A DNA stretch of 64,000 bases from a virus, in the IMG/VR virus record IMGVR_UViG_3300006919_000045, positions 8,515 through 72,514 of that record. One strand, written 5' to 3'. The position numbers and the translations under genes were made by a program. Under the pieces are notes generated by a model, which saw only the letters and a list, made by a program, of their open reading frames with translations, had not been told where the DNA came from and searched no databases. Numbering within the stretch: the first letter of the stretch is position 1; every line of letters begins with the position of its first letter. Below, piece after piece: positions 1 through 64,000 of the stretch.

Positions 1-1096
1 AAGCTCCGATTCGACCCCTTTGAATACCCAGAAGACTTATATCATTTTCAAACGGAGCAGAGCCGCCGTTTGCTACAAGGAATGGGCCTCTACTAGATGA
101 TGCTGTAGCTGAAAATATACCTGCGCTTCCTCCGGTGATTCCATCAGGTTTACCATTTGCAGTTTTATCTCCGCCAAAATCCATATGAACTCGCGTAGAG
201 TCAAAAGTAGGATGCATTAATGCAGCAGTATTTAATCCAAGATCTGTTCTTTCTTCTGACTTATTTTTTAGGCGTCCAACATACTCTACATCTAAGAATA
301 GAGTACCAGATGCACCAGCAGCGATTTGAGCAGCAATTGCAGTATTATTTTTAACAAGAGTTGCAGGATTAGTGCCTTTTGCATTACCAAGCACGGCATC
401 CAGCTTAATTGTAACCGCACCTGATAAAGTATTTCCATTTGCATCTTTACCACTAATAATTTCTTTTATGGTAAGCATACTGTCCGTTGGCTCTACTAGA
501 GTGCCTCCTGCTGAGGTTCTTAATCCAACTACTCGAAGAGCATCTCCACCACGAAGAGTTCTAAAAGTTTTAATTTGATTGCTATTTGCACTTGTGCTAT
601 TAATAACAAAATAGCCTATACCGCCTACTTCTTGATAAACGGCGCCTCCTCCTGTAATAGCTGTTAAGTTAAGATCTTGTTCAATAGCATAATCTGTAGC
701 AAGACTAGAATCTTTCATAAGCTGAACTCGACGGCCTCGCTCATTTTGCAGCATTCTATCAAAAGTTGCTGCTTCAGATGCTTTTTTCAGATCAAGAGTG
801 CCAAAAGTTCTATCTTCATATAGATTTTGAACACTGTTGCTATCTCGAGTAGATGTAGTGGTATGAGTACCATTCTGACCTGCAGCACCCACTCCGATGC
901 CCATATGACTCATCATGCGTGGCATAATATGAGCTCCCGCCTTATCTTGATTATCATCAATCATGCGGCCAATCATATGTGCAATACCATAATCAGTTAC
1001 TTTATTGCGAATTGTTTTATGTTGCTTCACCTTGCCGTCCTTATCTCGAAGAACGAGGTTTACAACCCCCTTTAATCGACAATCGTCTTTATACAT
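1..1096 (-). CDS. Tail fibre/baseplate-associated structural protein (partial, runs off window start)
   Basis: Open frame from ATG at 1096 (RBS AGGAG upstream) to the window edge; N-terminus MYKDDCRLKGVVNLVLRDKDGKVKQHKTIRNKVT...MSHMGIG resembles phage tail-collar/fibre attachment domains; end of tail module. Confidence 0.6.
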   Translation of the reverse strand, partial: MYKDDCRLKGVVNLVLRDKDGKVKQHKTIRNKVTDYGIAHMIGRMIDDNQDKAGAHIMPRMMSHMGIGVGAAGQNGTHTTTSTRDSNSVQNLYEDRTFGTLDLKKASEAATFDRMLQNERGRRVQLMKDSSLATDYAIEQDLNLTAITGGGAVYQEVGGIGYFVINSTSANSNQIKTFRTLRGGDALRVVGLRTSAGGTLVEPTDSMLTIKEIISGKDANGNTLSGAVTIKLDAVLGNAKGTNPATLVKNNTAIAAQIAAGASGTLFLDVEYVGRLKNKSEERTDLGLNTAALMHPTFDSTRVHMDFGGDKTANGKPDGITGGSAGIFSATASSSRGPFLVANGGSAPFENDISLLGIQRGRIGA

Positions 1097-1107
1097 TTAA
1101 TTTCTCC

Positions 1108-3357
1108 TTAGAATTGGCTTGCTAAGCCAGGCGCACCTGGCGCAGCAGGTGAATCAGAAACATATGCTTCTAAATAGTATGGGCCGCTCAGATACTCTTT
1201 GTCCCTGTTCCAAGCGGACCCTTTCATACTCGTAGATGCTGTATCCACGTGTAATTCTTTCATAAATTTGTTTAGATTCTGAACATTTATATCTATATCA
1301 GTATCTAAACGGTTAACTAATCCTTTTCGCACTGTTAGTGCTGCTATAGTGCTGTTTTCTAATAAACCGTCTTTTATTCCTTTAGCAAGAATAATTGATT
1401 GACTTGCTTCAGCACTGTTTGTAATATCGTTTCTAGCAAAGAATTTTCGTATTCTTTCTATAAAACTAACATCTACAACTAAATTTTTGTTTGAGTGAGC
1501 AGTAGAACTTTCTTCTGTTTGTGCATTATCGAAAGTAATACCTTCACTTAAAACTCTATGCAATTCTTCATAATTTTTTGTGCTAACAGAGTTTTTCAGG
1601 TCTGCAAAAGTTTTTTTCCGTACAGTAGATTTTGTGTCTATAAACTGAAATAATTTTCTTCCAAATTTATAGAAATGTATTTCACTAATTGCTTTTATTG
1701 TATCCCTTAAAAGCTCGTCCGGAACTCTACTTTTAGATACTATAAGCTCATTTAGTTGACTTTCAGATTCTAATACTTTACTAAACAAATTTCGGTTAAA
1801 TACTTCTGAAGCTATAAAGTCTTTTGGATCTGCAATTCTTCTTAAATCTATATCAAAAGAAGTTTCTACTATATTTTTAAAAATTTCTTGTGACTTACCT
1901 ACATAAATTGCTTCATTAGATACATTTGCTTTAGTAGTAAGATTCCTTTTTGGACTAAAACTAAGTAAATTTTTAAGTAATACCTCATCAATTTCGGGTA
2001 AAATTACTTTTAACTGGGTAAACATATTTGTTTTTAATGTTTGTTCAAATATATCTGCCTTTGCAGCTATAGTTTCATCTAAAATACCTACTTTATTTGA
2101 TTTTATTAAAGAAACTATAAAGTCTCTAAAACTTTCTAAAACAACGTCTTCTTTAAGATTTTTATCTAATTTTTTACGTTGCTCTAAATTAAGCTGTATT
2201 AGTTCTTCTGCTATTCTTGCTCGAGCTACTAAATCTGTATCTGTTATTAATACTTTATAAAAGTTAAAGCCTTTAAAAGTCTTAAAGAATCTATCCATCG
2301 AAGTTTCAGCTAGATTACTATTGTGGACTCCTTTAAATACATCTCGCCCATCAAAATCTTCTATGCCTATTGACTCTTCTGCTACCCTTGCTTTAGGAGT
2401 TAGTGCTGATTCTTTTGTAAATAATCTTTCATTAAAGCCTTTGCCAATTAAAAAAGCAGGATCAAACTCTTCTACGAATGCCTCATCTAGCTTTCCTAAT
2501 CCTCGAAAGAATCTAATATCTGTTGCATTTGCTTTAACTTTATCTCGTTCAATTCTAGCTCTTGCAGGAATTACTAATTGTCTTGTATGTATTCTTTCTC
2601 TAAACGCTTTTGTTCTATTAAGTATTTCTACAAATATTTCTGTTTGTGCAGAACTTAATGTTCCGCCCTTCCCGGGCTTTTGAGTATTACTATCCTGTAA
2701 AGTTAGTGTATCTCGTATTAAATTGTGCTTTCCGCTAAATAAATTAGTATTATTTACATGTACAAGCTGTTTAAACTCGCGTCTTACTTGTAAAAAGGTT
2801 TCTATTTCTTCTATTACTTCTACATCAAAATCAAAAGATCGTCGAGTAAATAATTGTAATAAAGTTTTTATACTTGCAGCATTTAAAAACTCTTTATCTA
2901 AAGTTAAATCTTGGAGTACATCAGCTACAGATACATTCTGAAAATTTAGTACTTGTTTTGCGTAAAGAGTTTCTGCTTCTGCATTTATAAGTATTCGGTC
3001 TCGCATTCCTTGGAAACCGCGTTTTAATTCTGTTACTACTTCATCAATAGTAGTTAATAATTCTACCGGATTTTCTTTTGAGATCCTAAGTATTTGTGAA
3101 AGGTCTATTACATCTAATTCTTCTGTAGGTATAATCTCTTGACGAGTCACAAACATATCCAAACGTAAATCTAAAAAATTTGGAGTATCTGAATCAAACG
3201 AAAAAAGTACTGGCTGATCTGGACTTAAAACATCTTGTACCAAAGGCTCAGCATTTCTTTCTGCAGAATTTAGTCTAGGAGCATTATCTATTGCTTCTGC
3301 TATTTCTGGGTCTGATAATAATTTTGCAATTGAAAATTTTAATTTAAAATCAGACAT
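1108..3357 (-). CDS. 749-aa uncharacterised virion (tail) protein with quasi-repetitive sequence
   Basis: Long ORF between collar-like and fibre-like genes; C-terminal YLSGPYYLEAYV motif. Confidence 0.55.
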   Translation of the reverse strand: MSDFKLKFSIAKLLSDPEIAEAIDNAPRLNSAERNAEPLVQDVLSPDQPVLFSFDSDTPNFLDLRLDMFVTRQEIIPTEELDVIDLSQILRISKENPVELLTTIDEVVTELKRGFQGMRDRILINAEAETLYAKQVLNFQNVSVADVLQDLTLDKEFLNAASIKTLLQLFTRRSFDFDVEVIEEIETFLQVRREFKQLVHVNNTNLFSGKHNLIRDTLTLQDSNTQKPGKGGTLSSAQTEIFVEILNRTKAFRERIHTRQLVIPARARIERDKVKANATDIRFFRGLGKLDEAFVEEFDPAFLIGKGFNERLFTKESALTPKARVAEESIGIEDFDGRDVFKGVHNSNLAETSMDRFFKTFKGFNFYKVLITDTDLVARARIAEELIQLNLEQRKKLDKNLKEDVVLESFRDFIVSLIKSNKVGILDETIAAKADIFEQTLKTNMFTQLKVILPEIDEVLLKNLLSFSPKRNLTTKANVSNEAIYVGKSQEIFKNIVETSFDIDLRRIADPKDFIASEVFNRNLFSKVLESESQLNELIVSKSRVPDELLRDTIKAISEIHFYKFGRKLFQFIDTKSTVRKKTFADLKNSVSTKNYEELHRVLSEGITFDNAQTEESSTAHSNKNLVVDVSFIERIRKFFARNDITNSAEASQSIILAKGIKDGLLENSTIAALTVRKGLVNRLDTDIDINVQNLNKFMKELHVDTASTSMKGSAWNRDKEYLSGPYYLEAYVSDSPAAPGAPGLASQF

Positions 3358-3361
3358 TTAT

Positions 3362-3538
3362 TTAAGTTGTGCCTACCACCGTTACTGTTGCAAGTAGAGG
3401 AGTGTCTGAGGACTTTTTAAAAAATACTGGGACACTAATACTACTAGTATTAAGGATAGGGCCGTTTGTATAATATTTGCCACGTTCAGGAACATTAAAT
3501 AGCTTAACAGGCTCTCTATATACTAAACTTTTTTTCAT
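3362..3538 (-). CDS. Small hypothetical protein (58 aa)
   Basis: ATG 3538 to TAA 3362 fills the gap between neighbouring genes (MKKSLVYREPVKLFNVPE...). Confidence 0.5.
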   Translation of the reverse strand: MKKSLVYREPVKLFNVPERGKYYTNGPILNTSSISVPVFFKKSSDTPLLATVTVVGTT

Positions 3539-3539
3539 T

Positions 3540-3872
3540 TTAGAAATCTTCTCGAACTTTAAAGTCTATTAGCTCAAATACACTCATAGTAGTATTATCT
3601 GTCAGAGTAAATGTAATTTCTCCCTCATAAAATCCCTCCACTGTATTATTATCAGTCAAGAAAGAAGACAAAGGAAATACTAATGTTCCTGTAGCAAGAT
3701 TAGATGCAGCTGCATTAAGGGAAATCGTTGAGATTACTACTGTAGTTCCTTTTTTACGTATCTTTAAGATACAGTTACTCGTCCCTACAAAAGCTCCTCC
3801 AGTATCTGAGCGAGTCACAGTTGCTCTAAGGTTTGGGCCTGTATCGCCTTTTACTACTTGAATTATATCCAT
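3540..3872 (-). CDS. Collar/upper-baseplate protein (T5 p132/BppU-like)
   Basis: VVKGDTGPNLRATVT...GFYEGEITFT...FKVREDF pattern typical of BppU N-terminal-like domains; position in tail tip module. Confidence 0.65.
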   Translation of the reverse strand: MDIIQVVKGDTGPNLRATVTRSDTGGAFVGTSNCILKIRKKGTTVVISTISLNAAASNLATGTLVFPLSSFLTDNNTVEGFYEGEITFTLTDNTTMSVFELIDFKVREDF

Positions 3873-3920
3873 TGAGGTTTAACTTACTCACGAGGAGGCT
3901 TTTATATTTAATTAAAAATG

Positions 3921-3949
3921 ATTATAACAATACAGACATAAAATGTCAA
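3921..3949 (-). promoter_or_regulatory. sigma70 promoter
   Basis: TTGACA-17-TATAAT with TG extension on the minus strand. Confidence 0.8.
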
Positions 3950-3971
3950 GATTTATTTTTGGGGGGTATGA

Positions 3972-4370
3972 TTACCAAGGTAAAACTGCAGGTACAGTAG
4001 CAGTTCTTATTTCGGCTAACTCAGCTTCTACTATCATTTCTACATGGGCTTTAGGATCCGCATTTGGGAAATTGTCATATGCGTCTATAGTAGGGTACCC
4101 CAAGTCGTCAAGTTCTATTGTCTGGTGTTCCTCGGCGTTAGAATCCGAATCCACGTTATGCGCCCATCCTAATACTATTTCTTCGGTTAAACTTTCATAA
4201 GGAATAAAATTTGCTGAAGTAGGATCGGGCTCAAAAGTTAGTACATAAGCAAAATCTGCTACCTGATCTACTCCATGTATAGTTTCTGCTTTAGAGCAGT
4301 AAATATGAGCACTATAAACTCCACCCTCAGAATCTTTTAGCATTCCTGTTACTTTCCAATTAAAAGACAT
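3972..4370 (-). CDS. Tail-fibre-associated small protein
   Basis: FIPYESLTEEIVLGW and terminal LPW motifs are common in phage tail-associated proteins. Confidence 0.55.
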   Translation of the reverse strand: MSFNWKVTGMLKDSEGGVYSAHIYCSKAETIHGVDQVADFAYVLTFEPDPTSANFIPYESLTEEIVLGWAHNVDSDSNAEEHQTIELDDLGYPTIDAYDNFPNADPKAHVEMIVEAELAEIRTATVPAVLPW

Positions 4371-4381
4371 ATTTTCTCTCC

Positions 4382-7300
4382 TTATACTGAATAGCCAAAA
4401 GTTCCCCCTACAAAACGCACGGCTAATGAAATACTACTGCCGCCAGCTGCATTAGTGCTAGTATGAACACTATTAGTTGTATGATGTACAATAGTCGTTT
4501 TTGCAGTTAATTCAACTGGAGACGTATGAACTCTTTTTGGCAGTCTAAAGTTTATGGGCATTACACAAACTCCAGGCCCAGAAGCTTTATAAATACCTCC
4601 TATTCTGGCTCGCATAGAGACCTGTGCTATGCTAGGAGTGCCAGATAAACTAGTGTTATAGATACTAGGCCAATTTTCCCAAATCATGTAACTAGGACTA
4701 AAAGTACCTTTAAGATTGGCTCTATTGTTTGAACTAAGACTATTATTACTATAAAAGTAGACTCGAGTACGCTCCGAACTATTACTGCCTAGAGCCCCTG
4801 TAGGATAATACTCCAAACCAACTATAGGAGAGTAGCCTCCTGTACCTCCATGTTTATAAAGTAAGCCCCCAATATTTAGTTCATCCATTTTATCTCCATT
4901 TATCTCTAAATACTTAAGCGCGGAACCAGCGAAAGGGGACACTGGAGTATTTGAAACGAAAGTATAACCATTAAAGTTTTGTCTGTACATAGTACCTGAT
5001 GCTGCTCCCGATACTGTTCCTGATTTTAAGAAAATTTCAGTATATGCACGAATAATATATTGACTACTGCTTTCTAAAACTACGTGCATATTTCCAAAAA
5101 GCGATCTCGCAACATTTGCAGAAACTCCATTCAGAGTTACACCATTATCTTTAGGGGCTGGTACGGTAAAGTGAAAAATACTAGTACTAGCTTGAGTAAA
5201 ATTACCTGCAATACCTGCTTGTTGATCTCCAAAAGAAAGCGTATAAGTTTCAGTAACATCACCCGAGAAGTTTCCAGCTCGAATTGAACCTGCGCTTATA
5301 TTTCCTCCATCAATTATTGTTTGAGTGACTCCGGAGGTACCATTTACTTCATTTGCTGTAAGTGGGTCAATAGTAACACTACCATCAGTTAATTGAGTTC
5401 CTGAGCTAAAAGTAACTACTCCAGTGAAATTAGTATGTTTAACAACAGTTGAGTAACTTACGCCTATTGAAGTAGCTCCTGAGGAACTTTCTGTTCCATA
5501 ATATCGAACAGTCCATACTGTTTCTAGTGCGGCTGCATTTGTTGTTTGAGGTGAATTTTGCCATACATTATCTAGAGGTGTTGTTCCAGTATTAATATCT
5601 GGAGGACTTACAGGAAAAGTAGCACTTACAATTCCTGTTGAAAAAGTATATGTATTACCATTAGGAGCGGATGGAGCGATGGCATGATTAGGTCCTGTTT
5701 TTCTATAGTACAGGTATCCTTGAATAGTTCTTGGGCCCGAAGCCCCTTGCTCTTGTTCCAAAATAGGTACTGTTTCGGTATCTATAACAACACTGTTTTT
5801 GATTAGCTCAAATTTAATTGAACTAGCAGAACCATAATTAGCAGACGAGGTAAGAGTCATATTACCATTACTGCTAGTGGCATGGGCGCTGGTCGCTGAA
5901 TTTAGATACGCCTTTATAATTACTTCGTTTGCAGGCAAAGGTGACTGTGTTACAGTAGTTCCTGCTGTTTTAATTGTTGAAACATTTAGAGTAGTAAAAT
6001 CAAAAGTTGCAGAACCAGTAGCGGGTATTGTCTTTTTGATTACTGAAGGAACTATATTCAAACTATATACGACTGCATCGTCTCCATCTGTTTTCACTGC
6101 ATATCGTGCCGCAGCCCCAAAAGTAACGGTTGGGGTGCCTCTAGGGGTGCCTGTAGCTAATCCTACAGCCACGTATATTTGGTCGCCATCGTTTACTAGA
6201 CTTGGAGGATCCTTGTTCCAGCTAGCGTCATTAATAGTAAGAGTACTGGTTCTAAAGTTATATGTTGATGACGTAGGAGGAGTTGGTATATTGTTTCCAG
6301 TAATAACATTAGAGTAAACATAAACTTCTGCTACTGAATCACCATCAACTCTATAGGGAGTACTCCAGACAAAATTAGTTGCTCCTGAAGCTTTTGTACC
6401 TCTCGAAGCATATAAAGGGTCTCCTTGGTCTGCAGGAGGATTATCATACCATCCAATACTATTATTAGGACTAGCAGAGTTTGCAGGTGTGCCCGGTGGA
6501 GGGTTTGCTGCAGAGAATCTACCAAATATAATGTTTACAGACTCTCCCTCGGCTCCCGACGCTCCCGCATTAATTTTAGTTATAGTAAATGTTTTAGTTA
6601 AAGTAGTGCCTAGATAGCTAGCACTAATAGTAACTGTTGCTTCTGTTAGTGCTGCGGACATGGAAGTGATCTGAAGAATTTTTGTAGTACCATTCCAGCT
6701 AAATCCTAGTCCTGAATTACTTGCCACAGGAGTAGCAAAAGTCCAATTATTTGTTACATTTGTTGCACCTTCATAAATAGCAACAGCAGTGTTTGCACCA
6801 GGAAAATTACTATTAACAACATTTCCAAATCTATCTGCTGTAACACTGTGATTTTCATTTGTTAAATCCATTCGCGGAGTACCAGGGCCATCTGGACCTA
6901 CAGCGCCGTCCTCTCGCCTAGCTACAATTACTGGAGGTGACCAAGCTGCATCTTGAGGAGAAAGACCATCTGTTGTAAAGACTCTTTCTACCATAAAGAT
7001 TACATCTAGATTTTGAGTAAGATCTTGCTGTGTTGTTGACCATCCCGAAATACCATTTGTAGGATTTGCAAATGTTTGCTGAGCAGGATTTGTAATACCT
7101 GTTATAACATTGACATTATTTAATTTTTTAAATAGTTTTACTGTTTTTTGAGTTTGTGGCTGTTGAACGGCCACCAATGTAAGTGTTTCTTCTATTTTTG
7201 TGCCACCAGCCGCACCTTCCTGAATTTCAACCTTTATGTCTTTTACACCGGTAAAGATAGTTGATGGCACAGTTATATTAAAAGTTTTTTGAGAACCACT

Positions 7301-10300
7301 TGCAGGGGCAGTAAACGAGGGTTCTGCTGCCCCGTCAAATGTAAACTTAAACCTTGGATCTAAAAAGTTAAAAGCTGTTGCAGTATATGTAAAAGTACTT
7401 CCAGACAACAGATCCCCTGCAGCATCATAGTTTGCTGTTTGAGGCCCAAAAAAGTCTACACTATAAGATCTATTATCTAGAGCGGTAGCACTAACTCCAG
7501 GTTCATTTCTTCCGGGATGAAAACCTGAAAATTGTTTTACTCCGGCTGCTCCCTTATTAGAAGGCAGCCTATATCGAATCCAGTAATAATATGTAAGATC
7601 AGGATCAAGATTTGCATCATCCGTCGTAGTATTTACAGAAGATGTTTTATGTGCTTTTTCTACATCATTTTCTGTGCCAAAAGTAGGAAAAGAAGTACTA
7701 AAACTAGAATTACTACTTCTCCAAACTTCTACTATGTGAGTTTCTTGACTAAAGTTAACTACATTATTCCAATTGAGACGTATTCCATCAGTAGTTCCTA
7801 CTGCAGTAAGTCCAGTTGGGGTAATAGGGTTAACCACGGGGAATCCTGGACCTTCTGGATAAATAGATTCTACTAGATCAGAAGGAAGAGCTTCAAGTAC
7901 ATAGGCATCGTCATTATGTTCAATAACTGTAAAATCTACTAATAAGTCGTCTCTGGGGCTCATTGATTGTATGCGAAAGAGTTTACTTGCCCAGTTGAAT
8001 CTTTCGTAAGTAATAGCTATAATATTACCCGGAAGCAGCACATAAGTTTCGGGAGAGCCGGTAAAAGTAGCAGTAAGGCCAGAACGAGATTCATCAAGCA
8101 TTTGCTTGATGTTCATTCGATTGTTAAAGTAATTTGTAATTCCTGGGGCTTTATACTGCCCTTGACGAGAAATTCCTTTATCTTGTTTTTTGTAGTCTGA
8201 ATTATAGTATGTTATATTTTTAGAGTTAAATCCATTTTGTGGATCAATATAGCCAGTAGTAACAGAATTATATGTTTTACTGAGTCCCTTATCAGTTATT
8301 TTTATATCACCAATAATTCTATCCGTAGTTATTTGTTCAAGAGAACTAATAGTAGTGGGCGCTTTAGTTTTTAAATCTAGCTCGTATTTTCCATTGGAAT
8401 ATCGAAGAATTCCATTAAATTGGGTAAGCATCTGATTTACATTATCAAAGAGAGGAGCACTCGTATCAAGAGTTTGATTCAGTTGATGGCGCGTAGCGTG
8501 TCGCTGAGTTCTTTCTTCCCAGCCTAAATATTTCCAGTATCTTACGTCACAAGAATCATACAAATCATAGCCAGAAGCAATTCTACCATCCCCAACCAAT
8601 TTTTTGACAATAGGATTTCCCGTACCTCCTGAGTGCACCTCAGTATCTAGATGCAGTTCCGTATCGCTATTTGTATTTGATGCGCCACTTACTTTTGTAA
8701 GATAAACCACCCCTCCTGTGGCACCTCCGCCCGTATATCCAGCACTTATGGTAGCTTGAGGTAGCGGAGTGGTTGGCTGTGATATGGTTTTAGGATAAGG
8801 ATCGTTGATGGTTCCGGGATCTACAATAAGGGCTTTTCCCTCTACTGTCCATACAATCTCTCCCCGGTGATACTTAGTGTAACTATACCACTTTCTTCCA
8901 AGTTTTCCAATTACATCTTTAAAAGTATACTGTTTATAACTTCTAGTTACTGTAGTTGTCGTATTTGTAGTTGGATTGTACTCTGCAACATCATATTGTA
9001 TTGTATCGGATATTTCTTCAAGAGTACCTCTAAAAAATACTTTACTACTTGTTTCAGGGAATCTATACTCGTATACATCTCCCACACTTATATGTGTAGG
9101 AGGTCGTATATGAGAACCAAGAACTGTTACGCGAGACTGCTGATCGCATGCTCGTGCAGTTTCTCGAAAAGACTCAATATTTAAAAGATCATCGGAGAGT
9201 CCTTTACCATATGTAGTGCTTCTTAAGTAGTCTAATAACTGTAACGCAGGGTTAATTGAAACTCTACGATCAGACTTATTGGGAACACCACTGCCTTCAT
9301 AACTTTTTCCTCCATAGGAATATTTTGAGGATCCTCCATGGTCTGTAGTATTTAAATGTTCCGTAAGTACTAATAAGTTAGCATTTCTAAGTGCAATATT
9401 AAGGTTTGTGCCACTTACTGCAGTTTCAGTATCACTGGGGTATGCAAGCCCTACTGTTTTATCTTCGACATTGTCTTTCTTAAAGGTAATAGTAGTTCCA
9501 TCTAGTGTATCTGCATGGGTAGTATCTATATCTGGAGCTGTTGAGTCTTGAACCAGAACTTGAAAAAACTGTAAAGTTGCAGTAACATTGGATGAATGTA
9601 TTTTTGTATCTACATTTTCTTGCTGAACGGGGTTTGCAGGGTCAGTATTATCGATTTGCCCCGCTCCTGGAGCATCTGTATTTACAGCATCAAATAGTTC
9701 GTCTAGTTGAGTATTAAACCCATTAAGTATTATTTTATCAGTGCTTACGTCATAAGCAGCGGCAAGTCCTGGCCAGCCACTCACAGTTGTAAAAGGACTT
9801 ACTTTTACAGTTGTTCCGTCTTGCAAAACTCCATTTACAACGGTACCACCTTTATGCTCTCGCTTTATCTGTAAGTCAATTGCTTGTGCAGCAGATGGCG
9901 TACCTTTTATTGCTTTTATAAGATTTCTTGCTAATGCGGGGGCAGCAGCTATATTTAGTGAAGGATCTCCAGAAAAATCGATTTCATATACGTATGAGTC
10001 ACCTGTTGGAAGAGAGTTCCCCACTGCAGCAAAATCAGCTTGTGTAAGCGGATTGCCGCTCCCCAAAGAGGCGGTGATTGCCGCTGCTTGAGCCGCCGTT
10101 ATCCCGTCTTTAAAAAGCGTAACTAAAGCTTCTGGAACATTTGTACCAAAAACATTTACCATGGCGCCCGTATCAATTCCAAATTCATTTGAAAACAGAG
10201 TATGGTCTATCTGTTTTCCACGAGTAACTGTTCGTTTTATAGAAATAGGAAAAGGTGCAAGAGGGTTGGGATCTTGCTGATGAATATATCCTTCACTAGT

Positions 10301-12970
10301 ATATTCGACATTTGAAACATTAATGTCGCTTCCTCCGCCAAAAGTTTCCGAAGTACAGGTAAAGAAGTGTTGATTGGGATTATTTGCGTGTCTAACTTTA
10401 AATCTTTTTATTCCATCATTAATAAGTTGCTCATCTAAAAATGTTTGCTCTAATAAATGAGTTCCTGAAGTTATGGTTGTTGCAGCTATTGGTAAAATTA
10501 CTGCAGGAGATGCTAGTGCTTTTTCTTTTGTTTCTGCGAGATGAATTTGATTTACACCAATGCCTAATCCTGGCGACTGACCCGCTGCTACAACAAAATA
10601 TTCTTTACCATTTATTAACGGACTAATTGGACTGTTATCAGTATTTATGTATGTAACCTTATCTCCTGTTTCTAATCCTAAGGCACCCATTCCTCCTGTC
10701 ATAATTAAGGAGCTTGCGCCTCGAGCCTCGCTTATAGTTAGATTATCTACCTTAAATCGAAACCTATAATCATACTCTGCATCCATGTCCACAAAGAACC
10801 ACTTATCAATAATAGTGGATCTATACTGTAATCCCGGTCTATAATGGGGCTCAATATCTACCTTGTCAGCTAAATCAAAGTTATCAAAATGCTGGGCACT
10901 ATTAGGATCGTCTACCAGATTATTTCTGTAAGTTCCATCATAATTAAAACAATTTACAAATTTTCCTTTTACAACATAACTTATATCAGGAAGTTGTGCA
11001 TCTGTGTCGCTAACTTTATCTTCAAGTACTACATAGGCAGTATCCAGCAATCTATGAGACTGTCCCCAGTATGTTCCCGGATCTAGCCCCAGTTTTATAT
11101 ATTGTTGTTGCCCTAAAAACAGAGGAGATCCGCTACCTTCTCCGGCAGCCTTATTCATTAAAATTTTATTTGCTTCTTGGTCATCTTTTCCGGAATGAAA
11201 CGTTAATTTCAAATTTTTAGCTTGGGGCAAAGGTCCTAAGCTTTTTTCATGTAAAACTCCTCTTTGATCTTGTTTTTGTGAGAAATACCCCCCTATTTGA
11301 TTTCCACTCGAATCAAACACAGCTGGGTCCGCTGGATTTATTGTACTTCCATCAGGTAAAACCATTGTGACCTGTATACCCAGACCTGAGGGATCTGCTC
11401 CACCACTTATTATAAAAGTACCGTACTGTGTATGCGATATTTGGCCTGCCGCTTGTGAAGAAATTATATTAAAAAAGTCCCCTCCTGCTACATCTCCTTT
11501 TTCCATCGAACCGAAACAAGCAACTCCTTTTACATTGTCATCGTTTGAAACCGTCCCAGGATCGTCCATTCTCCGTACACTTCTATCTGCTTCATCTTTA
11601 CAAACTAGGCTTTCATCATCTACAAATACATCAAATAATCCTGAAATAGGTCCTTCACATAGAACATTTGCAGAATACATAGTTGTAAATCCACCGTCAA
11701 ATTGAGCTGTACTTGAACCCGTCTGGTTTGGAGTAACATCGGGAGTAATTATTATATCTGCGAATGCAGGAAAAGAGTCAATTTTTTGTACCCCATAGAC
11801 AACGGGAATATGCTTCGCTTCTAGGTTAAGTCTTAAATCAAGTTGTCTTTCAACTTCAAAATATTCTGTTGAGTATTTTCTACCCCCCATCATACCTGCA
11901 AGGCCGCCTCTTCTACGAGATTTCAATCTAGAGTCAGTACCTGTGTATTTTGCTAAAACATTTAGTGATTTATCAGCATGCTCGAATCCAAAATCACTAG
12001 CATATTGAGGTTTTAAAGCTGTATTTTCTAAAGAGTATCCTGCTGAGTCTAATCCTCTATGAAATTCATCCGAAGTTAATCGTCCTTGTACTCTTACAAA
12101 GTCCCCCCAATGGCTAGTTAAAGACCAAGTAATCGTAGGCTGTCCTGAAATTTTTTCATTGAGAGTACCTTGAGCAATAACCCCTTTAAAATAAAGAAAA
12201 GGACTCCCAATTATAACTCCAGTATCGGGATGTGCAAAAACTCTATAAATTTCTACGCTTCTATTCACATAGCTTTCATAGCTTAAAGAGCCTATGTTTT
12301 TTGCGGTAAGAGTAGTTACTTCCGGATTAACATAATCTATGTTACATTCCAGTGGAGTAGTAAATGCTACAATTCCTTCTTTTTCTAAACTTGTAACATG
12401 AATTGATTTTCCATCATTGCTAATTCTATCAATTTGGACTGTAAGTACAGTTGGTGCTGCTCCCGTAAAATTTGTATTTTTAGGGAATGCAAGTGGATTT
12501 CCGATAAAATCTAGACTTGTTCGAGTTAGGCTTATAGTATCTCCTACATAAAAGCCTGCCGAAAAAAGATCAAAGTCTAAAGTAAGTAATCCTGCAGCGC
12601 CATTTCCATTTCCGTTAGCTGCGGGCAAAGTACTAGGAATATTTGTCGCTATTTCAGCTTGTGCAACAGCAGTTGCTCCTAGTTTAACGGCAGAAAGAGT
12701 TAAGCTCATTTTAGTGGCTCTTGCTTCTATTGCCTCTTGCACTTTTCCTATTTTTACAATTCCGCCTGCCTTATAACCATTGGTAGAGCCATCTCCATCT
12801 TCATCAAAGTCTACATCATAAGGAGCATCCGTAAGATAAGTAAAATCAGTCCTTCGAGTAGCTTTTTGCAGACTTGAAGGTTTTTCAAATTTTACCAAAT
12901 GATAGGTTAAAAGAGGCACTCGATTCTGTAGCGCCGTTATAATATCATCATGTATATTTCGTAATGCCAT
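4382..12970 (-). CDS. Baseplate hub/tail tip protein fused to central fibre (T5 pb3/pb4-like), 2862 aa
   Basis: Directly after Dit; IPVVYG, NPALQLLDYL and tip-attachment-like motifs, FN3-like segment (LNWNN...YYYWIRY), variable C-terminal fibre region. Confidence 0.8.
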   Translation of the reverse strand: MALRNIHDDIITALQNRVPLLTYHLVKFEKPSSLQKATRRTDFTYLTDAPYDVDFDEDGDGSTNGYKAGGIVKIGKVQEAIEARATKMSLTLSAVKLGATAVAQAEIATNIPSTLPAANGNGNGAAGLLTLDFDLFSAGFYVGDTISLTRTSLDFIGNPLAFPKNTNFTGAAPTVLTVQIDRISNDGKSIHVTSLEKEGIVAFTTPLECNIDYVNPEVTTLTAKNIGSLSYESYVNRSVEIYRVFAHPDTGVIIGSPFLYFKGVIAQGTLNEKISGQPTITWSLTSHWGDFVRVQGRLTSDEFHRGLDSAGYSLENTALKPQYASDFGFEHADKSLNVLAKYTGTDSRLKSRRRGGLAGMMGGRKYSTEYFEVERQLDLRLNLEAKHIPVVYGVQKIDSFPAFADIIITPDVTPNQTGSSTAQFDGGFTTMYSANVLCEGPISGLFDVFVDDESLVCKDEADRSVRRMDDPGTVSNDDNVKGVACFGSMEKGDVAGGDFFNIISSQAAGQISHTQYGTFIISGGADPSGLGIQVTMVLPDGSTINPADPAVFDSSGNQIGGYFSQKQDQRGVLHEKSLGPLPQAKNLKLTFHSGKDDQEANKILMNKAAGEGSGSPLFLGQQQYIKLGLDPGTYWGQSHRLLDTAYVVLEDKVSDTDAQLPDISYVVKGKFVNCFNYDGTYRNNLVDDPNSAQHFDNFDLADKVDIEPHYRPGLQYRSTIIDKWFFVDMDAEYDYRFRFKVDNLTISEARGASSLIMTGGMGALGLETGDKVTYINTDNSPISPLINGKEYFVVAAGQSPGLGIGVNQIHLAETKEKALASPAVILPIAATTITSGTHLLEQTFLDEQLINDGIKRFKVRHANNPNQHFFTCTSETFGGGSDINVSNVEYTSEGYIHQQDPNPLAPFPISIKRTVTRGKQIDHTLFSNEFGIDTGAMVNVFGTNVPEALVTLFKDGITAAQAAAITASLGSGNPLTQADFAAVGNSLPTGDSYVYEIDFSGDPSLNIAAAPALARNLIKAIKGTPSAAQAIDLQIKREHKGGTVVNGVLQDGTTVKVSPFTTVSGWPGLAAAYDVSTDKIILNGFNTQLDELFDAVNTDAPGAGQIDNTDPANPVQQENVDTKIHSSNVTATLQFFQVLVQDSTAPDIDTTHADTLDGTTITFKKDNVEDKTVGLAYPSDTETAVSGTNLNIALRNANLLVLTEHLNTTDHGGSSKYSYGGKSYEGSGVPNKSDRRVSINPALQLLDYLRSTTYGKGLSDDLLNIESFRETARACDQQSRVTVLGSHIRPPTHISVGDVYEYRFPETSSKVFFRGTLEEISDTIQYDVAEYNPTTNTTTTVTRSYKQYTFKDVIGKLGRKWYSYTKYHRGEIVWTVEGKALIVDPGTINDPYPKTISQPTTPLPQATISAGYTGGGATGGVVYLTKVSGASNTNSDTELHLDTEVHSGGTGNPIVKKLVGDGRIASGYDLYDSCDVRYWKYLGWEERTQRHATRHQLNQTLDTSAPLFDNVNQMLTQFNGILRYSNGKYELDLKTKAPTTISSLEQITTDRIIGDIKITDKGLSKTYNSVTTGYIDPQNGFNSKNITYYNSDYKKQDKGISRQGQYKAPGITNYFNNRMNIKQMLDESRSGLTATFTGSPETYVLLPGNIIAITYERFNWASKLFRIQSMSPRDDLLVDFTVIEHNDDAYVLEALPSDLVESIYPEGPGFPVVNPITPTGLTAVGTTDGIRLNWNNVVNFSQETHIVEVWRSSNSSFSTSFPTFGTENDVEKAHKTSSVNTTTDDANLDPDLTYYYWIRYRLPSNKGAAGVKQFSGFHPGRNEPGVSATALDNRSYSVDFFGPQTANYDAAGDLLSGSTFTYTATAFNFLDPRFKFTFDGAAEPSFTAPASGSQKTFNITVPSTIFTGVKDIKVEIQEGAAGGTKIEETLTLVAVQQPQTQKTVKLFKKLNNVNVITGITNPAQQTFANPTNGISGWSTTQQDLTQNLDVIFMVERVFTTDGLSPQDAAWSPPVIVARREDGAVGPDGPGTPRMDLTNENHSVTADRFGNVVNSNFPGANTAVAIYEGATNVTNNWTFATPVASNSGLGFSWNGTTKILQITSMSAALTEATVTISASYLGTTLTKTFTITKINAGASGAEGESVNIIFGRFSAANPPPGTPANSASPNNSIGWYDNPPADQGDPLYASRGTKASGATNFVWSTPYRVDGDSVAEVYVYSNVITGNNIPTPPTSSTYNFRTSTLTINDASWNKDPPSLVNDGDQIYVAVGLATGTPRGTPTVTFGAAARYAVKTDGDDAVVYSLNIVPSVIKKTIPATGSATFDFTTLNVSTIKTAGTTVTQSPLPANEVIIKAYLNSATSAHATSSNGNMTLTSSANYGSASSIKFELIKNSVVIDTETVPILEQEQGASGPRTIQGYLYYRKTGPNHAIAPSAPNGNTYTFSTGIVSATFPVSPPDINTGTTPLDNVWQNSPQTTNAAALETVWTVRYYGTESSSGATSIGVSYSTVVKHTNFTGVVTFSSGTQLTDGSVTIDPLTANEVNGTSGVTQTIIDGGNISAGSIRAGNFSGDVTETYTLSFGDQQAGIAGNFTQASTSIFHFTVPAPKDNGVTLNGVSANVARSLFGNMHVVLESSSQYIIRAYTEIFLKSGTVSGAASGTMYRQNFNGYTFVSNTPVSPFAGSALKYLEINGDKMDELNIGGLLYKHGGTGGYSPIVGLEYYPTGALGSNSSERTRVYFYSNNSLSSNNRANLKGTFSPSYMIWENWPSIYNTSLSGTPSIAQVSMRARIGGIYKASGPGVCVMPINFRLPKRVHTSPVELTAKTTIVHHTTNSVHTSTNAAGGSSISLAVRFVGGTFGYSV

Positions 12971-13627
12971 TTATGCCAAAGCCTCTTCTACATTGACTGA
13001 AAAAGTATACAGTCCATTTGCTTTTACTGAGTAAGTGAGCATAGCTCCTTTAACTCGTACACGAAGGCGCGGACGAGTCATAAGAATTCTTGCAGTATCC
13101 CCCGCAGTAATTTTTCGCTGTAACCCCGGGGAAAAGAAAACTCTATTATTTACTGTATCAATTTTTGTAACTTTATATGCTTTTAAGTGTAAACTATCAT
13201 CATTATTAATTAAATGAAACATATCGCCCATATTAATATCATCTACATCAGTACCCGTTAAATTTAAAAACTCTCTTCCCGGACTTGTACTAGCTGTAGT
13301 ATTTATTATCTGGGTGGCTGCAACAGCATTTCCATACTGAGGAACCTCTACAAAAAAGGCTTCTTGACTTTGTTGTCTTTCTAGTAGAAAAGGATACACT
13401 ACATTGAAATCAGATTTTGTAAGATCATTATACTTAATATCCAATTCCCACTGATGATACTTTACAATGGAACGAAAAGAAAGACCAGAGTTTGATTTAT
13501 TTGAAACAACAGGCTGATTTGATTTTAAAGTTACAGATGAAAATCCAGGACCGTAAGAACCACTGTCATCATTGCCAGCAATACTAATACGGTTATTTGG
13601 ATCAGGTAAAGTAGTTTGAGCTGTCAT
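12971..13627 (-). CDS. Distal tail protein (Dit, T5 pb9-like)
   Basis: LPDP...GPGFSSVTLKSNQP motif; between tape measure and hub. Confidence 0.8.
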   Translation of the reverse strand: MTAQTTLPDPNNRISIAGNDDSGSYGPGFSSVTLKSNQPVVSNKSNSGLSFRSIVKYHQWELDIKYNDLTKSDFNVVYPFLLERQQSQEAFFVEVPQYGNAVAATQIINTTASTSPGREFLNLTGTDVDDINMGDMFHLINNDDSLHLKAYKVTKIDTVNNRVFFSPGLQRKITAGDTARILMTRPRLRVRVKGAMLTYSVKANGLYTFSVNVEEALA

Positions 13628-16600
13628 TTATAACTCCGAGGTTCTTATGTTTTCTAGGAACTCTTCTCCGTTTGCATTTGCTGCTTCACGAATCATATCA
13701 ATAATATTACCGCGTTGATTTGTAAGTAGATCTTCCACGCCTGTTGCATCTACAGCTGAGATATTAAATGTTGCATTTACAGCAGTCGGAGCTACAATAT
13801 CATCATTTGGAATAATTGTACCTGCCCTATCTGGGACAAACATTTCTGGTCCTTGTTCTCCAACCATAAATGCGGTATTTCCCCCTTCTGCACGATTTCT
13901 ATATCCTGAGAATGCGGGAGTAAAGTCTTCTGGACCTCCTACCCCTCTTTCGCCTCGGAAGTATGAGAGTTCTCCTGTTCCTCCAGAGGACTTGGCTAAG
14001 TCTACGCTAGTTCTTCTTTGTCCTACAGATGCGGAAGATATGCCTCCTGAGTCAGCGGCGGAGCCTCCACCTGCATAGCTTGTCCCTGCTACGATTGCTA
14101 GTTGTGCCGCACCAAGTGCAGCATATACAGCTGCTAGTGCTAAACCTGCAGGGAATCCTGCACCTAGTGGGGGAGGAGCTACAGCTGAGGCAATTGCTGC
14201 TGCTGTATTTGCAACAATACTTGCCATTTGAATTTTCTTTTGCTGCTCGAAAGCTTTTCGCTGCATTTGCTCTTTTCGCTTTTCAAGCTGTTTAATTTTA
14301 TTTACACTGTCTCGAGATTTTCCATCTCTCTTCTTCTCAGCTGCAATTTCTTTATCGATTCCGGCAATTTTTGCTGCAGAAGAGGCTGCTTGAATTTGTC
14401 CAATTGATTGAATTACTCCTGCAACTGCCTCTAGTTTTGCTGCAGTTGTTGCTCCGGACTCTCCCAACGCTTGGAAATTATCCATTAACATTACTGTACC
14501 ATCAACCATTGCAGCCATAGCTTCGCCTTCCGGCCCGAGATTCTTTAAGTCTGCGGAGAAACCAGCAAGAATCATTTTGCCACCTTCAATTACTCCTCCA
14601 AGCTCTCCAAATTTTTCTTTTAATGCTTCTAATTTCTGAGGGTTATCTGGATTGAAAAGATCTGTAGCCATTGTGGCACCCGCAAGGAGTCCTCCTCCAA
14701 AGTTGCTTTCTCCGGCTCCCTCTCTTGCAGCTTGCATTATTGCCAAGGTTTCTTCATTGGCAACTTTTGCTTTCATTAACGCATACTGTTGATTTATAAC
14801 CTCAATCTCTAAATCAGCAACTTGTCGAGCAGTGTCTAGTTGAGCATCAAATTTATCAAGTGCAGCCTGTTCTTGCGCATCCAGTCCATCTTTTGCCATT
14901 TCTAATGCTAAAAGATCTCTTCTTGCTTGTAATACTGCGAATTCATTGTTAACTGTAGCAATTTTTAAATCTTTTTCTAATTCAGCAAATTTTAATCTTT
15001 CTTGTCTTTCTGTTTGGGCAGCGCGAACAGCCTCTGTAATACTTCGTACATTACCAAACATATCCGTGTTTTGTAAATCTGCGATTTCTTTATTTATCTT
15101 GGAAAGTTCTTTTCCTGAATCTATAGTAGCACTTAATAATCTATTAGCCTCTTCGAACTGGGCTTCCATTAAGTCTAACTCAATTTCTCGCTTTGCAATT
15201 ATATTATTTTGTAAGTCTAGCCTTACTTTTGCAGCGTCAGCCGCACTTAAACCACCGTTTGCCAAACGCTGTGTTTGATCTGCAATTTGAACTTCTAAGT
15301 CTAGTCTTTCCGCATTAAGAGAAACTAAATTAGTGCCAAGAGCCATTTGTAGCTGAAGATTCGCAGATATACTTGCTAGAGCTCGCTCTTGCTTTTGTCG
15401 AGCTTCTTGTGCTTTTTTCAATTCTGTGGTTCCAGCTCTAATCTCTGCATTATGCTCCTGCTCCCTATTTACACCGTCTATCTGAGCATCTACTATATTT
15501 TGTCGAATGCCTAAAATTTCGTTATTTAAAGCTATTTGTGTTTGTGCTGCAAGTGCTTCTTCGGTAAATTGAGGGGTGCTTGTGCCTAGTTTATCAGTTG
15601 CAGTATCAGGTACAAACTTTTGCCTGGCCGCTTCTGCTAGCCTTGCATTTGCTGCTTTTGTTTGTGCTTCTAGCAGTGCAAACTCTAACTCTATGATTCT
15701 GATTTTTTCAGCAGCAATTGCTTTTTCAGCTACAATTAACTCACCCTCTCTTTGTTCCAAAAGGGCGATTTCATCTGTAATGTCTAAACCACTTCCTGCA
15801 CGTGCACGAGCTGTTTTCACTGCAAGAGATGCAAGAGCCCTTTCATTTTCTATTTCTTTTTTTGTTGCTTCTACTGCTGCTGTTTTTGCCTGTGCCAGCA
15901 GTCTTTCTTTTTTCATTCGTGCCTCTAAAACACGAACTCTTCTATCTTCTTCACTTATTATTTTAGTTTCTAGTTGAAGTATTTCTGTTTCTAGAGTTTG
16001 TATTCCTGCAAGTATTGCTGCTCGATCTTTAGAACTAGTGTTTGCGTTAAGCATTGCTTTATTAACTTCAATTTGTGTACGGAGCTGTTCTTGCTTTTGA
16101 CGTGTAAGATTATTTTCTGCATCTACTGTTATAGCAATACCCTCTTGGGTTGTAAAATTAAGACTTTTTATAATAGCTAATTCGTCTTTTGCTGTTGTAA
16201 TTCGGTCTTGTGCGCTTCTCAAAGACTCTTGCTGTTTTGAAATTAATCTATTTATTCCTTGAATTCTTTCCTCTAAACTAGAACCTTCTTGGCTATCTAT
16301 AAGAGCTCGAAGAGTTGATCCTTGAGCAGCTTTTTCATCGAGAATTTTTTCTAAATCTCCTACTTCAGTAGCAGATGCTGCAGCTTTTGCTAAGTCACTT
16401 AAACTATCTGCCATTGCATCAACAGGAGTAGTTTTAATAAATGAGTTCACAAAATCCTGAGTAGCAGTAGAGGCTGCTTTTGCAGATTCTGCAAGTGCTT
16501 GTGTTTGTTTTGATGCTCTTTCTGCCGCTTCTGCAATATCAATTACTCTTGCTATAGTGTCTTTATTAATTTTTTGTATTCCCGCCTCTTTTAAAGCGGC

Positions 16601-18394
16601 AGCAAAAAGATCACTCTCTTCAGCGGCTTCTCTAAATAACTCAATAGTTCCCTCTACAGAATCATCATATCCTGTGGCTTTGAGTTTATCAACTTCGTCT
16701 AGTATTCCTCCTAAAGCACTACCATATGCAATTGTTCTTGCAGTTACTGTAGTAATCTTTTTTGAGGTTCCTTCTACAGCAGCATCTACCTCGCGCAAAG
16801 ATTTACCGAACTCGGCTGTTGTTTCGCGAGCTGACTCCAGTGTATCTTTATACTCTTTGTATGCTTTAGACTGAAAAAGTCCAATAACAAATTTAAAGCC
16901 TTCAATTAAAAGACTTACTACTGCAATTATTGCTGAAATCGGGCCCAGAAGTGCAGTAACCGCTGCGCCTGCAATACGAAATGCCCCTGCAGCAAGTAGT
17001 GCAGAAGCTCTAGTAATATGCAGAGTTTTACTAAGTCTACTTGTTTGAAATGTAGCCATAGAAACATTGAGTCTATAGGCAGCTACCATATCTTTGGTTT
17101 TTGATAAACCATCTTTGAAGTCGCCATTAGCTACTGCAGCAATTGCATCTGCAGTAGCTGCTTGTTGTTGAGCTTTTCCGTAGTCTATTGCGCTCTTTCG
17201 TATTGCTTCTTGAGCAGCTCTAGCCGCTTTAATTCTTTGAGTGTACTCCTCTGTTTTGTCTTTGTTTCTATTTAACGCGGTTGTAAGTCCTCCAACAGCG
17301 CCTTGTTGCGCAAGAATTGCATCTTTGAATTGTTGTGCATTAGCGGTACCTTTTAGCATACCTGTGCCCAACTTGGTAATGTTGTCCTTAGCACTACCAA
17401 TTTCTGATAGTCCGTCAACTGTTTCTTGGTTCATTTGTTTTGTATCTTCAGCCGCCTGTGCTGCGGCCGCACCATATTCTTTTATTCCTCCTAGTATCTG
17501 ACCAGATATAGTAGCTCCAAGGCCTGTGAGTGCCGCTAATAATAGTCCTGAATTACTTGCGAGTGCAGATACAAAAGGAACAATGGCGATATTAAGTATG
17601 CCAAGAAGTTGTTTAGATAAATCATTAAAGGTAGCAGCAAGTTTATCAAAAGAGCTAACATCAAGATCTCCTAATGCTCCATACTTTTCATTTGCTTGAT
17701 CAAGGGCTTCGTTTGCAAACGCTTGGCGTTTTTCGAAGTTTGTAAGTTCTCCTGCACTTTTTCCTATGGAACGTGCATACTTTTCTGCTGCATCATCGAC
17801 GCGAACAAATAAACCTAATTCATCAAGAAGTTCAGGCTCAAGCTTTGTAACACCACGAGTAAATCGTTCTAATGATTCTGCAGTGTCTCTACCGAGTGCG
17901 AGAGAAGCATTTTTTGCAGCTTTACCAAACTCTTCAACACTGCTTGGATCTAGCCCGGCACTTGTTATCAATGCAGTAGATCTCATAGCTTCTTCAAGAC
18001 TTAGTGCAAATCCTGTTGATTCTTGTAAACCACGAGAAAGAGTGCCTAAAGCGAGTCCGCTGGCAGCACCCATCTCACTCAGACCTTTTGTAAGTTGCTC
18101 TACTCTTGCAGCTCCTCGTAAAGCATTAAAAAGTGCAGTAATTGCAAAGATATTTGCTGCCAATGCGGCATACGCAGGCACAAGGCCTCCACTGATGCCT
18201 TGTGACATTTTTGCAAAGTTTTTCGTACTATTGGAAGATGCTTGGGCGGCACCTTTTAGCGCTCGATCTTGACTTCTGGCAGATTTAGAAAGATTATCTG
18301 TAGAAGCGGCCGCTTTATCAGCATCAGCTGCGAGTGCTTTTAGATTACCGTCGGCATCTAATTTAAACTTTACGACTACTTCGTTGGCTGCCAC
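13628..18394 (-). CDS. Tape measure protein
   Basis: 1588 aa, Ala-rich coiled coil, hydrophobic segments, C-terminal VGEQGPEMFVP motif. Confidence 0.9.
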   Translation of the reverse strand: MAANEVVVKFKLDADGNLKALAADADKAAASTDNLSKSARSQDRALKGAAQASSNSTKNFAKMSQGISGGLVPAYAALAANIFAITALFNALRGAARVEQLTKGLSEMGAASGLALGTLSRGLQESTGFALSLEEAMRSTALITSAGLDPSSVEEFGKAAKNASLALGRDTAESLERFTRGVTKLEPELLDELGLFVRVDDAAEKYARSIGKSAGELTNFEKRQAFANEALDQANEKYGALGDLDVSSFDKLAATFNDLSKQLLGILNIAIVPFVSALASNSGLLLAALTGLGATISGQILGGIKEYGAAAAQAAEDTKQMNQETVDGLSEIGSAKDNITKLGTGMLKGTANAQQFKDAILAQQGAVGGLTTALNRNKDKTEEYTQRIKAARAAQEAIRKSAIDYGKAQQQAATADAIAAVANGDFKDGLSKTKDMVAAYRLNVSMATFQTSRLSKTLHITRASALLAAGAFRIAGAAVTALLGPISAIIAVVSLLIEGFKFVIGLFQSKAYKEYKDTLESARETTAEFGKSLREVDAAVEGTSKKITTVTARTIAYGSALGGILDEVDKLKATGYDDSVEGTIELFREAAEESDLFAAALKEAGIQKINKDTIARVIDIAEAAERASKQTQALAESAKAASTATQDFVNSFIKTTPVDAMADSLSDLAKAAASATEVGDLEKILDEKAAQGSTLRALIDSQEGSSLEERIQGINRLISKQQESLRSAQDRITTAKDELAIIKSLNFTTQEGIAITVDAENNLTRQKQEQLRTQIEVNKAMLNANTSSKDRAAILAGIQTLETEILQLETKIISEEDRRVRVLEARMKKERLLAQAKTAAVEATKKEIENERALASLAVKTARARAGSGLDITDEIALLEQREGELIVAEKAIAAEKIRIIELEFALLEAQTKAANARLAEAARQKFVPDTATDKLGTSTPQFTEEALAAQTQIALNNEILGIRQNIVDAQIDGVNREQEHNAEIRAGTTELKKAQEARQKQERALASISANLQLQMALGTNLVSLNAERLDLEVQIADQTQRLANGGLSAADAAKVRLDLQNNIIAKREIELDLMEAQFEEANRLLSATIDSGKELSKINKEIADLQNTDMFGNVRSITEAVRAAQTERQERLKFAELEKDLKIATVNNEFAVLQARRDLLALEMAKDGLDAQEQAALDKFDAQLDTARQVADLEIEVINQQYALMKAKVANEETLAIMQAAREGAGESNFGGGLLAGATMATDLFNPDNPQKLEALKEKFGELGGVIEGGKMILAGFSADLKNLGPEGEAMAAMVDGTVMLMDNFQALGESGATTAAKLEAVAGVIQSIGQIQAASSAAKIAGIDKEIAAEKKRDGKSRDSVNKIKQLEKRKEQMQRKAFEQQKKIQMASIVANTAAAIASAVAPPPLGAGFPAGLALAAVYAALGAAQLAIVAGTSYAGGGSAADSGGISSASVGQRRTSVDLAKSSGGTGELSYFRGERGVGGPEDFTPAFSGYRNRAEGGNTAFMVGEQGPEMFVPDRAGTIIPNDDIVAPTAVNATFNISAVDATGVEDLLTNQRGNIIDMIREAANANGEEFLENIRTSEL

Positions 18395-18737
18395 TTGTTG
18401 ATCTCTTTAACTTATCTCGCTCTCGCTTCAAAGTTTCTGCGGACTTTTCAATCGCTCGTCCATCTAAAAAGTGCAATACTTCTATTAAGTATTCTGTGTC
18501 ATTAATTCCAAAAACGTCTATAAGAATAGGTAAATTTGTGTAATCTTTTCCTATGTATCCTATGTCGGGATATGCTCTATCTCCTAAAGAATTAAATACA
18601 GAAATTGCTTGCTGCATTTCGGGAGGAAAATCTTCAAAGTCTGGAGGTATTTCATCCGGATTTGGTTCTTTTTGTAACTGTTCGCACATTTGTAAATAAC
18701 GCTCTCGCGTCATTTTTGCGTCTAAGTTTTTATACAT
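18363..18737 (-). CDS. Tail assembly chaperone, second ORF (probably reached by frameshift)
   Basis: Directly upstream of tape measure, in the +1 frame relative to the first chaperone. Confidence 0.7.
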   Translation of the reverse strand: MYKNLDAKMTRERYLQMCEQLQKEPNPDEIPPDFEDFPPEMQQAISVFNSLGDRAYPDIGYIGKDYTNLPILIDVFGINDTEYLIEVLHFLDGRAIEKSAETLKRERDKLKRSTSGSQRSSRKV

Positions 18738-19173
18738 CCTCTCCAGGCGCTTCAGACTCTCCTCTTTCTCGTTGGCTACGAAAATTATCTAAATCAAAGA
18801 CTACCTCGTTGAGCCAAGTATCAAATTCAGTTGAAGAAGAGACAAGTACTTCTGCGTTATCAATACTGTAAGGGAGCTCTTCACTCATATCCTTATCCTC
18901 TGTATCAATTAAAAGAAGAGTTTCTAAATGTTCAAGAGTAAGACCTTCCCACCCTTTTACTACTGCTCCTGTGAACTCTACAATAAACTTTTCATCATCA
19001 AGTTCTTCGTTTAACTGTCGAGTTTTACGATCAAATTTTTGTACAGTACAGCGCTTTCGAAGTCCAAGAAGCTCTTTTCGAGAAAGATTTGCTACTTTTA
19101 CTTTAAACCCAGATAAACCTGGAAAGTCTACCCAGACTTCTTTTACGTTGACTACTAGTTTTTTTAATTCCAT
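18730..19173 (-). CDS. Tail assembly chaperone
   Basis: ATG 19173 (MELKKLVV) with AGGAG RBS; VKGWEGLT motif; T5 p139-like position. Confidence 0.75.
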   Translation of the reverse strand: MELKKLVVNVKEVWVDFPGLSGFKVKVANLSRKELLGLRKRCTVQKFDRKTRQLNEELDDEKFIVEFTGAVVKGWEGLTLEHLETLLLIDTEDKDMSEELPYSIDNAEVLVSSSTEFDTWLNEVVFDLDNFRSQRERGESEAPGEDV

Positions 19174-19187
19174 TACTACAATGCTCC

Positions 19188-21497
19188 TTATGTGAGAGTA
19201 AAATATTTTAAAATGCCGTTTAATTCGGCGTTGCTTGTGAGTCTCCAATCAAAGTTTTGTGTATAAATTTCTTTTGGGTTAACTCGATTTGTGAAAGAAC
19301 AAGACGCCATATTGAAGTCAAGTCCGTAAAATATATTGGATATTGTTTTGCCTACTTTTATTCTTAGCGGTGCTTCTTTATCAAAGTTTATTAATGTTGA
19401 CTCATCTCCTGTTGCAACATACTTTGTAATTGATCCTGCAAAAATTCTTTTGTTTAAAACAAAATTAGAAGGATACATCGCGTTTCCTTTATCTACAACT
19501 TTTATTGCTTGATTCATTGTTTCATAAGGAACCCACTTTATATCATTCTGTATTTCTGCTTGAATATCTGCTATAAGTAAACTAATATCCCTACCATTGA
19601 GAATTATTTTAACTCCCGGAATAAACGGAGTTCTTACTGTGCTAGGAATGACGTCTATTCCAGGGATTGTGTAACTCTCGTCGCCTACTCTCTGTAATAA
19701 TGCGCCTTGTCCTGAGACACCTAACTTTAAAATAGAATTTCGTCCTATCTCAAAGTTTCCATTTGTAAATATCGCTCTGTCAATTTTAAAAGTCGCATGA
19801 CTAGTTTGAAAATATAAATCACAAAATCTTGGGTTTATTAAGTTATCAAATAATATTTGAGCATCATTTTGTAATAATAAATTAGCTCTAAACTCAAAAT
19901 CTGCCGGATTTGCTTTTACAATGGAGGACGACTCAAAATGTTGAGTATTATGTAGAGTATTTGAAGAAGTTGATTTTTCTGAAAATGTTTGACTAAAATC
20001 AAAATCTCCATCTAACTTTATCTCATAGTTTGAGCCATCTTGATATAAAAATAGTTTTGTTTCCCGCATATAGTTAATGTCTGTTGCGGGTCCTTCACTA
20101 AGTGGAGGATTACTTCCTCCGCCGGTAGCGTTGAGTACAATATTTATAGGAAATCTAAGGTCAGTTGCGAAGGGTAAGGTAGGTGGCACAAAAATAGGAG
20201 TATTCAGTCCTTCTTTTGTTCCGAGACCAATTGCATGTTTTCCACTTAATCCATTTGGTACTGTGAATTTAAAAGATGCCTGCCACCGTTCTCCTCTATC
20301 TGCATTTTGTACTGTAAGTACGCGATTAGTTGAATTATGATCTATATAATTTAAATCAAGTATGTCCTCAGGATCCCTATATTCTGTCTCAATTGCAACT
20401 GAAGGAAATGTTACAGAATTATTTGTTGTTGGATTCGGGGGCGTCAGAGTAGGAAACGGAACAGTTCCAGTTGTAGGATTTAGAAATACTATAGTTGGAT
20501 CATCAGGTTGTAGTAATCCTCCTACAGTTGCTGAATTAATTGTATTATTAAGAGAAGATATAAGATAAACTTCATCTTCTCCTCCAATTAAAGTTAGACT
20601 ATCATTTACTTGTACAGTAAGTACTAACTCATCTCCTACTTCTGCATCTAAAATTGAAAAAACATTTCGTCCTCCTTGAGCAACGTATCCTAAAGCGGAA
20701 GATATTACTTGCCTTCCTTTTGTTGCATTTTTAAGTTTTGCCCATATTCGTCCAGGGAATATATCAGTAGTATTTATTAAACTCGTAGGAAAGGTAGGCT
20801 CTGTTGGGGGAACTGGATCTGTTGGGTTTGAAAGTACTGTTTCAACATTTATGGGTATTTTTACCGTCATAATTGTAGAAGCAGAAGCAGGCACGGTAAT
20901 CGGGTTTGGGTGACCTCCTGATACTTTTACATGAAGCGCATTAAAATTTTCGCTATTTATAGTAAATTTTATTCCAAACTGAAAGCGATCTGCACTATCC
21001 GCATTTTGAAGTTCTAATGCTTGGTACTCCTCTGTATCCCACCCTGACAAGGAATTATCTCCTATAGGAATATACCCCGTGTGATTTTCTATAGGATCAG
21101 TGCCAAGCATATATAAAAGGGTTAAAAATTGATTTGAAAGAGGAGAAGAAGGCTGGGGGTTTTCAGAAGCGAACTTATTTAAATATAAAATATTTGCATC
21201 ATCTATAAGTCCTCCTATTGTTGCATATACTGGCTCATCTGACTCTGCTTTTAAAAAAAGCATATCATTGCCACCCGTAGTTTCGTCTCTACCTTCAAAC
21301 GTAACTATTATCTCGTCTCCGACGGCTGCTTCAAGAACGGAATAGTTTCCTACCCATGGATTTGTAGTATCAGCTCCTGCCTGAATACCGTCTGCAATTA
21401 CCTGAGTATTTTTAGTAAGATTTCTAACCAAAACTTGATATGTCCCTCCGCTGACTCCGGATTGACTTAGAAATGTGGTTTCAAAATCTGTTGTCAT
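19188..21497 (-). CDS. Minor tail/baseplate tube protein (T5 p140-like) with duplicated N-terminal extension
   Basis: C-terminal ~300 aa (FSQTF...TLH...KANPADFEF) resembles p140; N-terminal part has two similar domains. Confidence 0.7.
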   Translation of the reverse strand: MTTDFETTFLSQSGVSGGTYQVLVRNLTKNTQVIADGIQAGADTTNPWVGNYSVLEAAVGDEIIVTFEGRDETTGGNDMLFLKAESDEPVYATIGGLIDDANILYLNKFASENPQPSSPLSNQFLTLLYMLGTDPIENHTGYIPIGDNSLSGWDTEEYQALELQNADSADRFQFGIKFTINSENFNALHVKVSGGHPNPITVPASASTIMTVKIPINVETVLSNPTDPVPPTEPTFPTSLINTTDIFPGRIWAKLKNATKGRQVISSALGYVAQGGRNVFSILDAEVGDELVLTVQVNDSLTLIGGEDEVYLISSLNNTINSATVGGLLQPDDPTIVFLNPTTGTVPFPTLTPPNPTTNNSVTFPSVAIETEYRDPEDILDLNYIDHNSTNRVLTVQNADRGERWQASFKFTVPNGLSGKHAIGLGTKEGLNTPIFVPPTLPFATDLRFPINIVLNATGGGSNPPLSEGPATDINYMRETKLFLYQDGSNYEIKLDGDFDFSQTFSEKSTSSNTLHNTQHFESSSIVKANPADFEFRANLLLQNDAQILFDNLINPRFCDLYFQTSHATFKIDRAIFTNGNFEIGRNSILKLGVSGQGALLQRVGDESYTIPGIDVIPSTVRTPFIPGVKIILNGRDISLLIADIQAEIQNDIKWVPYETMNQAIKVVDKGNAMYPSNFVLNKRIFAGSITKYVATGDESTLINFDKEAPLRIKVGKTISNIFYGLDFNMASCSFTNRVNPKEIYTQNFDWRLTSNAELNGILKYFTLT

Positions 21498-21521
21498 TTA
21501 TTTTGCTCCTTGGTACAGCCT

Positions 21522-21550
21522 ATGATACTTCAGTTGAACTATTTTGTCAA
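21522..21550 (-). promoter_or_regulatory. sigma70 promoter
   Basis: TTGACA-17-TATCAT on the minus strand. Confidence 0.65.
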
Positions 21551-21576
21551 GAAATTTTTTTCTGTCGGTGATAAAG

Positions 21577-21599
21577 AAAAACCCGCCGAAGCGGGTTTG
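21577..21599 (-). terminator. Intrinsic terminator after tail tube gene
   Basis: AAACCCGC-TTCG-GCGGGTTT followed by T run on the minus strand. Confidence 0.8.
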
Positions 21600-21615
21600 T
21601 CGTCTAAAATAATTA

Positions 21616-23499
21616 TTAGAGTGCAATACCAAAGTACTCAAGTTGTACCTCATTAGCAACGTTAAAGTCATCTGTGTAAGAAGCAAACGTAGTTTCAAGA
21701 GAAATTACATCTTCAATTGAGTGCGTAGGAACGTTGATGTGTACTTTCGGGAACTTAACATTTAGACGGGGAGTATTTGCTACCGTACCGCCTACTGAGA
21801 ATATTGTCTCGAAGTTGTTTACAACTTTTTCGAGACCTTTACCTGCTCCACTTGTAGTCATATCATTAAAGAGTTCTACAGAACTACCGTTATTTCCAGT
21901 TGAATCATCCAGAGTCAAGTAACAAGTAAAGCTTCCAGAAGCTGATCGAGTTCCTGTTACGTGCTCAATTGGAACGTTTACAGCACCAAGTTCTTCTGGT
22001 ACCAAGTATGAAATATTATTTGTAATTGTAATATTTCCTCCAGTAAGAGTAAGCTGATACTTACCATTTCCACCGACACCTGGGAATGCTCCACGATCTG
22101 CGGCAGCTGCAGTAATGTCAAGCTGAGTCAATCGATTTCGAATGAAGGTCTTAGTAGAGCCTACACCATCATCGATTGCAAAAGCTGCGGCGGAAGCTCC
22201 AGTACATACTCCGAGCTTCAAGCCGTCATTGCTATCAAGTATTACGTCGCCTGCCGTTTTACCGCTAACCACTTTGCCTGACTGCACTGTAACTGTGCTA
22301 CCTGCAATACTTGAGCTTTGCATGTCAGCAATTTCAGCTGCAAAACCAGACCAGTTAATTGTAGCGATACCATCTACTTCAAAGTCAATCGATGCTTCGT
22401 TAAAAGCTGCTCCTAAGAGTTTATATACCATTGGATTTGCTGAGCTTGTTTCCATTACAAAGTAAAGATCACAAGTTCCAAGAGTTGATCGGTTTGATTG
22501 ACCAAAGTTAATGCTTGCTTTACCTGAAGCTCCAGTACCGACGGGGCCTGCTACTGTAGGGCCAAAGGGAGAAGCAGGATCAGGCTGTGAATCACGGTAG
22601 AAAGTTGCGCCTTGATCTGTAAGACCTGTTACTGTAACTTGAAAAGCAGTACCACTTCCACCTAAAACGGTATTTTGAACTGTAATTGTATCCGACGCTG
22701 CAAAGCCTGTACCTGCAGATCGAATAGTAGTTACTGTAACAGTTCCATTTGCGGCCGCTGTAAGTTCTAGTTCATATCCTACACCATTACCGCTGGTTGT
22801 AGAATTTGCACTAGTAATTGAATAAGTTTTGCTAGCTGTACGACTTGTATTATTTGCTACATTGGTTGTTGCGATTCCACCAGTTAGCGTGGTTATAGAT
22901 GAAACAGTTAGTACTCCTGCGGTTGATCCACCAATAAGACTGGTTGGAAGAGTAATTGTATTAGTTGCGGCGAAGCCTTCGCCTGCATCAATAACTGTTA
23001 CTGCAGTGATTGCATTACTAGATACAGTTACTTCAATTTCCCAACCTACAGCACCCGCGCCGTGAGTGCCTCCAATACCTGTGGTATTATCATTTACAAT
23101 ATACGTGCCATTAGTCGCATCACTACTTGCAGTAGTAATAGCAATTTGTCCTTGTATAAGACCGCCAGCACCACTTACGCTATCTTTATACTTATCAGCA
23201 CCCGCCATAACTGCCCAAAGGACTTCTTCTACAGCTCGATGCTCTTCCCCGTCTGTTGTCGTTTGAAAAGGACGCACATAAGTACTAAACGACCATTCTG
23301 CCGGAGCAAGAGAGTCGGTAAATACACGTTGTCCTCTTCGACTCAAACCATCAGTTCCTTGCATCTCTGAAAGACCAATTTCACTCTGGTTTGTAGACTG
23401 AGAGAAACTAAAGCCGTCGAGAATCGGAACTTCCCAGACTTTGTTATCAAAGCCTACGTATAGTTTCGAATCTCTACTAAAATATAATTGTTCTGCCAT
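21616..23499 (-). CDS. Major tail tube protein (T5 pb6-like) with internal inserted domains
   Basis: WEVPILDGFSFSQ and LAPAEWSFSTYVRP motifs as in T5-like tail tube proteins. Confidence 0.85.
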   Translation of the reverse strand: MAEQLYFSRDSKLYVGFDNKVWEVPILDGFSFSQSTNQSEIGLSEMQGTDGLSRRGQRVFTDSLAPAEWSFSTYVRPFQTTTDGEEHRAVEEVLWAVMAGADKYKDSVSGAGGLIQGQIAITTASSDATNGTYIVNDNTTGIGGTHGAGAVGWEIEVTVSSNAITAVTVIDAGEGFAATNTITLPTSLIGGSTAGVLTVSSITTLTGGIATTNVANNTSRTASKTYSITSANSTTSGNGVGYELELTAAANGTVTVTTIRSAGTGFAASDTITVQNTVLGGSGTAFQVTVTGLTDQGATFYRDSQPDPASPFGPTVAGPVGTGASGKASINFGQSNRSTLGTCDLYFVMETSSANPMVYKLLGAAFNEASIDFEVDGIATINWSGFAAEIADMQSSSIAGSTVTVQSGKVVSGKTAGDVILDSNDGLKLGVCTGASAAAFAIDDGVGSTKTFIRNRLTQLDITAAAADRGAFPGVGGNGKYQLTLTGGNITITNNISYLVPEELGAVNVPIEHVTGTRSASGSFTCYLTLDDSTGNNGSSVELFNDMTTSGAGKGLEKVVNNFETIFSVGGTVANTPRLNVKFPKVHINVPTHSIEDVISLETTFASYTDDFNVANEVQLEYFGIAL

Positions 23500-23559
23500 A
23501 AATTATCTCCTAGAGATTGAAAGGGCTAGGACGTGAACCTTTGTTCGTGCCTGCCGTTT

Positions 23560-24009
23560 CTAGTAATGAACCTGTACCAGCATTTCAGCAACGCCGAATG
23601 GTTCAAGAACACCTTCGTCAGTTTCAATACTGACTATTAAAATATCTAAGGTTTTTTGACTGTTTCCTTGCCTATCTGTATAGGCTAACTGCCCGTTTTC
23701 TTCGATAACAGTTTCTACATCTTCCAGTAATCTGTCAAGAGCTGCTGTAGCATCGGTTTCTTTTACATAGCAGCGAAGAGTGATATTTAAGAATCTATCT
23801 TTGTAACCACCTCCTTGATACTCTCTTGTTTCAGACCCGGCATTCAAATGAATTGCAGGAAATGCATCGACTTCATCCCAGAACTTCAAGCGAGGATGTA
23901 CATTATCAAATACATCAGTCAAAAAGTTCCCAGTTTGATTTATTTTCTTTAATTCAACAACTAGGGCTTCTACGATAGCGGACCTACGTGTCGTATATAG
24001 TCTTGCCAC
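23560..24009 (-). CDS. Tail terminator protein (T5 p142-like)
   Basis: LKFWDEVDAFP and SIETDEGVLEPFG motifs; synteny. Confidence 0.8.
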   Translation of the reverse strand: MARLYTTRRSAIVEALVVELKKINQTGNFLTDVFDNVHPRLKFWDEVDAFPAIHLNAGSETREYQGGGYKDRFLNITLRCYVKETDATAALDRLLEDVETVIEENGQLAYTDRQGNSQKTLDILIVSIETDEGVLEPFGVAEMLVQVHY

Positions 24010-24011
24010 AG

Positions 24012-25373
24012 TTATACTCTCCTAGTAAAGAATCTTCCTATTGCGTACTCGGCTGCGATTTCTCGTATAGACAGATCGATTAATTTTCGAGGGTCTCGAT
24101 CTGTACTGCCTTGACGATTGCCTACTTCGAATGTTTCGTATGGCCCTCTCATATAAGTATAGCCAATACTTGGAAACCCTTTACCCGTTGTTGCTATATC
24201 TGTAATTCTTGTTGATCTTGCAAATCGTCCTGTTCTAAATGCTAATCGAGGAGGCCCCATATTCTTTGCAACTACTTGAGGTAATTTACTATTTAGAGCT
24301 CCTATTAGCATTTCGAAAGGTTGAGACCCAACACCTTTTTTTGCAAATCTTGGAGCAGCTCCACTAGCTCTTTTATTTTTAAGACTTGGATTTTTAGTAG
24401 AAAAAGTATTGCTTCCTTTCTTTTTTCCTTTAGTATGAGTGCGAGACTCTTGAGGCTTTACATTTTCACGCTTTACTTTTGCTTTGGTTTTTTTAACAAA
24501 AGGATCAGTTGCTGCTTTTACTACTTTTTTTCGATGTTTTGTTTTAAAACTATCAGAGCCACCTAGTTCTACTAATACTGCACTTGGATCTGCTCTAAGT
24601 TTTTCTAATCCTTCGCGTACAAGATTTCTTAATTCTTTTTTTGCATCTTGAGCTTTTCTTCCCTCTTGAGCATTTAGTATTGAGGAACCAACTCCTACTG
24701 ACATGGTATCATTTTTAGAGTCTCGAATAACTTCTAAAACTCCTGCATCTTCTGTTTGTGTTTCTACCCACCGTTTAAAACTTGCATGATCTATTTCAGT
24801 TTGTTCTTGTCGAGCGTTATCTATTATATCATATATGTAGTTTTCTATAACACCTTGGAATAAGGCATGAGATAAATTTACTATTTGTTTACCTTTTATT
24901 TCTTGTTTTTTGCCTCCAAGTACAATGGTGAGTTCTTCTGCAACTTCTGCCGCTAACTCTCCTATCTCTGTTTGGTATAAGCGATAGATTTTTCTATATA
25001 CATCATTATCTTCAAAGTTGAAACCTACACTAAAAGATGTTACTTTATCCCAGTCTGGTTCTTTTACTACAGTTTCTGCGGGCAAAGCATTAATTTTATT
25101 TCTAATTTTTGTTACAAAACTTTGAACTTTTGTAGCAATTTCTTTATCAGTTATAAAACCTATCGGAGTTGTTGAAGGGTCGGCATTTTTTAAGTCGTCA
25201 ATATAATTTTTTACTAAAAAATCAGTTATTCCTTTAATAATCTTATCTACACTCATGCTAAAGTTATGAAACTTTCTATTTGCAACTTGCCTTCTGTATA
25301 GTTTATTGCCCTTTTTCTTGGACATTTCAGCATCTAGCTTTGATAAAAAAACTATCTGATCAGCACGAGACAT
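24012..25373 (-). CDS. Tail completion/neck protein (T5 p143-like)
   Basis: C-terminal LAFRTGRFARS...YTYMRGPYETFE...RDPRKLI motif; synteny. Confidence 0.7.
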   Translation of the reverse strand: MSRADQIVFLSKLDAEMSKKKGNKLYRRQVANRKFHNFSMSVDKIIKGITDFLVKNYIDDLKNADPSTTPIGFITDKEIATKVQSFVTKIRNKINALPAETVVKEPDWDKVTSFSVGFNFEDNDVYRKIYRLYQTEIGELAAEVAEELTIVLGGKKQEIKGKQIVNLSHALFQGVIENYIYDIIDNARQEQTEIDHASFKRWVETQTEDAGVLEVIRDSKNDTMSVGVGSSILNAQEGRKAQDAKKELRNLVREGLEKLRADPSAVLVELGGSDSFKTKHRKKVVKAATDPFVKKTKAKVKRENVKPQESRTHTKGKKKGSNTFSTKNPSLKNKRASGAAPRFAKKGVGSQPFEMLIGALNSKLPQVVAKNMGPPRLAFRTGRFARSTRITDIATTGKGFPSIGYTYMRGPYETFEVGNRQGSTDRDPRKLIDLSIREIAAEYAIGRFFTRRV

Positions 25374-25945
25374 TAAAAGTTTTTGTACATATCTAAAACT
25401 CGTTTGATGTGATCGGGGAAACCTTTTGTTTCACCGCTAGGTGCATTTTCCATGCTTGCACCTTGCAAAGTTCGTCGAGTTTTATGCTCATCTTTGAAAT
25501 AGTAGTTGACTAAATCAATTACTGCTATTTGAAGATCATGAGGAGTGGCTGCATATCCGGCTGTGTAAATTACTTTTACGGAACCTGCGCCTTGAGGCCA
25601 ATTTTGATAAGAGGATCCGGCAACGTACAGTACACTATCCGTGTTTTTGTCTAGATAATAATCTGTAGTTGGTACAGTAGTGTAACTGGACGCTGCCGTA
25701 TCCCTTTTTTCAACTGAAACGATCGCATTAACTGGGCTCTCTGTTAGCTGAATTACATGAGTACCCCAATTAATAGTAAATTCTTCTGTAAAATTTGTAG
25801 AATAGTAGTCAATAATACTATTTCCACAGTAAGTTTTTACCATTTGGCTCACAGAATCAATTATGCGAGAAAGCTTATAGTCATCCCTTGGATTCGTAAT
25901 CTGCTCCGCATCTTTAAATTGCTGTAAAGTAATCAATAATGCCAT
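25373..25945 (-). CDS. Head-tail adaptor/head completion protein
   Basis: VKVIYTAGY...PHDLQIAV and FPDHIKRVLDMY motifs; follows capsid gene. Confidence 0.8.
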   Translation of the reverse strand: MALLITLQQFKDAEQITNPRDDYKLSRIIDSVSQMVKTYCGNSIIDYYSTNFTEEFTINWGTHVIQLTESPVNAIVSVEKRDTAASSYTTVPTTDYYLDKNTDSVLYVAGSSYQNWPQGAGSVKVIYTAGYAATPHDLQIAVIDLVNYYFKDEHKTRRTLQGASMENAPSGETKGFPDHIKRVLDMYKNF

Positions 25946-25957
25946 AAGTCAAATGAT

Positions 25958-25988
25958 AAAAACTTGGGGAGGCGAACCTCCCCAGTTT
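25958..25988 (-). terminator. Intrinsic terminator after capsid gene
   Basis: TGGGGAGG-TTCG-CCTCCCCA hairpin then AGTTTT. Confidence 0.7.
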
Positions 25989-26000
25989 GCAAGGCTAATA

Positions 26001-28010
26001 TTAAGCCTGGAATACTACTTTAACACAAGGCTGATCAGTACCAGAGGCAGCGAACATCTCGTGGAAACCAAGTGACTGAGTAGCAACGATCAGCTGACGC
26101 TGTCGAGCAATCTCATAGTCCTGCTCTACGGTTACACCGCGGAGGCGAGGAATCACATAGTTAGCAACATTCACAGCATATGCAACACTGTTACCAGCAG
26201 ATTCTGCTTCTACATGGTCTGTAAGAACTACGGGCGAGCCGTATACAGCACCAATGCTACCAGTGATCTTGGTTGCAATATTTGAACCAACATCAGTGAT
26301 GTCTGCAAAACCTGGATCTGCAATCAGATCGTAGTAACGGTTCATGCCTACGACGTAGACTACGTCTGCAGGGTCGAGACCATACTTACCCATTGAGCGA
26401 CGAGCGCCAAGAAGCAGACCTGAAGACAGGGTAGCTGAGTCAATGTCGTTACCTGTGGCACCGAGAGTAGCGCCGTCAAGGTCAAGCTCACCATAGTTAG
26501 AAGCTTGAGCTGCACCTTCCAAGCCAGTAATGGCAGGAGAAGATTCTCCAAGTACGACCATCTTATCTACTGCTTTTGCGTGAGCACGTGCAACACCTTC
26601 GGTCAACATAGGAAGAAGATTTACGAGAACTTCTTCGTCAATGTGGTTGTCCATGAAAGTGGTTGAAATTAATCGATGTGCTTGCATTACTGCTTGTGTA
26701 ACAGCATATGTACCTGCAGTACCACCGGCAGCAGAAAGACCTGTACCAGCACCTGAGTTAGCAGTACCACCTACACCCAGCTCACTCTCACCGCCCGTGT
26801 GGAAAACAGCAGTGCTAGTATCTTTTTGCAGGGGTAGAACCATAGATTGAGAGTTCATTTGAATCTCGCGGAAAAGTTGAGCTACTTTATACTGGAACTG
26901 TACTTCTTTCTCGATCTGCGTTGAAACAGTCAAGGAAAGCAAGTTATCCGTAGCGCCTGTAATAGCACCCGTGGGGTAGCTAATACCTGCTTTTTGGAAT
27001 ACATTTCGAGCATAGTTAGTATCAAAACCTTTTTGCGTATAAACACCCAGCATGTGAGCATACATGAGGTCTTTTGCATAAGCGTCAACATTTCCTGAAT
27101 CACGATCAGAGAATACACGCTTAGACTCACGCATTGCATCAAGCTCTTCTTGCTTCTCTTTAAGGACTTCGGCGTGCTCTGCTACAATCTTATTCAGATC
27201 AGCATCCTTCTCTTGCATCTTGGCTTCCATATCAGACATGAGGCGATCAGCACCGGATTCAACACCGACTTTGATTGCTGCCTGTACTTCTTCTTCCTGC
27301 TGAGCTTTAGCTTCAGCGGCTTTAGCCATTTTTTGTTGTTCTTGAGCTACAGCTTGCTCAGCTGCGGCTTTTTCTTCGGCCTGACGAATTGCAATCTTAG
27401 CAGCAGTCTCTTCCGCTACCTTCTTAGCAAAAGCATCTAGGTCGATTTCGGGAGTTTTAGTTTCTTCCGACATTTCTTTCTCCATTGAAGAGGAATCTTC
27501 CTCGCTTTTAAAAGTTTTCTTGAAGTCCTCATAATCCTGCTCAGAATCGAAAGACTTCGCCAGAGAGAATGTAGCTGCTTGATTACAAGGTACCGATACC
27601 ACTGATACCTCAAACAACTCAGCATCCTTTATTTTTAATCCGTCGGTTTCTTCAAGGTAATCAGCATCCTTGACTTTGAAACCGACAGAAAACGCTCCAA
27701 GGATACCTTCTTTAACAAGTTGAGCAACAGAATCAGGAGCTGATTTTGAAATTTTTGCTTTCATTTCTAGTCCATTTTCTGTAACTTTTAACCCAGTGGC
27801 TCGGCCAATGGGTTTGTTATAATCATGATTGAACAAAATAATTGGATTTTTCTCAAAATTACTTAGTCCGCCTTTTGTCCAGGCTTCGGGTACAATTGTA
27901 TCTCCTGCCCGATCAAAGTCTTTTGTACTAGCCATTCCAGTAATGGTGACGCATCCGTCATCATCCTCGAGAGCTTTGAACGTAGAAGTTAGGTTAAAAA
28001 TCTTATTCAT
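26001..28010 (-). CDS. Fused HK97-type prohead protease + scaffold domain + major capsid protein
   Basis: Protease motifs (LFNHDYNKPIG, AFSVGF, EVSVVSVPCN), then coiled coil, then HK97-fold capsid; internal RBS and ATG at 27473. Confidence 0.9.
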   Translation of the reverse strand: MNKIFNLTSTFKALEDDDGCVTITGMASTKDFDRAGDTIVPEAWTKGGLSNFEKNPIILFNHDYNKPIGRATGLKVTENGLEMKAKISKSAPDSVAQLVKEGILGAFSVGFKVKDADYLEETDGLKIKDAELFEVSVVSVPCNQAATFSLAKSFDSEQDYEDFKKTFKSEEDSSSMEKEMSEETKTPEIDLDAFAKKVAEETAAKIAIRQAEEKAAAEQAVAQEQQKMAKAAEAKAQQEEEVQAAIKVGVESGADRLMSDMEAKMQEKDADLNKIVAEHAEVLKEKQEELDAMRESKRVFSDRDSGNVDAYAKDLMYAHMLGVYTQKGFDTNYARNVFQKAGISYPTGAITGATDNLLSLTVSTQIEKEVQFQYKVAQLFREIQMNSQSMVLPLQKDTSTAVFHTGGESELGVGGTANSGAGTGLSAAGGTAGTYAVTQAVMQAHRLISTTFMDNHIDEEVLVNLLPMLTEGVARAHAKAVDKMVVLGESSPAITGLEGAAQASNYGELDLDGATLGATGNDIDSATLSSGLLLGARRSMGKYGLDPADVVYVVGMNRYYDLIADPGFADITDVGSNIATKITGSIGAVYGSPVVLTDHVEAESAGNSVAYAVNVANYVIPRLRGVTVEQDYEIARQRQLIVATQSLGFHEMFAASGTDQPCVKVVFQA

Positions 28011-28315
28011 TTATCTTTACTCTTTACTTCTGCTTTAGGTGCAGCTTGGCTCAGTTTCTCTAAAGGATCTGCTTTGGGAGCAGCTTTAGGTGCCGGAGCC
28101 GGCTTCTTCTTGAAAATTTCTGGAGCAGCCTGTACAACAGAGAGTACTGCTGTTTTCCAATTGTAGTAAGATTTTTGAATCTCTATTGGAAGAACAGGCC
28201 TGTCAACAATACCACAGTAACTTTTGTAGTCAATGTCACGTGGTAGTTCCCAATCTCTAAATTGGGGGACTAATTTAGCAGTAACTTGACGTCGCATTCT
28301 ATTTCTGGATGCCAT
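28007..28315 (-). CDS. Hypothetical protein between portal and protease
   Basis: Overlaps both neighbours; Pro/Ala/Lys-rich tail. Confidence 0.6.
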   Translation of the reverse strand: MASRNRMRRQVTAKLVPQFRDWELPRDIDYKSYCGIVDRPVLPIEIQKSYYNWKTAVLSVVQAAPEIFKKKPAPAPKAAPKADPLEKLSQAAPKAEVKSKDK

Positions 28316-29517
28316 TAATCTTCCTCTTGCTCTACTGGTCGACCGCCTTGTGCGGGGTCAACCGCGCTGCCTGCAATATTAGCAGGGATTCTAATTTCAT
28401 CTGCATCGGGCAGCTCATCAAAATTCATAGCTGTACGTGCTTCATTTGGCGTAATGATTCCTGCATTTACGAGAGAAGTATAAAAAGTTGCTTGATCTCG
28501 TAGCTCAGGCTGCAGTGCAGGAATGTTTGTAATATCTTCGTTAATTACAAATCCAAAGAATCTGGAGTATGCTGCATTTACTTTTCTTACAATCGGTAAA
28601 ATAGTTTCTAAATAGTACATTCGCATATTTGGTCGAATGTTTGCATTGTTTCCAGAATCTAACATTATTGGGGGAACTCCAAGAGCTTTCAAAATAATTT
28701 TTTCGTTTTCTTCAATTGCTGCTTGAAAGTCAAGTTCCTTGAAATTTATATTTGAAATTTCGTCTACTTCTAGTCCACCATCTAGAATAAGTGGTCTCCT
28801 ACCTCCTGCGTCCGGTCTATATCGTAAAGACCAAGACTGAATCATTCTTTCTTTAATCTTTTCTGAGAGGGTATTCGGAGACTTTAGTACAAGTCCGGGA
28901 ACTGCTCCATTCTTAAAGAAGTTATCTTGAAAATCTCTCATGCTTCTCATGAGATTCATTGTTCGAAGTGCCGGCTTTAGTCTAGACACTCCTCTATAAA
29001 TGGAGTAAAATGAATTGTCTTTTATGTGAATAATCTCATTAGGAGAAAAACGCTCTTCTGAAGCTTCGAATTTATAGTGATCCACATAAGTTGTTTTGCT
29101 TGCATGAATTGACATTTTACTTGCAGGCATATGGTACACATGGGCACCATCAAAATATATAAAAATGTTTCCGTCTAGGATGTAGTCTGTGAATAAGTTT
29201 CGTCTAAAAGAAGAAATATCCTGAAAAGGATTTGGCTCTCTATTAAGTAAAATTGAAACTTTGCTAGCTTTAGTGCCTTTTACGATTCCAGGATAGCTAC
29301 CTAGAGGTTGAACGATTGTGTCTATCTCTGCACAATCATCCACAATTAAATTTACGCCTCTGTTTACAATTTCGAGCTCTTCGTAGGCTCTCTCATAATT
29401 AAAAGTAAACTCGCGTGAGCGTTCGGAAGTTTTATCATAGTATGGCTGAATCGGATTTAGTTTTTCTTCTAAATCTTCATCTTTCTTTTCGCCAAAAATG
29501 TTATTATACCATGCCAT
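28315..29517 (-). CDS. Portal protein (HK97 family)
   Basis: PNPFQ, GNIFIY, EIIHIK, FFKNGAVPG, GVPP, GIITPNEAR motifs. Confidence 0.95.
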   Translation of the reverse strand: MAWYNNIFGEKKDEDLEEKLNPIQPYYDKTSERSREFTFNYERAYEELEIVNRGVNLIVDDCAEIDTIVQPLGSYPGIVKGTKASKVSILLNREPNPFQDISSFRRNLFTDYILDGNIFIYFDGAHVYHMPASKMSIHASKTTYVDHYKFEASEERFSPNEIIHIKDNSFYSIYRGVSRLKPALRTMNLMRSMRDFQDNFFKNGAVPGLVLKSPNTLSEKIKERMIQSWSLRYRPDAGGRRPLILDGGLEVDEISNINFKELDFQAAIEENEKIILKALGVPPIMLDSGNNANIRPNMRMYYLETILPIVRKVNAAYSRFFGFVINEDITNIPALQPELRDQATFYTSLVNAGIITPNEARTAMNFDELPDADEIRIPANIAGSAVDPAQGGRPVEQEED

Positions 29518-29887
29518 GCTTTTCTCTTTGAATGTCTACCCAGCGCATTTGTTTTGTCGCTGTTCCTAGTCCAGGATTTCTTCCATAAACTTTATGTAAT
29601 TCCATGTGGTGTGCATGACAGATAGTAACGGTATGGTCATAGAGTTCTGCCCAGTTATCTTCTATAAATTCATCTCTCCAAATGACAATATACTCATTAG
29701 TATAATGTTCTGGACGTTCTTTTGTTTTTACTTTTAGCCACTGTCTAAGTAGGGGAGCTAAAGAATAAAAATGATGAAAATCTAACTGAGAGTCCGTTCC
29801 GCAGATGTAACATTCACTTTCTTTTTCGTATTTTGATTTCGCTCGATCCCTTATGTATTTCACTGGATCTCTTTTGAGCTTTTTCAT
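29504..29887 (-). CDS. HNH (nicking) endonuclease associated with packaging
   Basis: CYICG...LDFHH...TICHAHHMELH; between TerL and portal as in T5; start moved to ATG 29887 because the upstream TTG is a -35 box. Confidence 0.8.
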   Translation of the reverse strand: MKKLKRDPVKYIRDRAKSKYEKESECYICGTDSQLDFHHFYSLAPLLRQWLKVKTKERPEHYTNEYIVIWRDEFIEDNWAELYDHTVTICHAHHMELHKVYGRNPGLGTATKQMRWVDIQREKHGMV

Positions 29888-29894
29888 ACTTTGC

Positions 29895-29923
29895 ATTATA
29901 GCCTCTGTAAGATAAATTGTCAA
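29895..29923 (-). promoter_or_regulatory. sigma70 promoter, likely leaderless mRNA
   Basis: TTGACA-17-TATAAT then 7 nt to ATG. Confidence 0.75.
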
Positions 29924-29945
29924 ACATTATTTTTCTGAGGTATTA

Positions 29946-31250
29946 CTAAAAGCCGGTCTGCGATGTCTCAAATGAATACAGTGCGTATCGCAAAGCGTCA
30001 GCCATGTGAGATGCCATATTATGCCTGGGTTTCTCCCTAGCTAAATTTGGATTTGAGTCCCATTGATACTGATCAAGGCAAGAAAGTACTTGATCGGATC
30101 GTTGATCGACTAGTAGCTTATCGTTATCAACTATAGCGGCTACGTGTGCGATTCCATCTAAAACTGACTTTTTTGCATTTATAGTAGAAATATCGTAATT
30201 CTGTGCGAAGTCAAATCGAGTTTGTTGTGCGGCGGAATCTATATAAATATAATCAATTTCCCACTTATCGATCATTTCTTGTATTTTAGCGGCATGTTGT
30301 TCCGTTGTTTTTTCAGCATCCATGTACTCATCAAGTACATGATACACTTGCTCATCCCAATCATATGCAATTACACAAAAAGCAGTAGGGTCTCGATAAC
30401 CTACATCAAGCCCTGCAAATACATCCATACCGCTGGTATCCAACGCTTCGTTATTAGCTATACATATTTCGTGGTTGAAGTTCCAAATCTGACCTTCGTA
30501 AGTATTAAAGTCTGCTTCATACTCTTGTCTGAATTCAGCATCTGACATACTTTTTCTTGCTTCGGCAATATCAGTCTCGGACATTCGTGGGTTGTCTATA
30601 TAAGTTGCACGAATTGAGCACCACTCGGAAAATTCATCGTTAAATCCTCTATCAAAAAACTCTGCAAACCAGTTGTTCCTGCCGCGAGGCGTCGAGATAA
30701 AGATAGCTTTTGAGTTATCCTTATCAAGAGTAGGTCGAAGTGCTACGTTAAATGCGTCACGCCCGTCTGCCAACGCCGCTTCGTCAAAGATAATTAAATC
30801 GTAGCTTCTACCTACACAGGAATCAACTTGGTTTACTGAGCCCATTCTTACTGTCGATCCATTACTCAGTTCGATAACTTTATCCTTTGCGTTATCTTTT
30901 ACAACTTCCAAGTCAAAATGTTTTATTAAGTTCCTTTGAAGATCAAAAGAAATCTGAGACAACGCATAGTTAGGAGACATTATAAGAATGTTTGAATTCG
31001 GAACTAGGGAGACTAGTTGGCCGATAATGTTTGCGATATAGGTTTTACCCTGTCGGCGTGATACTGCCGCGCAAACAAAGCGATATTTATTATTATTTAT
31101 CGCATTGATAATTGCTACCTGGGACGGTAGTGGAGTTATGCCGAGCAGCTCTAAATAAGGCTCTACTGGCAGCTTGAGGAAGCGTGTCTCAGATTGTAAA
31201 TCGAGCAGAGATTCCCATACTATATCGGCTCTGCTTATTTGTACTGTCAT
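29946..31250 (-). CDS. terL: Terminase large subunit
   Basis: Walker A SRRQGKT, Walker B IIFDEAA, ISTPRG, nuclease GLDVG and HMADALRY. Confidence 0.95.
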   Translation of the reverse strand: MTVQISRADIVWESLLDLQSETRFLKLPVEPYLELLGITPLPSQVAIINAINNNKYRFVCAAVSRRQGKTYIANIIGQLVSLVPNSNILIMSPNYALSQISFDLQRNLIKHFDLEVVKDNAKDKVIELSNGSTVRMGSVNQVDSCVGRSYDLIIFDEAALADGRDAFNVALRPTLDKDNSKAIFISTPRGRNNWFAEFFDRGFNDEFSEWCSIRATYIDNPRMSETDIAEARKSMSDAEFRQEYEADFNTYEGQIWNFNHEICIANNEALDTSGMDVFAGLDVGYRDPTAFCVIAYDWDEQVYHVLDEYMDAEKTTEQHAAKIQEMIDKWEIDYIYIDSAAQQTRFDFAQNYDISTINAKKSVLDGIAHVAAIVDNDKLLVDQRSDQVLSCLDQYQWDSNPNLAREKPRHNMASHMADALRYALYSFETSQTGF

Positions 31251-31253
31251 AAT

Positions 31254-31625
31254 TTACTGCTCTACTTTTGTTGCATCTCGATAGTAGATAATTATTTCTT
31301 TCTGCTGGCGTATATACCTACGAAGTTCTTGCAAGTTAAACGCCATATTTTCATAGTCTTGGGGAGTCATTCCAAATATAACAAATGTTCCGCCTTGCAT
31401 TTTACCGATACGAGCAATCTGCTCTTCAAGATTTTTTTCCGTGACTACAAAAAATTCTACATCCTGCAAATCTATTTTTCTAGGGAGTTGAGGCTGATAG
31501 ATCTCCAGTGTTTTATATTCAGTTACAGTTTTTATGACCGGCTCGGGGGTTGGTAGAGGGTCACTTTTCATAAAAGAACAACCAGATAAAAATAGTATAA
31601 TTAAAAAACTAGTTGCTGTCCGCAT
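31254..31625 (-). CDS. Outer-membrane spanin (lipoprotein)
   Basis: Lipobox FLSGC, Pro-rich segment, overlaps upstream coiled-coil membrane gene. Confidence 0.7.
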   Translation of the reverse strand: MRTATSFLIILFLSGCSFMKSDPLPTPEPVIKTVTEYKTLEIYQPQLPRKIDLQDVEFFVVTEKNLEEQIARIGKMQGGTFVIFGMTPQDYENMAFNLQELRRYIRQQKEIIIYYRDATKVEQ

Positions 31626-32031
31626 TTTCCACCTCTTCACTATCTTTTTCTATCTGTTCAAAAACTTTTTTTGTGCCGTTATTGATTCGAGGCTCAATAA
31701 GCCCGGGCTTTACTCGGGCCAACTTAGTAAGATCATGCCTTTTGAAGATAGACAAGTAGTCATCCATCTCTGCCTGCATTTCGTTGTTTGCTTCAGTAAG
31801 TTTTCCAACGGCTTCTAATTGTACTCTTAAATTATTTTCTGCTTGTTCTCTTGAAGCGGTTTCTGTTTCCAAAGCTGTTTCTAGCTTTGTTGTATTTTCT
31901 TTTAAGATTACATTATTTGCTTCAAGCTGTGCGATTGTTGCTTCTGCTTTACTTACGGTTGTAGTATGATATGCGTATGCACCTCCAGCTACAACTAACA
32001 TAAGTGGCATAGCTTTTATTAGTCCTAACAT
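31609..32031 (-). CDS. Inner-membrane spanin
   Basis: N-terminal TM helix plus periplasmic coiled coil. Confidence 0.7.
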   Translation of the reverse strand: MLGLIKAMPLMLVVAGGAYAYHTTTVSKAEATIAQLEANNVILKENTTKLETALETETASREQAENNLRVQLEAVGKLTEANNEMQAEMDDYLSIFKRHDLTKLARVKPGLIEPRINNGTKKVFEQIEKDSEEVENADSN

Positions 32032-32330
32032 TAGTATATTTTCCTTAAATCATAGCCAACAGGATTTACAACTTTTATTTCATGCTTTACTCCGAGCAGA
32101 TCTACAAAAATGATATGAGTAGTAGAAATCTTTTTTATTTCTTTTGCTCGATAAGTTTTAGGATCGCCACTTTCTATTCGTGATCCATCCTCTAAAAATT
32201 TTACATCTCCGGGAAAGAAAACAGTAAGCTCCCACTCTTCCCGTATAAGTGTACGCCACCAGTGTTTAATTTTTGGCCAGATGCCAACAGTTACTAATTC
32301 TTCTTCTTGTTTTTGTTCAATCTTAGTCAT
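32031..32330 (-). CDS. Hypothetical protein
   Basis: Translationally coupled ORF (MTKIEQKQEEE...). Confidence 0.6.
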   Translation of the reverse strand: MTKIEQKQEEELVTVGIWPKIKHWWRTLIREEWELTVFFPGDVKFLEDGSRIESGDPKTYRAKEIKKISTTHIIFVDLLGVKHEIKVVNPVGYDLRKIY

Positions 32331-32880
32331 TTTTCCTATGCCTATTCCAAGCAACGAATCCAAATAATCGTAAAGACCAGAAAGCTAAGTAATTTAAAAC
32401 TTTAAATCCATTCTGTTCTATACAAATATCTCGAAAAATTATATCCATCTCTTTCTGTGTTTTAGGCACTTCGCCTTTTTCACATTTTACCAACTCAGCG
32501 TACTTATACCCATAATCGTGAACAAGCCCGCCCATAAGCAAGACTCCAACGGGCGAAAGCCACATTGCAAGAAACTTAGGTACTGATGCACCATCAAATT
32601 CAAAACCTTTTTCAATAACATACTCTTCTCCATCTAGAAAATAATACCAATTTTCTATTAGCTCCCAGCGTCGAGTTCCTGTTAGCCATAACCAAATTGC
32701 TTTCCAGAAACCTTTATCTGCTGTGCAAATTTTTATAGGTTTTAACATGGGCATTTCTACATACTCGAAACCAATACGATCTTCTCCTTGCCCATCAAAT
32801 ATGCTAATAACAAAAGCTACTAAAATAATGGCAGCCACAACTACTGGCTGCCAGAACGTTACCATCAGATCAAGAATCAC
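32323..32880 (-). CDS. DUF1353-like membrane-anchored protein
   Basis: GFEFDGASVP...VHDYGY...D.IF motif. Confidence 0.75.
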   Translation of the reverse strand: MILDLMVTFWQPVVVAAIILVAFVISIFDGQGEDRIGFEYVEMPMLKPIKICTADKGFWKAIWLWLTGTRRWELIENWYYFLDGEEYVIEKGFEFDGASVPKFLAMWLSPVGVLLMGGLVHDYGYKYAELVKCEKGEVPKTQKEMDIIFRDICIEQNGFKVLNYLAFWSLRLFGFVAWNRHRKND

Positions 32881-33212
32881 TTTTTACTCCAAGCAGTAGC
32901 TCCGAAGAATGCTGCAACAAGACCCGCTACAGCCACAAAATAGGTCGGGGCCATGTCTCCAAGGACATCAGCGGCATGCTCATATCCGGCAACTTGAGCA
33001 CCAACAACAGCGAAAGGATATACCAACATGCCAAGCAAAGCAAACCAAGCCATGTTTCTTTGGGCATCTCGCATTGCGTCGGCATCTTCTAACTCCCTTC
33101 GTCGAAACTCTAGTTCCATTTCGTATTCTTCTTTTGACAAATGACCATCGCCATTTAGGTCCATTCTTTTAACAACTTCTTTATCCGCTGTTACTACTTC
33201 TTCATCTGCCAT
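32877..33212 (-). CDS. Holin-like membrane protein with EF-hand-like loop
   Basis: DLNGDGHLSKEE followed by two TM segments; near spanins. Confidence 0.5.
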   Translation of the reverse strand: MADEEVVTADKEVVKRMDLNGDGHLSKEEYEMELEFRRRELEDADAMRDAQRNMAWFALLGMLVYPFAVVGAQVAGYEHAADVLGDMAPTYFVAVAGLVAAFFGATAWSKK

Positions 33213-33221
33213 GGTATATCT

Positions 33222-33623
33222 CTATGGAGAGCAGACACTCCCCTCTTCGGATGAGTCGAAATTAGTATCTCCACATCCATATTTTCCATCATTATCAGTA
33301 TCACAATGCCGATTCCATGCAATCATGTCAAATGTAAGTCCTTCGCTCCAAGGAACATAGGCTTTACACCATTCATGAGACCCAACCTGAAAAGGGTCTT
33401 GTGGTTCGGGTACGTAGTCTCTAGATGTCCAAGGTTTTTGAGCAGTAAAGAAAGTATCTTTATTACTCATAACCCTTCTTTTAAAAAGAGTACTAGACTT
33501 AGGACTGATATAGATTTCTTGCCCTTCCTTAAGCGTGTATGTTGATCCATCATCGTAGTTGATAACGGTTTCTGCTGCTACAGTTGTTGATACAATAGCT
33601 AGCAGTGCCAACAAATATTTCAT
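33222..33623 (-). CDS. Secreted Cys-containing hypothetical protein
   Basis: Signal peptide MKYLLALLAIVSTTVAA. Confidence 0.6.
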   Translation of the reverse strand: MKYLLALLAIVSTTVAAETVINYDDGSTYTLKEGQEIYISPKSSTLFKRRVMSNKDTFFTAQKPWTSRDYVPEPQDPFQVGSHEWCKAYVPWSEGLTFDMIAWNRHCDTDNDGKYGCGDTNFDSSEEGSVCSP

Positions 33624-33631
33624 AATACCTC

Positions 33632-33937
33632 CTACCATTTTACTTTATCGGCCCAGTAGGCAGCGCTCATTTTACCTCGAGCAATATTCCTACGGTGCCG
33701 GGCTTTAAAAGAAGCGCGTTTTTTCTTCATGCGCTCACTTTCCCCTTTTTTCGGCTTCCCTGCAGTTTTTGCTCCTTGCTGACCAAAACGAATAGTCTTG
33801 GTCTTGTTTCCTACTTTGGCCACAACAATATGTGACTTTTTCGGATGGCTTGGAGTACGTTTAGGTTTATTATACCCTGATACTCCCGCCCTCTTTAATC
33901 TTGAATCTTTCTTTTTACTTTTTCTTTTTGCGGCCAC
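33632..33937 (-). CDS. Highly basic small protein
   Basis: K/R-rich; IRFGQQG and SAAYWADKVKW motifs. Confidence 0.7.
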   Translation of the reverse strand: MAAKRKSKKKDSRLKRAGVSGYNKPKRTPSHPKKSHIVVAKVGNKTKTIRFGQQGAKTAGKPKKGESERMKKKRASFKARHRRNIARGKMSAAYWADKVKW

Positions 33938-34136
33938 TTGTTTTCTTCTTGCCTAATTCTACTCTTCGTTTAATTAGGGATCGAGGTACAGTTTTACCTT
34001 CTTTATAAAGTTTTGAAATCTTTTTTATAAGACCGGCAAGCTCTGATCGTCGAGATCCTTTTGTGCCGCTAAGATACTTTTTAGGTATACGAGTCTTTTT
34101 ATCTTTTGCGGGACCTCTCTTCTTTCGCTTCCTCAT
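33915..34136 (-). CDS. Highly basic small protein
   Basis: K/R-rich, IPKKYLSG motif, coupled to neighbours. Confidence 0.6.
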   Translation of the reverse strand: MRKRKKRGPAKDKKTRIPKKYLSGTKGSRRSELAGLIKKISKLYKEGKTVPRSLIKRRVELGKKKTSGRKKKK

Positions 34137-34327
34137 ACAATATAATCTAAGTAACGGACATTAGTGCTTACAGCTACTTTCCCGTTCCTGTCATAAGTAA
34201 TGACATTATAAATAGTATCTGTAACTTTGTACCTAGTCTCTGACATTTTTGTCACAGATTGCGTAAGATATTCTTTTTGAGTAGTGCGAGGAACTGAACT
34301 TGGGGCTGCTACAGAGTCTCCGGCCAT
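34133..34327 (-). CDS. Hypothetical protein
   Basis: ATG 34327 (MAGDSVAAPSS), coupled to neighbours. Confidence 0.5.
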   Translation of the reverse strand: MAGDSVAAPSSVPRTTQKEYLTQSVTKMSETRYKVTDTIYNVITYDRNGKVAVSTNVRYLDYIV

Positions 34328-34328
34328 T

Positions 34329-34634
34329 CTACTTCTTCTTACGCTTCTTGGCTCCACGCTTAATATCATTATCTTGCGAGTGTCCTCCTCGAATAAATGA
34401 GTTTACACGACCCATTGCCCATCCGGCCATTCCTACTCCTGCCCTAGAGCCAGAAGAAAGGAAAGCTCCTTGACCTCTACGATATACTTTTGCAAGTTGT
34501 CCATAGGTAAATCGAGTCTTTTTTGCCTTTGTCCTCAAAGTTTTTTGGGTTGTGGCACTAAGAGGTTTTGCTGCTCTTTTTCGCTTAGGGGCAGCTTTCC
34601 TTTTTTTAGTAGCCTTTTTTCGCTTTGCTGCCAC
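34329..34634 (-). CDS. Highly basic small protein (DUF5824-like)
   Basis: VYRRGQGAFLSSGSR...WAMGRVNSF motif with histone-like N-terminal tail. Confidence 0.7.
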   Translation of the reverse strand: MAAKRKKATKKRKAAPKRKRAAKPLSATTQKTLRTKAKKTRFTYGQLAKVYRRGQGAFLSSGSRAGVGMAGWAMGRVNSFIRGGHSQDNDIKRGAKKRKKK

Positions 34635-34794
34635 GTCGCTTTCTCCTCAGCGCTCTTTCGTACGCTGCATGGGATCTTCCCGGCATATAAATTTTTTTCT
34701 TTCCCTTTCCGTGCGAATGTACACCGCGCAACCCAAGTTTCCTTGCTCGACGTCGCGCAGCTATTTTTGTTGAGTATCTATTTCGCCGTCTCAT
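34606..34794 (-). CDS. Highly basic small protein
   Basis: R/K-rich; GVHSH...YMPG.SH motif. Confidence 0.6.
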   Translation of the reverse strand: MRRRNRYSTKIAARRRARKLGLRGVHSHGKGKKKIYMPGRSHAAYERALRRKRRGSKAKKGY

Positions 34795-34882
34795 TTGTCA
34801 TTTAAGTCTACTAAGAGCGACCCCCACTTAGTCCATGCAATATGAGCAACCCAACCTATAACACAGCCAATTAGTACGTCAA

Positions 34883-35035
34883 TCATTTTTTGCCTCGCTT
34901 CTTCTTTTTAAGAATTACTGCTCTTAAAGCAGGCGGCAATTTTTTCTGCTTGGCTGTCAATCCACCCATTGACTTTTTCTTCTTACCATTCTTTTTCTTC
35001 TTTTTCTTCTTGCCGTTACCATACCCGTAAGCCAT
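34883..35035 (-). CDS. Lys-rich 50-aa protein
   Basis: MAYGYGNGKKKKKKKNGKKKKSMGGLTAKQKKLPPALRAVILKKKKRGKK read from sequence. Confidence 0.6.
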   Translation of the reverse strand: MAYGYGNGKKKKKKKNGKKKKSMGGLTAKQKKLPPALRAVILKKKKRGKK

Positions 35036-35058
35036 CTTATTTCTCTGCGCTTTCGCGT

Positions 35059-35268
35059 CTAAGGAAGATATGAATAATTATCCTTCCAGTGTTGTACTTC
35101 ATCAAAATAACAATTGTGTTGCTGACTCTTTACCCAGCACAGCTCTTGAATGATGCGGTTGTACCACTGCTTATCATATTCATCGTGAGCTTTTTCCATA
35201 TCTTGTTTAAGTTGGGCAATTCTCACATTGACATACTTTTCTAAGTCTTTTTCTCGGCCTCGTCTCAT
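35059..35268 (-). CDS. Hypothetical protein
   Basis: Coupled ORF, WYNRIIQEL motif. Confidence 0.6.
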   Translation of the reverse strand: MRRGREKDLEKYVNVRIAQLKQDMEKAHDEYDKQWYNRIIQELCWVKSQQHNCYFDEVQHWKDNYSYLP

Positions 35269-35471
35269 TACATTACCTGCGCTACTATTAATCCTAGTAA
35301 AAACATTATGATTATACCAGAGGCTCCAATAATTCTACTTTCCATTCGCTGTAGCGTACTCTCTACGTCTTCGATGCGAGCAAAGATAGTTTTCCATCTT
35401 TCTTCACATTGAATTGCGTGTACTTGGAGCTCATTCTCAATATGGTTAACTTGCTTTTCTAATTCATTCAT
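35268..35471 (-). CDS. Coiled-coil + C-terminal TM protein (XhlA-like holin candidate)
   Basis: HAIQCEERW coiled coil then one TM helix. Confidence 0.5.
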   Translation of the reverse strand: MNELEKQVNHIENELQVHAIQCEERWKTIFARIEDVESTLQRMESRIIGASGIIIMFLLGLIVAQVM

Positions 35472-35893
35472 TTTAGTATAGTCAGTACAAGAAATAAAGT
35501 AGGCACAAAAATAACTAAACCACAAATAGCATAAAAGCAATATAGCAGCGTTTGCATTAACTCTGCTCTTGCTTGTCTAGCTTCTCTTTCCGCTTTCTCT
35601 CGTTCTTCCTTGGCTTGTTTTTGAAAAGCTAGCCAATCATCCCACATACCTGGGCGGCCTGCCCAGATCATTTGTTGTTTTAAGTGCTCCTCCATTTCCT
35701 TGATTTTCTCAAGTTCCATGAAGGCTTCCATATCGCTTTTGTATCCGTTCTTATTTGACTTTTTCTGTAAAGAAGTTTTGCTGTCAAAAAATTGTGCGGC
35801 AACAGAAGCCACATCGTACAACTCTTTTCCATTGCCGATAGCTTCTTTAAGCACACCAAAAGCTGCGTTTGCAATCGCAATTTCTGCGAGCAT
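35468..35893 (-). CDS. Membrane-anchored hypothetical protein
   Basis: Coiled coil plus C-terminal TM helix. Confidence 0.6.
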   Translation of the reverse strand: MLAEIAIANAAFGVLKEAIGNGKELYDVASVAAQFFDSKTSLQKKSNKNGYKSDMEAFMELEKIKEMEEHLKQQMIWAGRPGMWDDWLAFQKQAKEEREKAEREARQARAELMQTLLYCFYAICGLVIFVPTLFLVLTILK

Positions 35894-35903
35894 TACTCTA
35901 TCT

Positions 35904-36368
35904 CTAGGATTTATCCTCCTTGAGAAGCTTTTCCATCAGCTTTCCATAGTTACCTTGGCCGAAGGGTAGACTCTCATTTATTTGTACGTTATTTTGAGTT
36001 TTTATGTTTGTAGTTTCAGCTTTTACTAGGTCTGCTTGTGCTTTAATTTCATCCATTCGCATCTTGTGAGCCATCTGAAGTAAGTCGGCCAAGTCCTTAT
36101 TTGAGTACACTCCACTTTCCTGAGCTTCTTCTAGTTTGCTGGCGATCATTTCGTCGAGGACGGAAGCGATATTGTTTTTATTACGATATCCCATGTCTAA
36201 ATACACAGTGTCGATATACTTTTTAACTTCTCGTTTATTTAAAAGTTCGACTACTTTGTTTTCAGGCACTTGTAAATAATCACACACTGCTCGTATGTTC
36301 CCATACTGCAGATAGCAATTCGCTACTTCCAATCCTTCTGGAGATATTGGAGTTATTTCTTTACCCAT
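35904..36368 (-). CDS. terS: Terminase small subunit
   Basis: ISPEGLEVANCYLQYG and NYGKLMEKLL as in T5-like TerS; GGAGG RBS. Confidence 0.85.
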   Translation of the reverse strand: MGKEITPISPEGLEVANCYLQYGNIRAVCDYLQVPENKVVELLNKREVKKYIDTVYLDMGYRNKNNIASVLDEMIASKLEEAQESGVYSNKDLADLLQMAHKMRMDEIKAQADLVKAETTNIKTQNNVQINESLPFGQGNYGKLMEKLLKEDKS

Positions 36369-36396
36369 ATCTCTCAATTCCTCCTATTTCTGTGAA

Positions 36397-36425
36397 ATTA
36401 TAATATGTAAGTTGTGGAAAGTCAA
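36397..36425 (-). promoter_or_regulatory. sigma70 promoter of late operon
   Basis: TTGACT-17-TATAAT. Confidence 0.7.
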
Positions 36426-36437
36426 GGTTTATTTTTC

Positions 36438-37034
36438 TCACCCCCACTGCAAAGCCATAGCTGCAGCGATTCCAAAAAATGTTACTGATCGTTCTTTGCC
36501 CTGGCCACCACCAAATTTATCATACCCCGTATCGCCTTGGTTACTCCAACGGGGCTTATCATTTACATATCTAGGTTCAATATATTCTGTGGGCTTTAAG
36601 TGAGGCAGCCCTTTTAACCATAGTCCTGTTTTCTTTGATGCATCCTCTCCAAAGTCGTAGGGTTGTACATACTGAGGTTTTGGCATAAAATCTAATCGAG
36701 TGTTAATACACCCTACGGGGTTTTCTATGCACATCTTTTCTACTGGGGCTTCCCAGAGTTGTGTGATAAATCTAAGTGCTTCTTCTGTCTTTTCAGCTCT
36801 GCCTTCAATTTTGTTATTCCAATGTAGTCCAGAAGCAGCCAGATAAGTGCAAGGAGGGTGCAGAATAACAAGGTCCCATACGCCACCATTATATAGTGCG
36901 TCAAGTACATCTCCTTGTATATGCGGACCCCGCGCCTCTGTTGGAAGTAAGTCGCAGGAAATCGCATCATGTCCCATTGCTAGGAAACAATCTCGTACAG
37001 TACCACTAAATTCGCATCCAACTAATATTCTCAT
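36438..37034 (-). CDS. DNA (cytosine-5) methyltransferase, short phage type
   Basis: SAM-binding start, catalytic HPPC, ENP motif. Confidence 0.8.
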   Translation of the reverse strand: MRILVGCEFSGTVRDCFLAMGHDAISCDLLPTEARGPHIQGDVLDALYNGGVWDLVILHPPCTYLAASGLHWNNKIEGRAEKTEEALRFITQLWEAPVEKMCIENPVGCINTRLDFMPKPQYVQPYDFGEDASKKTGLWLKGLPHLKPTEYIEPRYVNDKPRWSNQGDTGYDKFGGGQGKERSVTFFGIAAAMALQWG

Positions 37035-37041
37035 GCCAAGA

Positions 37042-37071
37042 ATTATATCGCGAAAGGAGCTTCCTTGTCAA
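37042..37071 (-). promoter_or_regulatory. sigma70 promoter, likely leaderless mRNA
   Basis: TTGACA-18-TATAAT then 7 nt to ATG. Confidence 0.7.
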
Positions 37072-37092
37072 GCGTTATTTTTCTTAGGTTTG

Positions 37093-37114
37093 AAAAAAGG
37101 GGCCGTAGCCCCTT
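37093..37114 (-). terminator. Intrinsic terminator
   Basis: AAGGGGC-TACG-GCCCCTTTTTT on the minus strand. Confidence 0.8.
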
Positions 37115-37135
37115 AAAAATATACTATACTAGAGT

Positions 37136-38056
37136 TTAACTTCCCAGTGTATGTATCCCTATTATAATTCCCATTGAGGCGGCTACACCTACCATGAGTT
37201 TTCCAAAGTCTTTTGCAATTATTGGCATTGACTTTTCCATTGCTCCGATTGCAAGCTCTCTACCACTAAGAAGTCCAATAAATACCCAAGTTGTTGACAT
37301 TGGAATACTATTATACTCCTTAAAGTACCAAAGAATAATTAAATAGATAAGATCAATTAGAGTTGCAGATTTTACATAGCTTGTTCCGGTTTTGGATACA
37401 ACAACATCTTGTATCTTTCCTCCTCTTTCGTAAAACATCCAACCCATTCCCGCCACAAATAAGGCACTAATACCTACGAGAATAAGTGCGGGGATTTCTC
37501 TAGGAAGAAATACTGCCATGTTTGCCATATCATGACTTAACCATGTCCACCACAACCAACCTGTTACAGTCCATTGCGCAATTCTCCAGTTTTTCTCTGA
37601 GCCTCTTATTTCTATATTTGAAAGAGCTTTTGTAACAAATGTCCAAATTACAAAGGCACTAGCAAAAGCAACTCCGTATCCTGCAAAAGATTTTATAAGC
37701 ATCTTTTCCAAAATAAAAGTTGAAGCAAAGGCACTGAGAACAAGAAAAGAAGTACTTACAGGCACTCCAAATCTTGTTAAAGCAAGAAGAACTGCGGGAG
37801 CGGCAGCGTGATACCACTGCGGTTCTATGTAAGGTATTTTATCTAGTCTACCATAGGAAATATCCCCATGCACTCCAAATCCATACCAGATGGCAAAAAG
37901 AAGTACACTACTTGCAGCGCCCCAAAGAATTTTCCAATCTATTTCTTTATTGGAAGCCATCCAAGTGCCGAGAGTTTGAATACTATCATTTGCGATTACT
38001 GTGTAACTTGCTAAGCTGAAACCTAGCACAGTCCACAAAAGTGTCATCATATCCAT
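37136..38056 (-). CDS. PiT/PHO4-family-like inorganic phosphate transporter
   Basis: Multi-TM; duplicated signatures IANDSIQTLG / SHDMANMA and PVSTS / PMSTT. Confidence 0.75.
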   Translation of the reverse strand: MDMMTLLWTVLGFSLASYTVIANDSIQTLGTWMASNKEIDWKILWGAASSVLLFAIWYGFGVHGDISYGRLDKIPYIEPQWYHAAAPAVLLALTRFGVPVSTSFLVLSAFASTFILEKMLIKSFAGYGVAFASAFVIWTFVTKALSNIEIRGSEKNWRIAQWTVTGWLWWTWLSHDMANMAVFLPREIPALILVGISALFVAGMGWMFYERGGKIQDVVVSKTGTSYVKSATLIDLIYLIILWYFKEYNSIPMSTTWVFIGLLSGRELAIGAMEKSMPIIAKDFGKLMVGVAASMGIIIGIHTLGS

Positions 38057-38601
38057 TATAATTTAGCCTCCCAGTGTATTCCTGTCACTGTAATTTTTCT
38101 AGCGTATCCCTCTGTAGATTTACGCTCTATAAAAGGAGTGACTTTCCAATTCTTTTCTTTATAAGTTATCCCGAGCTGGTCGCGAGCATCAAACTTTGTA
38201 CCAGAATCCTTAAAGCTCCAGCGGGGTTGCCACTTTGCGTAAAGATAAAAAGGTCCGTAAAGGTGAGGAGTGTATTCTGCAATAAAGCGATATCTCCAGT
38301 GCGACTCCTTGTTGTTAAAGTGGCGATACTCCATACGGCCTTCAAAAACTAAGTCTTTATATGAAAAAAATTCTCCCGTGAATTTTATGCGATTCTCCTG
38401 CGTAAGTCTTAAATCTGCGTAACGATACATGATTTCGATAGGCCCTATTTTATTTCCGATTTCGATATGTTTTCCCCCTTCACGGTGACGAAAAGTATAC
38501 TCCCAGTCGTTTTTCTTTAATTTATAATTATATTCTTGTTGATCGGACGCTATCACAGCGGTCGGCATTGCTAAAACTAACGCTAAAAATAAATAACGCA
38601 T
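38056..38601 (-). CDS. Outer-membrane beta-barrel (porin-like) protein
   Basis: Signal peptide, alternating aromatic/polar beta strands, Arg-rich; co-transcribed with transporter. Confidence 0.6.
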   Translation of the reverse strand: MRYLFLALVLAMPTAVIASDQQEYNYKLKKNDWEYTFRHREGGKHIEIGNKIGPIEIMYRYADLRLTQENRIKFTGEFFSYKDLVFEGRMEYRHFNNKESHWRYRFIAEYTPHLYGPFYLYAKWQPRWSFKDSGTKFDARDQLGITYKEKNWKVTPFIERKSTEGYARKITVTGIHWEAKL

Positions 38602-38645
38602 AATGCTCTCCTTTCTAACCTTGTGGAATTCTTACCACAGAATAT

Positions 38646-38679
38646 ATTATACCACAAGATTGTTACAATTTTATGAAAA
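38646..38679 (-). promoter_or_regulatory. Pho-box promoter
   Basis: Minus strand TTTTCAT-AAAA-TTGTAAC exactly 10 nt upstream of TATAAT, replacing the -35. Confidence 0.7.
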
Positions 38680-38741
38680 CACCAAAACAACTTTTCTCAA
38701 TTTTTCCAAAGTTGTACGTGTGGGGGTGCGTGGCGCGGCTA

Positions 38742-38760
38742 GATGAGAATGAGTCTCATT
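38742..38760. promoter_or_regulatory. Fur-box-like palindrome
   Basis: GATGAGAATGAGTCTCATT; 13/14 match to the TGAGAAT-N-ATTCTCA form. Confidence 0.55.
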
Positions 38761-38935
38761 ACCGCCCCACTCCTGGCGGATCGCAAGCACAATCCCGGCC
38801 CGGGGTCAAGCATTTTTTCAAATTTTTTTTGTGACATATTCACACAAAAAAAGCTGTACGGTGGGGCGCGAATGGTGTTATACTCTCAGCATGAGATGGG
38901 GGATTGGCTTCCATCACTTACTACCAAGGTGACTT

Positions 38936-39235
38936 ATGTCTAACTACACCAAGGCAATGGAGCAACGCATACGCGAAGCCGCTCCTCTCAACCTCGCTAA
39001 AGCCAAAGCATTGGCAGAGGAATTTGCGAGCGTAACACATCGCTCGGTCATTAGCAAGGCGCAGAGCATGGGCGTTGAATACGTCAAGGCCGCACCTGCG
39101 GCTCGCTCTCCGCGTCAAGCGGAACCGACCAAGGCCGACATTCTCGCGGAGATTCGCCGCGCTGTCGCCCTTGCAGATCGTGACGGCGATCTGACAAAGG
39201 CAGAGCTTTCCACAATCTTAATGGCGATCGCATGA
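38936..39235 (+). CDS. T5 A2-like DNA-binding protein
   Basis: NYT...LAEEF...RSVISK...GVEYVK HTH-like pattern shared with 42741 and 45473 ORFs. Confidence 0.6.
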   Translation: MSNYTKAMEQRIREAAPLNLAKAKALAEEFASVTHRSVISKAQSMGVEYVKAAPAARSPRQAEPTKADILAEIRRAVALADRDGDLTKAELSTILMAIA

Positions 39236-39429
39236 TCGCCGTTATCGGATGGCTCGGTGCGCTCTGCATGGCGGGCGCTCCTTTCATCATCGACACCGAC
39301 GCGGGTAAGATCCTCGCAATTGCTGGCCTGTTGATGTTGACTCAACAGGCGGCAGATGGTAAACTCTGGAATCTGGTTTGCTTAAACATTGCGGGAATTA
39401 TTGGATACTCTTATGCACTTTATTTTTGA
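39232..39429 (+). CDS. Small membrane protein
   Basis: Three short hydrophobic segments; ATGA overlap. Confidence 0.55.
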   Translation: MIAVIGWLGALCMAGAPFIIDTDAGKILAIAGLLMLTQQAADGKLWNLVCLNIAGIIGYSYALYF

Positions 39430-39892
39430 TCTTGACCATACCGTCATCGATTCCTCACACCGACAGATCACGCGGGCGGATGGCTCGCTTGACCTAGCGG
39501 CTTGGATTGAGAACAACACCCGCGAGAATATCATGGGTGACTCACTGCTACCGCTCGCCAGACAATGGCGACTAGCAGATAAGAAAGGCGCGACTATTGT
39601 TATCTGCACTGCCCGCGTTATGGGCGCGCATGATTTCGATTTTCTCGCATCGCATGGCCTACGGTGGGACGCTTGCCTCTCTCGCCCGATGGGAAACACA
39701 CTAGCGGACGCGGAACTTAAGGAAACTCTGCTACGCAAATATGCCACGGCTCGGCCTATGTCATGGGCGCGATTCTGCTCTACATCAATCTTTTTTGATG
39801 ATAACGAATCGGTGCTCTCAATGCTTGACGGGCTCGGCATCAGGGCTTATAATTCTATTTCTTTCAATCAATCGCTAAGGAAAACAGCATGA
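39413..39892 (+). CDS. HAD-superfamily phosphatase
   Basis: FDLDHT, CTAR, K and FFDDN motifs. Confidence 0.8.
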   Translation: MHFIFDLDHTVIDSSHRQITRADGSLDLAAWIENNTRENIMGDSLLPLARQWRLADKKGATIVICTARVMGAHDFDFLASHGLRWDACLSRPMGNTLADAELKETLLRKYATARPMSWARFCSTSIFFDDNESVLSMLDGLGIRAYNSISFNQSLRKTA

Positions 39893-40476
39893 TTCGTTTA
39901 CGCAAAATCGCCACCATTGACACTCAGGTAATGAAGCCTAGAGACTATCAGGAAAACGGCGACCCACAATCAGGCATGGGCTATAACTATCTTTATGAGA
40001 TTGTCGGCCTTGACAAATACAACGCGGCATTCGCTGGCGTTCGCATGACTAAGGATGGCTATGCCAAGGAATTTTATTCCACTGGTCACAATGGCCTTTT
40101 CTCTCGCGTTCGCACTACACTGCGAGAATTTGAGCGCGTTTTTTGCGACGGTGAATTTGGCGCTCTGGAGGCTATCGTCTACGGCAACATCTGCAAGGGT
40201 GCAAATCGCTCACTCGCTCAGGAGCAATACATTCACAAACGCAATCAACACGGCGAAGAATGGATGCTTCCGACCATCGAAGCGGCTACGCCTCGCGGTC
40301 AGAAGCGACCTTCCGGCTCGACTGAATTTTACAACTGGTCACCGAAACGCGCTTATGGCAAATACCTTCAGAGCATGACGCGCAAAGCGATTGGCGAAGG
40401 GTGGCAGGATATTATCGACCACAATTTTCGCGGCCAATCTGGGTGGGCGCTTCCGACTGTCGGGCGGGAACTGTGA
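39889..40476 (+). CDS. Hypothetical protein, possible GIY-YIG/T5orf172-like nuclease
   Basis: YNYLYEI, conserved-looking R, EQYIH and STEFY are reminiscent only. Confidence 0.35.
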   Translation: MIRLRKIATIDTQVMKPRDYQENGDPQSGMGYNYLYEIVGLDKYNAAFAGVRMTKDGYAKEFYSTGHNGLFSRVRTTLREFERVFCDGEFGALEAIVYGNICKGANRSLAQEQYIHKRNQHGEEWMLPTIEAATPRGQKRPSGSTEFYNWSPKRAYGKYLQSMTRKAIGEGWQDIIDHNFRGQSGWALPTVGREL

Positions 40477-40579
40477 GAGCGGGGGCGCTGATAGCTGGCG
40501 CATACCTTGTTTATTCCGTCGTCACTGATCTGGCGATCTGGGGCGGCGCGGTTTACTATTATTTCAATGGGGGCTTTTG

Positions 40580-41179
40580 ATGAAAGCACTACAAGCGAAA
40601 CTCAACCGGCTCGCGGAGAATCTCTCCGCTCCGGTGGCGGTAATTTTAGAGGGGCGTGATACTGCTGGCAAATCCTCGACTATTCGGGAATTGACTCACT
40701 ACCTACCGCCCGACCTTTACAGCGTTTGCCTATCGCACAAACCTAGCAAACGCGCAATGGCGGCATGGCTACCCTACTGGGAAACCAAACTACCAACGCA
40801 ACCGCGCATCGTGTTTTTTGATCGAAGCTGGTACAGCCGCGCGATGGTTCAACATCTCAACGGATGGTGTACGCCGCGACAATACAACAATTTTATGCGG
40901 CGTCATAAAAACTGGGAAGCTAATCAGCCGGTGCGCTTGATTAAATTTTGGCTTTCGATTTCGGAACAGGAACAGCAACGCCGAATAATTCAACGCAAGC
41001 ATTCACCGCTCACCTACTGGAAATTTTCGGAGAATGATGAAAACGCACTTTCGCATTATGACCGCATGAGCATTTTAAAAGAGCGCGTTATTGATTCGGA
41101 ATGGCACACAATTAATTTCGAAAATAAATCAAAAGGAATTAAAAAATTGCTTGACAAATTATGCGGCGAGCTGGCATAA
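40580..41179 (+). CDS. ppk2: Polyphosphate kinase 2 family protein
   Basis: EGRDTAGKSSTI (Walker A), FDRSWYSR, IKFWLSIS...Q..R, WK.S..D motifs. Confidence 0.9.
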   Translation: MKALQAKLNRLAENLSAPVAVILEGRDTAGKSSTIRELTHYLPPDLYSVCLSHKPSKRAMAAWLPYWETKLPTQPRIVFFDRSWYSRAMVQHLNGWCTPRQYNNFMRRHKNWEANQPVRLIKFWLSISEQEQQRRIIQRKHSPLTYWKFSENDENALSHYDRMSILKERVIDSEWHTINFENKSKGIKKLLDKLCGELA

Positions 41180-41180
41180 T
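41151..41180 (+). promoter_or_regulatory. sigma70 promoter
   Basis: TTGACA-18-CATAAT with upstream A tract. Confidence 0.55.
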
Positions 41181-41226
41181 GTTTTTATTGACTAGGGGAT
41201 TGGCCCCAGGAAAAGGAGAAAGAAAA

Positions 41227-41394
41227 ATGTCACACTACGTAAACGAAGCCAACGCCGAAGCCTGCTACGAAGAAGCCTGCGAAGCGGGTTACGCTTTTTT
41301 CCCCGAAGCCGACTGGGACGGTCAAGCGTTCGAGGCTTGGGTAAACTGGAAAACGGACGAGCTTCTTTCTGAGCTTCCCGACGGGTACCGTTAA
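41227..41394 (+). CDS. Small acidic protein
   Basis: AGGAG RBS; MSHYVNEANAEACYEEACEAG... Confidence 0.65.
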   Translation: MSHYVNEANAEACYEEACEAGYAFFPEADWDGQAFEAWVNWKTDELLSELPDGYR

Positions 41395-41410
41395 TGTTCC
41401 ATGTGGAACA
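41395..41410. other. parS-like centromere palindrome
   Basis: TGTTCCATGTGGAACA, one mismatch from TGTTCCACGTGGAACA. Confidence 0.65.
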
Positions 41411-41419
41411 CCTCGCCCA

Positions 41420-42043
41420 ACTCCTTGATTTATCAAGGATTTTGGCGCGCTCGCGCCAGTAGTAGTGCGACAGCGAAGTTGCTTAAAGGTGCAAATTAAG
41501 TTGAACAAAAACAGGTACTTAACAGTTAGTCTTTGAAAATTGGCGCGGGGGCGCCAGTAGTAGTGCAACGGTAGTTCAAATGTGGTGTTGCTTGCGCCAT
41601 TATAAGTAGTAGTGCAACAAAAGTCAAGTCTTTTTTGCGGGTGTGGTGCAAATTATTTACAATTGTACCAGTCTTCGTGCCAGACCCCGTGCCCACCCTG
41701 GTAGTATACGCGCAAAACGTGGCAATGTCAAGGATTATTTGCAGCAAGTCCCGGGATAATCTTTTAAAAGCGCGGCGCCGATTATACAGTAGTAGACCGG
41801 CAGTTGTCAAGTACTTTTTGCACAATTGGTGCAAATAAATCGCTTGACAAGTCTCTGCGGGGTAGCATATAATGGCAAATTGTGGCAAACCTGGGGCAAA
41901 CAGTGGCAAATTTACGAAAATTTTGGCAGATTAGGTGCAAAAAACACTTGACAGCCGAAATTTCGTACGCCGCCCCCCGGAATTCGCTTGCGTTGGGGTT
42001 ACGACAAAAAAGATTTGACATTGGGAACCGGAGGTAGTATAAT
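41420..42043. repeat. Injection-stop-like non-coding region with repeats, palindromes and divergent promoters
   Basis: Repeated GCGCC..AGTAGTAG, four GGTGCAAA, phased GGCAAA, palindrome TCCTTGAT-TT-ATCAAGGA, three leftward and two rightward sigma70 promoters. Confidence 0.65.
42015..42043 (+). promoter_or_regulatory. sigma70 early promoter
   Basis: TTGACA-17-TATAAT. Confidence 0.85.
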
Positions 42044-42067
42044 ATTTATCAAATCGGAGGAAACTGC

Positions 42068-42256
42068 ATGAACGATATTCAATTTGAAGCCTTTAGCTTG
42101 TACGCAGGTATGCGTATGGACGGTATGTCTAAGCTGGATGCATTTATGTGGACAATAAAGTGTCTGCTTCCAGAGGAAGACTACCCCAACGGATACGATG
42201 ATGGTGCAGTAGAGCTGTACTCTTGGTTGCGGCAGAAGGTAAAGCTGGATGACTAA
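42068..42256 (+). CDS. Hypothetical early protein
   Basis: GGAGG RBS behind a consensus promoter. Confidence 0.7.
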   Translation: MNDIQFEAFSLYAGMRMDGMSKLDAFMWTIKCLLPEEDYPNGYDDGAVELYSWLRQKVKLDD

Positions 42257-42674
42257 GATTAGAGTAAAAGCAAAAAAGCAATGGTCTGAGGCTGAGCGAC
42301 GTTTGGCCCGGGCTGCTGCAGCCTTTGCAACTAACGAACTAGCATTAGATGTAAGTCCGATACCTATTCACATTGTACTAAAGGGCAGAAACGAACAAGA
42401 TTTTGGTGACTCTATAGACCTGGGGCATAAAGTTATTGTACGTATTAACAAAAGCCCAAACTGGCTGGGTACTTTATTTCACGAACTAGAGCACGCTCGT
42501 CAATATGTTTACTGCGAACTTGAGCTAGAAACTGACCATGTTATATGGCGTGGAACACTATCTGCTAGAGATGCGGGCAACTATGAGGAGTACTGGAAAT
42601 CTCCTTGGGAAGTGGAAGCAAGGCAAAAAGAAAGAGAATTATTTGCAGCTTTCCAAAAAAATCTCTTGACATAA
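42249..42674 (+). CDS. HExxH zinc-metallopeptidase-like protein
   Basis: LFHELEHARQY...SPWEVEAR. Confidence 0.7.
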   Translation: MTKIRVKAKKQWSEAERRLARAAAAFATNELALDVSPIPIHIVLKGRNEQDFGDSIDLGHKVIVRINKSPNWLGTLFHELEHARQYVYCELELETDHVIWRGTLSARDAGNYEEYWKSPWEVEARQKERELFAAFQKNLLT

Positions 42675-42694
42675 TCCTCAGAACCTTGTATAAT
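42666..42694 (+). promoter_or_regulatory. sigma70 early promoter
   Basis: TTGACA-17-TATAAT. Confidence 0.85.
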
Positions 42695-42740
42695 ATATTT
42701 TCAAAAGTGGTAAAACAAACTAATTTTTCGGGAGAAAAAA

Positions 42741-43064
42741 ATGACTGATATGACTGCAAAGGCTTCGGCCAACTACTCACAAGAGATGGTTGAGTTCATC
42801 TCTAACTCTTACTCTGCTGCTCCGACTCGTGCTACAGTCGACCAGCTCGCTGAGAAGTTCAGCAAGACTCCACGTAGCATCATTGCTAAGCTCTCTGCTT
42901 TGGGTATCTACCAAAAAGTTGAGCGTGTAACCAAGCGCGGTGAGCCTGTCATTAAGAAGGAAGTCATCGTTGCTCAAGTAGCCGAGCGACTAGGTCGTGA
43001 TCTGCCTTCTGTAGGTAAGATGACCAAGGTTGATCTTGAAGCTCTGCTCGAGATCTTGGGATAA
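42741..43064 (+). CDS. T5 A2-like DNA-binding protein
   Basis: NYS...TVDQLAEKFSKTPRSIIAKLSALGIY...TKRGEPVIKK. Confidence 0.7.
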   Translation: MTDMTAKASANYSQEMVEFISNSYSAAPTRATVDQLAEKFSKTPRSIIAKLSALGIYQKVERVTKRGEPVIKKEVIVAQVAERLGRDLPSVGKMTKVDLEALLEILG

Positions 43065-43068
43065 ATCC

Positions 43069-43089
43069 CGGGGCCTAGTGCCCCGTTTA
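43069..43089 (+). terminator. Intrinsic terminator
   Basis: CGGGGC-CTAGT-GCCCCG then TTT. Confidence 0.6.
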
Positions 43090-43247
43090 CTTAAATACTT
43101 CTATGTATATAATATACTGTCGAATTGGAGCTTTAACTCTCGTGCTAAATGCATGGGAAGACTATTGGCTAGCATTTCGAGAAGCGGAGTCTTTAAATAA
43201 ACGGGATTACAAGGCGTACTACTTTGTACGTTATAAGGAGAATTTTA

Positions 43248-43460
43248 ATGGCAAAAACAATGATTTTTGATGCCGCTACTACGCGTGCATACCGTAAAGG
43301 ACGTTTTCAGGGCAAAAAAGTAATGTCACACGGTGCTTTTCGTGCAAAGCGAAAGCCTAACTCGCCTATCGTTAAGAGAGCGGAGGCCGTAAAAGCTGCT
43401 GCAACCTTTGGAAAAAGTCCTGAGTTCAAGTTCGCTATCTACGGCATTGAGGTAGAGTAA
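43248..43460 (+). CDS. Basic hypothetical protein
   Basis: TAAGGAG RBS; preceded by a structured leader. Confidence 0.65.
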   Translation: MAKTMIFDAATTRAYRKGRFQGKKVMSHGAFRAKRKPNSPIVKRAEAVKAAATFGKSPEFKFAIYGIEVE

Positions 43461-43645
43461 TGCATCTTGTTCAAGAGCAAGAAGAGCCAGGAAAAACTAA
43501 GTATAGAGTCTATACTAAAAACGGAGCACTAATTTATGTGGGCCATCACGCCGGTGCTGCCCAAGAAATGTACGAAAACGGAGAGCGGGAGGAGTTAGAT
43601 GTTAGAAAAACAAGAGAGGCTCGCAGTAGTGGATCGAGCGACTGA
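43460..43645 (+). CDS. Hypothetical protein
   Basis: TAATG coupling. Confidence 0.55.
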   Translation: MHLVQEQEEPGKTKYRVYTKNGALIYVGHHAGAAQEMYENGEREELDVRKTREARSSGSSD

Positions 43646-43838
43646 TACAATAGAAGTAGAAGGTCAACGTATGTCTTTCACAAGCCTGCAAAGAGTAAAA
43701 GATGAGCTGTGGCACAACTGGGCGCTTTCAGAAGCCGAGGTTGACCACGTAATTCGTACAATGTATCAAGAAGGGGAAATTCGTGAAACCTTTTCTCTTT
43801 CTTCCTTTTATCCTTCTACATGGGGAACGAAAATATGA
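43599..43838 (+). CDS. Hypothetical protein
   Basis: GGAGG RBS. Confidence 0.55.
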   Translation: MLEKQERLAVVDRATDTIEVEGQRMSFTSLQRVKDELWHNWALSEAEVDHVIRTMYQEGEIRETFSLSSFYPSTWGTKI

Positions 43839-44020
43839 GCTGTAACATTACAGAAGTGGATCAAGTGACAATTCAATTTGCTACAAATGGGACTGTGCTT
43901 GAGTTTAGTGGGCGTATTGACGGAGACTGGTCTACTCGAAAAGAGTTGTTTTTAGTAGGAGATGAAGCTGATTTGTTTGCACGTATCGCTGACCTTCAGG
44001 TGTGTCACCGTGGAACTTAA
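43835..44020 (+). CDS. Hypothetical protein
   Basis: ATGA coupling. Confidence 0.55.
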   Translation: MSCNITEVDQVTIQFATNGTVLEFSGRIDGDWSTRKELFLVGDEADLFARIADLQVCHRGT

Positions 44021-44197
44021 AGAAAGTGCAGAAGCAATAGTATTTTGTATAAGTAGCTTTTGTACTCATGAAGCTGACCTTAAAAAATTCGAACCTAAAC
44101 TTCACATGAACAGTGATGGGTTAGTCTTGGAATATAATGATAAGAGTACAGGACACAAAATGTTTGAAAAAATTTCTGGGCTGAAGAAAAATAATTC

Positions 44198-44227
44198 TTG
44201 ACTTTTAGTTCAAAAACGGAGTATAAT
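44198..44227 (+). promoter_or_regulatory. sigma70 promoter of non-coding unit
   Basis: TTGACT-18-TATAAT with upstream A tract. Confidence 0.75.
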
Positions 44228-44233
44228 ATCTTC

Positions 44234-44915
44234 TTAAATGGGGGAAGTCAGGGACGCACAGTACGCCACCGCACTTGCGATAAGACAGTAAAGATCCCGG
44301 TAAAAGTTAAGCCTATCCGGAGCCCCGACCTAATTTGTTCCGCCTTCGTTGACCCTGCCGTGTACAGGTTGAAAGGCATCGTCCGTGGGACAAAAGTGCT
44401 AATGCGGGATGGCAAAGCACTATAAAAAGTACCATCTTAGTTTAGTGCCACTTAGCGCACTTTTCCCTGTTCGAGGTACTATATCGAGCCCCCATGTGTA
44501 CGGGCGGAGGTGCACGACCAGTTATGGCTTTGACACGTTTTCGGATTCTGGTTTAGCAAAAACGAAAAAGAGGTAGGTTGCATCTGCAGTGCTAACCTAG
44601 ATACGTGATAGGAGGTAGGTGCGTATCACTACAACTATAGGAGGAAGTCCTTTTTATTATTGGTCTATTATTGCAAAGAGGCGTCGAAACCCTCGATCAT
44701 AACGAAAGGCACTATATAGCCTAGTGGCAGTTCGCGGCTTTAAACCTAACTGCGGGTTTATCTACTCAGACCCGCTAACGCTAAGGGAGTAGGCAACTGA
44801 CGAGTTGGACAATACGTAGATTTACTCAGTAGCTGCTTGGGAGTCATGCCCCAATGTAGACCTAACAAACGGTAATCGAAGGAATCCCTGCATAGAAATA
44901 TGTGGGGATTTTTTT
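44234..44915 (+). ncRNA. Putative large structured ncRNA (~680 nt)
   Basis: Own promoter and terminator, no credible ORF, more than ten hairpins and nested long-range helices. Confidence 0.7.
44883..44915 (+). terminator. Intrinsic terminator
   Basis: AATCCCTGCATA-GAAA-TATGTGGGGATT then T run. Confidence 0.85.
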
Positions 44916-44935
44916 ATGTGTACAAAAAATTTTCC

Positions 44936-44964
44936 TTGACATTTTTCTTCAGAACCTGTATAAT
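44936..44964 (+). promoter_or_regulatory. sigma70 early promoter
   Basis: TTGACA-17-TATAAT. Confidence 0.85.
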
Positions 44965-44987
44965 ATGGATTCTATGGGAGAAACTAC

Positions 44988-45305
44988 ATGGCAAAAATAC
45001 TAGAATTTCCAGACAATCGTTCGTTGGAAAGGCAGTTAAAGATACTTACTGATGAACTTGTTGAACTACACGAGACGATGGGTAAGTTGTACGATAGTCA
45101 AGCGGCCTTAGACGGGTTGATCCTGGAAAAAGAAGAAGCGTACTCTAATGTACTAAACAAATACTCGCACGCTATTGGAGCTGAGAACATTGCTATCTCG
45201 CTACTACAGTTTGCGACCGACCATATTCAAGTGGACTTAGAAACAGGAGATATAAGATATGTCCCGCCAAAAGAGGAAGAGGAGCCTGATCCGGAAGTGC
45301 CGTAA
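44988..45305 (+). CDS. Acidic coiled-coil hypothetical protein
   Basis: GGGAG RBS behind promoter; MAKILEFP start. Confidence 0.7.
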   Translation: MAKILEFPDNRSLERQLKILTDELVELHETMGKLYDSQAALDGLILEKEEAYSNVLNKYSHAIGAENIAISLLQFATDHIQVDLETGDIRYVPPKEEEEPDPEVP

Positions 45306-45480
45306 GTGCGGTAAGGCTTTTAAAGCTGAAATCGACTCCGTGCACTATTGCTCCGTAAATTGTATATCGGCTTCTCACAACCCCGTTGCTGCTTTTAATC
45401 ACAATCGCAGCGGGGTCCACAAGCCGAAGAAGGGCAAGGGAAGCTATACAAGAAAAACAAGAAGGAAGAGTTATGAGTAA
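45259..45480 (+). CDS. Zn-finger protein with ArfA-like C-terminal motif
   Basis: CRKC...YCSVNC plus KKGKGSYTRK; AGGAG RBS. Confidence 0.5.
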   Translation: MSRQKRKRSLIRKCRKCGKAFKAEIDSVHYCSVNCISASHNPVAAFNHNRSGVHKPKKGKGSYTRKTRRKSYE

Positions 45481-45796
45481 TTATTCGGAGAACGAAACGA
45501 CTTATATGGTGCAACTGTACCAGGAAACCCCGTGCATGGCTACGGTGGATTTGCTCGTGGAACAATTAAAAAGAAGTAAGAAATCGATTATAGGAAAGCT
45601 ATCACGAGAAGGTGTATACCGAAGGGAGGTGTATGTATCGAAAACTGGAGAGAAACCTATTACAAAAGTGGAAATCGTTTCTCATATTGCTGAAGGTTTG
45701 GGAGTTGAGGTTTCAGATCTGGCTGGTCTTGAGAAAGCTCCCAAAAACGTCCTTCGAATCCTATCAAAAGCTGCAGCGGGGTCAGCAATCTCCTAA
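45473..45796 (+). CDS. T5 A2-like DNA-binding protein
   Basis: NYS...TVDLLVEQLKRSKKSIIGKLSREGVY...SKTGEKPITK; clear paralog of 42741 ORF. Confidence 0.7.
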   Translation: MSNYSENETTYMVQLYQETPCMATVDLLVEQLKRSKKSIIGKLSREGVYRREVYVSKTGEKPITKVEIVSHIAEGLGVEVSDLAGLEKAPKNVLRILSKAAAGSAIS

Positions 45797-46004
45797 TGAC
45801 TAGGGGACAATTCTCGTATATTAGTAGGCTAGCGGAATAAATAAGGGAAAATTTACGAACGAATTGGCGCAAATTTTGAACAGTTGTTCGCAAATTTAAA
45901 AAAGATTTTTACTTAAAGTATTCGTTTGGGTCGTATGACCCGTATTATTCTTATTTAATTATCAGGGTCATAGAGATTGGTACAATTCACACTTTGCTTT
46001 TACG

Positions 46005-46176
46005 AATGTAGTAGCGGGTTAGTTGCTGACTTAGCATATCTTGTAGACACCCCGTGTATATACCCTGCTCCCGCTAAGGCTCTGCAGGGTATTTATGCAC
46101 GAAATAGCTACATTATGCTTACGTCAGCATGTAGTTAGTGAGAATCAGTAGACAGACCTTATTGTCTATCAATTTA
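46005..46176 (-). ncRNA. Putative rod-shaped ncRNA (3' end uncertain)
   Basis: 106-nt imperfect hairpin 46024-46129 whose G-U pairs work on the minus strand; upstream minus-strand promoter. Confidence 0.55.
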
Positions 46177-46182
46177 TGATAT

Positions 46183-46211
46183 ATTTTACCACACTTTTTG
46201 GCATATAGCAA
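46183..46211 (-). promoter_or_regulatory. sigma70 promoter with extended -10
   Basis: TTGCTA-17-TAAAAT with TG extension. Confidence 0.6.
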
Positions 46212-46407
46212 ATACTATTTTTGCCCTGGTCCTGGATTACAGTATCTGAGCAGTGTGAAGTTAACAAAAAAATATTATTTTGGAGGGTTAGGTGGAAGAC
46301 TATTTGTGGGTAGTAATTGGTTGTATGATTTTAGCAACAGTAAGTAAAGGATGTATTCCTGAAGGTATTATGTAACATCACAGCAGTAAGAGCATTCGCA
46401 TAAAACT

Positions 46408-46432
46408 AAAGGGGCTTCAAGGCCCCTTTTTT
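46408..46432. terminator. Bidirectional intrinsic terminator
   Basis: AAAGGGGC-TTCAAG-GCCCCTTTTTT. Confidence 0.75.
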
Positions 46433-46611
46433 ATATGACGTACAAATGGAGGGCATTTCGCAAGTATAGGAATATAGAAAGTGTAGGTAGTGCTATCCCG
46501 AGTATCATGATAATTTTTATACACGCAAACTCCAGTGGAGACAACTGAATTTCGATGGTTGTAGATTCCCGTTGCTCCTTCGAGAACGAGGTAAAGCCAA
46601 AGAACTTCCAA
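46417..46611 (-). CDS. Hypothetical protein
   Basis: TTG start behind MazG-like gene; weak support. Confidence 0.35.
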   Translation of the reverse strand: MEVLWLYLVLEGATGIYNHRNSVVSTGVCVYKNYHDTRDSTTYTFYIPILAKCPPFVRHIKKGP

Positions 46612-46618
46612 AGGTCTC

Positions 46619-47002
46619 TCACTGGTTTAGAATACTCTCTAAATCTGGGGCGAAAAAGCCCGGGCCTTTCATTACTTTACCGTTGTCTGCTTTGATTGGT
46701 GTTCCATCATCTCCTAACTTACTCATATTAGAAGCATGTACCTCAGTAAAACACTCATCAAGGTCAATACCAAATGTATGACCAGCACCGTATACAACAT
46801 AGAGTATGTCGGTGAGAGCATCGGCGATTTCGACCATATCTTTATTTGCAATCGCTTCAACCAATTCATCTACTTCTTCTTGAATTAAATCTACTCGTAG
46901 TTCACGAGTACTAAAGTCGGGCCAGGTTGGTTGAGTCTCGACCGATTGACCGAAAGCCTGCATGAAATCTCCCACAAGTTCAAAATTTGTTCCTTCTATC
47001 AT
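46619..47002 (-). CDS. MazG-like / PRA-PH-like NTP pyrophosphohydrolase
   Basis: LIQEEVDEL...EIADALTDILYV...EVHASNMSK...GKVMKGP. Confidence 0.85.
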   Translation of the reverse strand: MIEGTNFELVGDFMQAFGQSVETQPTWPDFSTRELRVDLIQEEVDELVEAIANKDMVEIADALTDILYVVYGAGHTFGIDLDECFTEVHASNMSKLGDDGTPIKADNGKVMKGPGFFAPDLESILNQ

Positions 47003-47180
47003 TATCTTTTCTCTTTCGTTTAAATCTTGCGACTGCAGCCTGTTTAGCCAGTCGTCGTTTTTCGCTTCTTGGTACATGATACTCCTTTTGTTTATAATCC
47101 CATAGTGTTTCTGAACATTTTTTCTTGAAAACTCGTAGAGCAGCGTCTACATTGTTGTTACGTACTTTAACTTTTGGCAT
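46980..47180 (-). CDS. rpsU: Ribosomal protein bS21
   Basis: MPKVKVRNNNVDAALRVFKKKC...EYHVPRSEKRR; AGGAG RBS. Confidence 0.85.
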   Translation of the reverse strand: MPKVKVRNNNVDAALRVFKKKCSETLWDYKQKEYHVPRSEKRRLAKQAAVARFKRKRKDNDRRNKF

Positions 47181-47194
47181 GTATCTCCTTTTGC

Positions 47195-47365
47195 CTAAAA
47201 ACTCCAACCTCTTTTACGTAGGTACGCTACTTGTTTGCGTATTGAGTTTTCTGTGCGATGAGGCAATACTTTTTCCTGTAGTTCACCTACAGTCATTCCA
47301 GAGTAGTGCTCTTTCAACAGTACTCTCTCGCGTATCGACCATGGTCGCTTTGAATATTCTCTCAT
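47195..47365 (-). CDS. Small Myb/SANT-like HTH protein
   Basis: RPWS..E...L..HY...LP.RT.NSIR pattern; leaderless start. Confidence 0.55.
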   Translation of the reverse strand: MREYSKRPWSIRERVLLKEHYSGMTVGELQEKVLPHRTENSIRKQVAYLRKRGWSF

Positions 47366-47372
47366 GACATAT

Positions 47373-47468
47373 ATTATATTCGAACTGAGCTTCAAAGTCA
47401 AGTGATATTTTTAAGAAGAGGTCCATAGAAAAATATTTCTTGACAACATTTTCAAAATCGAGTATAAT
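47373..47468. promoter_or_regulatory. Divergent sigma70 promoter pair
   Basis: Minus TTGACT-17-TATAAT (47401-47373) and plus TTGACA-17-TATAAT (47440-47468). Confidence 0.8.
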
Positions 47469-47506
47469 ATATCCAATAGAAAAATAAGCTGAAAAAGGAG
47501 AATCTC

Positions 47507-47656
47507 TTGGTCGCTACTTATCTTATATTTGGACTTTGTATGTGTGGATGTGCTGGACAAGCATACTTCCTAGGCAGACGTTTGGGAATTGAATCCACCG
47601 TAAATTATTTAGTAGAGGAAGGAATCTTACAGCTTGAAGAAGAAGGCAACGGGTGA
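47507..47656 (+). CDS. Small membrane protein (49 aa)
   Basis: AGGAG RBS, TTG start, one TM helix. Confidence 0.5.
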   Translation: MVATYLIFGLCMCGCAGQAYFLGRRLGIESTVNYLVEEGILQLEEEGNG

Positions 47657-47745
47657 AGCCTTATAAAAGATCCCATTTTTAAAACCGGCGGCATCGAAAG
47701 AGCCCCAGCGTACCGAAAGGACGCAATTCATAAAAGGAGAACTTT

Positions 47746-48162
47746 ATGACTAAGCAATTAGCTATGGCTGACCTACATAAAATTTTATTAGGTTTTGACC
47801 GTTTCATGGAACCAAATACATTCGCTCCAACCTTAGATGGCGGATACCCTCGATACAATGTGCTAAAAGTCGGAGACAACGGTTTCCGAGTAGAGTTAGC
47901 AGTTCCGGGCTGGAACAAAAATGACATTGAAATTGCTTTACACAAAGGCGTACTTACTGTTATTGGTAATGTAAAGCAAACCGAGGCGGAAAATGAATCC
48001 TATGTCTATAAGGGCCTAAGCGGTAAGTGTTTCACACGGACGTTCGGAGTAAGTGAGCACGTTAAAATTGATCGTGCTTATATGGAACGTGGCCTGCTAT
48101 GCATTGACTTGCATGAAGAAATTCCTAAGGAATTGCAACCAATTAAGGTTACTATTTCATAA
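47746..48162 (+). CDS. Small heat-shock protein (Hsp20/IbpA-like)
   Basis: YPRYNV, ELAVPG, YVYKGLS...FTRTF, GLLCIDL, I.I tail. Confidence 0.9.
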   Translation: MTKQLAMADLHKILLGFDRFMEPNTFAPTLDGGYPRYNVLKVGDNGFRVELAVPGWNKNDIEIALHKGVLTVIGNVKQTEAENESYVYKGLSGKCFTRTFGVSEHVKIDRAYMERGLLCIDLHEEIPKELQPIKVTIS

Positions 48163-48267
48163 GGAAAATTATGTTTATATCACGAACTGATTGTTGCGGC
48201 GAGTGTCTACTTTGTATGTGGACACTATCAATTATAACACTAGCGCTAGCACCACTCTTCTAATCTT

Positions 48268-48290
48268 CGCGGGGTTTCGGCCCCGCACTT
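48268..48290 (+). terminator. Probable terminator hairpin
   Basis: GCGGGG-TTTCGG-CCCCGC, weak T tail. Confidence 0.5.
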
Positions 48291-48305
48291 ACTTCAGGAA
48301 ACACT

Positions 48306-48815
48306 ATGACACTTACAGGAACATATTACAATCCAGATACTCATCCGGATCAAAAGTATTTCTTAACTGAAAAATCAGAAGAAGAACTAACCCAAATTCA
48401 GCCAGAGCTTGCAGAAGTAGTAAGACGAGCTGTGGCTATCTCAGACATTGAAATGCAAGTACTGCACGGTAGACGAAGTTTAAAACAGCAAGATGAGTTT
48501 TTCAAAAAGGGTGCTACTGAAGGAATCACTTCTCCTCATCTATATGGATATGCTGTTGACCTAGTTGCAATAGTAGAGGGCCGTATGTGTTTTGAAACAG
48601 AGGTATATGATGAAGTAGCAAACTGCATGAAGTATGCAGGACAAGATTTAAATACTCCCATACGGTGGGGAGGAGCTTGGCATTGCCCAAATCTATGTAA
48701 CTTTACTGGACTTTTAGATGAACTACAAATGAGCTACATCGACATTTGTCGAGAGAGGGACGTTCGTCCCCGGTTAGATGTTAATCACTTTGAGCTTACA
48801 ATATCAACAGAATGA
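48306..48815 (+). CDS. M15-family (L-Ala-D-Glu) peptidase endolysin-like protein
   Basis: GRRS..QQ, SPHLYGYAVD, RWGGAW, D..HFEL. Confidence 0.8.
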   Translation: MTLTGTYYNPDTHPDQKYFLTEKSEEELTQIQPELAEVVRRAVAISDIEMQVLHGRRSLKQQDEFFKKGATEGITSPHLYGYAVDLVAIVEGRMCFETEVYDEVANCMKYAGQDLNTPIRWGGAWHCPNLCNFTGLLDELQMSYIDICRERDVRPRLDVNHFELTISTE

Positions 48816-49137
48816 ACTTTCCCACAGAACAAGTAATAGTTTCTTTAGTACTAGTGCTAGTTTTAGTATCTATGGTTACTTGTAGCCCTCAAGAAAGAAA
48901 GTGTGACGTTATTCATGAGAGTGCGTCTCCTCTTCAAAAATGCGAGGTATGGTAATGGAATTAATAGGAATATTGTGTATAATGATGCTTCCAATGATAG
49001 CAGGAGGTTTTACTTTCGTAGTATCACAAAAAGCTGTAGAGGGTAAGTTTTGACACAGCAGGACACAGTATTTATATTATTTTTTATGCTGGCAACTTTA
49101 AGTATAGTAGTAGGAATGTGGTACGGAGATAAAACGG

Positions 49138-49311
49138 ATGAATCATCTAAAAGAAACAGGTAAAGGATACTTTGAACATTTGTCAGGCGCCTGGAAATTA
49201 GCATTTGTATTGCTAGTACACGGGCTTCTACCAAATGTATGGAGAAACAAAGTCAGCGACGAACTGCACAAAGATCAAAAGAAGCTGCATGGAGTACGAG
49301 TCGTTGACTAA
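49138..49311 (+). CDS. Small protein, DUF6356-like
   Basis: MNHLKETGKGYFEHL...LLVHGLLP read from sequence; GGAG RBS. Confidence 0.55.
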   Translation: MNHLKETGKGYFEHLSGAWKLAFVLLVHGLLPNVWRNKVSDELHKDQKKLHGVRVVD

Positions 49312-49876
49312 TTATTTTGCAAAGTCGATGACAAAGTTTTTTCGTTTCTTTGCAGATACATTCTTTGCAAAGAGATACGGACACCGAGCAGTCGTACTTG
49401 AAACAGTTGCAGGAGTCCCAGGTATGGTCGCAGGAATGCTTGTACACCTCAAGAGCTTGAGAACACACAAGCGAGGCTATGGCCCCATCATACGAAAATT
49501 ACTTGCAGAAGCAGAAAATGAACGTATGCATCTTATGTTTTTTATCGAAATTGCACAGCCAAATAAGCTGGAGCGGGGTCTCATAATTACCGCACAATTT
49601 ATATTCTGGCACTTTTATTTAGTACTGTACCTAATCTCTCCTCGTACTGCCCATATGATGACGCATTATTTTGAAGAGGAAGCAGTCAAAAGTTATACAG
49701 AATACTTAGATTTAATTTATAGAGAGGAGATAGAAGATGTTCCTGCTCCTCAGTTAGCAATCGAATACTATGGTATGGACGCAGATGCACGACTTTCTAC
49801 GATGGTAAAACACATTCGTGCTGATGAACAAAATCACAGCAAAGTAAACTTGGAGTATGCAAATGTACTCAGATAA
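49289..49876 (+). CDS. aox: Alternative (ubiquinol) oxidase
   Basis: Di-iron motifs LETVAGVPGM, EAENERMHL, FEEEAVKSYT, IRADEQNH; exact start uncertain. Confidence 0.92.
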   Translation: MEYESLTNYFAKSMTKFFRFFADTFFAKRYGHRAVVLETVAGVPGMVAGMLVHLKSLRTHKRGYGPIIRKLLAEAENERMHLMFFIEIAQPNKLERGLIITAQFIFWHFYLVLYLISPRTAHMMTHYFEEEAVKSYTEYLDLIYREEIEDVPAPQLAIEYYGMDADARLSTMVKHIRADEQNHSKVNLEYANVLR

Positions 49877-50264
49877 GGTATTGGATCACTATGAAAATCC
49901 CAGAAATGTCGGAAAACTTAACGAGAATGATAAAGATGTCGGAACAGGCATGGTCGGGGCTCCAGCGTGTGGAGACGTCATGCGGCTTCAAATCCGAGTA
50001 TCGCCCGACGGAATTATTGAAGATGCTAAATTCAAAACTTACGGATGCGGCAGTGCTATTGCTTCTTCATCATTACTCACAGAATGGGTTCGAGGAAAGT
50101 CCCTTGACGAAGCGGGAAAAATCAGCAATGTCCAAATTGCTCAAGACTTATCGCTCCCGCCTGTAAAGATACACTGTAGTGTACTTGCGGAAGATGCTAT
50201 CAAAGCAGCCATCACGGATTATAGGACTAAACATGAAAGGAACTACCATGAAAAACAGAACTAA
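49863..50264 (+). CDS. iscU: Fe-S cluster scaffold IscU
   Basis: YSDKVLDHYENPRNVG, GAPACGDVM, FKTYGCGSAIAS, LPPVKIHC. Confidence 0.95.
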   Translation: MYSDKVLDHYENPRNVGKLNENDKDVGTGMVGAPACGDVMRLQIRVSPDGIIEDAKFKTYGCGSAIASSSLLTEWVRGKSLDEAGKISNVQIAQDLSLPPVKIHCSVLAEDAIKAAITDYRTKHERNYHEKQN

Positions 50265-50973
50265 ACTCAGCGCTCTTGCACTGTCCACCGCTCTCGCCTG
50301 TGCGTTCGTACCGACCGCTCATGCAGGGGAATGGTCCGCAAATGCTTCGATGACCAGTAATTACATCTGGCGAGGGCTTACCCAGACAGAGAATGAGGCG
50401 GCTGTGCAGGGCGGAATTGATTATGCCTCGGACAGCGGCTTTTATATTGGCACCTGGGCTTCCAATGTGAACTATGGCCCCTCCGATGTTTACTCTTACG
50501 AGCACGACGTATACGCAGGGTTTGCTTTTGATACCGGCGCGGTTAACTGGGACGTTGGTTACCTCTATTACAACTACGACAAAGAAGCTAACTTTGACTT
50601 TGGCGAGGTTTATGTGGGCGCGGGTATTGGTGATTTCAGTGCAAAGCTTAACGTGCTGGCCAATACTGAAGCAGACGAGGCTGAGGGACAGGATTTTGGG
50701 TTCGGCGAGGCGTATTACCTCTCACTGGACTATGGTTTTGAAGTCGGCGACGGTGTGGGTATTGGCCTGCACGTAGGACATCACGATGGTGATTTTGCTG
50801 AAGCTTTTAACGGTAACGCCGAAGGTTATTACGATTATAACGTAACGGTCTCAAAGGGCGGCTTTACTTTTATGATTTCGGATACTGATGTAAAAGGTGG
50901 AGCTGCAGAGGGTGGATACGATAACGATCAGATCAAATTTGTCGTCTCATACGCTGTTGATATCGCGCTCTAA
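50248..50973 (+). CDS. TorF-family putative porin (gcw_chp-like)
   Basis: Signal peptide; SNYIWRGLTQT...AVQGGIDY...GFYIGTWASNV...DVYAG. Confidence 0.8.
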   Translation: MKNRTKLSALALSTALACAFVPTAHAGEWSANASMTSNYIWRGLTQTENEAAVQGGIDYASDSGFYIGTWASNVNYGPSDVYSYEHDVYAGFAFDTGAVNWDVGYLYYNYDKEANFDFGEVYVGAGIGDFSAKLNVLANTEADEAEGQDFGFGEAYYLSLDYGFEVGDGVGIGLHVGHHDGDFAEAFNGNAEGYYDYNVTVSKGGFTFMISDTDVKGGAAEGGYDNDQIKFVVSYAVDIAL

Positions 50974-50976
50974 GTC

Positions 50977-51330
50977 ATGAATGAGTATTATATCGAGCCT
51001 TATGATTCAATGCTACAAGTAACTCATAATGCCGCAAATTGGATGCACGAACAACTTTCTAAAAGAGGAAAGGGTAGAGGTATACGATTAGGAGTTGCAC
51101 CTGCGGGATGTACGGGATATAAATATATAGTCGAATTTGTAGATCAAGAGAACGAAGAAGATTATATAGTACAAAAGAAAGGATTACTTTTCTTTATAGA
51201 TCCTAAAAGCAGGCCCGTACTACAAGGTTCTGTAGTAGAGTTTAAAACTGAAGGTATGAACTCTGGAATAGAGATTATAAATCCCAATACACAAGATAAG
51301 TGTGGATGTGGTGAGAGCTTTAATATATAA
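50977..51330 (+). CDS. iscA: A-type Fe-S carrier (IscA/HesB family)
   Basis: IRLGV..AGCTGYKY and NPN....CGCGESF. Confidence 0.9.
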   Translation: MNEYYIEPYDSMLQVTHNAANWMHEQLSKRGKGRGIRLGVAPAGCTGYKYIVEFVDQENEEDYIVQKKGLLFFIDPKSRPVLQGSVVEFKTEGMNSGIEIINPNTQDKCGCGESFNI

Positions 51331-51345
51331 GGCTAGGAAGATAGA

Positions 51346-51789
51346 ATGAACCGTGAAAGATTATATGAGGAAATTAAAGCAGATGAAGGCGAAGTTCTCG
51401 AGGTCTATCTTGACCACTTGGGGTATCCTACTATCGGTATTGGACACTTGGTCACAGAAGAAGATGAAGAGTCTGGAAAACCTGCCGGGACAGCCATTAC
51501 GGCTGAGAGAAGCAGAGAGCTCTTCGATCGAGACATTCAGTGTGCCATTGAGGACTGCGAAAGACTTTACGGGCAGTGGCACAATTGGCCGGAAGAGGTT
51601 CAATTAGTTTTAGTAAATATGGCGTTCAATTTGGGCGCTACTCGTCTGTCGAAGTTTAAAAATATGCAGAATATGCTATCTCAAGGAAAGTGGAAAGAGG
51701 CTGCGGCAGAGGGCCGCGACTCTTTATGGTACCGACAAGTTACAAATCGAGCAGAAAGATTAATGACACGACTTGAAAATATCTCTTGA
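51346..51789 (+). CDS. T4-type (GH24) lysozyme
   Basis: DEG....YLDHLGYPTIGIGHL, NMAFNLG, SLWYRQVTNRA. Confidence 0.9.
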   Translation: MNRERLYEEIKADEGEVLEVYLDHLGYPTIGIGHLVTEEDEESGKPAGTAITAERSRELFDRDIQCAIEDCERLYGQWHNWPEEVQLVLVNMAFNLGATRLSKFKNMQNMLSQGKWKEAAAEGRDSLWYRQVTNRAERLMTRLENIS

Positions 51790-51814
51790 CTTTTATTACT
51801 AGTTAGTGTATAAT
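51786..51814 (+). promoter_or_regulatory. sigma70 early promoter
   Basis: TTGACT-17-TATAAT. Confidence 0.8.
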
Positions 51815-51834
51815 ATATGCTAACTGGAGGTAGT

Positions 51835-52431
51835 ATGAATCTTTTTTATCTTGATGAAGATTTAGATGCGTGTGCAGAAGCTCACGTCGACAAACATATT
51901 GTAAAAATGCCGTTGGAAGTAGCCCAGATATGCTGTACTGCTGTCTGGATCGACGTGCACTTGGGTTTTGTACCCCGGGCTTTGAATAAATCAGAGTCCG
52001 ACCATCTCAACTCCTTGAAGAAGGAGATTAAACACTTACCGCCTGAAAGCAGACCCCTCACTCCCTACTTGCCTATGATGTACAATCATCCTTGTACTAT
52101 ATGGGCACGTAGTTCTTTGGATAATTATGAGTGGACGCACTGCTATGGCAATGCGTTAGGAGAGGAGTATCGTTATAGGTATGGGAAGCAGCACAAATCA
52201 GTCACAGTCATCAACGAACTACCCGATATTGTCAAAATGGAAAGAGTTGGATTTACCACTTTCGGATTGGCAATGCCAGACGTGCTCAAAGACTATGACA
52301 ATCCTATACAGTCTTATCGTGACTACTATCATCTCGACAAGGCTACTTTTGCCAGCTGGACTGGGAGACCTGCCCCCTCATGGTGGGATGATTCTCTCGC
52401 AGATTACGAAACGAGGATTACAGCGAAATGA
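51835..52431 (+). CDS. Pyrimidine-dimer DNA glycosylase/endonuclease V-like protein
   Basis: MNLFYLD...HVDKHIVKM.LE.AQ, NHPCTIW, EYRYRYGK.H, AMP, YR.YY. Confidence 0.75.
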   Translation: MNLFYLDEDLDACAEAHVDKHIVKMPLEVAQICCTAVWIDVHLGFVPRALNKSESDHLNSLKKEIKHLPPESRPLTPYLPMMYNHPCTIWARSSLDNYEWTHCYGNALGEEYRYRYGKQHKSVTVINELPDIVKMERVGFTTFGLAMPDVLKDYDNPIQSYRDYYHLDKATFASWTGRPAPSWWDDSLADYETRITAK

Positions 52432-52715
52432 AAATATTTGATTTAGAACAAGAGATGCTGCAGTTTGCAAATGTCACCGAAGAAATTGAGTTAGTAACCA
52501 AATACTTTTTAGAAGATTCTAAATGGGAAGATATGGCTCCTGAGTTAGCTGATGCTCTTATGAATAAGTATCTAGCTATTAAAGACTTGTACGAAATCAA
52601 GTTTGAAAATATGTGGCATACCTTTGAAGACGTTTGTAAAGAGTATCATATTGCTCATAAATTGGCAGGGCTTGAGCGAGAAGAAGAGCTACAGGGATTG
52701 TTTGATGAAAAATAA
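52428..52715 (+). CDS. Hypothetical protein
   Basis: FDLEQE motif; ATGA coupling. Confidence 0.65.
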   Translation: MKIFDLEQEMLQFANVTEEIELVTKYFLEDSKWEDMAPELADALMNKYLAIKDLYEIKFENMWHTFEDVCKEYHIAHKLAGLEREEELQGLFDEK

Positions 52716-52866
52716 AAAAAGTTATAACCATCTTAAACTCGTAGCTTCTCGCTCTGGCCTATCAAAAGTAGATGAGCAGTACTTAGAGTTAGAGAAGCAA
52801 CAAGACGAGCTTGAAGAGCAAGCAAGGTTAATTGCTGAAATGTATGGAGAACCTGACGAAGAATGA
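52705..52866 (+). CDS. Hypothetical protein
   Basis: Coupled small ORF with LKLV motif. Confidence 0.5.
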   Translation: MKNKKSYNHLKLVASRSGLSKVDEQYLELEKQQDELEEQARLIAEMYGEPDEE

Positions 52867-53198
52867 AAAAACTAGGCTTTTGGGTGTATGACACCTATAA
52901 TTTCTTTTTTAGTCTTAAAATGAACCCTTTAAGATTTATACCAAATGCGTTTACACAGTACATACTGATGTTTTATCTGTCAGTGATGTGGACAGTTGTA
53001 TTTACGCTTTGGACCGGATATAGTATTTATTTTGGTCTTGGAAGTGTCGGTGGACACTTGTTAGTAATTAGTGCATTTTTTATTACTGCTCTTACATTTC
53101 AAGATGCAGAAAAGAATGGCCATTTATGGGTACAGAGAGCTAAGCCTGCCCCAGTAGAGAACAGGAGAGGTGTGTGGGACCTGGAAAAAGAGGGGTGA
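52863..53198 (+). CDS. Membrane protein
   Basis: NPLRFIP then two TM helices. Confidence 0.65.
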   Translation: MKKLGFWVYDTYNFFFSLKMNPLRFIPNAFTQYILMFYLSVMWTVVFTLWTGYSIYFGLGSVGGHLLVISAFFITALTFQDAEKNGHLWVQRAKPAPVENRRGVWDLEKEG

Positions 53199-53374
53199 GT
53201 ACGTATGAGATTGTAGAAGTATTCTATGCTCAAAATGAAAGAGTATATAGAGTAATAGAAAAGAAAGCCGACGGACAAATACAAGACGTAGCACGACTTA
53301 CTAGTAGAGAAAAAGCTCAATACTACATAGATGTACGTCAACAACAAACAGCACCGGAGCATAATCAATGGTAG
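53195..53374 (+). CDS. Hypothetical protein
   Basis: GTGA coupling. Confidence 0.5.
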   Translation: MSTYEIVEVFYAQNERVYRVIEKKADGQIQDVARLTSREKAQYYIDVRQQQTAPEHNQW

Positions 53375-53742
53375 GCAAGTTTAAAAGTAAACTATTTAAT
53401 GTATATCATCCTCCTCACTATAAAGCACACCCTAGTGGGGTGGAGTGTATTGAAATTACAGAACACATGAGTTTCTGTCTTGGAAATGCGGTAAAGTATA
53501 TCTGGAGAGCTGGAATAAAAACTCACGATCCTGTACATGATTTAAGCAAAGCAGTATGGTATCTAAATAGGGAGATAGCAAAAATTGAGAAGAATCAAGA
53601 AGAAAGAGTCAGAGAACTTGTCCGATACGAATATACGGAAAGTAATCGATCTTCTGAGTGGCAACAGTCCTATAACAAAAAAGGAAGCCTGTGGTATCCT
53701 GAATATAGCATACAATACAACCAGGCTTCAGAGAATAATTGA
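53368..53742 (+). CDS. DUF3310 / T7 gp1.7-like nucleotide kinase domain protein
   Basis: V.HPPHY...ECIE...GNAVKYIWRAG.K...DL.KA.WYL. Confidence 0.8.
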   Translation: MVGKFKSKLFNVYHPPHYKAHPSGVECIEITEHMSFCLGNAVKYIWRAGIKTHDPVHDLSKAVWYLNREIAKIEKNQEERVRELVRYEYTESNRSSEWQQSYNKKGSLWYPEYSIQYNQASENN

Positions 53743-54277
53743 TGAATTTGAAGAGACGCAGGCGTATCGTTCAAAAAGAAAAAGTCAAAACAAAGGAAAA
53801 GCAGCCACAAAAGATGAAGTGGCAGATGCGGTTACTCGATTTTTATCCGGCGACGCCATCTCAGAAATCGCAGTGGGGTTGTACAGATCCTCAGGATTTG
53901 TCAAAGCCATCATCGAACGTACAGGAGTTCCCCAAAAAGGAGAAGGAAAGTACGACTACTTGCCAGACGAGTGCGTTGCAGAAGATTTTGCTGATGGAGA
54001 GATAGTGTGGTCGGCCAAGTATCACGGCCCTGCTATAATTAAACAAGAATTGTCAATAGATTATCAGGCAGAGAAACCTGGAATCAAAGATGTAAACTAC
54101 GAAAAGAAGTACGGCAGTAAATGCTATAACATCTGGGTAATTGAAAAAATTGACGATGATTACAGTGATCGCTGGACTACTACACAAGGCGGGGGGTTTA
54201 CCGCAACACAGCTTGCATACGATTTGGGAAAGCTGACACACCTTCAAGAATACGGTGTAGATTTATCACGTATCTAA
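53585..54277 (+). CDS. T5 D2-like protein
   Basis: TKKEACGILNIAYNTTRL motif; start of T5 replication block. Confidence 0.75.
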   Translation: MRRIKKKESENLSDTNIRKVIDLLSGNSPITKKEACGILNIAYNTTRLQRIIDEFEETQAYRSKRKSQNKGKAATKDEVADAVTRFLSGDAISEIAVGLYRSSGFVKAIIERTGVPQKGEGKYDYLPDECVAEDFADGEIVWSAKYHGPAIIKQELSIDYQAEKPGIKDVNYEKKYGSKCYNIWVIEKIDDDYSDRWTTTQGGGFTATQLAYDLGKLTHLQEYGVDLSRI

Positions 54278-54286
54278 AAAAACTTC

Positions 54287-54315
54287 TTGACTTTCACTTC
54301 ATATACAAGTATAAT
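54287..54315 (+). promoter_or_regulatory. sigma70 early promoter
   Basis: TTGACT-17-TATAAT. Confidence 0.8.
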
Positions 54316-54427
54316 ATGTATATTGAAGATGAGGGAACCAATGGGCGACCGATTTTATAAGCAACAACTAACGGCCACGGGAAACTGTCCCGGGGCTACC
54401 ATTTCACAACGTAGAAGGAAACGAAGA

Positions 54428-54793
54428 ATGGCATGGGATGACGAAAAGAAAGCAGCAGTAATTGAGCAATACGAAGCTGCAAATCCAACTCCAGAGAACA
54501 GCATGGAGATCGTCGCGGAGCTTGCGGAAGAATTTGAAGAGTCACCAAACGGTGTTCGTATGATTCTTACTAAAGCAGGCGTGTATGTAAAGAAAGCCCC
54601 CGCTTCTGGTGGAGCAAAAAGCACAGCCTCGAATGGTGGTAGTGGCGGGCGTGTATCAAAAGCTGCCGCCATTGAAAGTTTGTCTGCTGCAATCTCTGAT
54701 GCAGGTCAAGAAGTTGACCAAGAGATTCTTGACAAGCTGACAGGCAAGGCCGCTGTATACTTTACAGGTGTTATTTCCGCAATCAATAACTAA
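54428..54793 (+). CDS. T5 D3-like DNA-binding protein
   Basis: MAWDDEKK...SPNGVRMILTKAGVYVKK...KLTGKAAVYF. Confidence 0.8.
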   Translation: MAWDDEKKAAVIEQYEAANPTPENSMEIVAELAEEFEESPNGVRMILTKAGVYVKKAPASGGAKSTASNGGSGGRVSKAAAIESLSAAISDAGQEVDQEILDKLTGKAAVYFTGVISAINN

Positions 54794-54859
54794 TACCAAT
54801 GCTCCTAAGTAGTACGGGACAGCAGAAGAGTCTGCCAACTCGCTTCACTAGGAGCATTT

Positions 54860-55126
54860 GTGAAAAAGGAAGAACTAGCACAGCTTGTCAACGAGTATGG
54901 CGATGCTGTAATTAGTTATCGTAGTGAAAACAGTGGTAAGTTGAAGTACAATGTTTGTACTCTTGACTTCACTACTCCTTACATTCAGAACAAGAAAAAT
55001 CGGGCAAAAGAGTCTGACAGTACTCTTTTGCTTTTTTGTTGGGATACTGATTCTTACAGATTATTAAAACCTGCTAATGTAACGAGCGTAGTTCCATTGG
55101 CCTCCGTACTAAAAAACGGAGACTGA
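54860..55126 (+). CDS. Conserved T5-like protein (WYL/Sm-like fold possible)
   Basis: CTLDF...YI...LLFCWDTDSYR; synteny after D3. Confidence 0.65.
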   Translation: MKKEELAQLVNEYGDAVISYRSENSGKLKYNVCTLDFTTPYIQNKKNRAKESDSTLLLFCWDTDSYRLLKPANVTSVVPLASVLKNGD

Positions 55127-55127
55127 T

Positions 55128-55430
55128 ATGGAACTACATAATGCTCCAGAGGTTTTTGAAAGAGTCGTACACTACGATGAAGATAAACAAATACAAATAC
55201 GACTAACAGTAAATTGTTTTCGTGGTATCGAATACTTGCATCTACGCAAGTACTATATGGACTTTGAAGAAGAATGGAAACCTAGTAATGAAGGTATTGC
55301 CATGCCCCTCGACCTTACTAATAGTAGAGAACTATTTTGCGGGTTGGTAGAAATTTTAAGTCTTGCAGAAAGCAAAGAGATCATAGAAGAGCATTTTTCC
55401 GATCTTATCCAGGACATTTATACAAAATAG
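55128..55430 (+). CDS. PC4-like ssDNA-binding protein
   Basis: LTVNCFRGIEYLHLRKYY...WKPS.EGI. Confidence 0.8.
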   Translation: MELHNAPEVFERVVHYDEDKQIQIRLTVNCFRGIEYLHLRKYYMDFEEEWKPSNEGIAMPLDLTNSRELFCGLVEILSLAESKEIIEEHFSDLIQDIYTK

Positions 55431-55433
55431 TTC

Positions 55434-55462
55434 TTGACTTTTCTTTCTTCTTTCTGTATAAT
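55434..55462 (+). promoter_or_regulatory. sigma70 early promoter
   Basis: TTGACT-17-TATAAT. Confidence 0.8.
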
Positions 55463-55485
55463 ATATGGTCTGAGTGGGAGAAAGT

Positions 55486-56430
55486 ATGAAAGATTTTTTT
55501 GAAAAATGTGAAGCAGCATACTTTTCAGGTTTTCCGATTATTTCGGATGCTGAGTATGATGCACTTGTAGCAAAGTGGAATCATCAATCTGTGGGCCATA
55601 CGGTTACAGACGGTGTTCCACATCTATACAAGATGTATTCACTACAAAAATATTTTGATCTTGCTGAAGCTCCTAATACTTCGGAGTATGTTTGTACTCC
55701 AAAGCTAGATGGGGCTGCTGTGTCTTTACTATATGTAAACGGACACTTTGCACTCGGATTGACACGAGGCGATGGTAACTTAGGCCGAGACGTTACCATG
55801 AAGCTAGAAGAGCTAGTATCTGCCACTATTCCTATGAAGGGTAATGTGCAGATTACTGGAGAGGTAGTTTTGCCCTCGTTTGTCCCCAATGCTCGCAATG
55901 CTGCAGCGGGGTTGTTAAATGTCAAAGACATTAAAGAGTTTCGAGAGCGATCTCAAGACTTGGTTTTTGTCGCTTACGACCTCCAGTTTGAAAAAGACTA
56001 TTCAGACTATAAGTCAGCAATGTATGCATTGGCCCATGAAGGTTTCAATGTCGTAACAGACTTCGACGCTACTGATTATCCTACGGATGGTTTAGTATAC
56101 CGCCTGCGCGATCAGAGAGCCTTTCAAAAAATGGGACATACAGCCCACCACCCTCGGGGCGCTTTTGCTCTCAAAGAGCAGAAAGAGGGGAAGATTACAG
56201 AATTACTCGATGTTGTGTGGCAAGTAGGTAAATCAGGCGTAGTCAGCCCTGTTGCTCTACTTGATCCAGTCGAAGTAGAAGGTGCTCTCGTGGGCAGGGC
56301 AACTCTACACAATATCGAGTACATTCGCTCTTTGGACCTGGAAATCGGTTGCAAAGTAGAGGTAATACGTAGTGGGGACATCATTCCGCGAATCGTTCGC
56401 AGAGCAGACCTGCCAAAAAATAGTTCTTGA
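55486..56430 (+). CDS. ligA: NAD-dependent DNA ligase subunit A (adenylation + OB)
   Basis: ISDAEYD, KLDG, TRGDG, DGLV, RATLHN, RSGDIIP. Confidence 0.92.
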   Translation: MKDFFEKCEAAYFSGFPIISDAEYDALVAKWNHQSVGHTVTDGVPHLYKMYSLQKYFDLAEAPNTSEYVCTPKLDGAAVSLLYVNGHFALGLTRGDGNLGRDVTMKLEELVSATIPMKGNVQITGEVVLPSFVPNARNAAAGLLNVKDIKEFRERSQDLVFVAYDLQFEKDYSDYKSAMYALAHEGFNVVTDFDATDYPTDGLVYRLRDQRAFQKMGHTAHHPRGAFALKEQKEGKITELLDVVWQVGKSGVVSPVALLDPVEVEGALVGRATLHNIEYIRSLDLEIGCKVEVIRSGDIIPRIVRRADLPKNSS

Positions 56431-56455
56431 CTTTTACCTCAGTTTTTCGTATAAT
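56427..56455 (+). promoter_or_regulatory. sigma70 early promoter
   Basis: TTGACT-17-TATAAT. Confidence 0.8.
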
Positions 56456-56482
56456 ATATTCTACATTTTCGGAGTTATCTAA

Positions 56483-57271
56483 ATGCTAAGATCAATCCTA
56501 CCGCCAACGGAATGTCCGTCTTGTGGTGGCGAGCTTACTTCGGTCAATGATTTGTTCTACTGTTACAGTAGTAACTGTTCAGCACAGAAGCAAAAGAAGA
56601 TCGAGCATTTTGCAAAGACTCTGAAGATTAAGGGCTTAGGCCCCGCAACAATAGAGAAGCTAGAAATAGATGACTTCGATCAAGTTTATCTATATGATGA
56701 GATTCTACTCTGTGATAAGCTGGGCGAGAAGCTCGGCAAAAAATTACACGCAGAAATTCAAAACTCTATTTCTGCTCCTCTTGATTTGGTATTACCTGCT
56801 TTTGGTATTCCACTGATCGGAAAAACGGCAACGAAGAAGCTGTCTGAGACTGTTACATCAATTACTGAAATTACTACAGACACTTGTGAGCGTGCCGGAT
56901 TAGGCCCAAAAGCAACCGAGAATCTATGTAACTGGTTAAATGAAGAGTTCTATTGTTTTTATGATGGTGCTCTACCGTTTGACTTGAAGTTTACACCCCC
57001 TGGCGTATTGCCGATACCTATGGATAGAGGAGTTGTCTGCATAACCGGAAAGCTTAAGAGTTTTAAGACTAAGGCTCAAGCAGGCACAGCACTCGTTAGT
57101 CGTGGCTATATAGTAAAGTCAAGTCTAACAAAAGATGTAACGATTCTCGTAAATGAAAGCGGTATTGAATCGGCAAAAACTAAACAGGCCAGAGAATCTG
57201 GCATTGAAATAATTACGGATTTACAATCCTATTTGGAGAAAAAATATGGCACTTCCCAAGTGGACGGATGA
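56483..57271 (+). CDS. ligB: NAD-dependent DNA ligase subunit B (Zn finger, HhH, BRCT)
   Basis: CPSCG, IKGLG, GIPLIG, VCITG BRCT; split ligase as in T5. Confidence 0.9.
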   Translation: MLRSILPPTECPSCGGELTSVNDLFYCYSSNCSAQKQKKIEHFAKTLKIKGLGPATIEKLEIDDFDQVYLYDEILLCDKLGEKLGKKLHAEIQNSISAPLDLVLPAFGIPLIGKTATKKLSETVTSITEITTDTCERAGLGPKATENLCNWLNEEFYCFYDGALPFDLKFTPPGVLPIPMDRGVVCITGKLKSFKTKAQAGTALVSRGYIVKSSLTKDVTILVNESGIESAKTKQARESGIEIITDLQSYLEKKYGTSQVDG

Positions 57272-57968
57272 GCGTACTGAAGCGCTCACTACCTTTGTCG
57301 GTGGCGAAAGCCCCGTATCCCAAGCTACTGTTGCAGAAGCAGCAGATCAGCTTGAAACCTCTACTCGTTCTATCTCTAGCAAGCTGCGAAAGATGGGCTT
57401 CGACGTAGAGCTGGCTTCTGCAGCTTCTGGTAAGTCTTTTACCGAAGGTCAAGAAGCTACCCTCCGCGCTTTCGTTACTGACAACTCTGGTCAGTACACT
57501 TATGCTCAAATCGCTGAGCATTTCGAAGGCGGCTCTTTCTCACCTAAGTCTATTCAGGGCAAAATCCTGAGTATGGAGTTGACTGATCACGTTGCTCCTG
57601 CCCCCAAGGTAGAAAGTGTACGTACCTACACACAAGCTGAAGAAGCTACCTTTGTTTCTATGGTAAACGATGGTGCTTTCGTTGAAGCTATTGCAGAGGC
57701 TTTGGGCCGATCTGTCAACAGCATTCGCGGCAAGGCTCTCAGCCTGCTTCGCTCTGGTGATATTGATGCAATTCCTCGCCAAGAAAATACAAAGGGTTCT
57801 TCAAATGTAGACCCATTGGATGGTGTTGACGTTGCTTCAATGACTGTTGAGGCTATTGCCGAGTCTATCGGTAAGACTGCTCGTGGCGTTAAGACTATGC
57901 TTACTCGTCGCGGTTTAACAGCAGCCGACTATGATGGCGCGGCTAAAGCAGCCAAAGCGGCTCAGTAA
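57246..57968 (+). CDS. T5 D5-like DNA-binding protein
   Basis: Repeated HTH units (TRSISSKLRKMG, SIQGKILS, SIRGKALS, GVKTMLTRRG). Confidence 0.85.
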   Translation: MALPKWTDERTEALTTFVGGESPVSQATVAEAADQLETSTRSISSKLRKMGFDVELASAASGKSFTEGQEATLRAFVTDNSGQYTYAQIAEHFEGGSFSPKSIQGKILSMELTDHVAPAPKVESVRTYTQAEEATFVSMVNDGAFVEAIAEALGRSVNSIRGKALSLLRSGDIDAIPRQENTKGSSNVDPLDGVDVASMTVEAIAESIGKTARGVKTMLTRRGLTAADYDGAAKAAKAAQ

Positions 57969-57986
57969 AACTTTTTGATGTAGGCG

Positions 57987-58017
57987 GCTGGCTCTCCAAA
58001 TGAGGGCCAGCTTTTTT
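57987..58017 (+). terminator. Intrinsic terminator
   Basis: GCTGGCTCTC-CAAAT-GAGGGCCAGC then TTTTTT. Confidence 0.85.
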
Positions 58018-58033
58018 CTGTTCGGGGGGACAA

Positions 58034-59383
58034 TTGAATATTGCCAGTGCTTTAATAAAGCAGTGTATTTCGTTGCGCGATTTTGAAACGTGGAGCTATC
58101 TGCGGAAAGATTATTTGCCTACGGAATATCATCTAGTTTTTGATTCTATAGACAAGCACTGCGAAAAATTTCATGAGTTCCCTTCGTTCGATGATTTAAA
58201 ACTAAGTACACGCCACGCTACTACTAGAGATAAAGTATTTGCTATTGAAGCAGTCAATATTGATATTGATGCGGGCACTCTTCTAGAGTATCTTAAAAAT
58301 GAGTATACTCAGAAAGAAATTTTAAACTCTCTTGATAATTATTTAGATACTTCTGTGCTCTTTGCTAGTGCAGAAGAGTCTGTGCAGGAATTGCATCAAA
58401 TAGTCCTTGATATAGAAGATAAAGTTGACTTAGAGTTGCCCCAGGAAAGTATGCAGCGAATTGAGTTGTTTGAGCCTGAAGAAGAGATTGATAAATATAT
58501 TGGTCTTGGGTTGAATACCGAGTATGACTTTGATATTAAGTTCTCTCCTCGAGACTTGGTATTGGTAGGTGGGCGTAGAGGCGCAGGTAAGTCTCTAACG
58601 TGTGCAAATATTGCTAACAATGTTTTTCAATCTGGCCGTTCAGCTATCTATTTCACTATAGAAATGGATAGTCGTTCAATACTGCAAAGGTGTTGTTCGA
58701 TTGCTACTGGAGTACCTTTTGCTAGACTCAGAACACAAAACCTAAGTGTAACTGAATGGGAAAAAGTTGCTGGGTGGTGGGCAAGCCGCTTCCAGCAGGG
58801 CCAAGATCGCTTGAAGGAATATAGAGAAAAGCGCGATTTCCAAAGTTTTCATCATAAACTTACTACCGAGCATGAGCTTCTCCCGACTCAACAGCTTGAT
58901 GTAGTTTATGATCCAAGTCTTACGCTTGCTAAGATCCGAGCAGAGTTAGATAAGAAAGTGAATAGAATCGAAGCCGGGGTCATAATTGTAGACTATATTA
59001 ATCAAGTTAAAAGATCTTCCGTTCCCTCAAGAGGTGGACAGTACGACTGGACGGAACAGATTGAAGTTAGTAAAGCCCTAAAATCTATGGCACAAGAGTA
59101 TGATTGTACAGTATTCTCTCCGTATCAAACAGACGCTACGGGAGAAGCTAGATTTGCAAAAGGTATTCTTGACGCAGCTGACGCAGCTTACGCGCTAGAA
59201 ACTTGGGATCAAGAAGATGCGTGTATTACATTTAATTGTGTAAAAATGCGTGCTGCAAGTATGAAGTCATTTACTTCTACTATGGATTGGGAGTCTTTAA
59301 AAATAGGCCCAGAGACTGCACTCACTCCGAAAGAGAGAGAAGATTCGGCTCATAAGAGTGACGAAGAAATAAACGACCTATAA
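58034..59383 (+). CDS. Replicative DnaB-like helicase (T5 D6-like)
   Basis: GGRRGAGKS, FTIEM, IIVDYINQ, RFAKGILD. Confidence 0.9.
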   Translation: MNIASALIKQCISLRDFETWSYLRKDYLPTEYHLVFDSIDKHCEKFHEFPSFDDLKLSTRHATTRDKVFAIEAVNIDIDAGTLLEYLKNEYTQKEILNSLDNYLDTSVLFASAEESVQELHQIVLDIEDKVDLELPQESMQRIELFEPEEEIDKYIGLGLNTEYDFDIKFSPRDLVLVGGRRGAGKSLTCANIANNVFQSGRSAIYFTIEMDSRSILQRCCSIATGVPFARLRTQNLSVTEWEKVAGWWASRFQQGQDRLKEYREKRDFQSFHHKLTTEHELLPTQQLDVVYDPSLTLAKIRAELDKKVNRIEAGVIIVDYINQVKRSSVPSRGGQYDWTEQIEVSKALKSMAQEYDCTVFSPYQTDATGEARFAKGILDAADAAYALETWDQEDACITFNCVKMRAASMKSFTSTMDWESLKIGPETALTPKEREDSAHKSDEEINDL

Positions 59384-59395
59384 TAAAAATATTCC

Positions 59396-59424
59396 TTGAC
59401 ACTCCCGTTGATTTCATGTATAAT
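59396..59424 (+). promoter_or_regulatory. sigma70 early promoter
   Basis: TTGACA-17-TATAAT. Confidence 0.85.
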
Positions 59425-59454
59425 ATATCTTGAAATTGATGGGAGTTTTTATTT

Positions 59455-59751
59455 ATGGGGATGATATATGGATCGTTACGCTATGATGTCACGGGAAGAA
59501 AGAAGCGTAATTATGCGCGAAAAACTAAGACTAGCACGAGAGGGAGTATTCATGAGCCTCAACGAGTTAATTACCGCAGGTGTATGCTTGAGTACCCCTC
59601 AGCTCCCGACACAGTTGGAGTTGCCGCTAGGGTGGAGAGCCCACGTTATACTGGAACCCTCGTTAAGGGTATCGGAACCATGCATAAATCCAATGCGATA
59701 CCAATTATCAACGAAGAAGAAATGAAAGATATTGCCAGAATGAGAAGATAG
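59455..59751 (+). CDS. Conserved phage hypothetical protein
   Basis: YTGTLVKGIGTMHKSNAIP...DIARMRR motif. Confidence 0.7.
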   Translation: MGMIYGSLRYDVTGRKKRNYARKTKTSTRGSIHEPQRVNYRRCMLEYPSAPDTVGVAARVESPRYTGTLVKGIGTMHKSNAIPIINEEEMKDIARMRR

Positions 59752-60032
59752 TGCTTGAGTATGTACTATGGCACTTATTTGGATGGGAGAAGCCGGATAT
59801 GCACGATGCACTTATAGAACATTGGAACAGTAGAGATACCTGCCCTAACTGTGGAGAAACTTTAGAAGGGGACGGATATAGTAATGGTAATCCTGTACGA
59901 TGCCCCAATGCTTTAGAAGAGGACTGGTGGTATAGCGAACCAGATAGCGGGCCTTGGCTTTGTAGTATTGATGAAGATTATGACGAGCCTACTGAAATAG
60001 ATGAGTGGGCATCTTTTGATCCGGACTGTTAA
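59751..60032 (+). CDS. Acidic Zn-ribbon hypothetical protein
   Basis: CPNCG...CP; EW.SFDPDC end. Confidence 0.55.
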   Translation: MLEYVLWHLFGWEKPDMHDALIEHWNSRDTCPNCGETLEGDGYSNGNPVRCPNALEEDWWYSEPDSGPWLCSIDEDYDEPTEIDEWASFDPDC

Positions 60033-60865
60033 TGAACGTAGAAGATTTACTTAGCACTAAAGATATTCCTTTCATACCAAAGGGGAAAGACTTTGTTGTT
60101 CGTTGTTTGAACCCTGAACACGATGATCGCAATCCTAGTATGAGAGTGGATCAAATCACAGGTATTTTTAACTGTTTTTCCTGCGGCTATAAGGGTAACT
60201 TGTTTACTCATTTTGGCCAAAAAGCTAATAAGATGGAACTTAGAAAGCAACTTATGAGAAAAAAGATAGATGAAATAAGATTTCAAAGCTCAGGACTACA
60301 GATGCCAGAGGGCTACATGCCGTATGTAGGAAACTGGAGAAACGTAAAGCCAGAAACATATAAAGATTTTGAGGCTTTTATTCATGCAGGAAAAGACTTT
60401 AATGGTAGAATCTGTTTTCCAATAAGGGATAGATCTGCACGAATAGTAGCTTTTCAATCAAGAACAACAGGAGATCAACAGCCTAAGTATTTAAATACCC
60501 CTCCCGGGGCTAAGCTTCCTTTGTTCCCAATTGTTGAACCCCTTCAAGGAAGGATCATTTTAGTTGAAGGAATATTCGATGTTATTAATTTACATGACAA
60601 GGGATTGACAAATGCTGTCTGTTGTTTTGGAGTGAATAATGTCACTGAAGAAAAACTCCAAGTACTCACTGTAGCTGGAATAGAAGGAATAGATGTATTT
60701 TTAGATAATGATGATGCGGGGCAAGCAGCCTCTAAAAAAATTCGTGAGATGTGTGAAAATTTAGATATTGACACTCGAAATATTTCTTTTGGGGATAAGA
60801 ATCTAGATCCTGGCGCTCTTGCTCAAACTCAAGTAGATAAATTAAAGAGTAAATTATATGCCTAA
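60032..60865 (+). CDS. DNA primase (CHC2 Zn finger + TOPRIM)
   Basis: CLNPEHDD.NPS...CFSCG, KYLN, VEGIFD, LDNDDAG. Confidence 0.92.
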   Translation: MNVEDLLSTKDIPFIPKGKDFVVRCLNPEHDDRNPSMRVDQITGIFNCFSCGYKGNLFTHFGQKANKMELRKQLMRKKIDEIRFQSSGLQMPEGYMPYVGNWRNVKPETYKDFEAFIHAGKDFNGRICFPIRDRSARIVAFQSRTTGDQQPKYLNTPPGAKLPLFPIVEPLQGRIILVEGIFDVINLHDKGLTNAVCCFGVNNVTEEKLQVLTVAGIEGIDVFLDNDDAGQAASKKIREMCENLDIDTRNISFGDKNLDPGALAQTQVDKLKSKLYA

Positions 60866-63128
60866 AGTTGCATTAATAGAAACTAAACCAAGTAGAACAA
60901 ATTTTAAAAAAGAATTCGAATTTGACTTTGATCAGTACCAGCTTTGTTCTGATCCTACAGTCAAGAAAGTTTTAAAAAGAGATTGTGACATTGATATTAA
61001 TACTGATGATTATGATTGGTTAGTACTTGTAGGCTCTGATGCTTTAAAGTACTTTACCAAAATAAACTCAGTTACAGAATATTCAGGCAAAAAAGTTGAC
61101 GATAAGTTTTTGCCTGTTATAAATCCAGCAATGCTCGCATTTAAACCAGAAGCAAAGCGTACTTGGCAAGAAAGCGTAAAAAATATTCATTCTTATATCT
61201 CTGGAGATATTGAGGATGTAGTTATTGATAATAGTATAGCTTTCGGTATCCAAGACACAGAGGAAGCAAATGAATTTATTCGTTGTGCCATCAAAGATCC
61301 ATGCCGATACATTGCTCTCGACTCTGAGACTACTGGTCTCTACCCTAGAGACGGTTATATGTTGGGCATTAGCCTTAGTTATAATGGCAAGTGTGGGGCT
61401 TATATTGATACCAACTGCTTTGATGATAGCACTGAATCACTTTTGCAAACCCTATTTAACCAGAAAACAGTAGTATTTCATAATGCCAAGTTTGATATGG
61501 CATTCTTTGAGTACCACTTTCATTTTAAGTTTCCTCAGTTCGGTGACACTATGTTGTTACATTATTTAATTGATGAAAATCCTGGGGGACATGGACTAAA
61601 GCAACTTTCTCTTAAGTACACTCCTTATGGAGATTACGAAAAGCCTATGTATGAGTGGATAGATAGGTATAGAAAAGAGCACGGTATACTAAAAGACCAG
61701 TTTAGTTGGGATTTTATTCCGTTTGATGTTATGAAAACATATGCTGCAATGGATGCAGTATGTACTTTTTTGATTTATGAAAAGTTTTATCCTGCTATTC
61801 ACAAGAATAAAAAACTACTATCAGTATATGAAAATATCCTTTTGCCAGGAACTAGATTTCTAGTTGATACTCAAGATAATGGTGTGCCTTTTAATCGCAC
61901 AAGACTTCTGTTTGGACAAGAACAAATGCAGAATGACATTGATGAAGCTATCTCTGCTTTGTATACTAATGACAGGATAAGAAAATTTGAGGAGTTAAAT
62001 GGAAAACCTTTTAATCCAAATAGCACTGTTCAGTTGCGTAGCCTTTTATTTGATTTCTTGGGCCTCAGCCCGACTGGAAAGAAAACTGGCACGGGCGCAG
62101 ACTCTACTGACGCAGAAGTGCTTAAAGAACTCAGCCTTCAATCGGACGTACCAAAACGGATCTTGGATATACGACAAAAATCAAAAATCAAAAATACTTA
62201 TCTTGACAAAATTATACCTCAGTTGGATCGAGATTCTCGACTTCGTACGGGTTTTAATCTTCACGGCACTACTTCTGGGCGGCTTAGTTCAAGCGGTAAG
62301 CTTAATATGCAACAGCTTCCTAGGGATAACCCTACTGTAAAAGGGTGTATCAAAGCCGCAGAGGGGCATAAGATAGTGGCTATGGATTTAACAACTGCCG
62401 AAGTTTATGTAGCAGCAATTTTAGCAGAAGATGCAGCACTTATGGATGTATTTCGTAGTGGCGGAAACTTTCATAGTACTATTGCACACAAAGTATTTAA
62501 GTTGCCTTGCAAAGTAGAAGAGGTAGCAGAATTATATGCAGATCGGAGACAGGCTGCGAAGGCAGTAACTTTTGGTATTATGTATGGTGCCGGGCCTGCA
62601 AAGATTAGTGAACAAGTAACAAAAGACAGTGGAAAATATTTTTCTAGACAAGAAGCATCTGAAGTAATTAAAGATTACTTTGGAGCATTTCACAAGTTAA
62701 AGAGTTGGATTGATTCCAACCAGAAGTTTATTGAAACTAATGGATTTATCTATAGTTTCTTTGGTAGGAAGAGGAGATTGCCTAATGTTGAAAGTACCGA
62801 TCCAGGTATCCGAAGTCATAGCATTCGCTCTGGCCTTAATTTTTTGGTTCAGTCTGCTGCTAGTGATATTAACCTATTAGGTGCTATAGACATGGGGGCA
62901 TTTATTAAATCGCAACAAATGAAGTCTCGTATCTTTGCTTTGGTACATGACTCAATACTTGCGGAAGTTCCAGAAGGAGAAATAGATTTTTACTGCAAAC
63001 AGCTTCAACACTTTGTTCAAATGGATAGAGGAATCACAATTCCGGGAGCTCCTGTCGGATGCGACTTTGAAATCGGAGAAGACTATTCAATGGGAAAATT
63101 CCAAAAAATGTATGGTGATTCAGTATAA
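60858..63128 (+). CDS. Family A DNA polymerase with 3'-5' exonuclease
   Basis: DSETTG, HNAKFD, TSGRLSS, DLTTAEV, RQAAKAVTFGIMYG, VHDS. Confidence 0.95.
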   Translation: MPKVALIETKPSRTNFKKEFEFDFDQYQLCSDPTVKKVLKRDCDIDINTDDYDWLVLVGSDALKYFTKINSVTEYSGKKVDDKFLPVINPAMLAFKPEAKRTWQESVKNIHSYISGDIEDVVIDNSIAFGIQDTEEANEFIRCAIKDPCRYIALDSETTGLYPRDGYMLGISLSYNGKCGAYIDTNCFDDSTESLLQTLFNQKTVVFHNAKFDMAFFEYHFHFKFPQFGDTMLLHYLIDENPGGHGLKQLSLKYTPYGDYEKPMYEWIDRYRKEHGILKDQFSWDFIPFDVMKTYAAMDAVCTFLIYEKFYPAIHKNKKLLSVYENILLPGTRFLVDTQDNGVPFNRTRLLFGQEQMQNDIDEAISALYTNDRIRKFEELNGKPFNPNSTVQLRSLLFDFLGLSPTGKKTGTGADSTDAEVLKELSLQSDVPKRILDIRQKSKIKNTYLDKIIPQLDRDSRLRTGFNLHGTTSGRLSSSGKLNMQQLPRDNPTVKGCIKAAEGHKIVAMDLTTAEVYVAAILAEDAALMDVFRSGGNFHSTIAHKVFKLPCKVEEVAELYADRRQAAKAVTFGIMYGAGPAKISEQVTKDSGKYFSRQEASEVIKDYFGAFHKLKSWIDSNQKFIETNGFIYSFFGRKRRLPNVESTDPGIRSHSIRSGLNFLVQSAASDINLLGAIDMGAFIKSQQMKSRIFALVHDSILAEVPEGEIDFYCKQLQHFVQMDRGITIPGAPVGCDFEIGEDYSMGKFQKMYGDSV

Positions 63129-63606
63129 AAATATAAGTAGAGTTAAGTTTCCTGTCTATGCCATGCCTTCGGGCAACTGGTATAGACAGGATGGTCTTTT
63201 ATTTTTAGACGACAAAATCCTAGACGATAAAAACATGGAAGGTGACACCTTGGGGATACGCCGACTACAAACCCCGCATAAAAATTTACAAGAGTTACAT
63301 TATCAGTTAGATAATTTTCGAGGTATTTTAAAATCAAATTCAAAACATTTTGTAGATAGTTATGGCATACCATTTATCTATGAAAAATCACAGTTTTGTA
63401 AATTAAAATACTATCCAATAAAAAGAATAGTTAGTAAAACTAGTAACTCTTTACTGTATTTGGAGGGAATAAAAAATCCATTCGTTATACCTAGACCTCC
63501 TGCCGATGAAATAATCTATGCAGGAATTCTTCACTACGGTAACTTACCGTGGGTTTTATATGATTATTCAGAAACTAAACTAAAAGATACAAGAAGGAAA
63601 GTATGA
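63112..63606 (+). CDS. Conserved T5-like protein downstream of polymerase
   Basis: LDDKN..G.TLG.RRLQ motif; synteny. Confidence 0.7.
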   Translation: MVIQYKNISRVKFPVYAMPSGNWYRQDGLLFLDDKILDDKNMEGDTLGIRRLQTPHKNLQELHYQLDNFRGILKSNSKHFVDSYGIPFIYEKSQFCKLKYYPIKRIVSKTSNSLLYLEGIKNPFVIPRPPADEIIYAGILHYGNLPWVLYDYSETKLKDTRRKV

Positions 63607-63836
63607 AACTTAGTCAAAGACTAGACATAGTAGTATTAGTTTTAATAATACTATATGTTCTTACAGGATGTACGATTACAAGAAATCCTGGGTTAGATTT
63701 AAGTCCGTGTATACAATGGACGGATATTCAAGTAACCGACAAAGAATGTACACGGCCACTTTATGGCGGAGAAAGACTGTGCGTATACGAGCCTTATATA
63801 ACTTCAGTTTGTGTTGCTCATGAAAGCAGTACTTAG
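63603..63836 (+). CDS. Small lipoprotein
   Basis: Lipobox LTGC. Confidence 0.55.
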   Translation: MKLSQRLDIVVLVLIILYVLTGCTITRNPGLDLSPCIQWTDIQVTDKECTRPLYGGERLCVYEPYITSVCVAHESST

Positions 63837-64000
63837 TAATCGTATTTACATGGATGCTAACTTGGAACTTCGTGAGAAGTTATCCAAGGAGTTGACGTAT
63901 AAAATTGCACCTCAGAATCCTAAGGATCCTCCGATCATTATTAAGAATCTGCAGCGGGTGCGCGAAAATCTGGTATCCATACCAATCGGACGAGGAGATC
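63820..64000 (+). CDS. T5 D10-like helicase (N-terminus, partial)
   Basis: MKAVLSNRIYM...LTYKI...IPIGR.D resembles D10 N-terminus; synteny; open to window end. Confidence 0.65.
   Translation, partial: MKAVLSNRIYMDANLELREKLSKELTYKIAPQNPKDPPIIIKNLQRVRENLVSIPIGRGD

Follow-up and report, generated by a model that had tools for sequence, protein, structure and literature searches.

A conserved chromosomal-type parS sequence behind the early operon of an uncultured T5-like phage

The DNA analysed here, called the window, is a stretch of 64,000 nucleotides that corresponds to bases 8515–72514 of a linear virus record of 72,514 bases with an estimated completeness of 70%. Positions 1–38601 are occupied by minus-strand genes for T5-type virion parts, namely the distal tail protein pb9, the baseplate tube p140, the tail completion protein p143, a tail terminator, the tape measure, the portal, and the terminase. 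From about 38.7 kb onwards, plus-strand genes follow, including a split NAD-dependent ligase, a DnaB-type helicase, a primase, and a DNA polymerase. The source phage is an uncultured marine relative of T5, a T5-like siphovirus. Its capsid region shares only 31–34% identity with cultured Demerecviridae. A Pfam scan of 81 open reading frames of the window found neither an integrase nor a partition family, in agreement with an earlier note on this DNA, according to which no parA or parB gene is present here.

Two large minus-strand reading frames were observed in the virion part. One of them (26001–28010, 669 amino acids) matches the prohead protease (Peptidase_S78, residues 29–151) and major head protein families and aligns to two adjacent genes of cultured T5-like phages, which suggests an apparent protease–capsid fusion. 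The other (4382–12970, 2862 amino acids) lies behind the tape measure and pb9-like genes, has a weak match to Phage-tail_3 (residues 1509–1660) as its sole match, and probably encodes a giant tail-tip or fibre protein. On the other side of the genome, host-like metabolic genes lie at 47746–51330 (HSP20, alternative oxidase, an outer-membrane-type protein of the Gcw_chp family, and an Fe-S assembly protein). A further gene of this kind, for polyphosphate kinase 2 (PPK2), belongs to the early operon and shares it with a homologue of the T5 protein Dmp.

The features at the end of this operon and in the region behind it are as follows.

39389–39892, plus strand: HAD-type homologue of Dmp, the pre-early deoxynucleoside-5'-monophosphatase of T5 (tblastn, 39% identity over 85 amino acids, E 1e-10)
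40577–41179, plus strand: PPK2 gene (Pfam PF03976, E 5e-39)
41227–41394, plus strand: last small open reading frame of the early operon, 55 amino acids from an ATG behind AGGAGA, no family match, stop codon abutting parS
41395–41410, no strand assigned: host-type parS variant TGTTCCATGTGGAACA (C8 to T), with consensus parS at the same place in relatives
41395–42067, no strand assigned: main non-coding, repeat-rich control region (673 bp) from the dmp–PPK2 operon to the rightward early genes
41422–41443, plus strand: inverted repeat CCTTGAT/ATCAAGG with a T-run, probable intrinsic terminator of the dmp–PPK2 operon (-8.0 kcal/mol)
41440–41460, no strand assigned: conserved GC palindrome TTTTGGCGC-N4-GCGCCAGT, coupled to parS
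41542–41555, no strand assigned: GC palindrome repeated as GGCGCGGGGGCGCC (second copy)
41627–41599, 41731–41703, and 41810–41781, minus strand: three sigma-70-type promoter-like sites facing parS (11, 11, and 12 of 12 hexamer matches)
41844–41873 and 42015–42043, plus strand: two promoter-like sites leading into the rightward early genes (12 of 12 hexamer matches each)

The reading frame at 39389–39892 also gives weak PNKP-phosphatase matches, and the Dmp homologue is located 1.2–1.9 kb upstream of parS in all four near-complete relatives. Only some relatives have the 55-amino-acid reading frame; in those without it, parS directly follows PPK2. The stretch from 40476 to 41393 is hypervariable between strains. 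Contigs of other strains skip either PPK2 (40476 to 41141) or the 55-amino-acid reading frame (41253 to 41393), and the ends of many viral contigs fall to the left or right of this stretch. With the 2 kb flanking parS, a megablast search against cultured phages gave no match, and a tblastn search with PPK2 returned 13 records of cultured phages, none of which is named as T5-like (Demerecviridae).

The inverted repeat at 41422–41443 was not listed by a simple terminator scan. A hairpin within 4 nt of a T-run is found in 46 of 67 distinct spacers of relatives, with differing stem sequences. If the repeat is read as a terminator, parS would sit in the 3' untranslated end of the operon. The GC palindrome begins 29 bp past parS in the window, and its core GGCGC-N4-GCGCC, lying within TTTTGGCGC...GCGCCAGT, occurs 42–94 nt after the start of parS in all 32 assessable loci. 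An interpretation as a sigma-54 promoter was dropped, as the GG-N10-GC spacing was off by one when inspected by eye. The T5 nick-site motif, GCGC, was also considered for this palindrome; no nick-site consensus is given in the BF23 paper.

On the minus strand, AATTTTC comes directly after the second GC palindrome, which might serve as the end of a short RNA starting from the promoter-like site at 41627–41599. All three minus-strand promoter-like sites face the 3' end of the plus-strand operon, so that antisense or short RNAs are possible. These promoter-like sites, like the two on the plus strand, are consensus matches only. No Rfam family was found between 38400 and 43200.

The 16-mer itself follows a TAA stop codon (41392–41394, with CGT as the preceding bases) without any gap, and CCTCGCCC comes next. 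This confirms the earlier note, which had placed a sequence one mismatch away from parS immediately after a stop codon at 41395–41410. Fifteen of the 16 bases of TGTTCCATGTGGAACA agree with TGTTCCACGTGGAACA, and the sole difference is a T for C at position 8. The site has the form of a chromosomal-type parS, that is, a 16-bp palindrome fitting TGTTNCACGTGAAACA or TGTTCCACGTGGAACA. The central CG dinucleotide, which is reported as a feature of parS (PMC5450999), is replaced by TG at positions 8–9 of the window copy. One arm, GTTCCAC, is intact on the minus strand at 41403–41409, and the window shows no enrichment of this ParB half site.

Matches were also counted over the whole genome, as the earlier note had proposed. 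TGTTCCATGTGGAACA is the single match in the window at up to three mismatches and the single match in the 72,514-base record at up to one mismatch. At up to three mismatches, 12 of 100 shuffled windows contain a match as well. The expected number of matches at up to one mismatch is, by arithmetic, about 7e-4 per window, which is not negligible over very many windows. The window alone is weak evidence for a parS site, and the comparative evidence is decisive.

Relatives were collected with PPK2 as an anchor, yielding 45 viral contigs with 59–97% protein identity, and parS was called at up to one mismatch to TGTTYCACGTGRAACA. By this measure, 32 of the 45 contigs carry parS at -5 to +691 nt from the end of the PPK2 gene. 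In one further contig (L026), it lies 4 kb upstream of PPK2, and 12 have no parS in the fetched DNA, three of these having less than 100 nt of downstream DNA. In the alignment of the PPK2 loci, the 16-mer is constant, while the flanking sequence varies freely between lineages. A second search of viral contigs, by the GC palindrome, gave 100 stretches, and in 83 of them parS lies no more than 300 nt upstream, at a median distance of 59 nt; the two samples overlap in contigs and are not independent. Positional conservation in related phages, which the earlier note had suggested to examine, is thus found with both anchors, and recurrence at this specific position excludes a chance match.

Among the 100 GC-palindrome stretches, none has parS at two to five mismatches, and the other 17 have only sequences with six or more. 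The lack of half-decayed copies indicates that parS is either intact or gone. About five of these 17 look like chance matches to the GC pattern, and about 12 are family members without parS. Clean loss was seen in L012 and L021, and parS is also lost in relatives that retain the rest of the region. With roughly twelve genuine members of the family having lost it, parS is dispensable in some lineages. Where it is kept in the records examined in full, the copy number is constant, with exactly one parS in each of five records (that of the window and four that are 91–100% complete), and a reversed-pattern control had no match in the same five.

When viral contigs were scanned for the bare parS consensus, at least 126 stretches matched; those listed all lacked the GC palindrome and yield no usable background rate. 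The parS pattern was also absent from all ten cultured Demerecviridae inspected (five from Vibrio and five enterobacterial, including T5). Vibrio possesses ParABS, and the idea that T5-like phages of ParABS hosts generally carry parS is contradicted by the five Vibrio phages.

The changes that the site tolerates were counted over 68 distinct combinations of site and context. Positions 2–4, 6, 7, 10, 11, and 13–15 are invariant in 68/68 contexts, whereas position 1 varies in seven and position 16 in three. Position 5 is C in 52 contexts and T in 16, and position 12 is G in 42 and A in 26, the asymmetric C..A form included. At the centre, C8 is changed to T in three contexts and G9 to A in another three, and CG is kept in 62/68. 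The 16 single departures all fall on four of the 14 fixed pattern positions, for which the probability would be about 2e-9 if they were independent, which they are not.

These numbers can be compared with published binding data. For canonical parS, ParB binding is reported to be kept only with changes at the distal pair 1/16 and a transition at the pair 5/12, and symmetrical changes outside these pairs to abolish it; the same source gives TGTTCCACGTGGAACA as the parS of Pseudomonas species (PMC5450999). The natural variation at 1/16 and 5/12 agrees with this tolerance, and the clade adds the central transitions (6/68). Several variants (T1 to G or C, and C5 together with A12) break the pairing of the palindrome while ten positions stay fixed, whereas real hairpins nearby change their sequence and yet keep pairing. 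The pattern looks like that expected from ParB tolerance, unlike that of a hairpin.

As to the protein that might read the site, no ParB_N domain and no AAA_31 domain was found in any of the five phage records. For CbiA, the five records gave one sub-threshold P-loop match of 14.5 bits, in a relative. The search for parB in the rest of the genome, proposed by the earlier note, extends its statement on the window to the whole record and to four relatives. With ParB missing from the phage, the ParB of its host, presumably a gammaproteobacterium, is the likely reader.

The probable host family is Halieaceae (OM60/NOR5 group), to which one strongly matching gene points. This bacterial-type gene of the Gcw_chp family (window positions 50179–50973) is 77–93% identical to genes on contigs of Halieaceae/Luminiphilus metagenome-assembled genomes, three of which are 178–185 kb long. 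The identity is 67–74% to isolates (Luminiphilus syltensis, Congregibacter, HTCC2080, and NOR5-3) and 55–60% to Alteromonas. The alternative oxidase (AOX) is unspecific and points to marine Gammaproteobacteria in general.

All eight Halieaceae genomes inspected have exactly two parS sites, 621–633 bp apart. The sequence is TGTTCCACGTGGAACA in Luminiphilus-type genomes and TGTTCCACGTGAAACA in Congregibacter, and the central change is absent from all 16 chromosomal sites. Each of the eight genomes has one ParB_N gene, located about 12 kb from parS in the seven in which both are on the same contig. The inferred host thus combines one ParB_N gene with two parS of the same 16-mer family. In the family of genome G011, which is the probable host family, the exact site was found in 41/41 genomes (two copies in 37, one in four, and never more). 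The consensus 16-mer of the phage clade has the same sequence as the parS of the probable host family.

Given the conserved position, the absence of a phage ParB, and the parS of Halieaceae, the proposal of the earlier note that a chromosomal-type parS is present here and that host ParB is its likely reader has gained support. It appears quite likely to us that the 16-mer is the single conserved copy of host chromosomal parS in this phage lineage and that its reader is most likely host ParB. It is regarded as a real host-type parS on a virulent-type phage, maintained by selection. A ParB dimer would recognise the phage parS, close into a CTP clamp, and spread onto the adjacent phage DNA, as it does at the chromosome. 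Spreading would tie the phage genome to host ParB, ParA, and SMC for positioning or retention, by analogy to phi29 and Spo0J, and an effect of ParB on the closely packed promoters beside parS is possible as well. What the sequences show are the site, its place, its conservation and tolerated changes, the lack of partition genes in the phage, and its agreement with parS of the probable hosts, whereas binding, spreading, and a benefit to the phage are inferred.

A precedent for such borrowing comes from virulent Bacillus phages. Phage phi29 is reported to have five parS sites, and host Spo0J to help segregate its genome into the prespore; for the parS of phi29 and Nf and their use of host Spo0J (ParB), Meijer et al. 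2005 is cited there (PMC2731898). The marine phage resembles phi29 and Nf in that it is of virulent type, has no ParB of its own, and carries the chromosomal parS of its probable host, in their case with the host segregation protein being exploited. The two cases differ in number and arrangement, as five sites in phi29 stand against one per genome at a fixed landmark in the marine clade. They also differ in purpose, since phi29 uses its sites for trapping the genome in the forespore, and the probable hosts here are Gram-negative, so the benefit must be a different one. To our knowledge, Halieaceae do not sporulate. In addition, phi29 is another type of phage, with a small genome replicated by protein priming, unlike a T5-like siphovirus.

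There is also a likeness to the chromosomal ParB–parS system of Pseudomonas and relatives, with which the phage shares the 16-mer consensus TGTTCCACGTGGAACA and the tolerated positions 1/16 and 5/12 as reported there (PMC4368675, PMC5450999, PMC5961200). It differs from this system in that the window site is on a phage, away from an origin-proximal parAB operon, and has a central TG. Phages and plasmids with a ParB of their own offer another comparison, as there, too, a clamp of the ParB family reads a palindrome on a mobile genome. The phages P1 and N15 are of this type and encode ParB together with cognate sites. The marine clade differs from them in having no ParB_N or ParA gene in the five records, in using the consensus of the host, and in carrying one site instead of a lattice.

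Cultured phages with such a site were sampled by a blastn search with a 91-nt query containing the variant, followed by scans of the whole records, and this sample is biased towards the variant. The following phages were found.

phiPMW (Pseudomonas): three sites, all of the TG variant
JSF39 (Vibrio): two sites, both of the TG variant
Ep020 (Pseudomonas): five sites within 6.6 kb
PE09 (Pseudomonas): one site
PN09 (Pseudomonas): two sites, one at each end of the record

Coordinates of sites in these cultured phages are 15422, 20515, and 20735 in NC_041880, 34811 and 40308 in PV834959, and 67559–74142 in OQ603351. ParB_N was found in none of the five records, and phiPMW, JSF39, PE09, and Ep020 gave no match to a T5-type tail terminator, for which reason they are not counted as T5-like here. 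From carriers lacking this tail protein, it seems that parS borrowing arose in separate phage lineages. The paper on phiPMW mentions neither parS nor ParB. The palindromes CACGTG and ACGT are lost in the TG variant, which might owe its occurrence to restriction avoidance.

Even if parS is functional in the clade, the window copy itself may be a weakened or dead relic in which the change of C8 to T has impaired or abolished ParB loading, so that no more than half-site binding without spreading is left. This we consider possible, though clearly on the less probable side. The closest relatives (L003–L005, 97% PPK2 identity and near-identical flanks) have CACG where the window has T8, from which it follows that T8 is a recent, private change of CpG to TpG. 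The absence of this change from the 16 chromosomal sites of Halieaceae and the reported loss of binding upon symmetrical changes outside the pairs 1/16 and 5/12 (PMC5450999) point in the same direction. ParB of P. aeruginosa is described to bind arms like the intact one in vivo without long-range spreading, and ParB at half sites to spread little (PMC5961200).

Against a relic speaks that a central transition recurs in six of 68 distinct contexts of the clade, and that the published binding test used symmetrical double changes, whereas the window copy has a single one. Moreover, the TG variant is the sole form in phiPMW (3/3 sites) and JSF39 (2/2), where it looks selected instead of decayed, with the reservation that the variant was in the query and biased the sample. 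Without its central CG, the window copy may be a weakened ParB site.

A second alternative, which is regarded as unlikely, gives the site a role in DNA entry. In this case, parS would be the counterpart of the T5 injection stop signal, and host ParB, loading onto the DNA that enters first, would halt or anchor the remaining genome or set the timing of its transfer. The earlier note, from which this idea comes, suggested that ParB and SMC may also assist injection, position the genome, or titrate host segregation. The layout is T5-like, as parS opens the 673-bp untranslated, repeat-rich region directly after the early operon with its dmp homologue. In the T5 record (NC_005859), annotation of the injection stop signal starts at 9140, directly behind the last pre-early coding sequence (end given as 9157) and within the left terminal repeat. 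According to the proposal of a preprint, eight DnaA boxes in this region of T5 hold the DNA via host DnaA and so stop injection (10.1101/866236). The likeness to T5 lies in an untranslated region rich in repeats and palindromes right after an early block with pre-early-type functions, and in putative sites for a host protein of chromosome maintenance. This protein would be ParB here and DnaA in T5, and no cluster of DnaA boxes is seen here (10 TTWTNCACA in 64 kb versus 7.8 expected, one of them in the control region).

Other observations argue against this role. A search of the five records (G000–G004) gave no homologue of A1, although distant homologues could escape, and a tblastn search of the window's own record for A2 and other proteins of the T5 terminal repeat gave nothing beyond Dmp. 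The DnaA model of T5 is itself a proposal only, and some relatives have lost parS and retain the rest of the region. The assembly reveals no genome ends either. The examined records, which are assembled contigs, have no end repeats, related contigs start at differing points of a shared gene order, and their ends do not pile up at one base but break at many places on both sides.

Contigs from four of 24 public sequencing runs contain many strain variants at the locus. In one run, contig depth is higher over 38.7–42.0 kb, which is unreadable as a repeat. Contigs from RNA libraries cover parts of the stretch, without demonstrating transcription.

The description of the site in the earlier note as the end of a first-injected, pre-early segment therefore stands in part. 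The dmp homologue upstream and the T5-like layout fit it, whereas an A1 homologue and a DnaA-box cluster are missing, and calling this DNA first-injected is an analogy to T5. An extended form of the idea appears doubtful to the same degree. In it, host ParB clamps would replace the DnaA boxes of T5 and anchor or time both genome entry and early transcription, and replicating phage copies would draw ParB off the host origin and thereby knock out segregation of the host chromosome. The last step is conceivable because the probable hosts own only two parS sites.

It is rather improbable that the palindrome merely resembles parS and is read by a DNA-binding protein of the phage, such as an early regulator, in which no ParB_N domain can be recognised. 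Many small early reading frames have no family match, and the adjoining GC palindrome certainly requires some reader. This explanation would leave aside that the phage site is the 16-mer of the putative host family itself, the C/G variant included, and that the allowed variation fits the measured ParB tolerance. For the same 16-mer family in unrelated Pseudomonas and Vibrio phages that have no T5-type tail terminator, a shared host factor is simpler. By far the least probable is a mere RNA or DNA hairpin (a terminator or stability element at the operon end) or a chance match: parS can form a hairpin (stem of 6 bp, loop of 4 nt) and directly follows a stop codon, but no U-run follows it (CCTCGCCC is there), the terminator scan lists nothing, the distinct downstream hairpin with its T-run fits a terminator better, and this hairpin and the pairing-breaking variants contradict the fallback of the earlier note that the palindrome may be just an RNA hairpin.

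Coming back to a host parS read by host ParB, loading of this protein would mean that abundant uncultured T5-like phages of marine and freshwater habitats use the bacterial segregation machinery although none of its genes are their own. The one documented case to date of such borrowing is phi29 in sporulating Bacillus. In the literature searched, no T5-like or marine lytic phage is described as naturally carrying a host-type parS, and the variant 16-mer was not found there. With two parS sites on each chromosome of the probable hosts, the single site on every phage copy might matter to both sides. What is at stake for the phage might be positioning, retention while its host grows slowly, or promoter control, and for the host the titration of its ParB. 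The site also gives a handle on the non-coding region at the position of the T5-like injection stop, and the Pseudomonas phages carrying parS are possible models.

A further palindrome, AAATGAGAAnnATTCTCATTT, was noticed at the start of the dmp–PPK2 operon (38741–38761, three mismatches), and none of 100 shuffles reaches two matches. It resembles a Fur box. An exact copy occurs in 21 of 447 fetched loci (L010, L011, L013, L041, L198, and others), in several of them directly beside parS. This hints that the region may collect sites for several host proteins.

What the first reader, a model, noticed from the sequence alone, without database searches (positions are those of the whole stretch)
44198..44915. 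Stand-alone ~680-nt highly structured non-coding transcription unit
Seen: a consensus promoter (44198-44227) and a strong terminator (44883-44915) enclose about 680 nt with no RBS-backed ORF, in an otherwise gene-dense early region. The interval is packed with helices: GTCAGGG/CCCCGAC at the 5' end; long-range TCCGCC..CGT (~44339) with ACGGGCGGA (~44500); GGGACAAAAGTGCTAA (~44386) with TTAGCGCACTTTTCCC (~44452); and hairpins GTTCGA/TCGAGC, CGTTTT/AAAACG, TAGGTT-GCA/TGC-TAACCTA, GATACGT/GCGTATC, GAGG/CCTC, CACTA/TAGTG, GCAGTT/AACTGC, GCGGGTTT/AGACCCGC and TTGGG/CCCAA. Several use G-U pairs that favour the plus strand. I see no tRNA, tmRNA, RNase P or group I/II intron signature. Known: large phage ncRNAs of this size class exist (GOLLD, ROOL). 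Inference: this is a divergent member or a new class of large phage RNA.
Basis: partly seen in the sequence, partly recalled or inferred. Interest (0 to 1): 0.88.

Follow-up and report, generated by a model that had tools for sequence, protein, structure and literature searches.

The report
New modular structured RNA of marine phages
This stretch is a stand-alone gene for a roughly 680-base folded, non-coding RNA of an uncatalogued family found only in uncultured marine T5-like phages, built around a 90-base core that in relatives sits beside ribosome-rescue RNA genes; its job is still unknown.

Summary
The unit is real. A near-consensus promoter (44198-44227) and a hairpin plus U-run (44883-44915) bound about 680 nt with no conserved ORF. 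I collected 34 distinct full-length relatives (69-99.7% identical). On them a hand-built structure of 86 pairs is 94.6% paired, against 31-48% in slid controls, and 38 pairs change on both sides. Rfam 15 gives no match, even at E<=10.

- Its three long-range pairings are wrong; covariation assigns those strands other partners.
- Only the first 92 nt (44238-44329, "X", a three-way junction) are universal. X is found in 63 distinct loci, in transcripts from 125 to about 690 nt from X to terminator. It lies at the 5' end, at the 3' end, or between a permuted tmRNA and a tRNA. The other roughly 550 nt are swappable accessory domains.
- X-bearing phages often carry a permuted tmRNA or an ArfA-like ORF nearby.

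X motifs are absent from 185,579 prokaryote genomes and from three cultured T5-like phages.

Function is inferred only: a trans-acting stable RNA with X as its binding or catalytic core, possibly linked to translation rescue.

This scan found the same family before on other DNA (e1-5326698, e1-6028592).

The parts
44198..44227 (+). sigma-70-type promoter TTGACT-18-TATAAT; transcription should start near 44234
   Evidence: 11 of 12 matches. A TTGAC..TA.AAT promoter was found in 59 of 61 rows; the 2 misses are loci cut at their start.
44238..44329 (+). Core domain X, a three-way junction. P1 is 44241-44/44323-26, P2 is 44247-49/44284-86, P3 is 44255-57/44277-79 plus an apical stem, and P4 is 44297-300/44317-20. 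The junction strands are near-invariant: GGGAAG, A-N-GGA, GAUAAG, AGUAAAGAU, AG.
   Evidence: Model R1 scores 87.4 bits, E 7e-20. On 38 diverse X sequences 97.3% of cells are paired and 15 of 19 pairs change on both sides, against 2-6 in slid controls.
44339..44389 (+). P5 domain: helix TCCGC/GTGGG enclosing the conserved CGUUGAC / AAGGCAUCG internal helix and a variable apical hairpin
   Evidence: helix 6: 5 of 5 pairs change on both sides; per-sequence folds.
44396..44437 (+). P6 hairpin GTGCT/AGCAC, whose loop GGATGG pairs with the downstream CCATCT (pseudoknot PKa)
   Evidence: helix 9: 100% of cells paired; column 312-341 is GC in 17 rows and AU in 9. Helix 8 is nearly invariant. This subdomain is replaced in 7 of 34 relatives.
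44445..44516 (+). Hairpins P7 (44445-60), P8 (44470-88) and P9 (about 44495-516; GGGCGGA lies in its loop)
   Evidence: helices 10 and 11 (4 of 5 pairs change on both sides in each). P7 variants GUGC/GCAC, GUGA/UCAC and GCG/CGC were read by eye.
44517..44568 (+). P10 (ACCAG/CTGGT) with a second pseudoknot PKb: UUUUCG (44538-43) pairs with CGAAAA (44563-68) in the A-rich strand
   Evidence: helices 12 and 13 (helix 13 is only 75% paired in the MAFFT register). Four different complementary versions (UUUUCG/CGAAAA, UUUGU/ACAAA, UUUCU/AGAAA, UUCUU/AAGAA) were read by eye.
44575..44627 (+). P11 hairpin with a self-complementary loop (CUGCAG), and P12 hairpin GATACGTG/TGCGTATC with a purine-rich, SD-like loop AGGAGGUAGG
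   Evidence: helix 14 (4 of 4 pairs change on both sides) and helix 15 (3 of 8). Loop palindromes CUGCAG, CGCG, UUGCAA and CCAUGG are; each alone is not significant (shuffle p 0.07-0.27).
44636..44753 (+). 3' module: single-stranded UAUAGGAGGAAGU; a long helix P13 (44649-65 with 44695-709) enclosing hairpin GAGG/CCTC; then hairpins CACTA/TAGTG and GCAGTT/AACTGC, whose loops (AGCC/GGCU) can kiss
   Evidence: helix 16 (3 of 4 pairs change on both sides) and helix 17. One search gives 691-694/727-730. P13 keeps its shape with a wholly different sequence in the L012 group (by eye). The module is absent in L009.
44753..44882 (+). 130-nt accessory module, present or absent among strains
   Evidence: Absent in 8 of 8 protein-fetched relatives. 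Present in L029, L034, L038 and L061, with a variant in L045 and L049. A DNA-run contig joins 44752 to 44883 with TAA between (tables 5 and 5c).
44883..44915 (+). Intrinsic terminator hairpin plus U7
   Evidence: Fold. A GGGGATTTTT end was found in 55 of 61 rows; the 6 misses are loci that end too soon. helix 18. Not listed by the scan. A new consensus promoter follows at 44936-44964.

Best explanation
The interval is the gene of a stand-alone, non-coding, modular structured RNA of an uncatalogued family, confined so far to uncultured marine and aquatic phages that are distantly T5-like.

Shown: it is transcribed from its own early-type promoter and ends at its own terminator. Its universal part is the 92-nt three-way-junction domain X at the 5' end. 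The following roughly 550 nt are lineage-specific accessory domains (at least 12 helices and two pseudoknots) that are gained, lost or swapped between relatives.

Inferred: X is the working part, a rigid junction that presents near-invariant A-rich strands to a conserved partner, which may be a protein, an RNA or a small ligand. The RNA then acts in trans as an abundant stable RNA. X travels with the phage's stable-RNA genes (permuted tmRNA, tRNAs), and in other lineages with an ArfA-like ORF. For that reason the partner most likely belongs to the translation or ribosome-rescue apparatus, or to the host RNases that create the need for rescue. The accessory domains would stabilise the RNA, scaffold it or let copies associate.
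For: Gene status: promoter and terminator are present in every relative whose locus reaches far enough, and a fresh consensus promoter follows the terminator here and in the short forms.

Non-coding.

Structure: on 34 sequences 94.6% of 2594 cells are paired against 31-48% when slid, 38 of 86 pairs change on both sides against 9-14, and 0 of 500 shuffles reach the covariation score.

X is the core. In a sample fetched through a neighbouring protein and not through the RNA motif, 39 of 80 loci have X upstream on the same strand, at 32-120 bits. On 38 diverse X sequences 97.3% of cells are paired and 15 of 19 pairs change on both sides. There are 63 distinct X loci, with 125 to about 690 nt from X to the first terminator-like T-run. 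In L155, L162 and L163 the same syntenic unit has X at its 3' end behind about 215 nt of unrelated RNA.

Company: a permuted tmRNA lies within 1.2 kb upstream or 4.5 kb downstream on the same strand in 17 of 63 X loci, and a tRNA is adjacent in 11 of 63. The order tmRNA-X-tRNA-Cys is seen in L097, L104, L106 and L107, with X starting 4 nt after the Rfam tmRNA match in L107, the one locus where this was measured. Rfam confirms the tmRNA. Of 13 close lineages with at least 4.5 kb of downstream flank, 7 have the tmRNA, 3 have an ArfA-like ORF, 3 have neither, and none has both.

Presence in RNA libraries: contigs of three metatranscriptome runs from three studies cover 44325-44857. This is weak evidence; see the Against line.

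Phage-only so far: both X patterns find 0 stretches in genome contigs, against 40 IMG/VR contigs and 37 metagenome stretches.
Against: No experiment and no known homologue ties X to any partner, so the link to translation rests on neighbourhood only. All of these genes lie in one early or stable-RNA region, so proximity may reflect shared timing and not shared function. 46 of 63 X loci show no tmRNA in the flank held, though many of those flanks are short, and 3 of 13 well-flanked lineages have neither tmRNA nor ArfA-like ORF.

The ArfA match is below Pfam's cut-off (22.5 against 25.5 bits, E 8e-5). The window itself holds no tmRNA or tRNA.

Loci were fetched by exact X motifs, so the 'invariance' of those motifs is partly by construction; only searches are free of this.

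The RNA runs were found with this very stretch and are contigs only. They show presence in RNA libraries, not level, ends or strand.

The MFE is not lower than that of shuffles.
Confidence: 0.6

Rival explanations
1. The transcript is a precursor, a string of independent small RNAs. X and the other modules are cut apart by host RNase E, RNase P or RNase III and act separately, as tRNA-region transcripts of T-even and T5 phages do (recalled, not checked).
For: Modules are present, absent or reordered independently. X lies between a tmRNA and a tRNA, both of which are excised from precursors. An AU-rich single strand (CUAAUUUGUU) follows P1 of X. Adapter letters are joined to RNA-run contigs at 44355 and 44750, the latter at the edge of the 130-nt module (table 7; single runs each).
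Against: No ends were mapped, because contigs cannot show them. Long RNA-library contigs bridge several modules, for example 44325-44734 in X3 (table 8).
Confidence: 0.3
2. A ROOL/GOLLD-like RNA-only assembly: copies associate through self-complementary loops into a homo-oligomer, and the assembly is the function.
For: The P11 apical loop keeps a palindrome through different sequences (CUGCAG, CGCG, UUGCAA, CCAUGG). The P4 loop of X holds GUUAAC in most close relatives. The size, pseudoknots, phage origin and nearby tRNA and tmRNA genes resemble what is reported for ROOL and GOLLD (abstract of PMC12286853, search listing).
Against: Each palindrome alone is not significant (shuffle p 0.07-0.27). 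P11 is missing from the short family members, and the P4 loop varies freely in diverse X sequences, so oligomerisation cannot be the universal function. There is no Rfam match to ROOL or GOLLD.
Confidence: 0.2
3. Counter-defence RNA: X or the whole RNA is a decoy or antitoxin-like inhibitor of a host RNA-targeting defence nuclease. It would sit in one island with spare tRNAs and ribosome-rescue genes that repair the same damage.
For: It is an early, promoter-strong, phage-only RNA. It is found with tmRNA or an ArfA-like ORF and with tRNAs. One relative (L131) has an Rfam abiF-RNA match (45.4 bits, cut-off 37) between its tRNAs and X.
Against: No host counterpart of X was found, although only exact patterns were searched. 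No defence gene is known to be the target. The abiF match is a single case.
Confidence: 0.15
4. X is a new self-cleaving ribozyme that trims the RNAs it is fused to.
For: X is compact with near-invariant unpaired junction nucleotides. It occurs at boundaries between RNA genes and at transcript ends.
Against: There is no match to any ribozyme family. In L155, L162 and L163 X is followed only by a small hairpin and the terminator, so there is little to process. No cleavage site was mapped.
Confidence: 0.1
5. A cis-acting leader or riboswitch, like the glutamine riboswitch reported at the 3' end of a phage two-piece tmRNA gene, or a small-protein gene.
For: X has an aptamer-like size and junction. 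PMC9004378 (passages read) reports a glnA-type riboswitch in the 3' part of the ssrA gene of phage Melnitz, the same position that X holds in L107.
Against: The terminator is followed at once by a full consensus promoter, both in the long form (44936-44964) and in the short form, so nothing downstream depends on read-through. Neither glnA nor Downstream-peptide matches even at E<=10 on 111 nt. No ORF is conserved.
Confidence: 0.04

Closest known systems
ROOL and GOLLD RNAs (large ornate phage and prophage RNAs; Rfam families)
   Same: They are hundreds of nucleotides long, with many helices and pseudoknots, and are phage-borne. They are reported near tRNA genes. Their function is unknown, and self-association is possible.
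   Different: Their covariance models give no match. Here the conserved part is a 92-nt domain and the rest is swappable. Family members can be as short as 125 nt from X to terminator. Oligomerisation is untested.
Glutamine (glnA) riboswitch in the 3' part of the two-piece tmRNA gene of marine phage Melnitz (PMC9004378, passages read)
   Same: A compact junction RNA placed directly after a permuted tmRNA in a marine phage, as X is in L097, L104, L106 and L107.
   Different: There is no glnA or Downstream-peptide match. X usually has its own promoter and terminator and controls no downstream gene.
Small stable RNAs of phage tRNA regions (T4 species 1 and 2 RNAs, T5 tRNA-region RNAs; recalled, no sequence in hand)
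   Same: Phage-encoded stable RNAs of unknown function that are co-located, and sometimes co-transcribed, with tRNA genes.
   Different: They could not be compared. They are about 100-140 nt, whereas this locus reaches about 690 nt with accessory domains.
tmRNA (permuted, alphaproteobacterial type)
   Same: It is a neighbour in many relatives and is also pseudoknot-rich.
   Different: The window RNA has no tRNA-like domain, no CCA end and no tag frame. ARAGORN and Rfam are negative for it, and relaxed ARAGORN gives only noise.

Membership tests
ROOL / GOLLD (Rfam) | Match to the family covariance model | tested here: not met
   0 matches at gathering score in the window and in 25 related loci; none at E<=10 on 44100-45000.
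ROOL / GOLLD (Rfam) | Homo-oligomeric RNA-only cage | not testable with these tools
   The only data are loop palindromes, which are suggestive and not significant singly.
tmRNA | tRNA-like domain with T-arm and CCA end, plus a tag reading frame | tested here: not met
   ARAGORN finds 0 genes in the window. Rfam finds none. By contrast, true permuted tmRNAs were found in relatives' loci.
RNase P RNA | Match to the RNase P models and a P4 long-range helix between CR-I and CR-V | tested here: not met
   No match at E<=10. The GGAAGUC and GACAGUAAAGAUCCC strings that recalled CR-I and CR-V pair otherwise (GUC with GAC), and the UCCC strand covaries with P4, not with GGGA.
Glutamine riboswitch (glnA / Downstream-peptide) | Match to the model, and a position upstream of a gene that it regulates | tested here: not met
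   No match on 44230-44340 at E<=10. An own terminator followed by a new promoter.
Known self-cleaving ribozyme classes (hammerhead, twister, twister-sister, hatchet, pistol, HDV-like, glmS) | Match to the family model | tested here: not met
   none at E<=10. Cleavage itself is not testable here.
Protein-coding gene or micro-ORF | A reading frame kept among relatives | tested here: not met
   ORF length is 15-97 aa, the frame is lost after about 11 codons, and the start motif is missing in 8 of 34. Indels are not multiples of three.

The most novel reading that the evidence does not exclude
X is a new functional RNA class, either a ribozyme or a binder of a conserved partner (for example the tRNA/tmRNA elbow, an RNase or a ligand). 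Marine phages would deploy it together with their own tmRNA, tRNAs or an ArfA-like factor to keep ribosomes running, or to disarm host RNA-cleaving defences. The ornate 550-nt extension would be an add-on that multimerises or stabilises it.
Probability: 0.25. Interest if true: 0.9.

Novelty: new variant of a known kind. Interest (0 to 1): 0.78.

Why it matters
Large, intricately folded bacterial and phage RNAs without a known function are rare, and past examples have turned out to be ribozymes, riboswitches or RNA-only assemblies. This family offers an unusually clean handle. It has a 92-nt universal core with strong covariation, natural 'minimal' and 'extended' versions, and natural module swaps that show which parts are dispensable. 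It also keeps suggestive company: phage-encoded permuted tmRNA, tRNAs and an ArfA-like ORF. That company makes a link between a new RNA and ribosome rescue during infection directly testable.

Tried and rejected
Thermodynamic test: the MFE z-score is -0.18 on the plus strand and -1.63 on the minus strand, which gives no support for 'highly structured'.

blastn of the unit against 50,697 phage records found no match. Two other family members matched only tRNA and tmRNA pieces of cultured phages. tblastn of the downstream 107-aa protein against phages found no match.

RNAalifold on the whole MAFFT alignment gave a poor structure with a spurious pairing to the terminator. A brute-force column-pair scan was noisy. 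mafft-xinsi and mafft-qinsi are not installed. Several helices (P5c, P7, P11, PKb) are misaligned by MAFFT, so their counts understate them.

RNase P and tmRNA likenesses that I recalled by eye (GGAAGUC, GACAG..CCCGG, and a tag-like frame ATDELDNT* in 44753-44882) were not borne out. A conserved tag frame after PKb was rejected by eye. GGA-motif (CsrA-sponge) enrichment was rejected on my own rough estimate that about 10 GGA in 680 nt is what chance gives; no call tested it. Pairing of the purine loops with the pyrimidine tract 44459-44468 or with the 16S tail showed no consistent complement among variants (by eye).

RNA-run cover: no RNA-library contig lay on 44210-44290 (domain X) or on 44858-44938 (terminator), while the DNA run covers both. 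Depths (33-255 on the RNA body against 0-10 on the flanks) cannot rank genes either, because the runs were found with this stretch.

My impression that the flanking 107-aa paralogues are GcrA-like is recalled and untested; Pfam gave only a weak IF2_N match, E 0.0018.

Supplementary tables of PMC9004378, which list phages with two-piece tmRNA, were not seen.

Full report
WHAT IS THERE. The window is 64 kb of a 72.5-kb IMG/VR virus record. It encodes a siphovirus-type head and tail module, a DnaB-like helicase, a ligase and a DNA polymerase. The portal is 39-42% identical and the polymerase about 44% identical to those of cultured Demerecviridae (Vibrio, Aeromonas, Pectobacterium), so the phage is distantly T5-like.

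At 44198-44227 lies TTGACT-18-TATAAT. At 44883-44915 lies a long hairpin followed by U7. The simple terminator scan did not list this hairpin. A fresh consensus promoter follows at 44936-44964. Between the two signals, ARAGORN finds nothing. Rfam 15 finds nothing at gathering score in the whole window, only noise at E<=10 on 44100-45000, and nothing at all at E<=10 on the first 111 nt. The minimum free energy is no better than that of shuffles (z -0.18).

RELATIVES. I fetched loci through the two flanking proteins. The first about 555 nt of the unit are kept at 68-94% identity. A 130-nt piece (44753-44882) is missing from all of these relatives, and the terminator is identical. Two exact-pattern scans added loci L012-L061. 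In every row where the locus reached far enough there is a promoter and a terminator: 59 of 61 rows have the promoter and 55 of 61 the terminator, and every miss lies at a locus end. This gave 34 distinct full units of 518-719 nt, 69-99.7% identical to the window.

Indels are not in threes. The only sizeable ORF changes frame after about 11 codons, runs 15-97 aa, and lacks its start motif in 8 of 34. The unit is therefore non-coding.

STRUCTURE. RNAalifold on the raw alignment was poor. A column-pair scan and single-sequence folds let me write 18 helices, 86 pairs in all, including two pseudoknots. On alignment A2, 94.6% of 2594 cells are paired, against 31-48% when the 3' partners are slid by 1-3 columns. 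38 pairs change on both sides, against 9-14 in the slid controls. No shuffle of 500 reaches the observed paired share or covariation score. The shuffle control does not keep relatedness; the slid control does.

- GGGG pairs with CCCC (P1), and GUC pairs with the GAC at 44284-86 (U-A to C-G in 8 rows).
- TCCGC pairs with GTGGG at 44385-89, and all five pairs covary.
- GGGCGGA is the loop of hairpin P9.

Conserved G-U pairs fit the plus strand only.

THE CORE. I built model R1 from the first domain. It finds one copy in the virus record, and none in three cultured T5-like phage genomes.

To escape the bias of motif-based fetching, I fetched 80 loci through an alignment of the downstream 107-aa protein; that search found 398 relatives in IMG/VR. 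39 of the 80 loci have X upstream on the same strand, at scores down to 32 bits. On 38 diverse X sequences, 97.3% of cells are paired, and 15 of 19 pairs change on both sides, now including all four pairs of P4. Slid controls give 2-6. What stays nearly fixed is the junction: GGGAAG-(G-Y-C)-A-N-GGA-[P3]-GAUAAG-(G-R-C)-AGUAAAGAU-[P4]-AG-CCC.

A census by regular expression gives 115 loci and 63 distinct X. From X to the first terminator-like T-run is 125 to about 690 nt. In L155, L162 and L163 the same syntenic promoter-to-terminator unit has about 215 nt of unrelated RNA first and X last. The roughly 550 nt after X in the window are therefore accessory. Within the close relatives, whole subdomains are replaced (the P6/PKa subdomain in 7 of 34) or absent (the 3' module in L009), as shown. 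A DNA-run contig joins 44752 to 44883, so strains with and without the 130-nt module co-occur.

COMPANY. ARAGORN and Rfam find permuted tmRNA genes in relatives' loci (RF04321, and in the close relatives RF01849 alpha_tmRNA; tags such as ANDDIYALAA).
- 17 of 63 distinct X loci have one within 1.2 kb upstream or 4.5 kb downstream on the same strand, and 11 of 63 have an adjacent tRNA. Many flanks are short, so these figures are lower bounds.
- In L097, L104, L106 and L107 the order is tmRNA, X, tRNA-Cys, with X beginning 4 nt after the Rfam tmRNA match in L107, the one locus where I measured it.
- The window's own lineage has no tmRNA. It has instead a 73-aa zinc-ribbon ORF (45259-45480) whose tail KKGKGSYTRK matches Pfam ArfA at E 8e-5, below the cut-off.
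- Among 13 close lineages with at least 4.5 kb of downstream flank, 7 have the tmRNA, 3 have the ArfA-like ORF, 3 have neither, and none has both.

A paper on the marine phage Melnitz (PMC9004378; passages read) reports a two-piece tmRNA whose 3' part is a glutamine riboswitch. That is the position X holds in L107, but X does not match that family.

DISTRIBUTION AND EXPRESSION. Two X patterns find nothing in one genome each of 185,579 prokaryote species. The same core pattern finds 40 IMG/VR contigs. No cultured phage record holds X at blastn sensitivity. 20 public runs from 13 studies hold part of the stretch, and 6 of them are RNA libraries. Contigs of three RNA runs from three studies cover 44325-44857, including one 410-nt contig without a difference. 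Because these are contigs of runs found with this stretch, they show presence in RNA libraries only.

HOW IT MOST LIKELY WORKS.
- Shown: this is a stand-alone, conserved, structured, non-coding RNA gene with a universal 92-nt junction domain and swappable accessory domains.
- Inferred, at roughly one in three: X is the working part and binds a conserved partner connected with translation or ribosome rescue, and the RNA acts in trans.
- Rivals that overlap with this reading: processing into separate small RNAs, self-association through palindromic loops (the lead came from e1-6028592), a counter-defence decoy (an abiF-RNA match lies beside X in L131), and a self-cleaving X.
- A cis-regulatory role and a coding role are largely excluded.

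NOVELTY. I found no Rfam family and no paper describing this RNA. The searches were made; I saw listings only, except PMC9004378, where I read passages. The kind of RNA (ornate phage RNA of unknown function) is known from ROOL and GOLLD, but this is an unrelated family with a different logic: a small universal core plus optional ornaments. The scan reported the same family on other DNA before.

Noticed in passing
L012:13310-13736; also L008, L019, L049, L107, L116, L141, L144 and others: Relatives of this phage encode a permuted (two-piece) tmRNA, of the alphaproteobacterial type in the close relatives, with tags such as ANDDIYALAA and ANDDVYSLAA. This hints at an alphaproteobacterial host. 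In L012 the segment between the two tmRNA pieces begins with a Shine-Dalgarno sequence plus ATG and may hold a small ORF.
   Followed up: partly
window 45259-45480 (+): A 73-aa zinc-ribbon ORF ends in KKGKGSYTRK, a sub-threshold Pfam ArfA match (E 8e-5). Among well-flanked close lineages it is mutually exclusive with the phage tmRNA (3 against 7 of 13, never both), as if each phage needs one ribosome-rescue device.
   Followed up: partly
L131:1416-1447: An Rfam abiF RNA match (45.4 bits, cut-off 37) lies between tRNA-Met and X in one relative. It is possibly a phage copy of an abortive-infection-associated RNA.
   Followed up: no
window 42741-43064 and 45473-45796 (+): Two paralogous genes of about 107 aa bracket the RNA gene and share the motif KS(I/V)IGKLS..G(V/I)Y. 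The family has 398 relatives in IMG/VR. Pfam gives only a weak IF2_N match.
   Followed up: partly
window 46619-47077 (-) and 47746-48162 (+): A MazG/PRA-PH-type pyrophosphohydrolase and an Hsp20 small heat-shock protein are encoded a few kb downstream of the RNA gene.
   Followed up: no
window 41600-47470: An unusual density of perfect or near-perfect TTGACA-17/18-TATAAT promoters on both strands: five 12-of-12 matches on the plus strand within 6 kb.
   Followed up: no
window 45846-46211: Earlier notes of this scan flag a second possible structured RNA here. I did not examine it. Rfam gives no match at gathering score anywhere in the window.
   Followed up: no

What the first reader, a model, noticed from the sequence alone, without database searches (positions are those of the whole stretch)
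46005..46211. Minus-strand rod RNA whose apical loop matches its own 3' tail
Seen: 46024-46129 folds into one long imperfect helix. On the minus strand, UAUUU pairs with GGGUG through four G-U pairs that would be mismatches on the plus strand. A minus-strand extended -10 promoter (46211-46183) lies just upstream, with a small 5' hairpin (46149-46168) and no ORF. The loop 7-mer UAGCGGG (46076-46070) is exactly complementary to CCCGCUA (46018-46012), 5 nt past the base of the rod. Inference: pairing across a rod this long is sterically unlikely within one molecule, so it may drive head-to-tail oligomers (as phi29 pRNA does) or an alternative fold. Other options are a 6S-like RNA polymerase decoy, a dsRNA decoy or an origin primer RNA.
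Basis: partly seen in the sequence, partly recalled or inferred. Interest (0 to 1): 0.72.

Follow-up and report, generated by a model that had tools for sequence, protein, structure and literature searches.

The report
Conserved rod RNA in T5-like phage
A phage related to T5 carries a conserved gene for a long hairpin-shaped RNA with no protein product, set behind a strong early promoter; the hairpin is real and conserved, but the loop-to-tail match that drew attention is specific to this phage and is probably chance.

Summary
Window 46024-46129 is a 40-pair rod, with four G-U pairs on the minus strand. A minus-strand extended -10 promoter, a small 5' hairpin and no usable ORF lie upstream. 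The loop 7-mer is exactly complementary to a 7-mer 5 nt past the rod.

The window is a distant T5-like siphovirus from metagenomes. I found 28 distinct versions of the element in IMG/VR. All keep the promoter and a rod at the same place, but the rods fall into five sequence groups. Covariation is strong: 11 of 34 and 17 of 39 pairs changed on both sides, and 0 of 500 shuffles matched. G-U versus A-C counts favour the minus strand overall (54 versus 7), though two of the five groups show no asymmetry.

The promoter aligns with the annotated T5 early promoter P25. The loop-tail complementarity occurs only in the window and a 96%-identical relative, so the oligomer idea is not supported.

Best reading: a new family of early noncoding RNA whose rod is the selected module. 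Its function is unknown. It is either a dsRNA or protein-binding module, or a cis-antisense RNA. Transcription was not shown.

T5 itself has an unannotated promoter plus a roughly 150-nt rod at an analogous position.

The parts
46183..46211 (-). T5-type early promoter: -35 TTGCTA (46211-46206), 17-nt spacer, extended -10 TGGTAAAAT (46191-46183). The inferred RNA start is near 46176.
   Evidence: Promoter scan. The core is conserved in all rows of the alignments. blastn matches it to 468 cultured phage records, and in T5 the match lies on the annotated 'putative early promoter T5P25' (alignment A3). The start site is inferred and was not measured.
46151..46170 (-). Small 5' hairpin (GAUAGAC/GUCUGUC, 7 bp including one U-G).
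   Evidence: Fold. Relatives can form a hairpin here, but in differing registers, so its conservation as a structure is not settled. The sequence also overlaps the initial-transcribed block shared with T5 P25.
46130..46146 (-). Conserved single-stranded linker (UCUCACUAACUA at 46143-46132).
   Evidence: Conserved across rod groups A and B and partly in E. It occurs once in the window, plus one 1-mismatch site elsewhere.
46024..46129 (-). The rod: 106 nt, 40 pairs, four G-U pairs, apex capped by GC-CUUA-GC.
   Evidence: Covariation of the homologous rods. Strand asymmetry.
46070..46076 (-). Apical 7-mer UAGCGGG.
   Evidence: Complementary to 46012-46018. Not conserved in relatives.
46008..46023 (-). 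C-rich motif just 3' of the rod (AACCCGCUAC). It contains the 'tail' 7-mer CCCGCUA (46018-46012).
   Evidence: An AAUCCCRC-like motif sits at this place in most groups (alignments). Its partner, if any, was not found.
45985..46007 (-). Short hairpin region (AUUC...GAAU). Its arms change together between groups.
   Evidence: Read by eye from the alignment. Not tested with a counting tool.
45934..45972 (.). Hairpin with conserved loop GAUAAUUAAAUA (45963-45952) and stems that differ between groups.
   Evidence: The strand is undecided: summed over 23 versions this region folds better on the plus strand (-254.7 versus -206.9 kcal/mol).
45845..45891 (-). Possible 3' end of the RNA: a 12-bp hairpin (AAAUUUGCGAAC/GUUCGUAAAUUU) followed by a U-rich stretch.
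   Evidence: Fold of 46176-45826. It is weak. My terminator scan found a clear minus-strand terminator at the matching place only in L005.
46292..46375 (+). Neighbouring small gene: a 27-aa hydrophobic peptide with GTG start and GGAGGG Shine-Dalgarno. It is followed by the bidirectional terminator 46408-46429.
   Evidence: In 18 of 22 versions a plus-strand ORF with a Shine-Dalgarno motif starts 90-104 nt right of the TGGCA anchor, but it encodes different proteins.

Best explanation
The finding is the 5' half of a gene for an early noncoding RNA of a distant T5-like phage.

Host RNA polymerase starts at a T5-type early promoter (46211-46183) and transcribes leftward. The RNA carries a short 5' hairpin, a conserved linker and then the 106-nt rod. 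It probably runs on for about 340 nt in all, to the end of the intergenic gap.

The rod is the part under selection. Its sequence has been replaced several times in relatives, while its pairing, its position about 45 nt from the start and its G-U pairs on this strand are kept.

I think the rod works as a double-stranded module. It would be bound or cut by a protein that recognises dsRNA, such as an RNase III-class enzyme, another host factor or an immune sensor. I do not think it works through its loop.

Shown: the structure, its covariation and the promoter's likeness to T5 P25. The strand bias is shown in three of the five rod groups. Inferred: that the RNA is made, where it ends, and what it does.

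My odds:
- A minus-strand RNA with this rod is made and selected: 0.85.
- It acts mainly in trans as a dsRNA or protein-binding module: 0.4 to 0.45.
For: 1. Family. The promoter core recurs in 46 fetched IMG/VR loci plus the window. These collapse to 28 distinct full-length versions, in five rod sequence groups.
2. Covariation.
- Group B (6 sequences): 34 pairs, 11 changed on both sides, 95% of cells paired, 0 of 500 shuffles as high, slid controls 30-49% paired.
- Group C (5 sequences): 39 pairs, 17 changed on both sides, 94.2% paired, 0 of 500 shuffles, slid controls 34-47%.
3. Strand.
- The rod alone is more stable on the minus strand in 26 of 26 automatically delimited rods.
- On the minus-strand consensus structures, 54 cells are G-U against 7 A-C over 24 sequences.
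- In group B there are 12 G-U cells and 1 A-C cell. In group C there are 16 G-U cells and no A-C cell.
4. Promoter.
- The scan finds a minus-strand extended -10 promoter.
- TGN plus TA(A/C)AAT is present in every row of the alignment.
- The core matches 468 cultured phage records, mostly T5-like. In T5 the match lies on the annotated early promoter T5P25, in the same orientation.
- The likeness runs from the A-rich upstream block through -35 and -10 to the first 25 or so transcribed bases.
5. No ORF follows the inferred start.
6. The whole 351-nt candidate RNA folds at -92.9 kcal/mol, z -6.24.
7. Capped apices argue for a structural rod.
8. Analogy in T5. In the noncoding gap between the first-step-transfer DNA and the convergent early genes, T5 has an unannotated leftward promoter-like site (TTGACA-17-TGnTATCAT), a small hairpin and a roughly 150-nt rod.
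- The fold has z -7.29.
- The region is kept at 90% identity or more in 141 records.
- A 6-sequence alignment gives 71 predicted pairs. Three are compensatory, two changed on one side, and three pairs hold one broken cell each.
- There the rod is not opposite any annotated gene.
Against: 1. No transcript was seen. The four RNA runs I could lay were contigs only and gave nothing over 45300-47500.
2. The strand signal is limited to the rod.
- The whole 272-nt stretch shows no preference: minus is more stable in 12 of 28 versions, and the mean difference is 1.6 kcal/mol in favour of plus.
- The hairpin with the conserved loop folds better on the plus strand.
- Groups A and D show no G-U asymmetry (12 versus 13 and 5 versus 5).
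- Two rods (L048, L049) were mis-delimited by my script, and as fragments they favoured plus.
3. No consistent terminator marks a discrete 3' end.
4. The RNA is fully complementary to any rightward read-through transcript. A cis-antisense role therefore cannot be separated from a trans role with these data.
5. G-T pairs are also tolerated in single-stranded DNA, so a DNA hairpin on this strand would leave the same asymmetry.
6. The T5 parallel is positional and architectural. No sequence homology of the rods was shown.
Confidence: 0.45

Rival explanations
1. Cis-antisense or convergent-transcription control. The leftward RNA meets and pairs with rightward early transcripts that read through from the F1-F0 operon (promoter at 44938-44966) into the genes right of the element. 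The duplex is cut by RNase III, or the polymerases collide. Either way the downstream rightward genes are uncoupled or shut down.
For: - The element always sits inside a rightward gene string. The F0 protein family lies directly left of it in 20 of 21 loci with at least 1 kb of left flank.
- A plus-strand ORF with a Shine-Dalgarno motif starts 90-104 nt right of the anchor in 18 of 22 versions.
- No consistent plus-strand terminator lies between F0 and the element in 17 loci.
- A perfect TTGACA-17-TATAAT rightward promoter lies 1.25 kb to the left.
- Long bulged stems are usual in antisense RNAs (established knowledge: CopA, RNA I, OOP).
Against: - Rightward read-through was not shown.
- Strongly conserved unpaired motifs (linker, AAUCCCRC, loop GAUAAUYAAAUA) are not needed for a purely complementary antisense RNA.
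- Apical loops are stable caps and not open kissing loops.
- The analogous T5 rod is more than 1.4 kb from the nearest rightward gene and lies behind annotated terminators.
- In 4 of 22 versions the downstream ORF is absent or displaced.
Confidence: 0.3
2. A DNA-level signal and not an RNA. One form is a hairpin in single-stranded minus-strand DNA that serves as a priming or origin signal, as in ssi or Frpo-type signals. The other is part of a noncoding border region like the T5 injection-stop region.
For: - Position. The element lies in an 820-bp noncoding gap between rightward small early genes and a convergent leftward operon. The T5 injection-stop region lies the same way, between T5.011-017 and T5.018.
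- T5 and BF23 border regions are rich in palindromes. I read section 3.3 of Davison, bioRxiv 10.1101/866236, and passages of PMC10644984.
- G-T wobble in single-stranded DNA would give the same strand asymmetry.
- Group C rods carry TTATGCACA, a consensus DnaA box on the plus strand (sequences).
Against: - A conserved T5-type promoter sits at a fixed distance upstream of the rod in every version. A DNA hairpin does not need one.
- No consensus DnaA box lies in 45800-46620: 0 of the window's 10 matches.
- No iteron-like repeat array was found.
- Whether a terminal repeat ends here could not be tested.
Confidence: 0.12
3. The structure belongs to the plus-strand transcript, for example as an RNase III processing site or a 3' stabiliser of the rightward operon.
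For: - The plus strand also folds well (-62.5 kcal/mol, z -3.5).
- Rightward genes flank the element.
- The left part of the gap folds better on the plus strand.
Against: - On the rods, one-sided changes are G-U on minus and would be A-C mismatches on plus: 54 versus 7 cells.
- Consensus folds are weaker on plus in 4 of 5 groups.
- The rod alone is less stable on plus in 26 of 26 cases.
Confidence: 0.05
4. The apical loop pairs with the 3' tail of another molecule, building head-to-tail oligomers as phi29 pRNA does, or switching the RNA to another fold.
For: An exact 7-mer complement in the window. In 7 of 1000 tail shuffles a match at least as long arose.
Against: - Present in 2 of 24 versions, which are 96% identical to each other.
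- Absent in L056, whose loop and tail both changed without compensation.
- 20 other versions are at chance, and L031 has an 8-mer at a different place.
- Part of the 7-mer is in a cap stem.
- No Rfam pRNA match.
Confidence: 0.03
5. A 6S-like decoy of RNA polymerase.
For: A long rod RNA made early from a strong promoter.
Against: - No large central bubble. The internal loops of the rods are a few bases.
- At 87-110 nt the rod is shorter than 6S RNA.
- No Rfam 6S match even at E-value up to 10.
Confidence: 0.03

Closest known systems
Bacteriophage T5 early promoters (annotated 'putative early promoter T5P25', AY587007 45906-45975)
   Same: The upstream A-rich block, -35 TTGCT, -10 and the first 25 or so transcribed bases (CATAAATTGATAnACAA) align at about 78% over 57-59 nt. 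The orientation is the same.
   Different: In T5 this promoter drives a protein gene (ORF084). Here no ORF follows, and a structured RNA takes its place. The -10 here carries an extended TG.
Unannotated promoter plus rod in T5, between the injection-stop region and T5.018 (NC_005859 about 10690-10880, leftward)
   Same: - A leftward sigma-70-type promoter with TG extension, then a small hairpin, then a very long imperfect rod.
- It lies in the noncoding gap between rightward (pre-)early genes and convergent leftward genes.
- G-U pairs lie on the leftward strand, and varying pairs mostly keep pairing.
   Different: - No sequence similarity of the rods was shown.
- The T5 rod is longer (about 150 nt) and is followed by a hairpin with a U-rich tail.
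- It is not opposite any annotated gene.
- Its relatives are all at least 90% identical, so covariation is thin: 3 compensatory pairs.
- I found no paper describing it. Supplements of the Davison preprint were not open to me and may describe palindromes there.
phi29 pRNA
   Same: A phage-encoded structured RNA made from an early promoter. In this window alone there is a loop complementary to another part of the molecule.
   Different: - The defining intermolecular loop-loop complementarity covaries in pRNA relatives (recalled). Here it is not conserved.
- No Rfam match.
- The phage is a T5-like siphovirus with a terminase and portal of the usual kind.
RNase III hairpins of T7 early RNA, and long bulged stems of antisense RNAs (lambda OOP, R1 CopA)
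   Same: An imperfect double-stranded stem of 31-44 pairs with small bulges, made early by host polymerase. In this window it is also complementary to the other strand's possible transcript.
   Different: - Cleavage or pairing was not tested.
- The T7 sites lie within mRNAs on the coding strand. This one lies on the noncoding strand.
- The comparison rests on recalled knowledge of those systems.
Small stable RNAs of T-even and T5 phages (T4 RNA C and D; T5 low-molecular-weight RNAs; recalled from 1980s literature and not checked)
   Same: Hairpin-like stable RNAs of about 100-140 nt of unknown function, made early. T5 has a 39-pair rod between early promoter T5P19 and tRNA-Tyr (annotation).
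   Different: Those lie in tRNA clusters. This window has no tRNA. No homology was tested.

Membership tests
phi29 pRNA (Rfam RF00044) | Match to the family's covariance model | tested here: not met
   No Rfam match at gathering score in the window. None at E-value up to 10 in 45700-46700.
phi29 pRNA (Rfam RF00044) | Intermolecular complementarity of two loops, kept by covariation in relatives | tested here: not met
   The 7-mer is present in 2 of 24 versions, which are 96% identical to each other. It is absent in L056. The rest are at chance.
6S RNA | A long rod with a large central bubble that mimics an open promoter; a match to Rfam 6S models | tested here: not met
   Only small internal loops. 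No Rfam match.
6S RNA | Binds the sigma-70 holoenzyme and templates product RNA | not testable with these tools
   Needs a binding assay.
T5-type early promoter | Sequence likeness to annotated T5 early promoters, including the upstream and initial-transcribed blocks; -35 and -10 at 17 nt | tested here: met
   Promoter scan. blastn to 468 records, and the T5 feature 'putative early promoter T5P25'. Alignment A3. Promoter activity itself was not measured.
Structured noncoding RNA (generic criteria) | Base pairs kept through compensatory changes, above shuffled and slid controls | tested here: met
   11 of 34 and 17 of 39 pairs changed on both sides, with 0 of 500 shuffles as high. The sequence sets are small (6 and 5), so relatedness could inflate the shuffle control. 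The slid controls keep relatedness and are far lower.
Structured noncoding RNA (generic criteria) | A transcript of the stated strand exists | tested here: inconclusive
   Only assembled RNA contigs could be laid. None covers the rod, and that is not evidence of absence.
Cis-antisense RNA | An overlapping transcript from the opposite strand | tested here: inconclusive
   No consistent plus-strand terminator before the element in 17 loci, and rightward genes lie on both sides. The rightward transcript was not observed.
T5 injection-stop / first-step-transfer border region | A long noncoding region between rightward pre-early genes and convergent early genes | tested here: met
   Window layout compared with the T5 annotation. 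This is positional likeness only.
T5 injection-stop / first-step-transfer border region | Paired DnaA boxes (TTWTNCACA) in inverted repeats (Davison, section 3.3) | tested here: not met
   0 of the window's 10 consensus boxes lie in 45800-46620.
T5 injection-stop / first-step-transfer border region | Lies at the inner end of a long terminal repeat | not testable with these tools
   Needs read depth or end mapping.
RNase III substrate | About two turns or more of dsRNA | tested here: met
   31-44 pairs in the rods. Cleavage is not testable here.

The most novel reading that the evidence does not exclude
T5-like phages as a group, T5 included, place a promoter-proximal long-rod noncoding RNA in the noncoding border between the DNA that enters first and the rest of the genome. 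This RNA would be among the first things made from that border. It would act either as a double-stranded decoy or trigger-blocker against a host RNA-sensing defence, or as part of the switch between pre-early and early expression.
Probability: 0.15. Interest if true: 0.75.

Novelty: new member of a known kind. Interest (0 to 1): 0.5.

Why it matters
Phage noncoding RNAs with good comparative support are few, and none is described for the T5 group in the four literature searches I ran. This element is a covarying, strand-specific structure behind a promoter of a well-studied type. It recurs in at least 28 versions from freshwater and marine metagenomes.

A look-alike arrangement sits unannotated in T5 itself. 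The question of what a long early dsRNA rod does for a virulent phage could therefore be taken to a standard laboratory phage and E. coli K-12.

The result also corrects the original headline. The self-complementary loop and tail should not be pursued as a family feature.

Tried and rejected
- RNA evidence. Runs X15-X18 are Logan contigs only. Laid on 44500-47500, they cover 44500-44857 and faintly 45019-45274, and nothing from 45300 on. There is no verdict on the rod.
- Rfam. No match in the window at gathering score. Only chance-level matches at E-value up to 10 near the rod. No match to the rod in 13 relatives' loci.
- blastn of the whole 821-bp gap against cultured phages found no match. 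Only the 93-nt core query did.
- Strand choice by folding the whole 272 nt gave no preference. RNAalifold on all groups together gave no structure, because MAFFT cannot align the unrelated rods.
- A conserved small ORF on the plus strand under the loop motif (codons Y-L-I-I): rejected. An ORF is present in only a few versions, and the window has a stop there.
- A plus-strand promoter inside the conserved core, including a Bacteroidetes-type -33/-7 reading: no hexamers at usable spacing, and the motif is not repeated in the window. I dropped this idea.
- A plus-strand leader hairpin (46210-46222 with 46268-46280): pairing is not kept consistently in relatives.
- Iterons or an origin: no repeat array.
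- DnaA boxes: none in the gap.
- Trans targets inside the window for the conserved linker or loop motifs: none.
- A helix closing the rod, between the linker and the region 3' of it, appears in the window's fold. I could not show it in other groups.
- Many IMG/VR contigs end within about 1.5 kb of the element. I did not test this formally and draw nothing from it.
- Earlier notes of this scan: three look-ups, nothing returned.
- Pfam and PHROGs on the flanking small proteins F0 and F1 and the 68-aa protein: no family.

Full report
WHAT THE WINDOW IS. The window is 64 kb of a 72.5-kb IMG/VR virus record, estimated 70% complete.
- PHROGs names a siphovirus-type structural module on the minus strand: terminase, portal, protease-capsid fusion, major tail protein and a 1588-aa tape measure.
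- On the plus strand it names a replication module: D5-like regulator, split NAD-dependent ligase, DnaB-like helicase, primase and DNA polymerase.
- The polymerase is 44% identical to those of T5-like Vibrio and Aeromonas phages. I take it to be a distant T5-like phage.
- Three of 13 relatives' loci carry a permuted, alphaproteobacterial-type tmRNA. This hints at an alphaproteobacterial host.

THE OBSERVATION.
- The rod 46024-46129 has 40 pairs, four of them G-U on the minus strand.
- The 207-nt stretch folds with z -4.29 on minus and z -3.50 on plus.
- The small hairpin is at 46151-46170, two bases from the stated place.
- The 7-mers at 46070-46076 and 46012-46018 are exact complements.

SURROUNDINGS.
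- Rightward genes end at 45796.
- An 820-bp gap follows.
- A leftward operon converges on a bidirectional terminator at 46408-46429. It holds a 68-aa protein, an S21-like ribosomal protein and a MazG-like pyrophosphohydrolase.
- Between the promoter core and that terminator lies a 27-aa hydrophobic ORF with a strong Shine-Dalgarno motif.

RELATIVES.
- Using the MazG-like protein I fetched 24 related loci. Two pattern scans with the promoter core brought in more.
- The core occurs in 46 loci plus the window, which collapse to 28 distinct full-length versions.
- By blastn, only three loci at 96% identity share the window's rod sequence. The others share only 46132-46299.
- Even so, each has a long hairpin at the same place. 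The rods fall into five groups of unrelated or barely related sequence, 87-110 nt long with 31-44 pairs.

COVARIATION.
- Group B (6 sequences): 34 pairs, 11 changed on both sides, 95% of cells paired, against 87.4% in shuffles. In 0 of 500 shuffles was the observed value reached on four of the five measures (7 of 500 on further standard pair types). Partners slid by 1-3 columns give 30-49% paired.
- Group C (5 sequences): 39 pairs, 17 changed on both sides, 94.2% paired, 0 of 500 shuffles on all five measures, slid controls 34-47%.
- My own script gave 6, 5 and 3 compensatory pairs for groups A, D and E.
- The sets are small and related, so the shuffle control is generous. The slid control, which keeps relatedness, is decisive enough.

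STRAND.
- The rod alone is more stable on the minus strand in 26 of 26 rods that my script delimited. Two others (L048, L049) were cut wrongly and, as fragments, favoured plus.
- On the minus-strand consensus structures there are 54 G-U cells and 7 A-C cells over 24 sequences. Folding the plus strand gives 27 and 18.
- The asymmetry comes from groups B, C and E. Groups A and D show none.
- It does not extend beyond the rod. The whole 272 nt has no preference, and the hairpin with the conserved loop GAUAAUYAAAUA folds better on plus.
- So I treat the rod as a minus-strand element and leave the strand of the left part of the gap open.

THE PROMOTER.
- The core is far more conserved than a bare sigma-70 site would need to be.
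- A 93-nt query over it matches 468 cultured phage records, mostly T5-like Salmonella and Escherichia phages, at 75-80% over 57-66 nt.
- In T5 the match falls on the annotated early promoter T5P25, in the same orientation as our minus-strand promoter.
- The alignment shows shared upstream A-rich, -35, -10 and initial-transcribed blocks.
- In T5 that promoter leads into a protein gene. Here it leads into the hairpin, linker and rod, with no ORF.
- This is the main reason to read the element as an RNA and not as a DNA hairpin.

THE LOOP-TAIL MATCH.
- I tested 24 versions, leaving out four whose rods repeat another's (L006, L012, L040 and L044). For each I took the longest Watson-Crick complement between the 29-nt apex and the 40 nt past the rod.
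- A stretch of 7 or more occurs in the window, in its 96%-identical relative L002, and in L031, where an 8-mer lies at a different place.
- L056 has a rod alignable with the window's. Both its loop and its tail changed, and it has no complement of 4 nt or more.
- The other 20 have 4-6-mers that 106-999 of 1000 shuffles reach.
- The tail does overlap a conserved C-rich motif (AAUCCCRC) found just 3' of the rod in most groups. That motif may matter, but not through the apex.
- Apices are mostly G-C clamps closed by tri- or tetraloops.

EXTENT AND NEIGHBOURS.
- Conservation runs through the whole gap. In order it covers the linker, the rod, the C-rich motif, a short hairpin, a hairpin with a conserved loop and a block with a U-run.
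- The 351-nt candidate RNA folds with z -6.24.
- No consistent terminator was found on either strand, so the 3' end is unknown.
- The element always follows the rightward genes F1 and F0 (20 of 21 loci with enough flank).
- In 18 of 22 versions it is followed, at 90-104 nt from the anchor, by a rightward ORF of varying identity.
- A leftward RNA would therefore be antisense to any rightward read-through transcript.

WHAT IT DOES. This part is inference.
- I favour a trans-acting double-stranded module bound or cut by a dsRNA-recognising protein. The reasons are that the rod's pairing, and not its sequence, is kept, that the apex is capped, and that the T5 look-alike is not opposite any gene.
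- A cis-antisense role is nearly as likely.
- A single-stranded-DNA signal cannot be excluded.
- 6S-like and pRNA-like readings fail their defining features.

THE T5 PARALLEL.
- In T5, rightward pre-early genes T5.011-017 are followed by the noncoding injection-stop region and then by convergent leftward early genes.
- In the unannotated 500 bp before T5.018 there is a leftward TTGACA-17-TGnTATCAT site.
- It is followed by a small hairpin and a roughly 150-nt rod, with z -7.29.
- The region is kept at 90% identity or more in 141 records.
- In six sequences, the pairs of the rod that vary keep pairing, apart from one G-G cell in T5.
- Neither T5 record annotates it.
- This is an analogy of position and architecture, not shown homology.
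- The preprint section and the passages I read on the T5 and BF23 border regions speak of repeats, palindromes and DnaA boxes, not of an RNA.

SIDE FINDING.
- The only part of 44500-47500 present in RNA libraries is 44500-44857, at word depth up to 255.
- It belongs to a 430-680-nt unit, 44239-44915 in the window. The unit has its own conserved TTGACT-17-TATAAT promoter and a conserved terminator. Its insertions and deletions are not multiples of three, and no ORF is conserved across it.
- The consensus fold has 95 pairs, 17 of them compensatory. There is no Rfam match.
- It looks like a second, highly expressed noncoding RNA and deserves its own follow-up.

Noticed in passing
window 44197-44917 (+): A candidate large noncoding RNA.
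- A conserved TTGACT-17-TATAAT promoter (44197-44225).
- A 430-680-nt body (44239-44915 in the window) with conserved blocks and indels that are not multiples of three.
- A conserved terminator (about 44885-44917).
- No ORF conserved across relatives.
- 95 consensus pairs, 17 of them compensatory, in 9 sequences.
- Metatranscriptome contigs from three freshwater studies cover 44500-44857 at word depth up to 255, while the rest of 44500-47500 is nearly bare.
- No Rfam match.
- Two hairpin loops carry GGAGG.
   Followed up: partly
window 44753-44883: The window's copy of that RNA has an extra insertion of about 130 nt that is absent from all eight relatives aligned. RNA contigs cover part of it.
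   Followed up: no
L057 (T5, NC_005859) 10690-10880, minus strand: An unannotated leftward promoter-like site, a small hairpin and a roughly 150-nt rod. They lie between the injection-stop region and T5.018. The fold has z -7.29, and the region is conserved in 141 T5-like records.
   Followed up: partly
L059 (T5, AY587007) record 35341-35460, minus strand: A 39-pair rod of about 107 nt lies between the annotated early promoter T5P19 and tRNA-Tyr. It may be one of the small stable T5 RNAs reported in the 1980s (recalled, not checked).
   Followed up: no
L013 3014-3435, L028 4516-4934, L049 7011-7205 and 6653-6723: Relatives of this phage encode a permuted, alphaproteobacterial-type tmRNA. L049 also has a tRNA. 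The window has neither. This hints at an alphaproteobacterial host.
   Followed up: no
window 46292-46375 (+) and the same place in relatives: The first gene right of the element is a hot spot of replacement. It encodes 22-27-aa hydrophobic peptides, 46-51-aa single-helix peptides or unrelated proteins. All start 90-104 nt from the anchor behind a good Shine-Dalgarno motif.
   Followed up: partly
window 46619-47401 (-): A leftward operon holds a 68-aa protein, a ribosomal protein S21 homologue (Pfam 39.7 bits) and a MazG-like pyrophosphohydrolase. A perfect TTGACA-17-TATAAT rightward promoter lies at 47440-47468.
   Followed up: no
window 40577-41179 (+): A PPK2-family kinase (Pfam 134.5 bits) lies among the small rightward early genes.
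   Followed up: no
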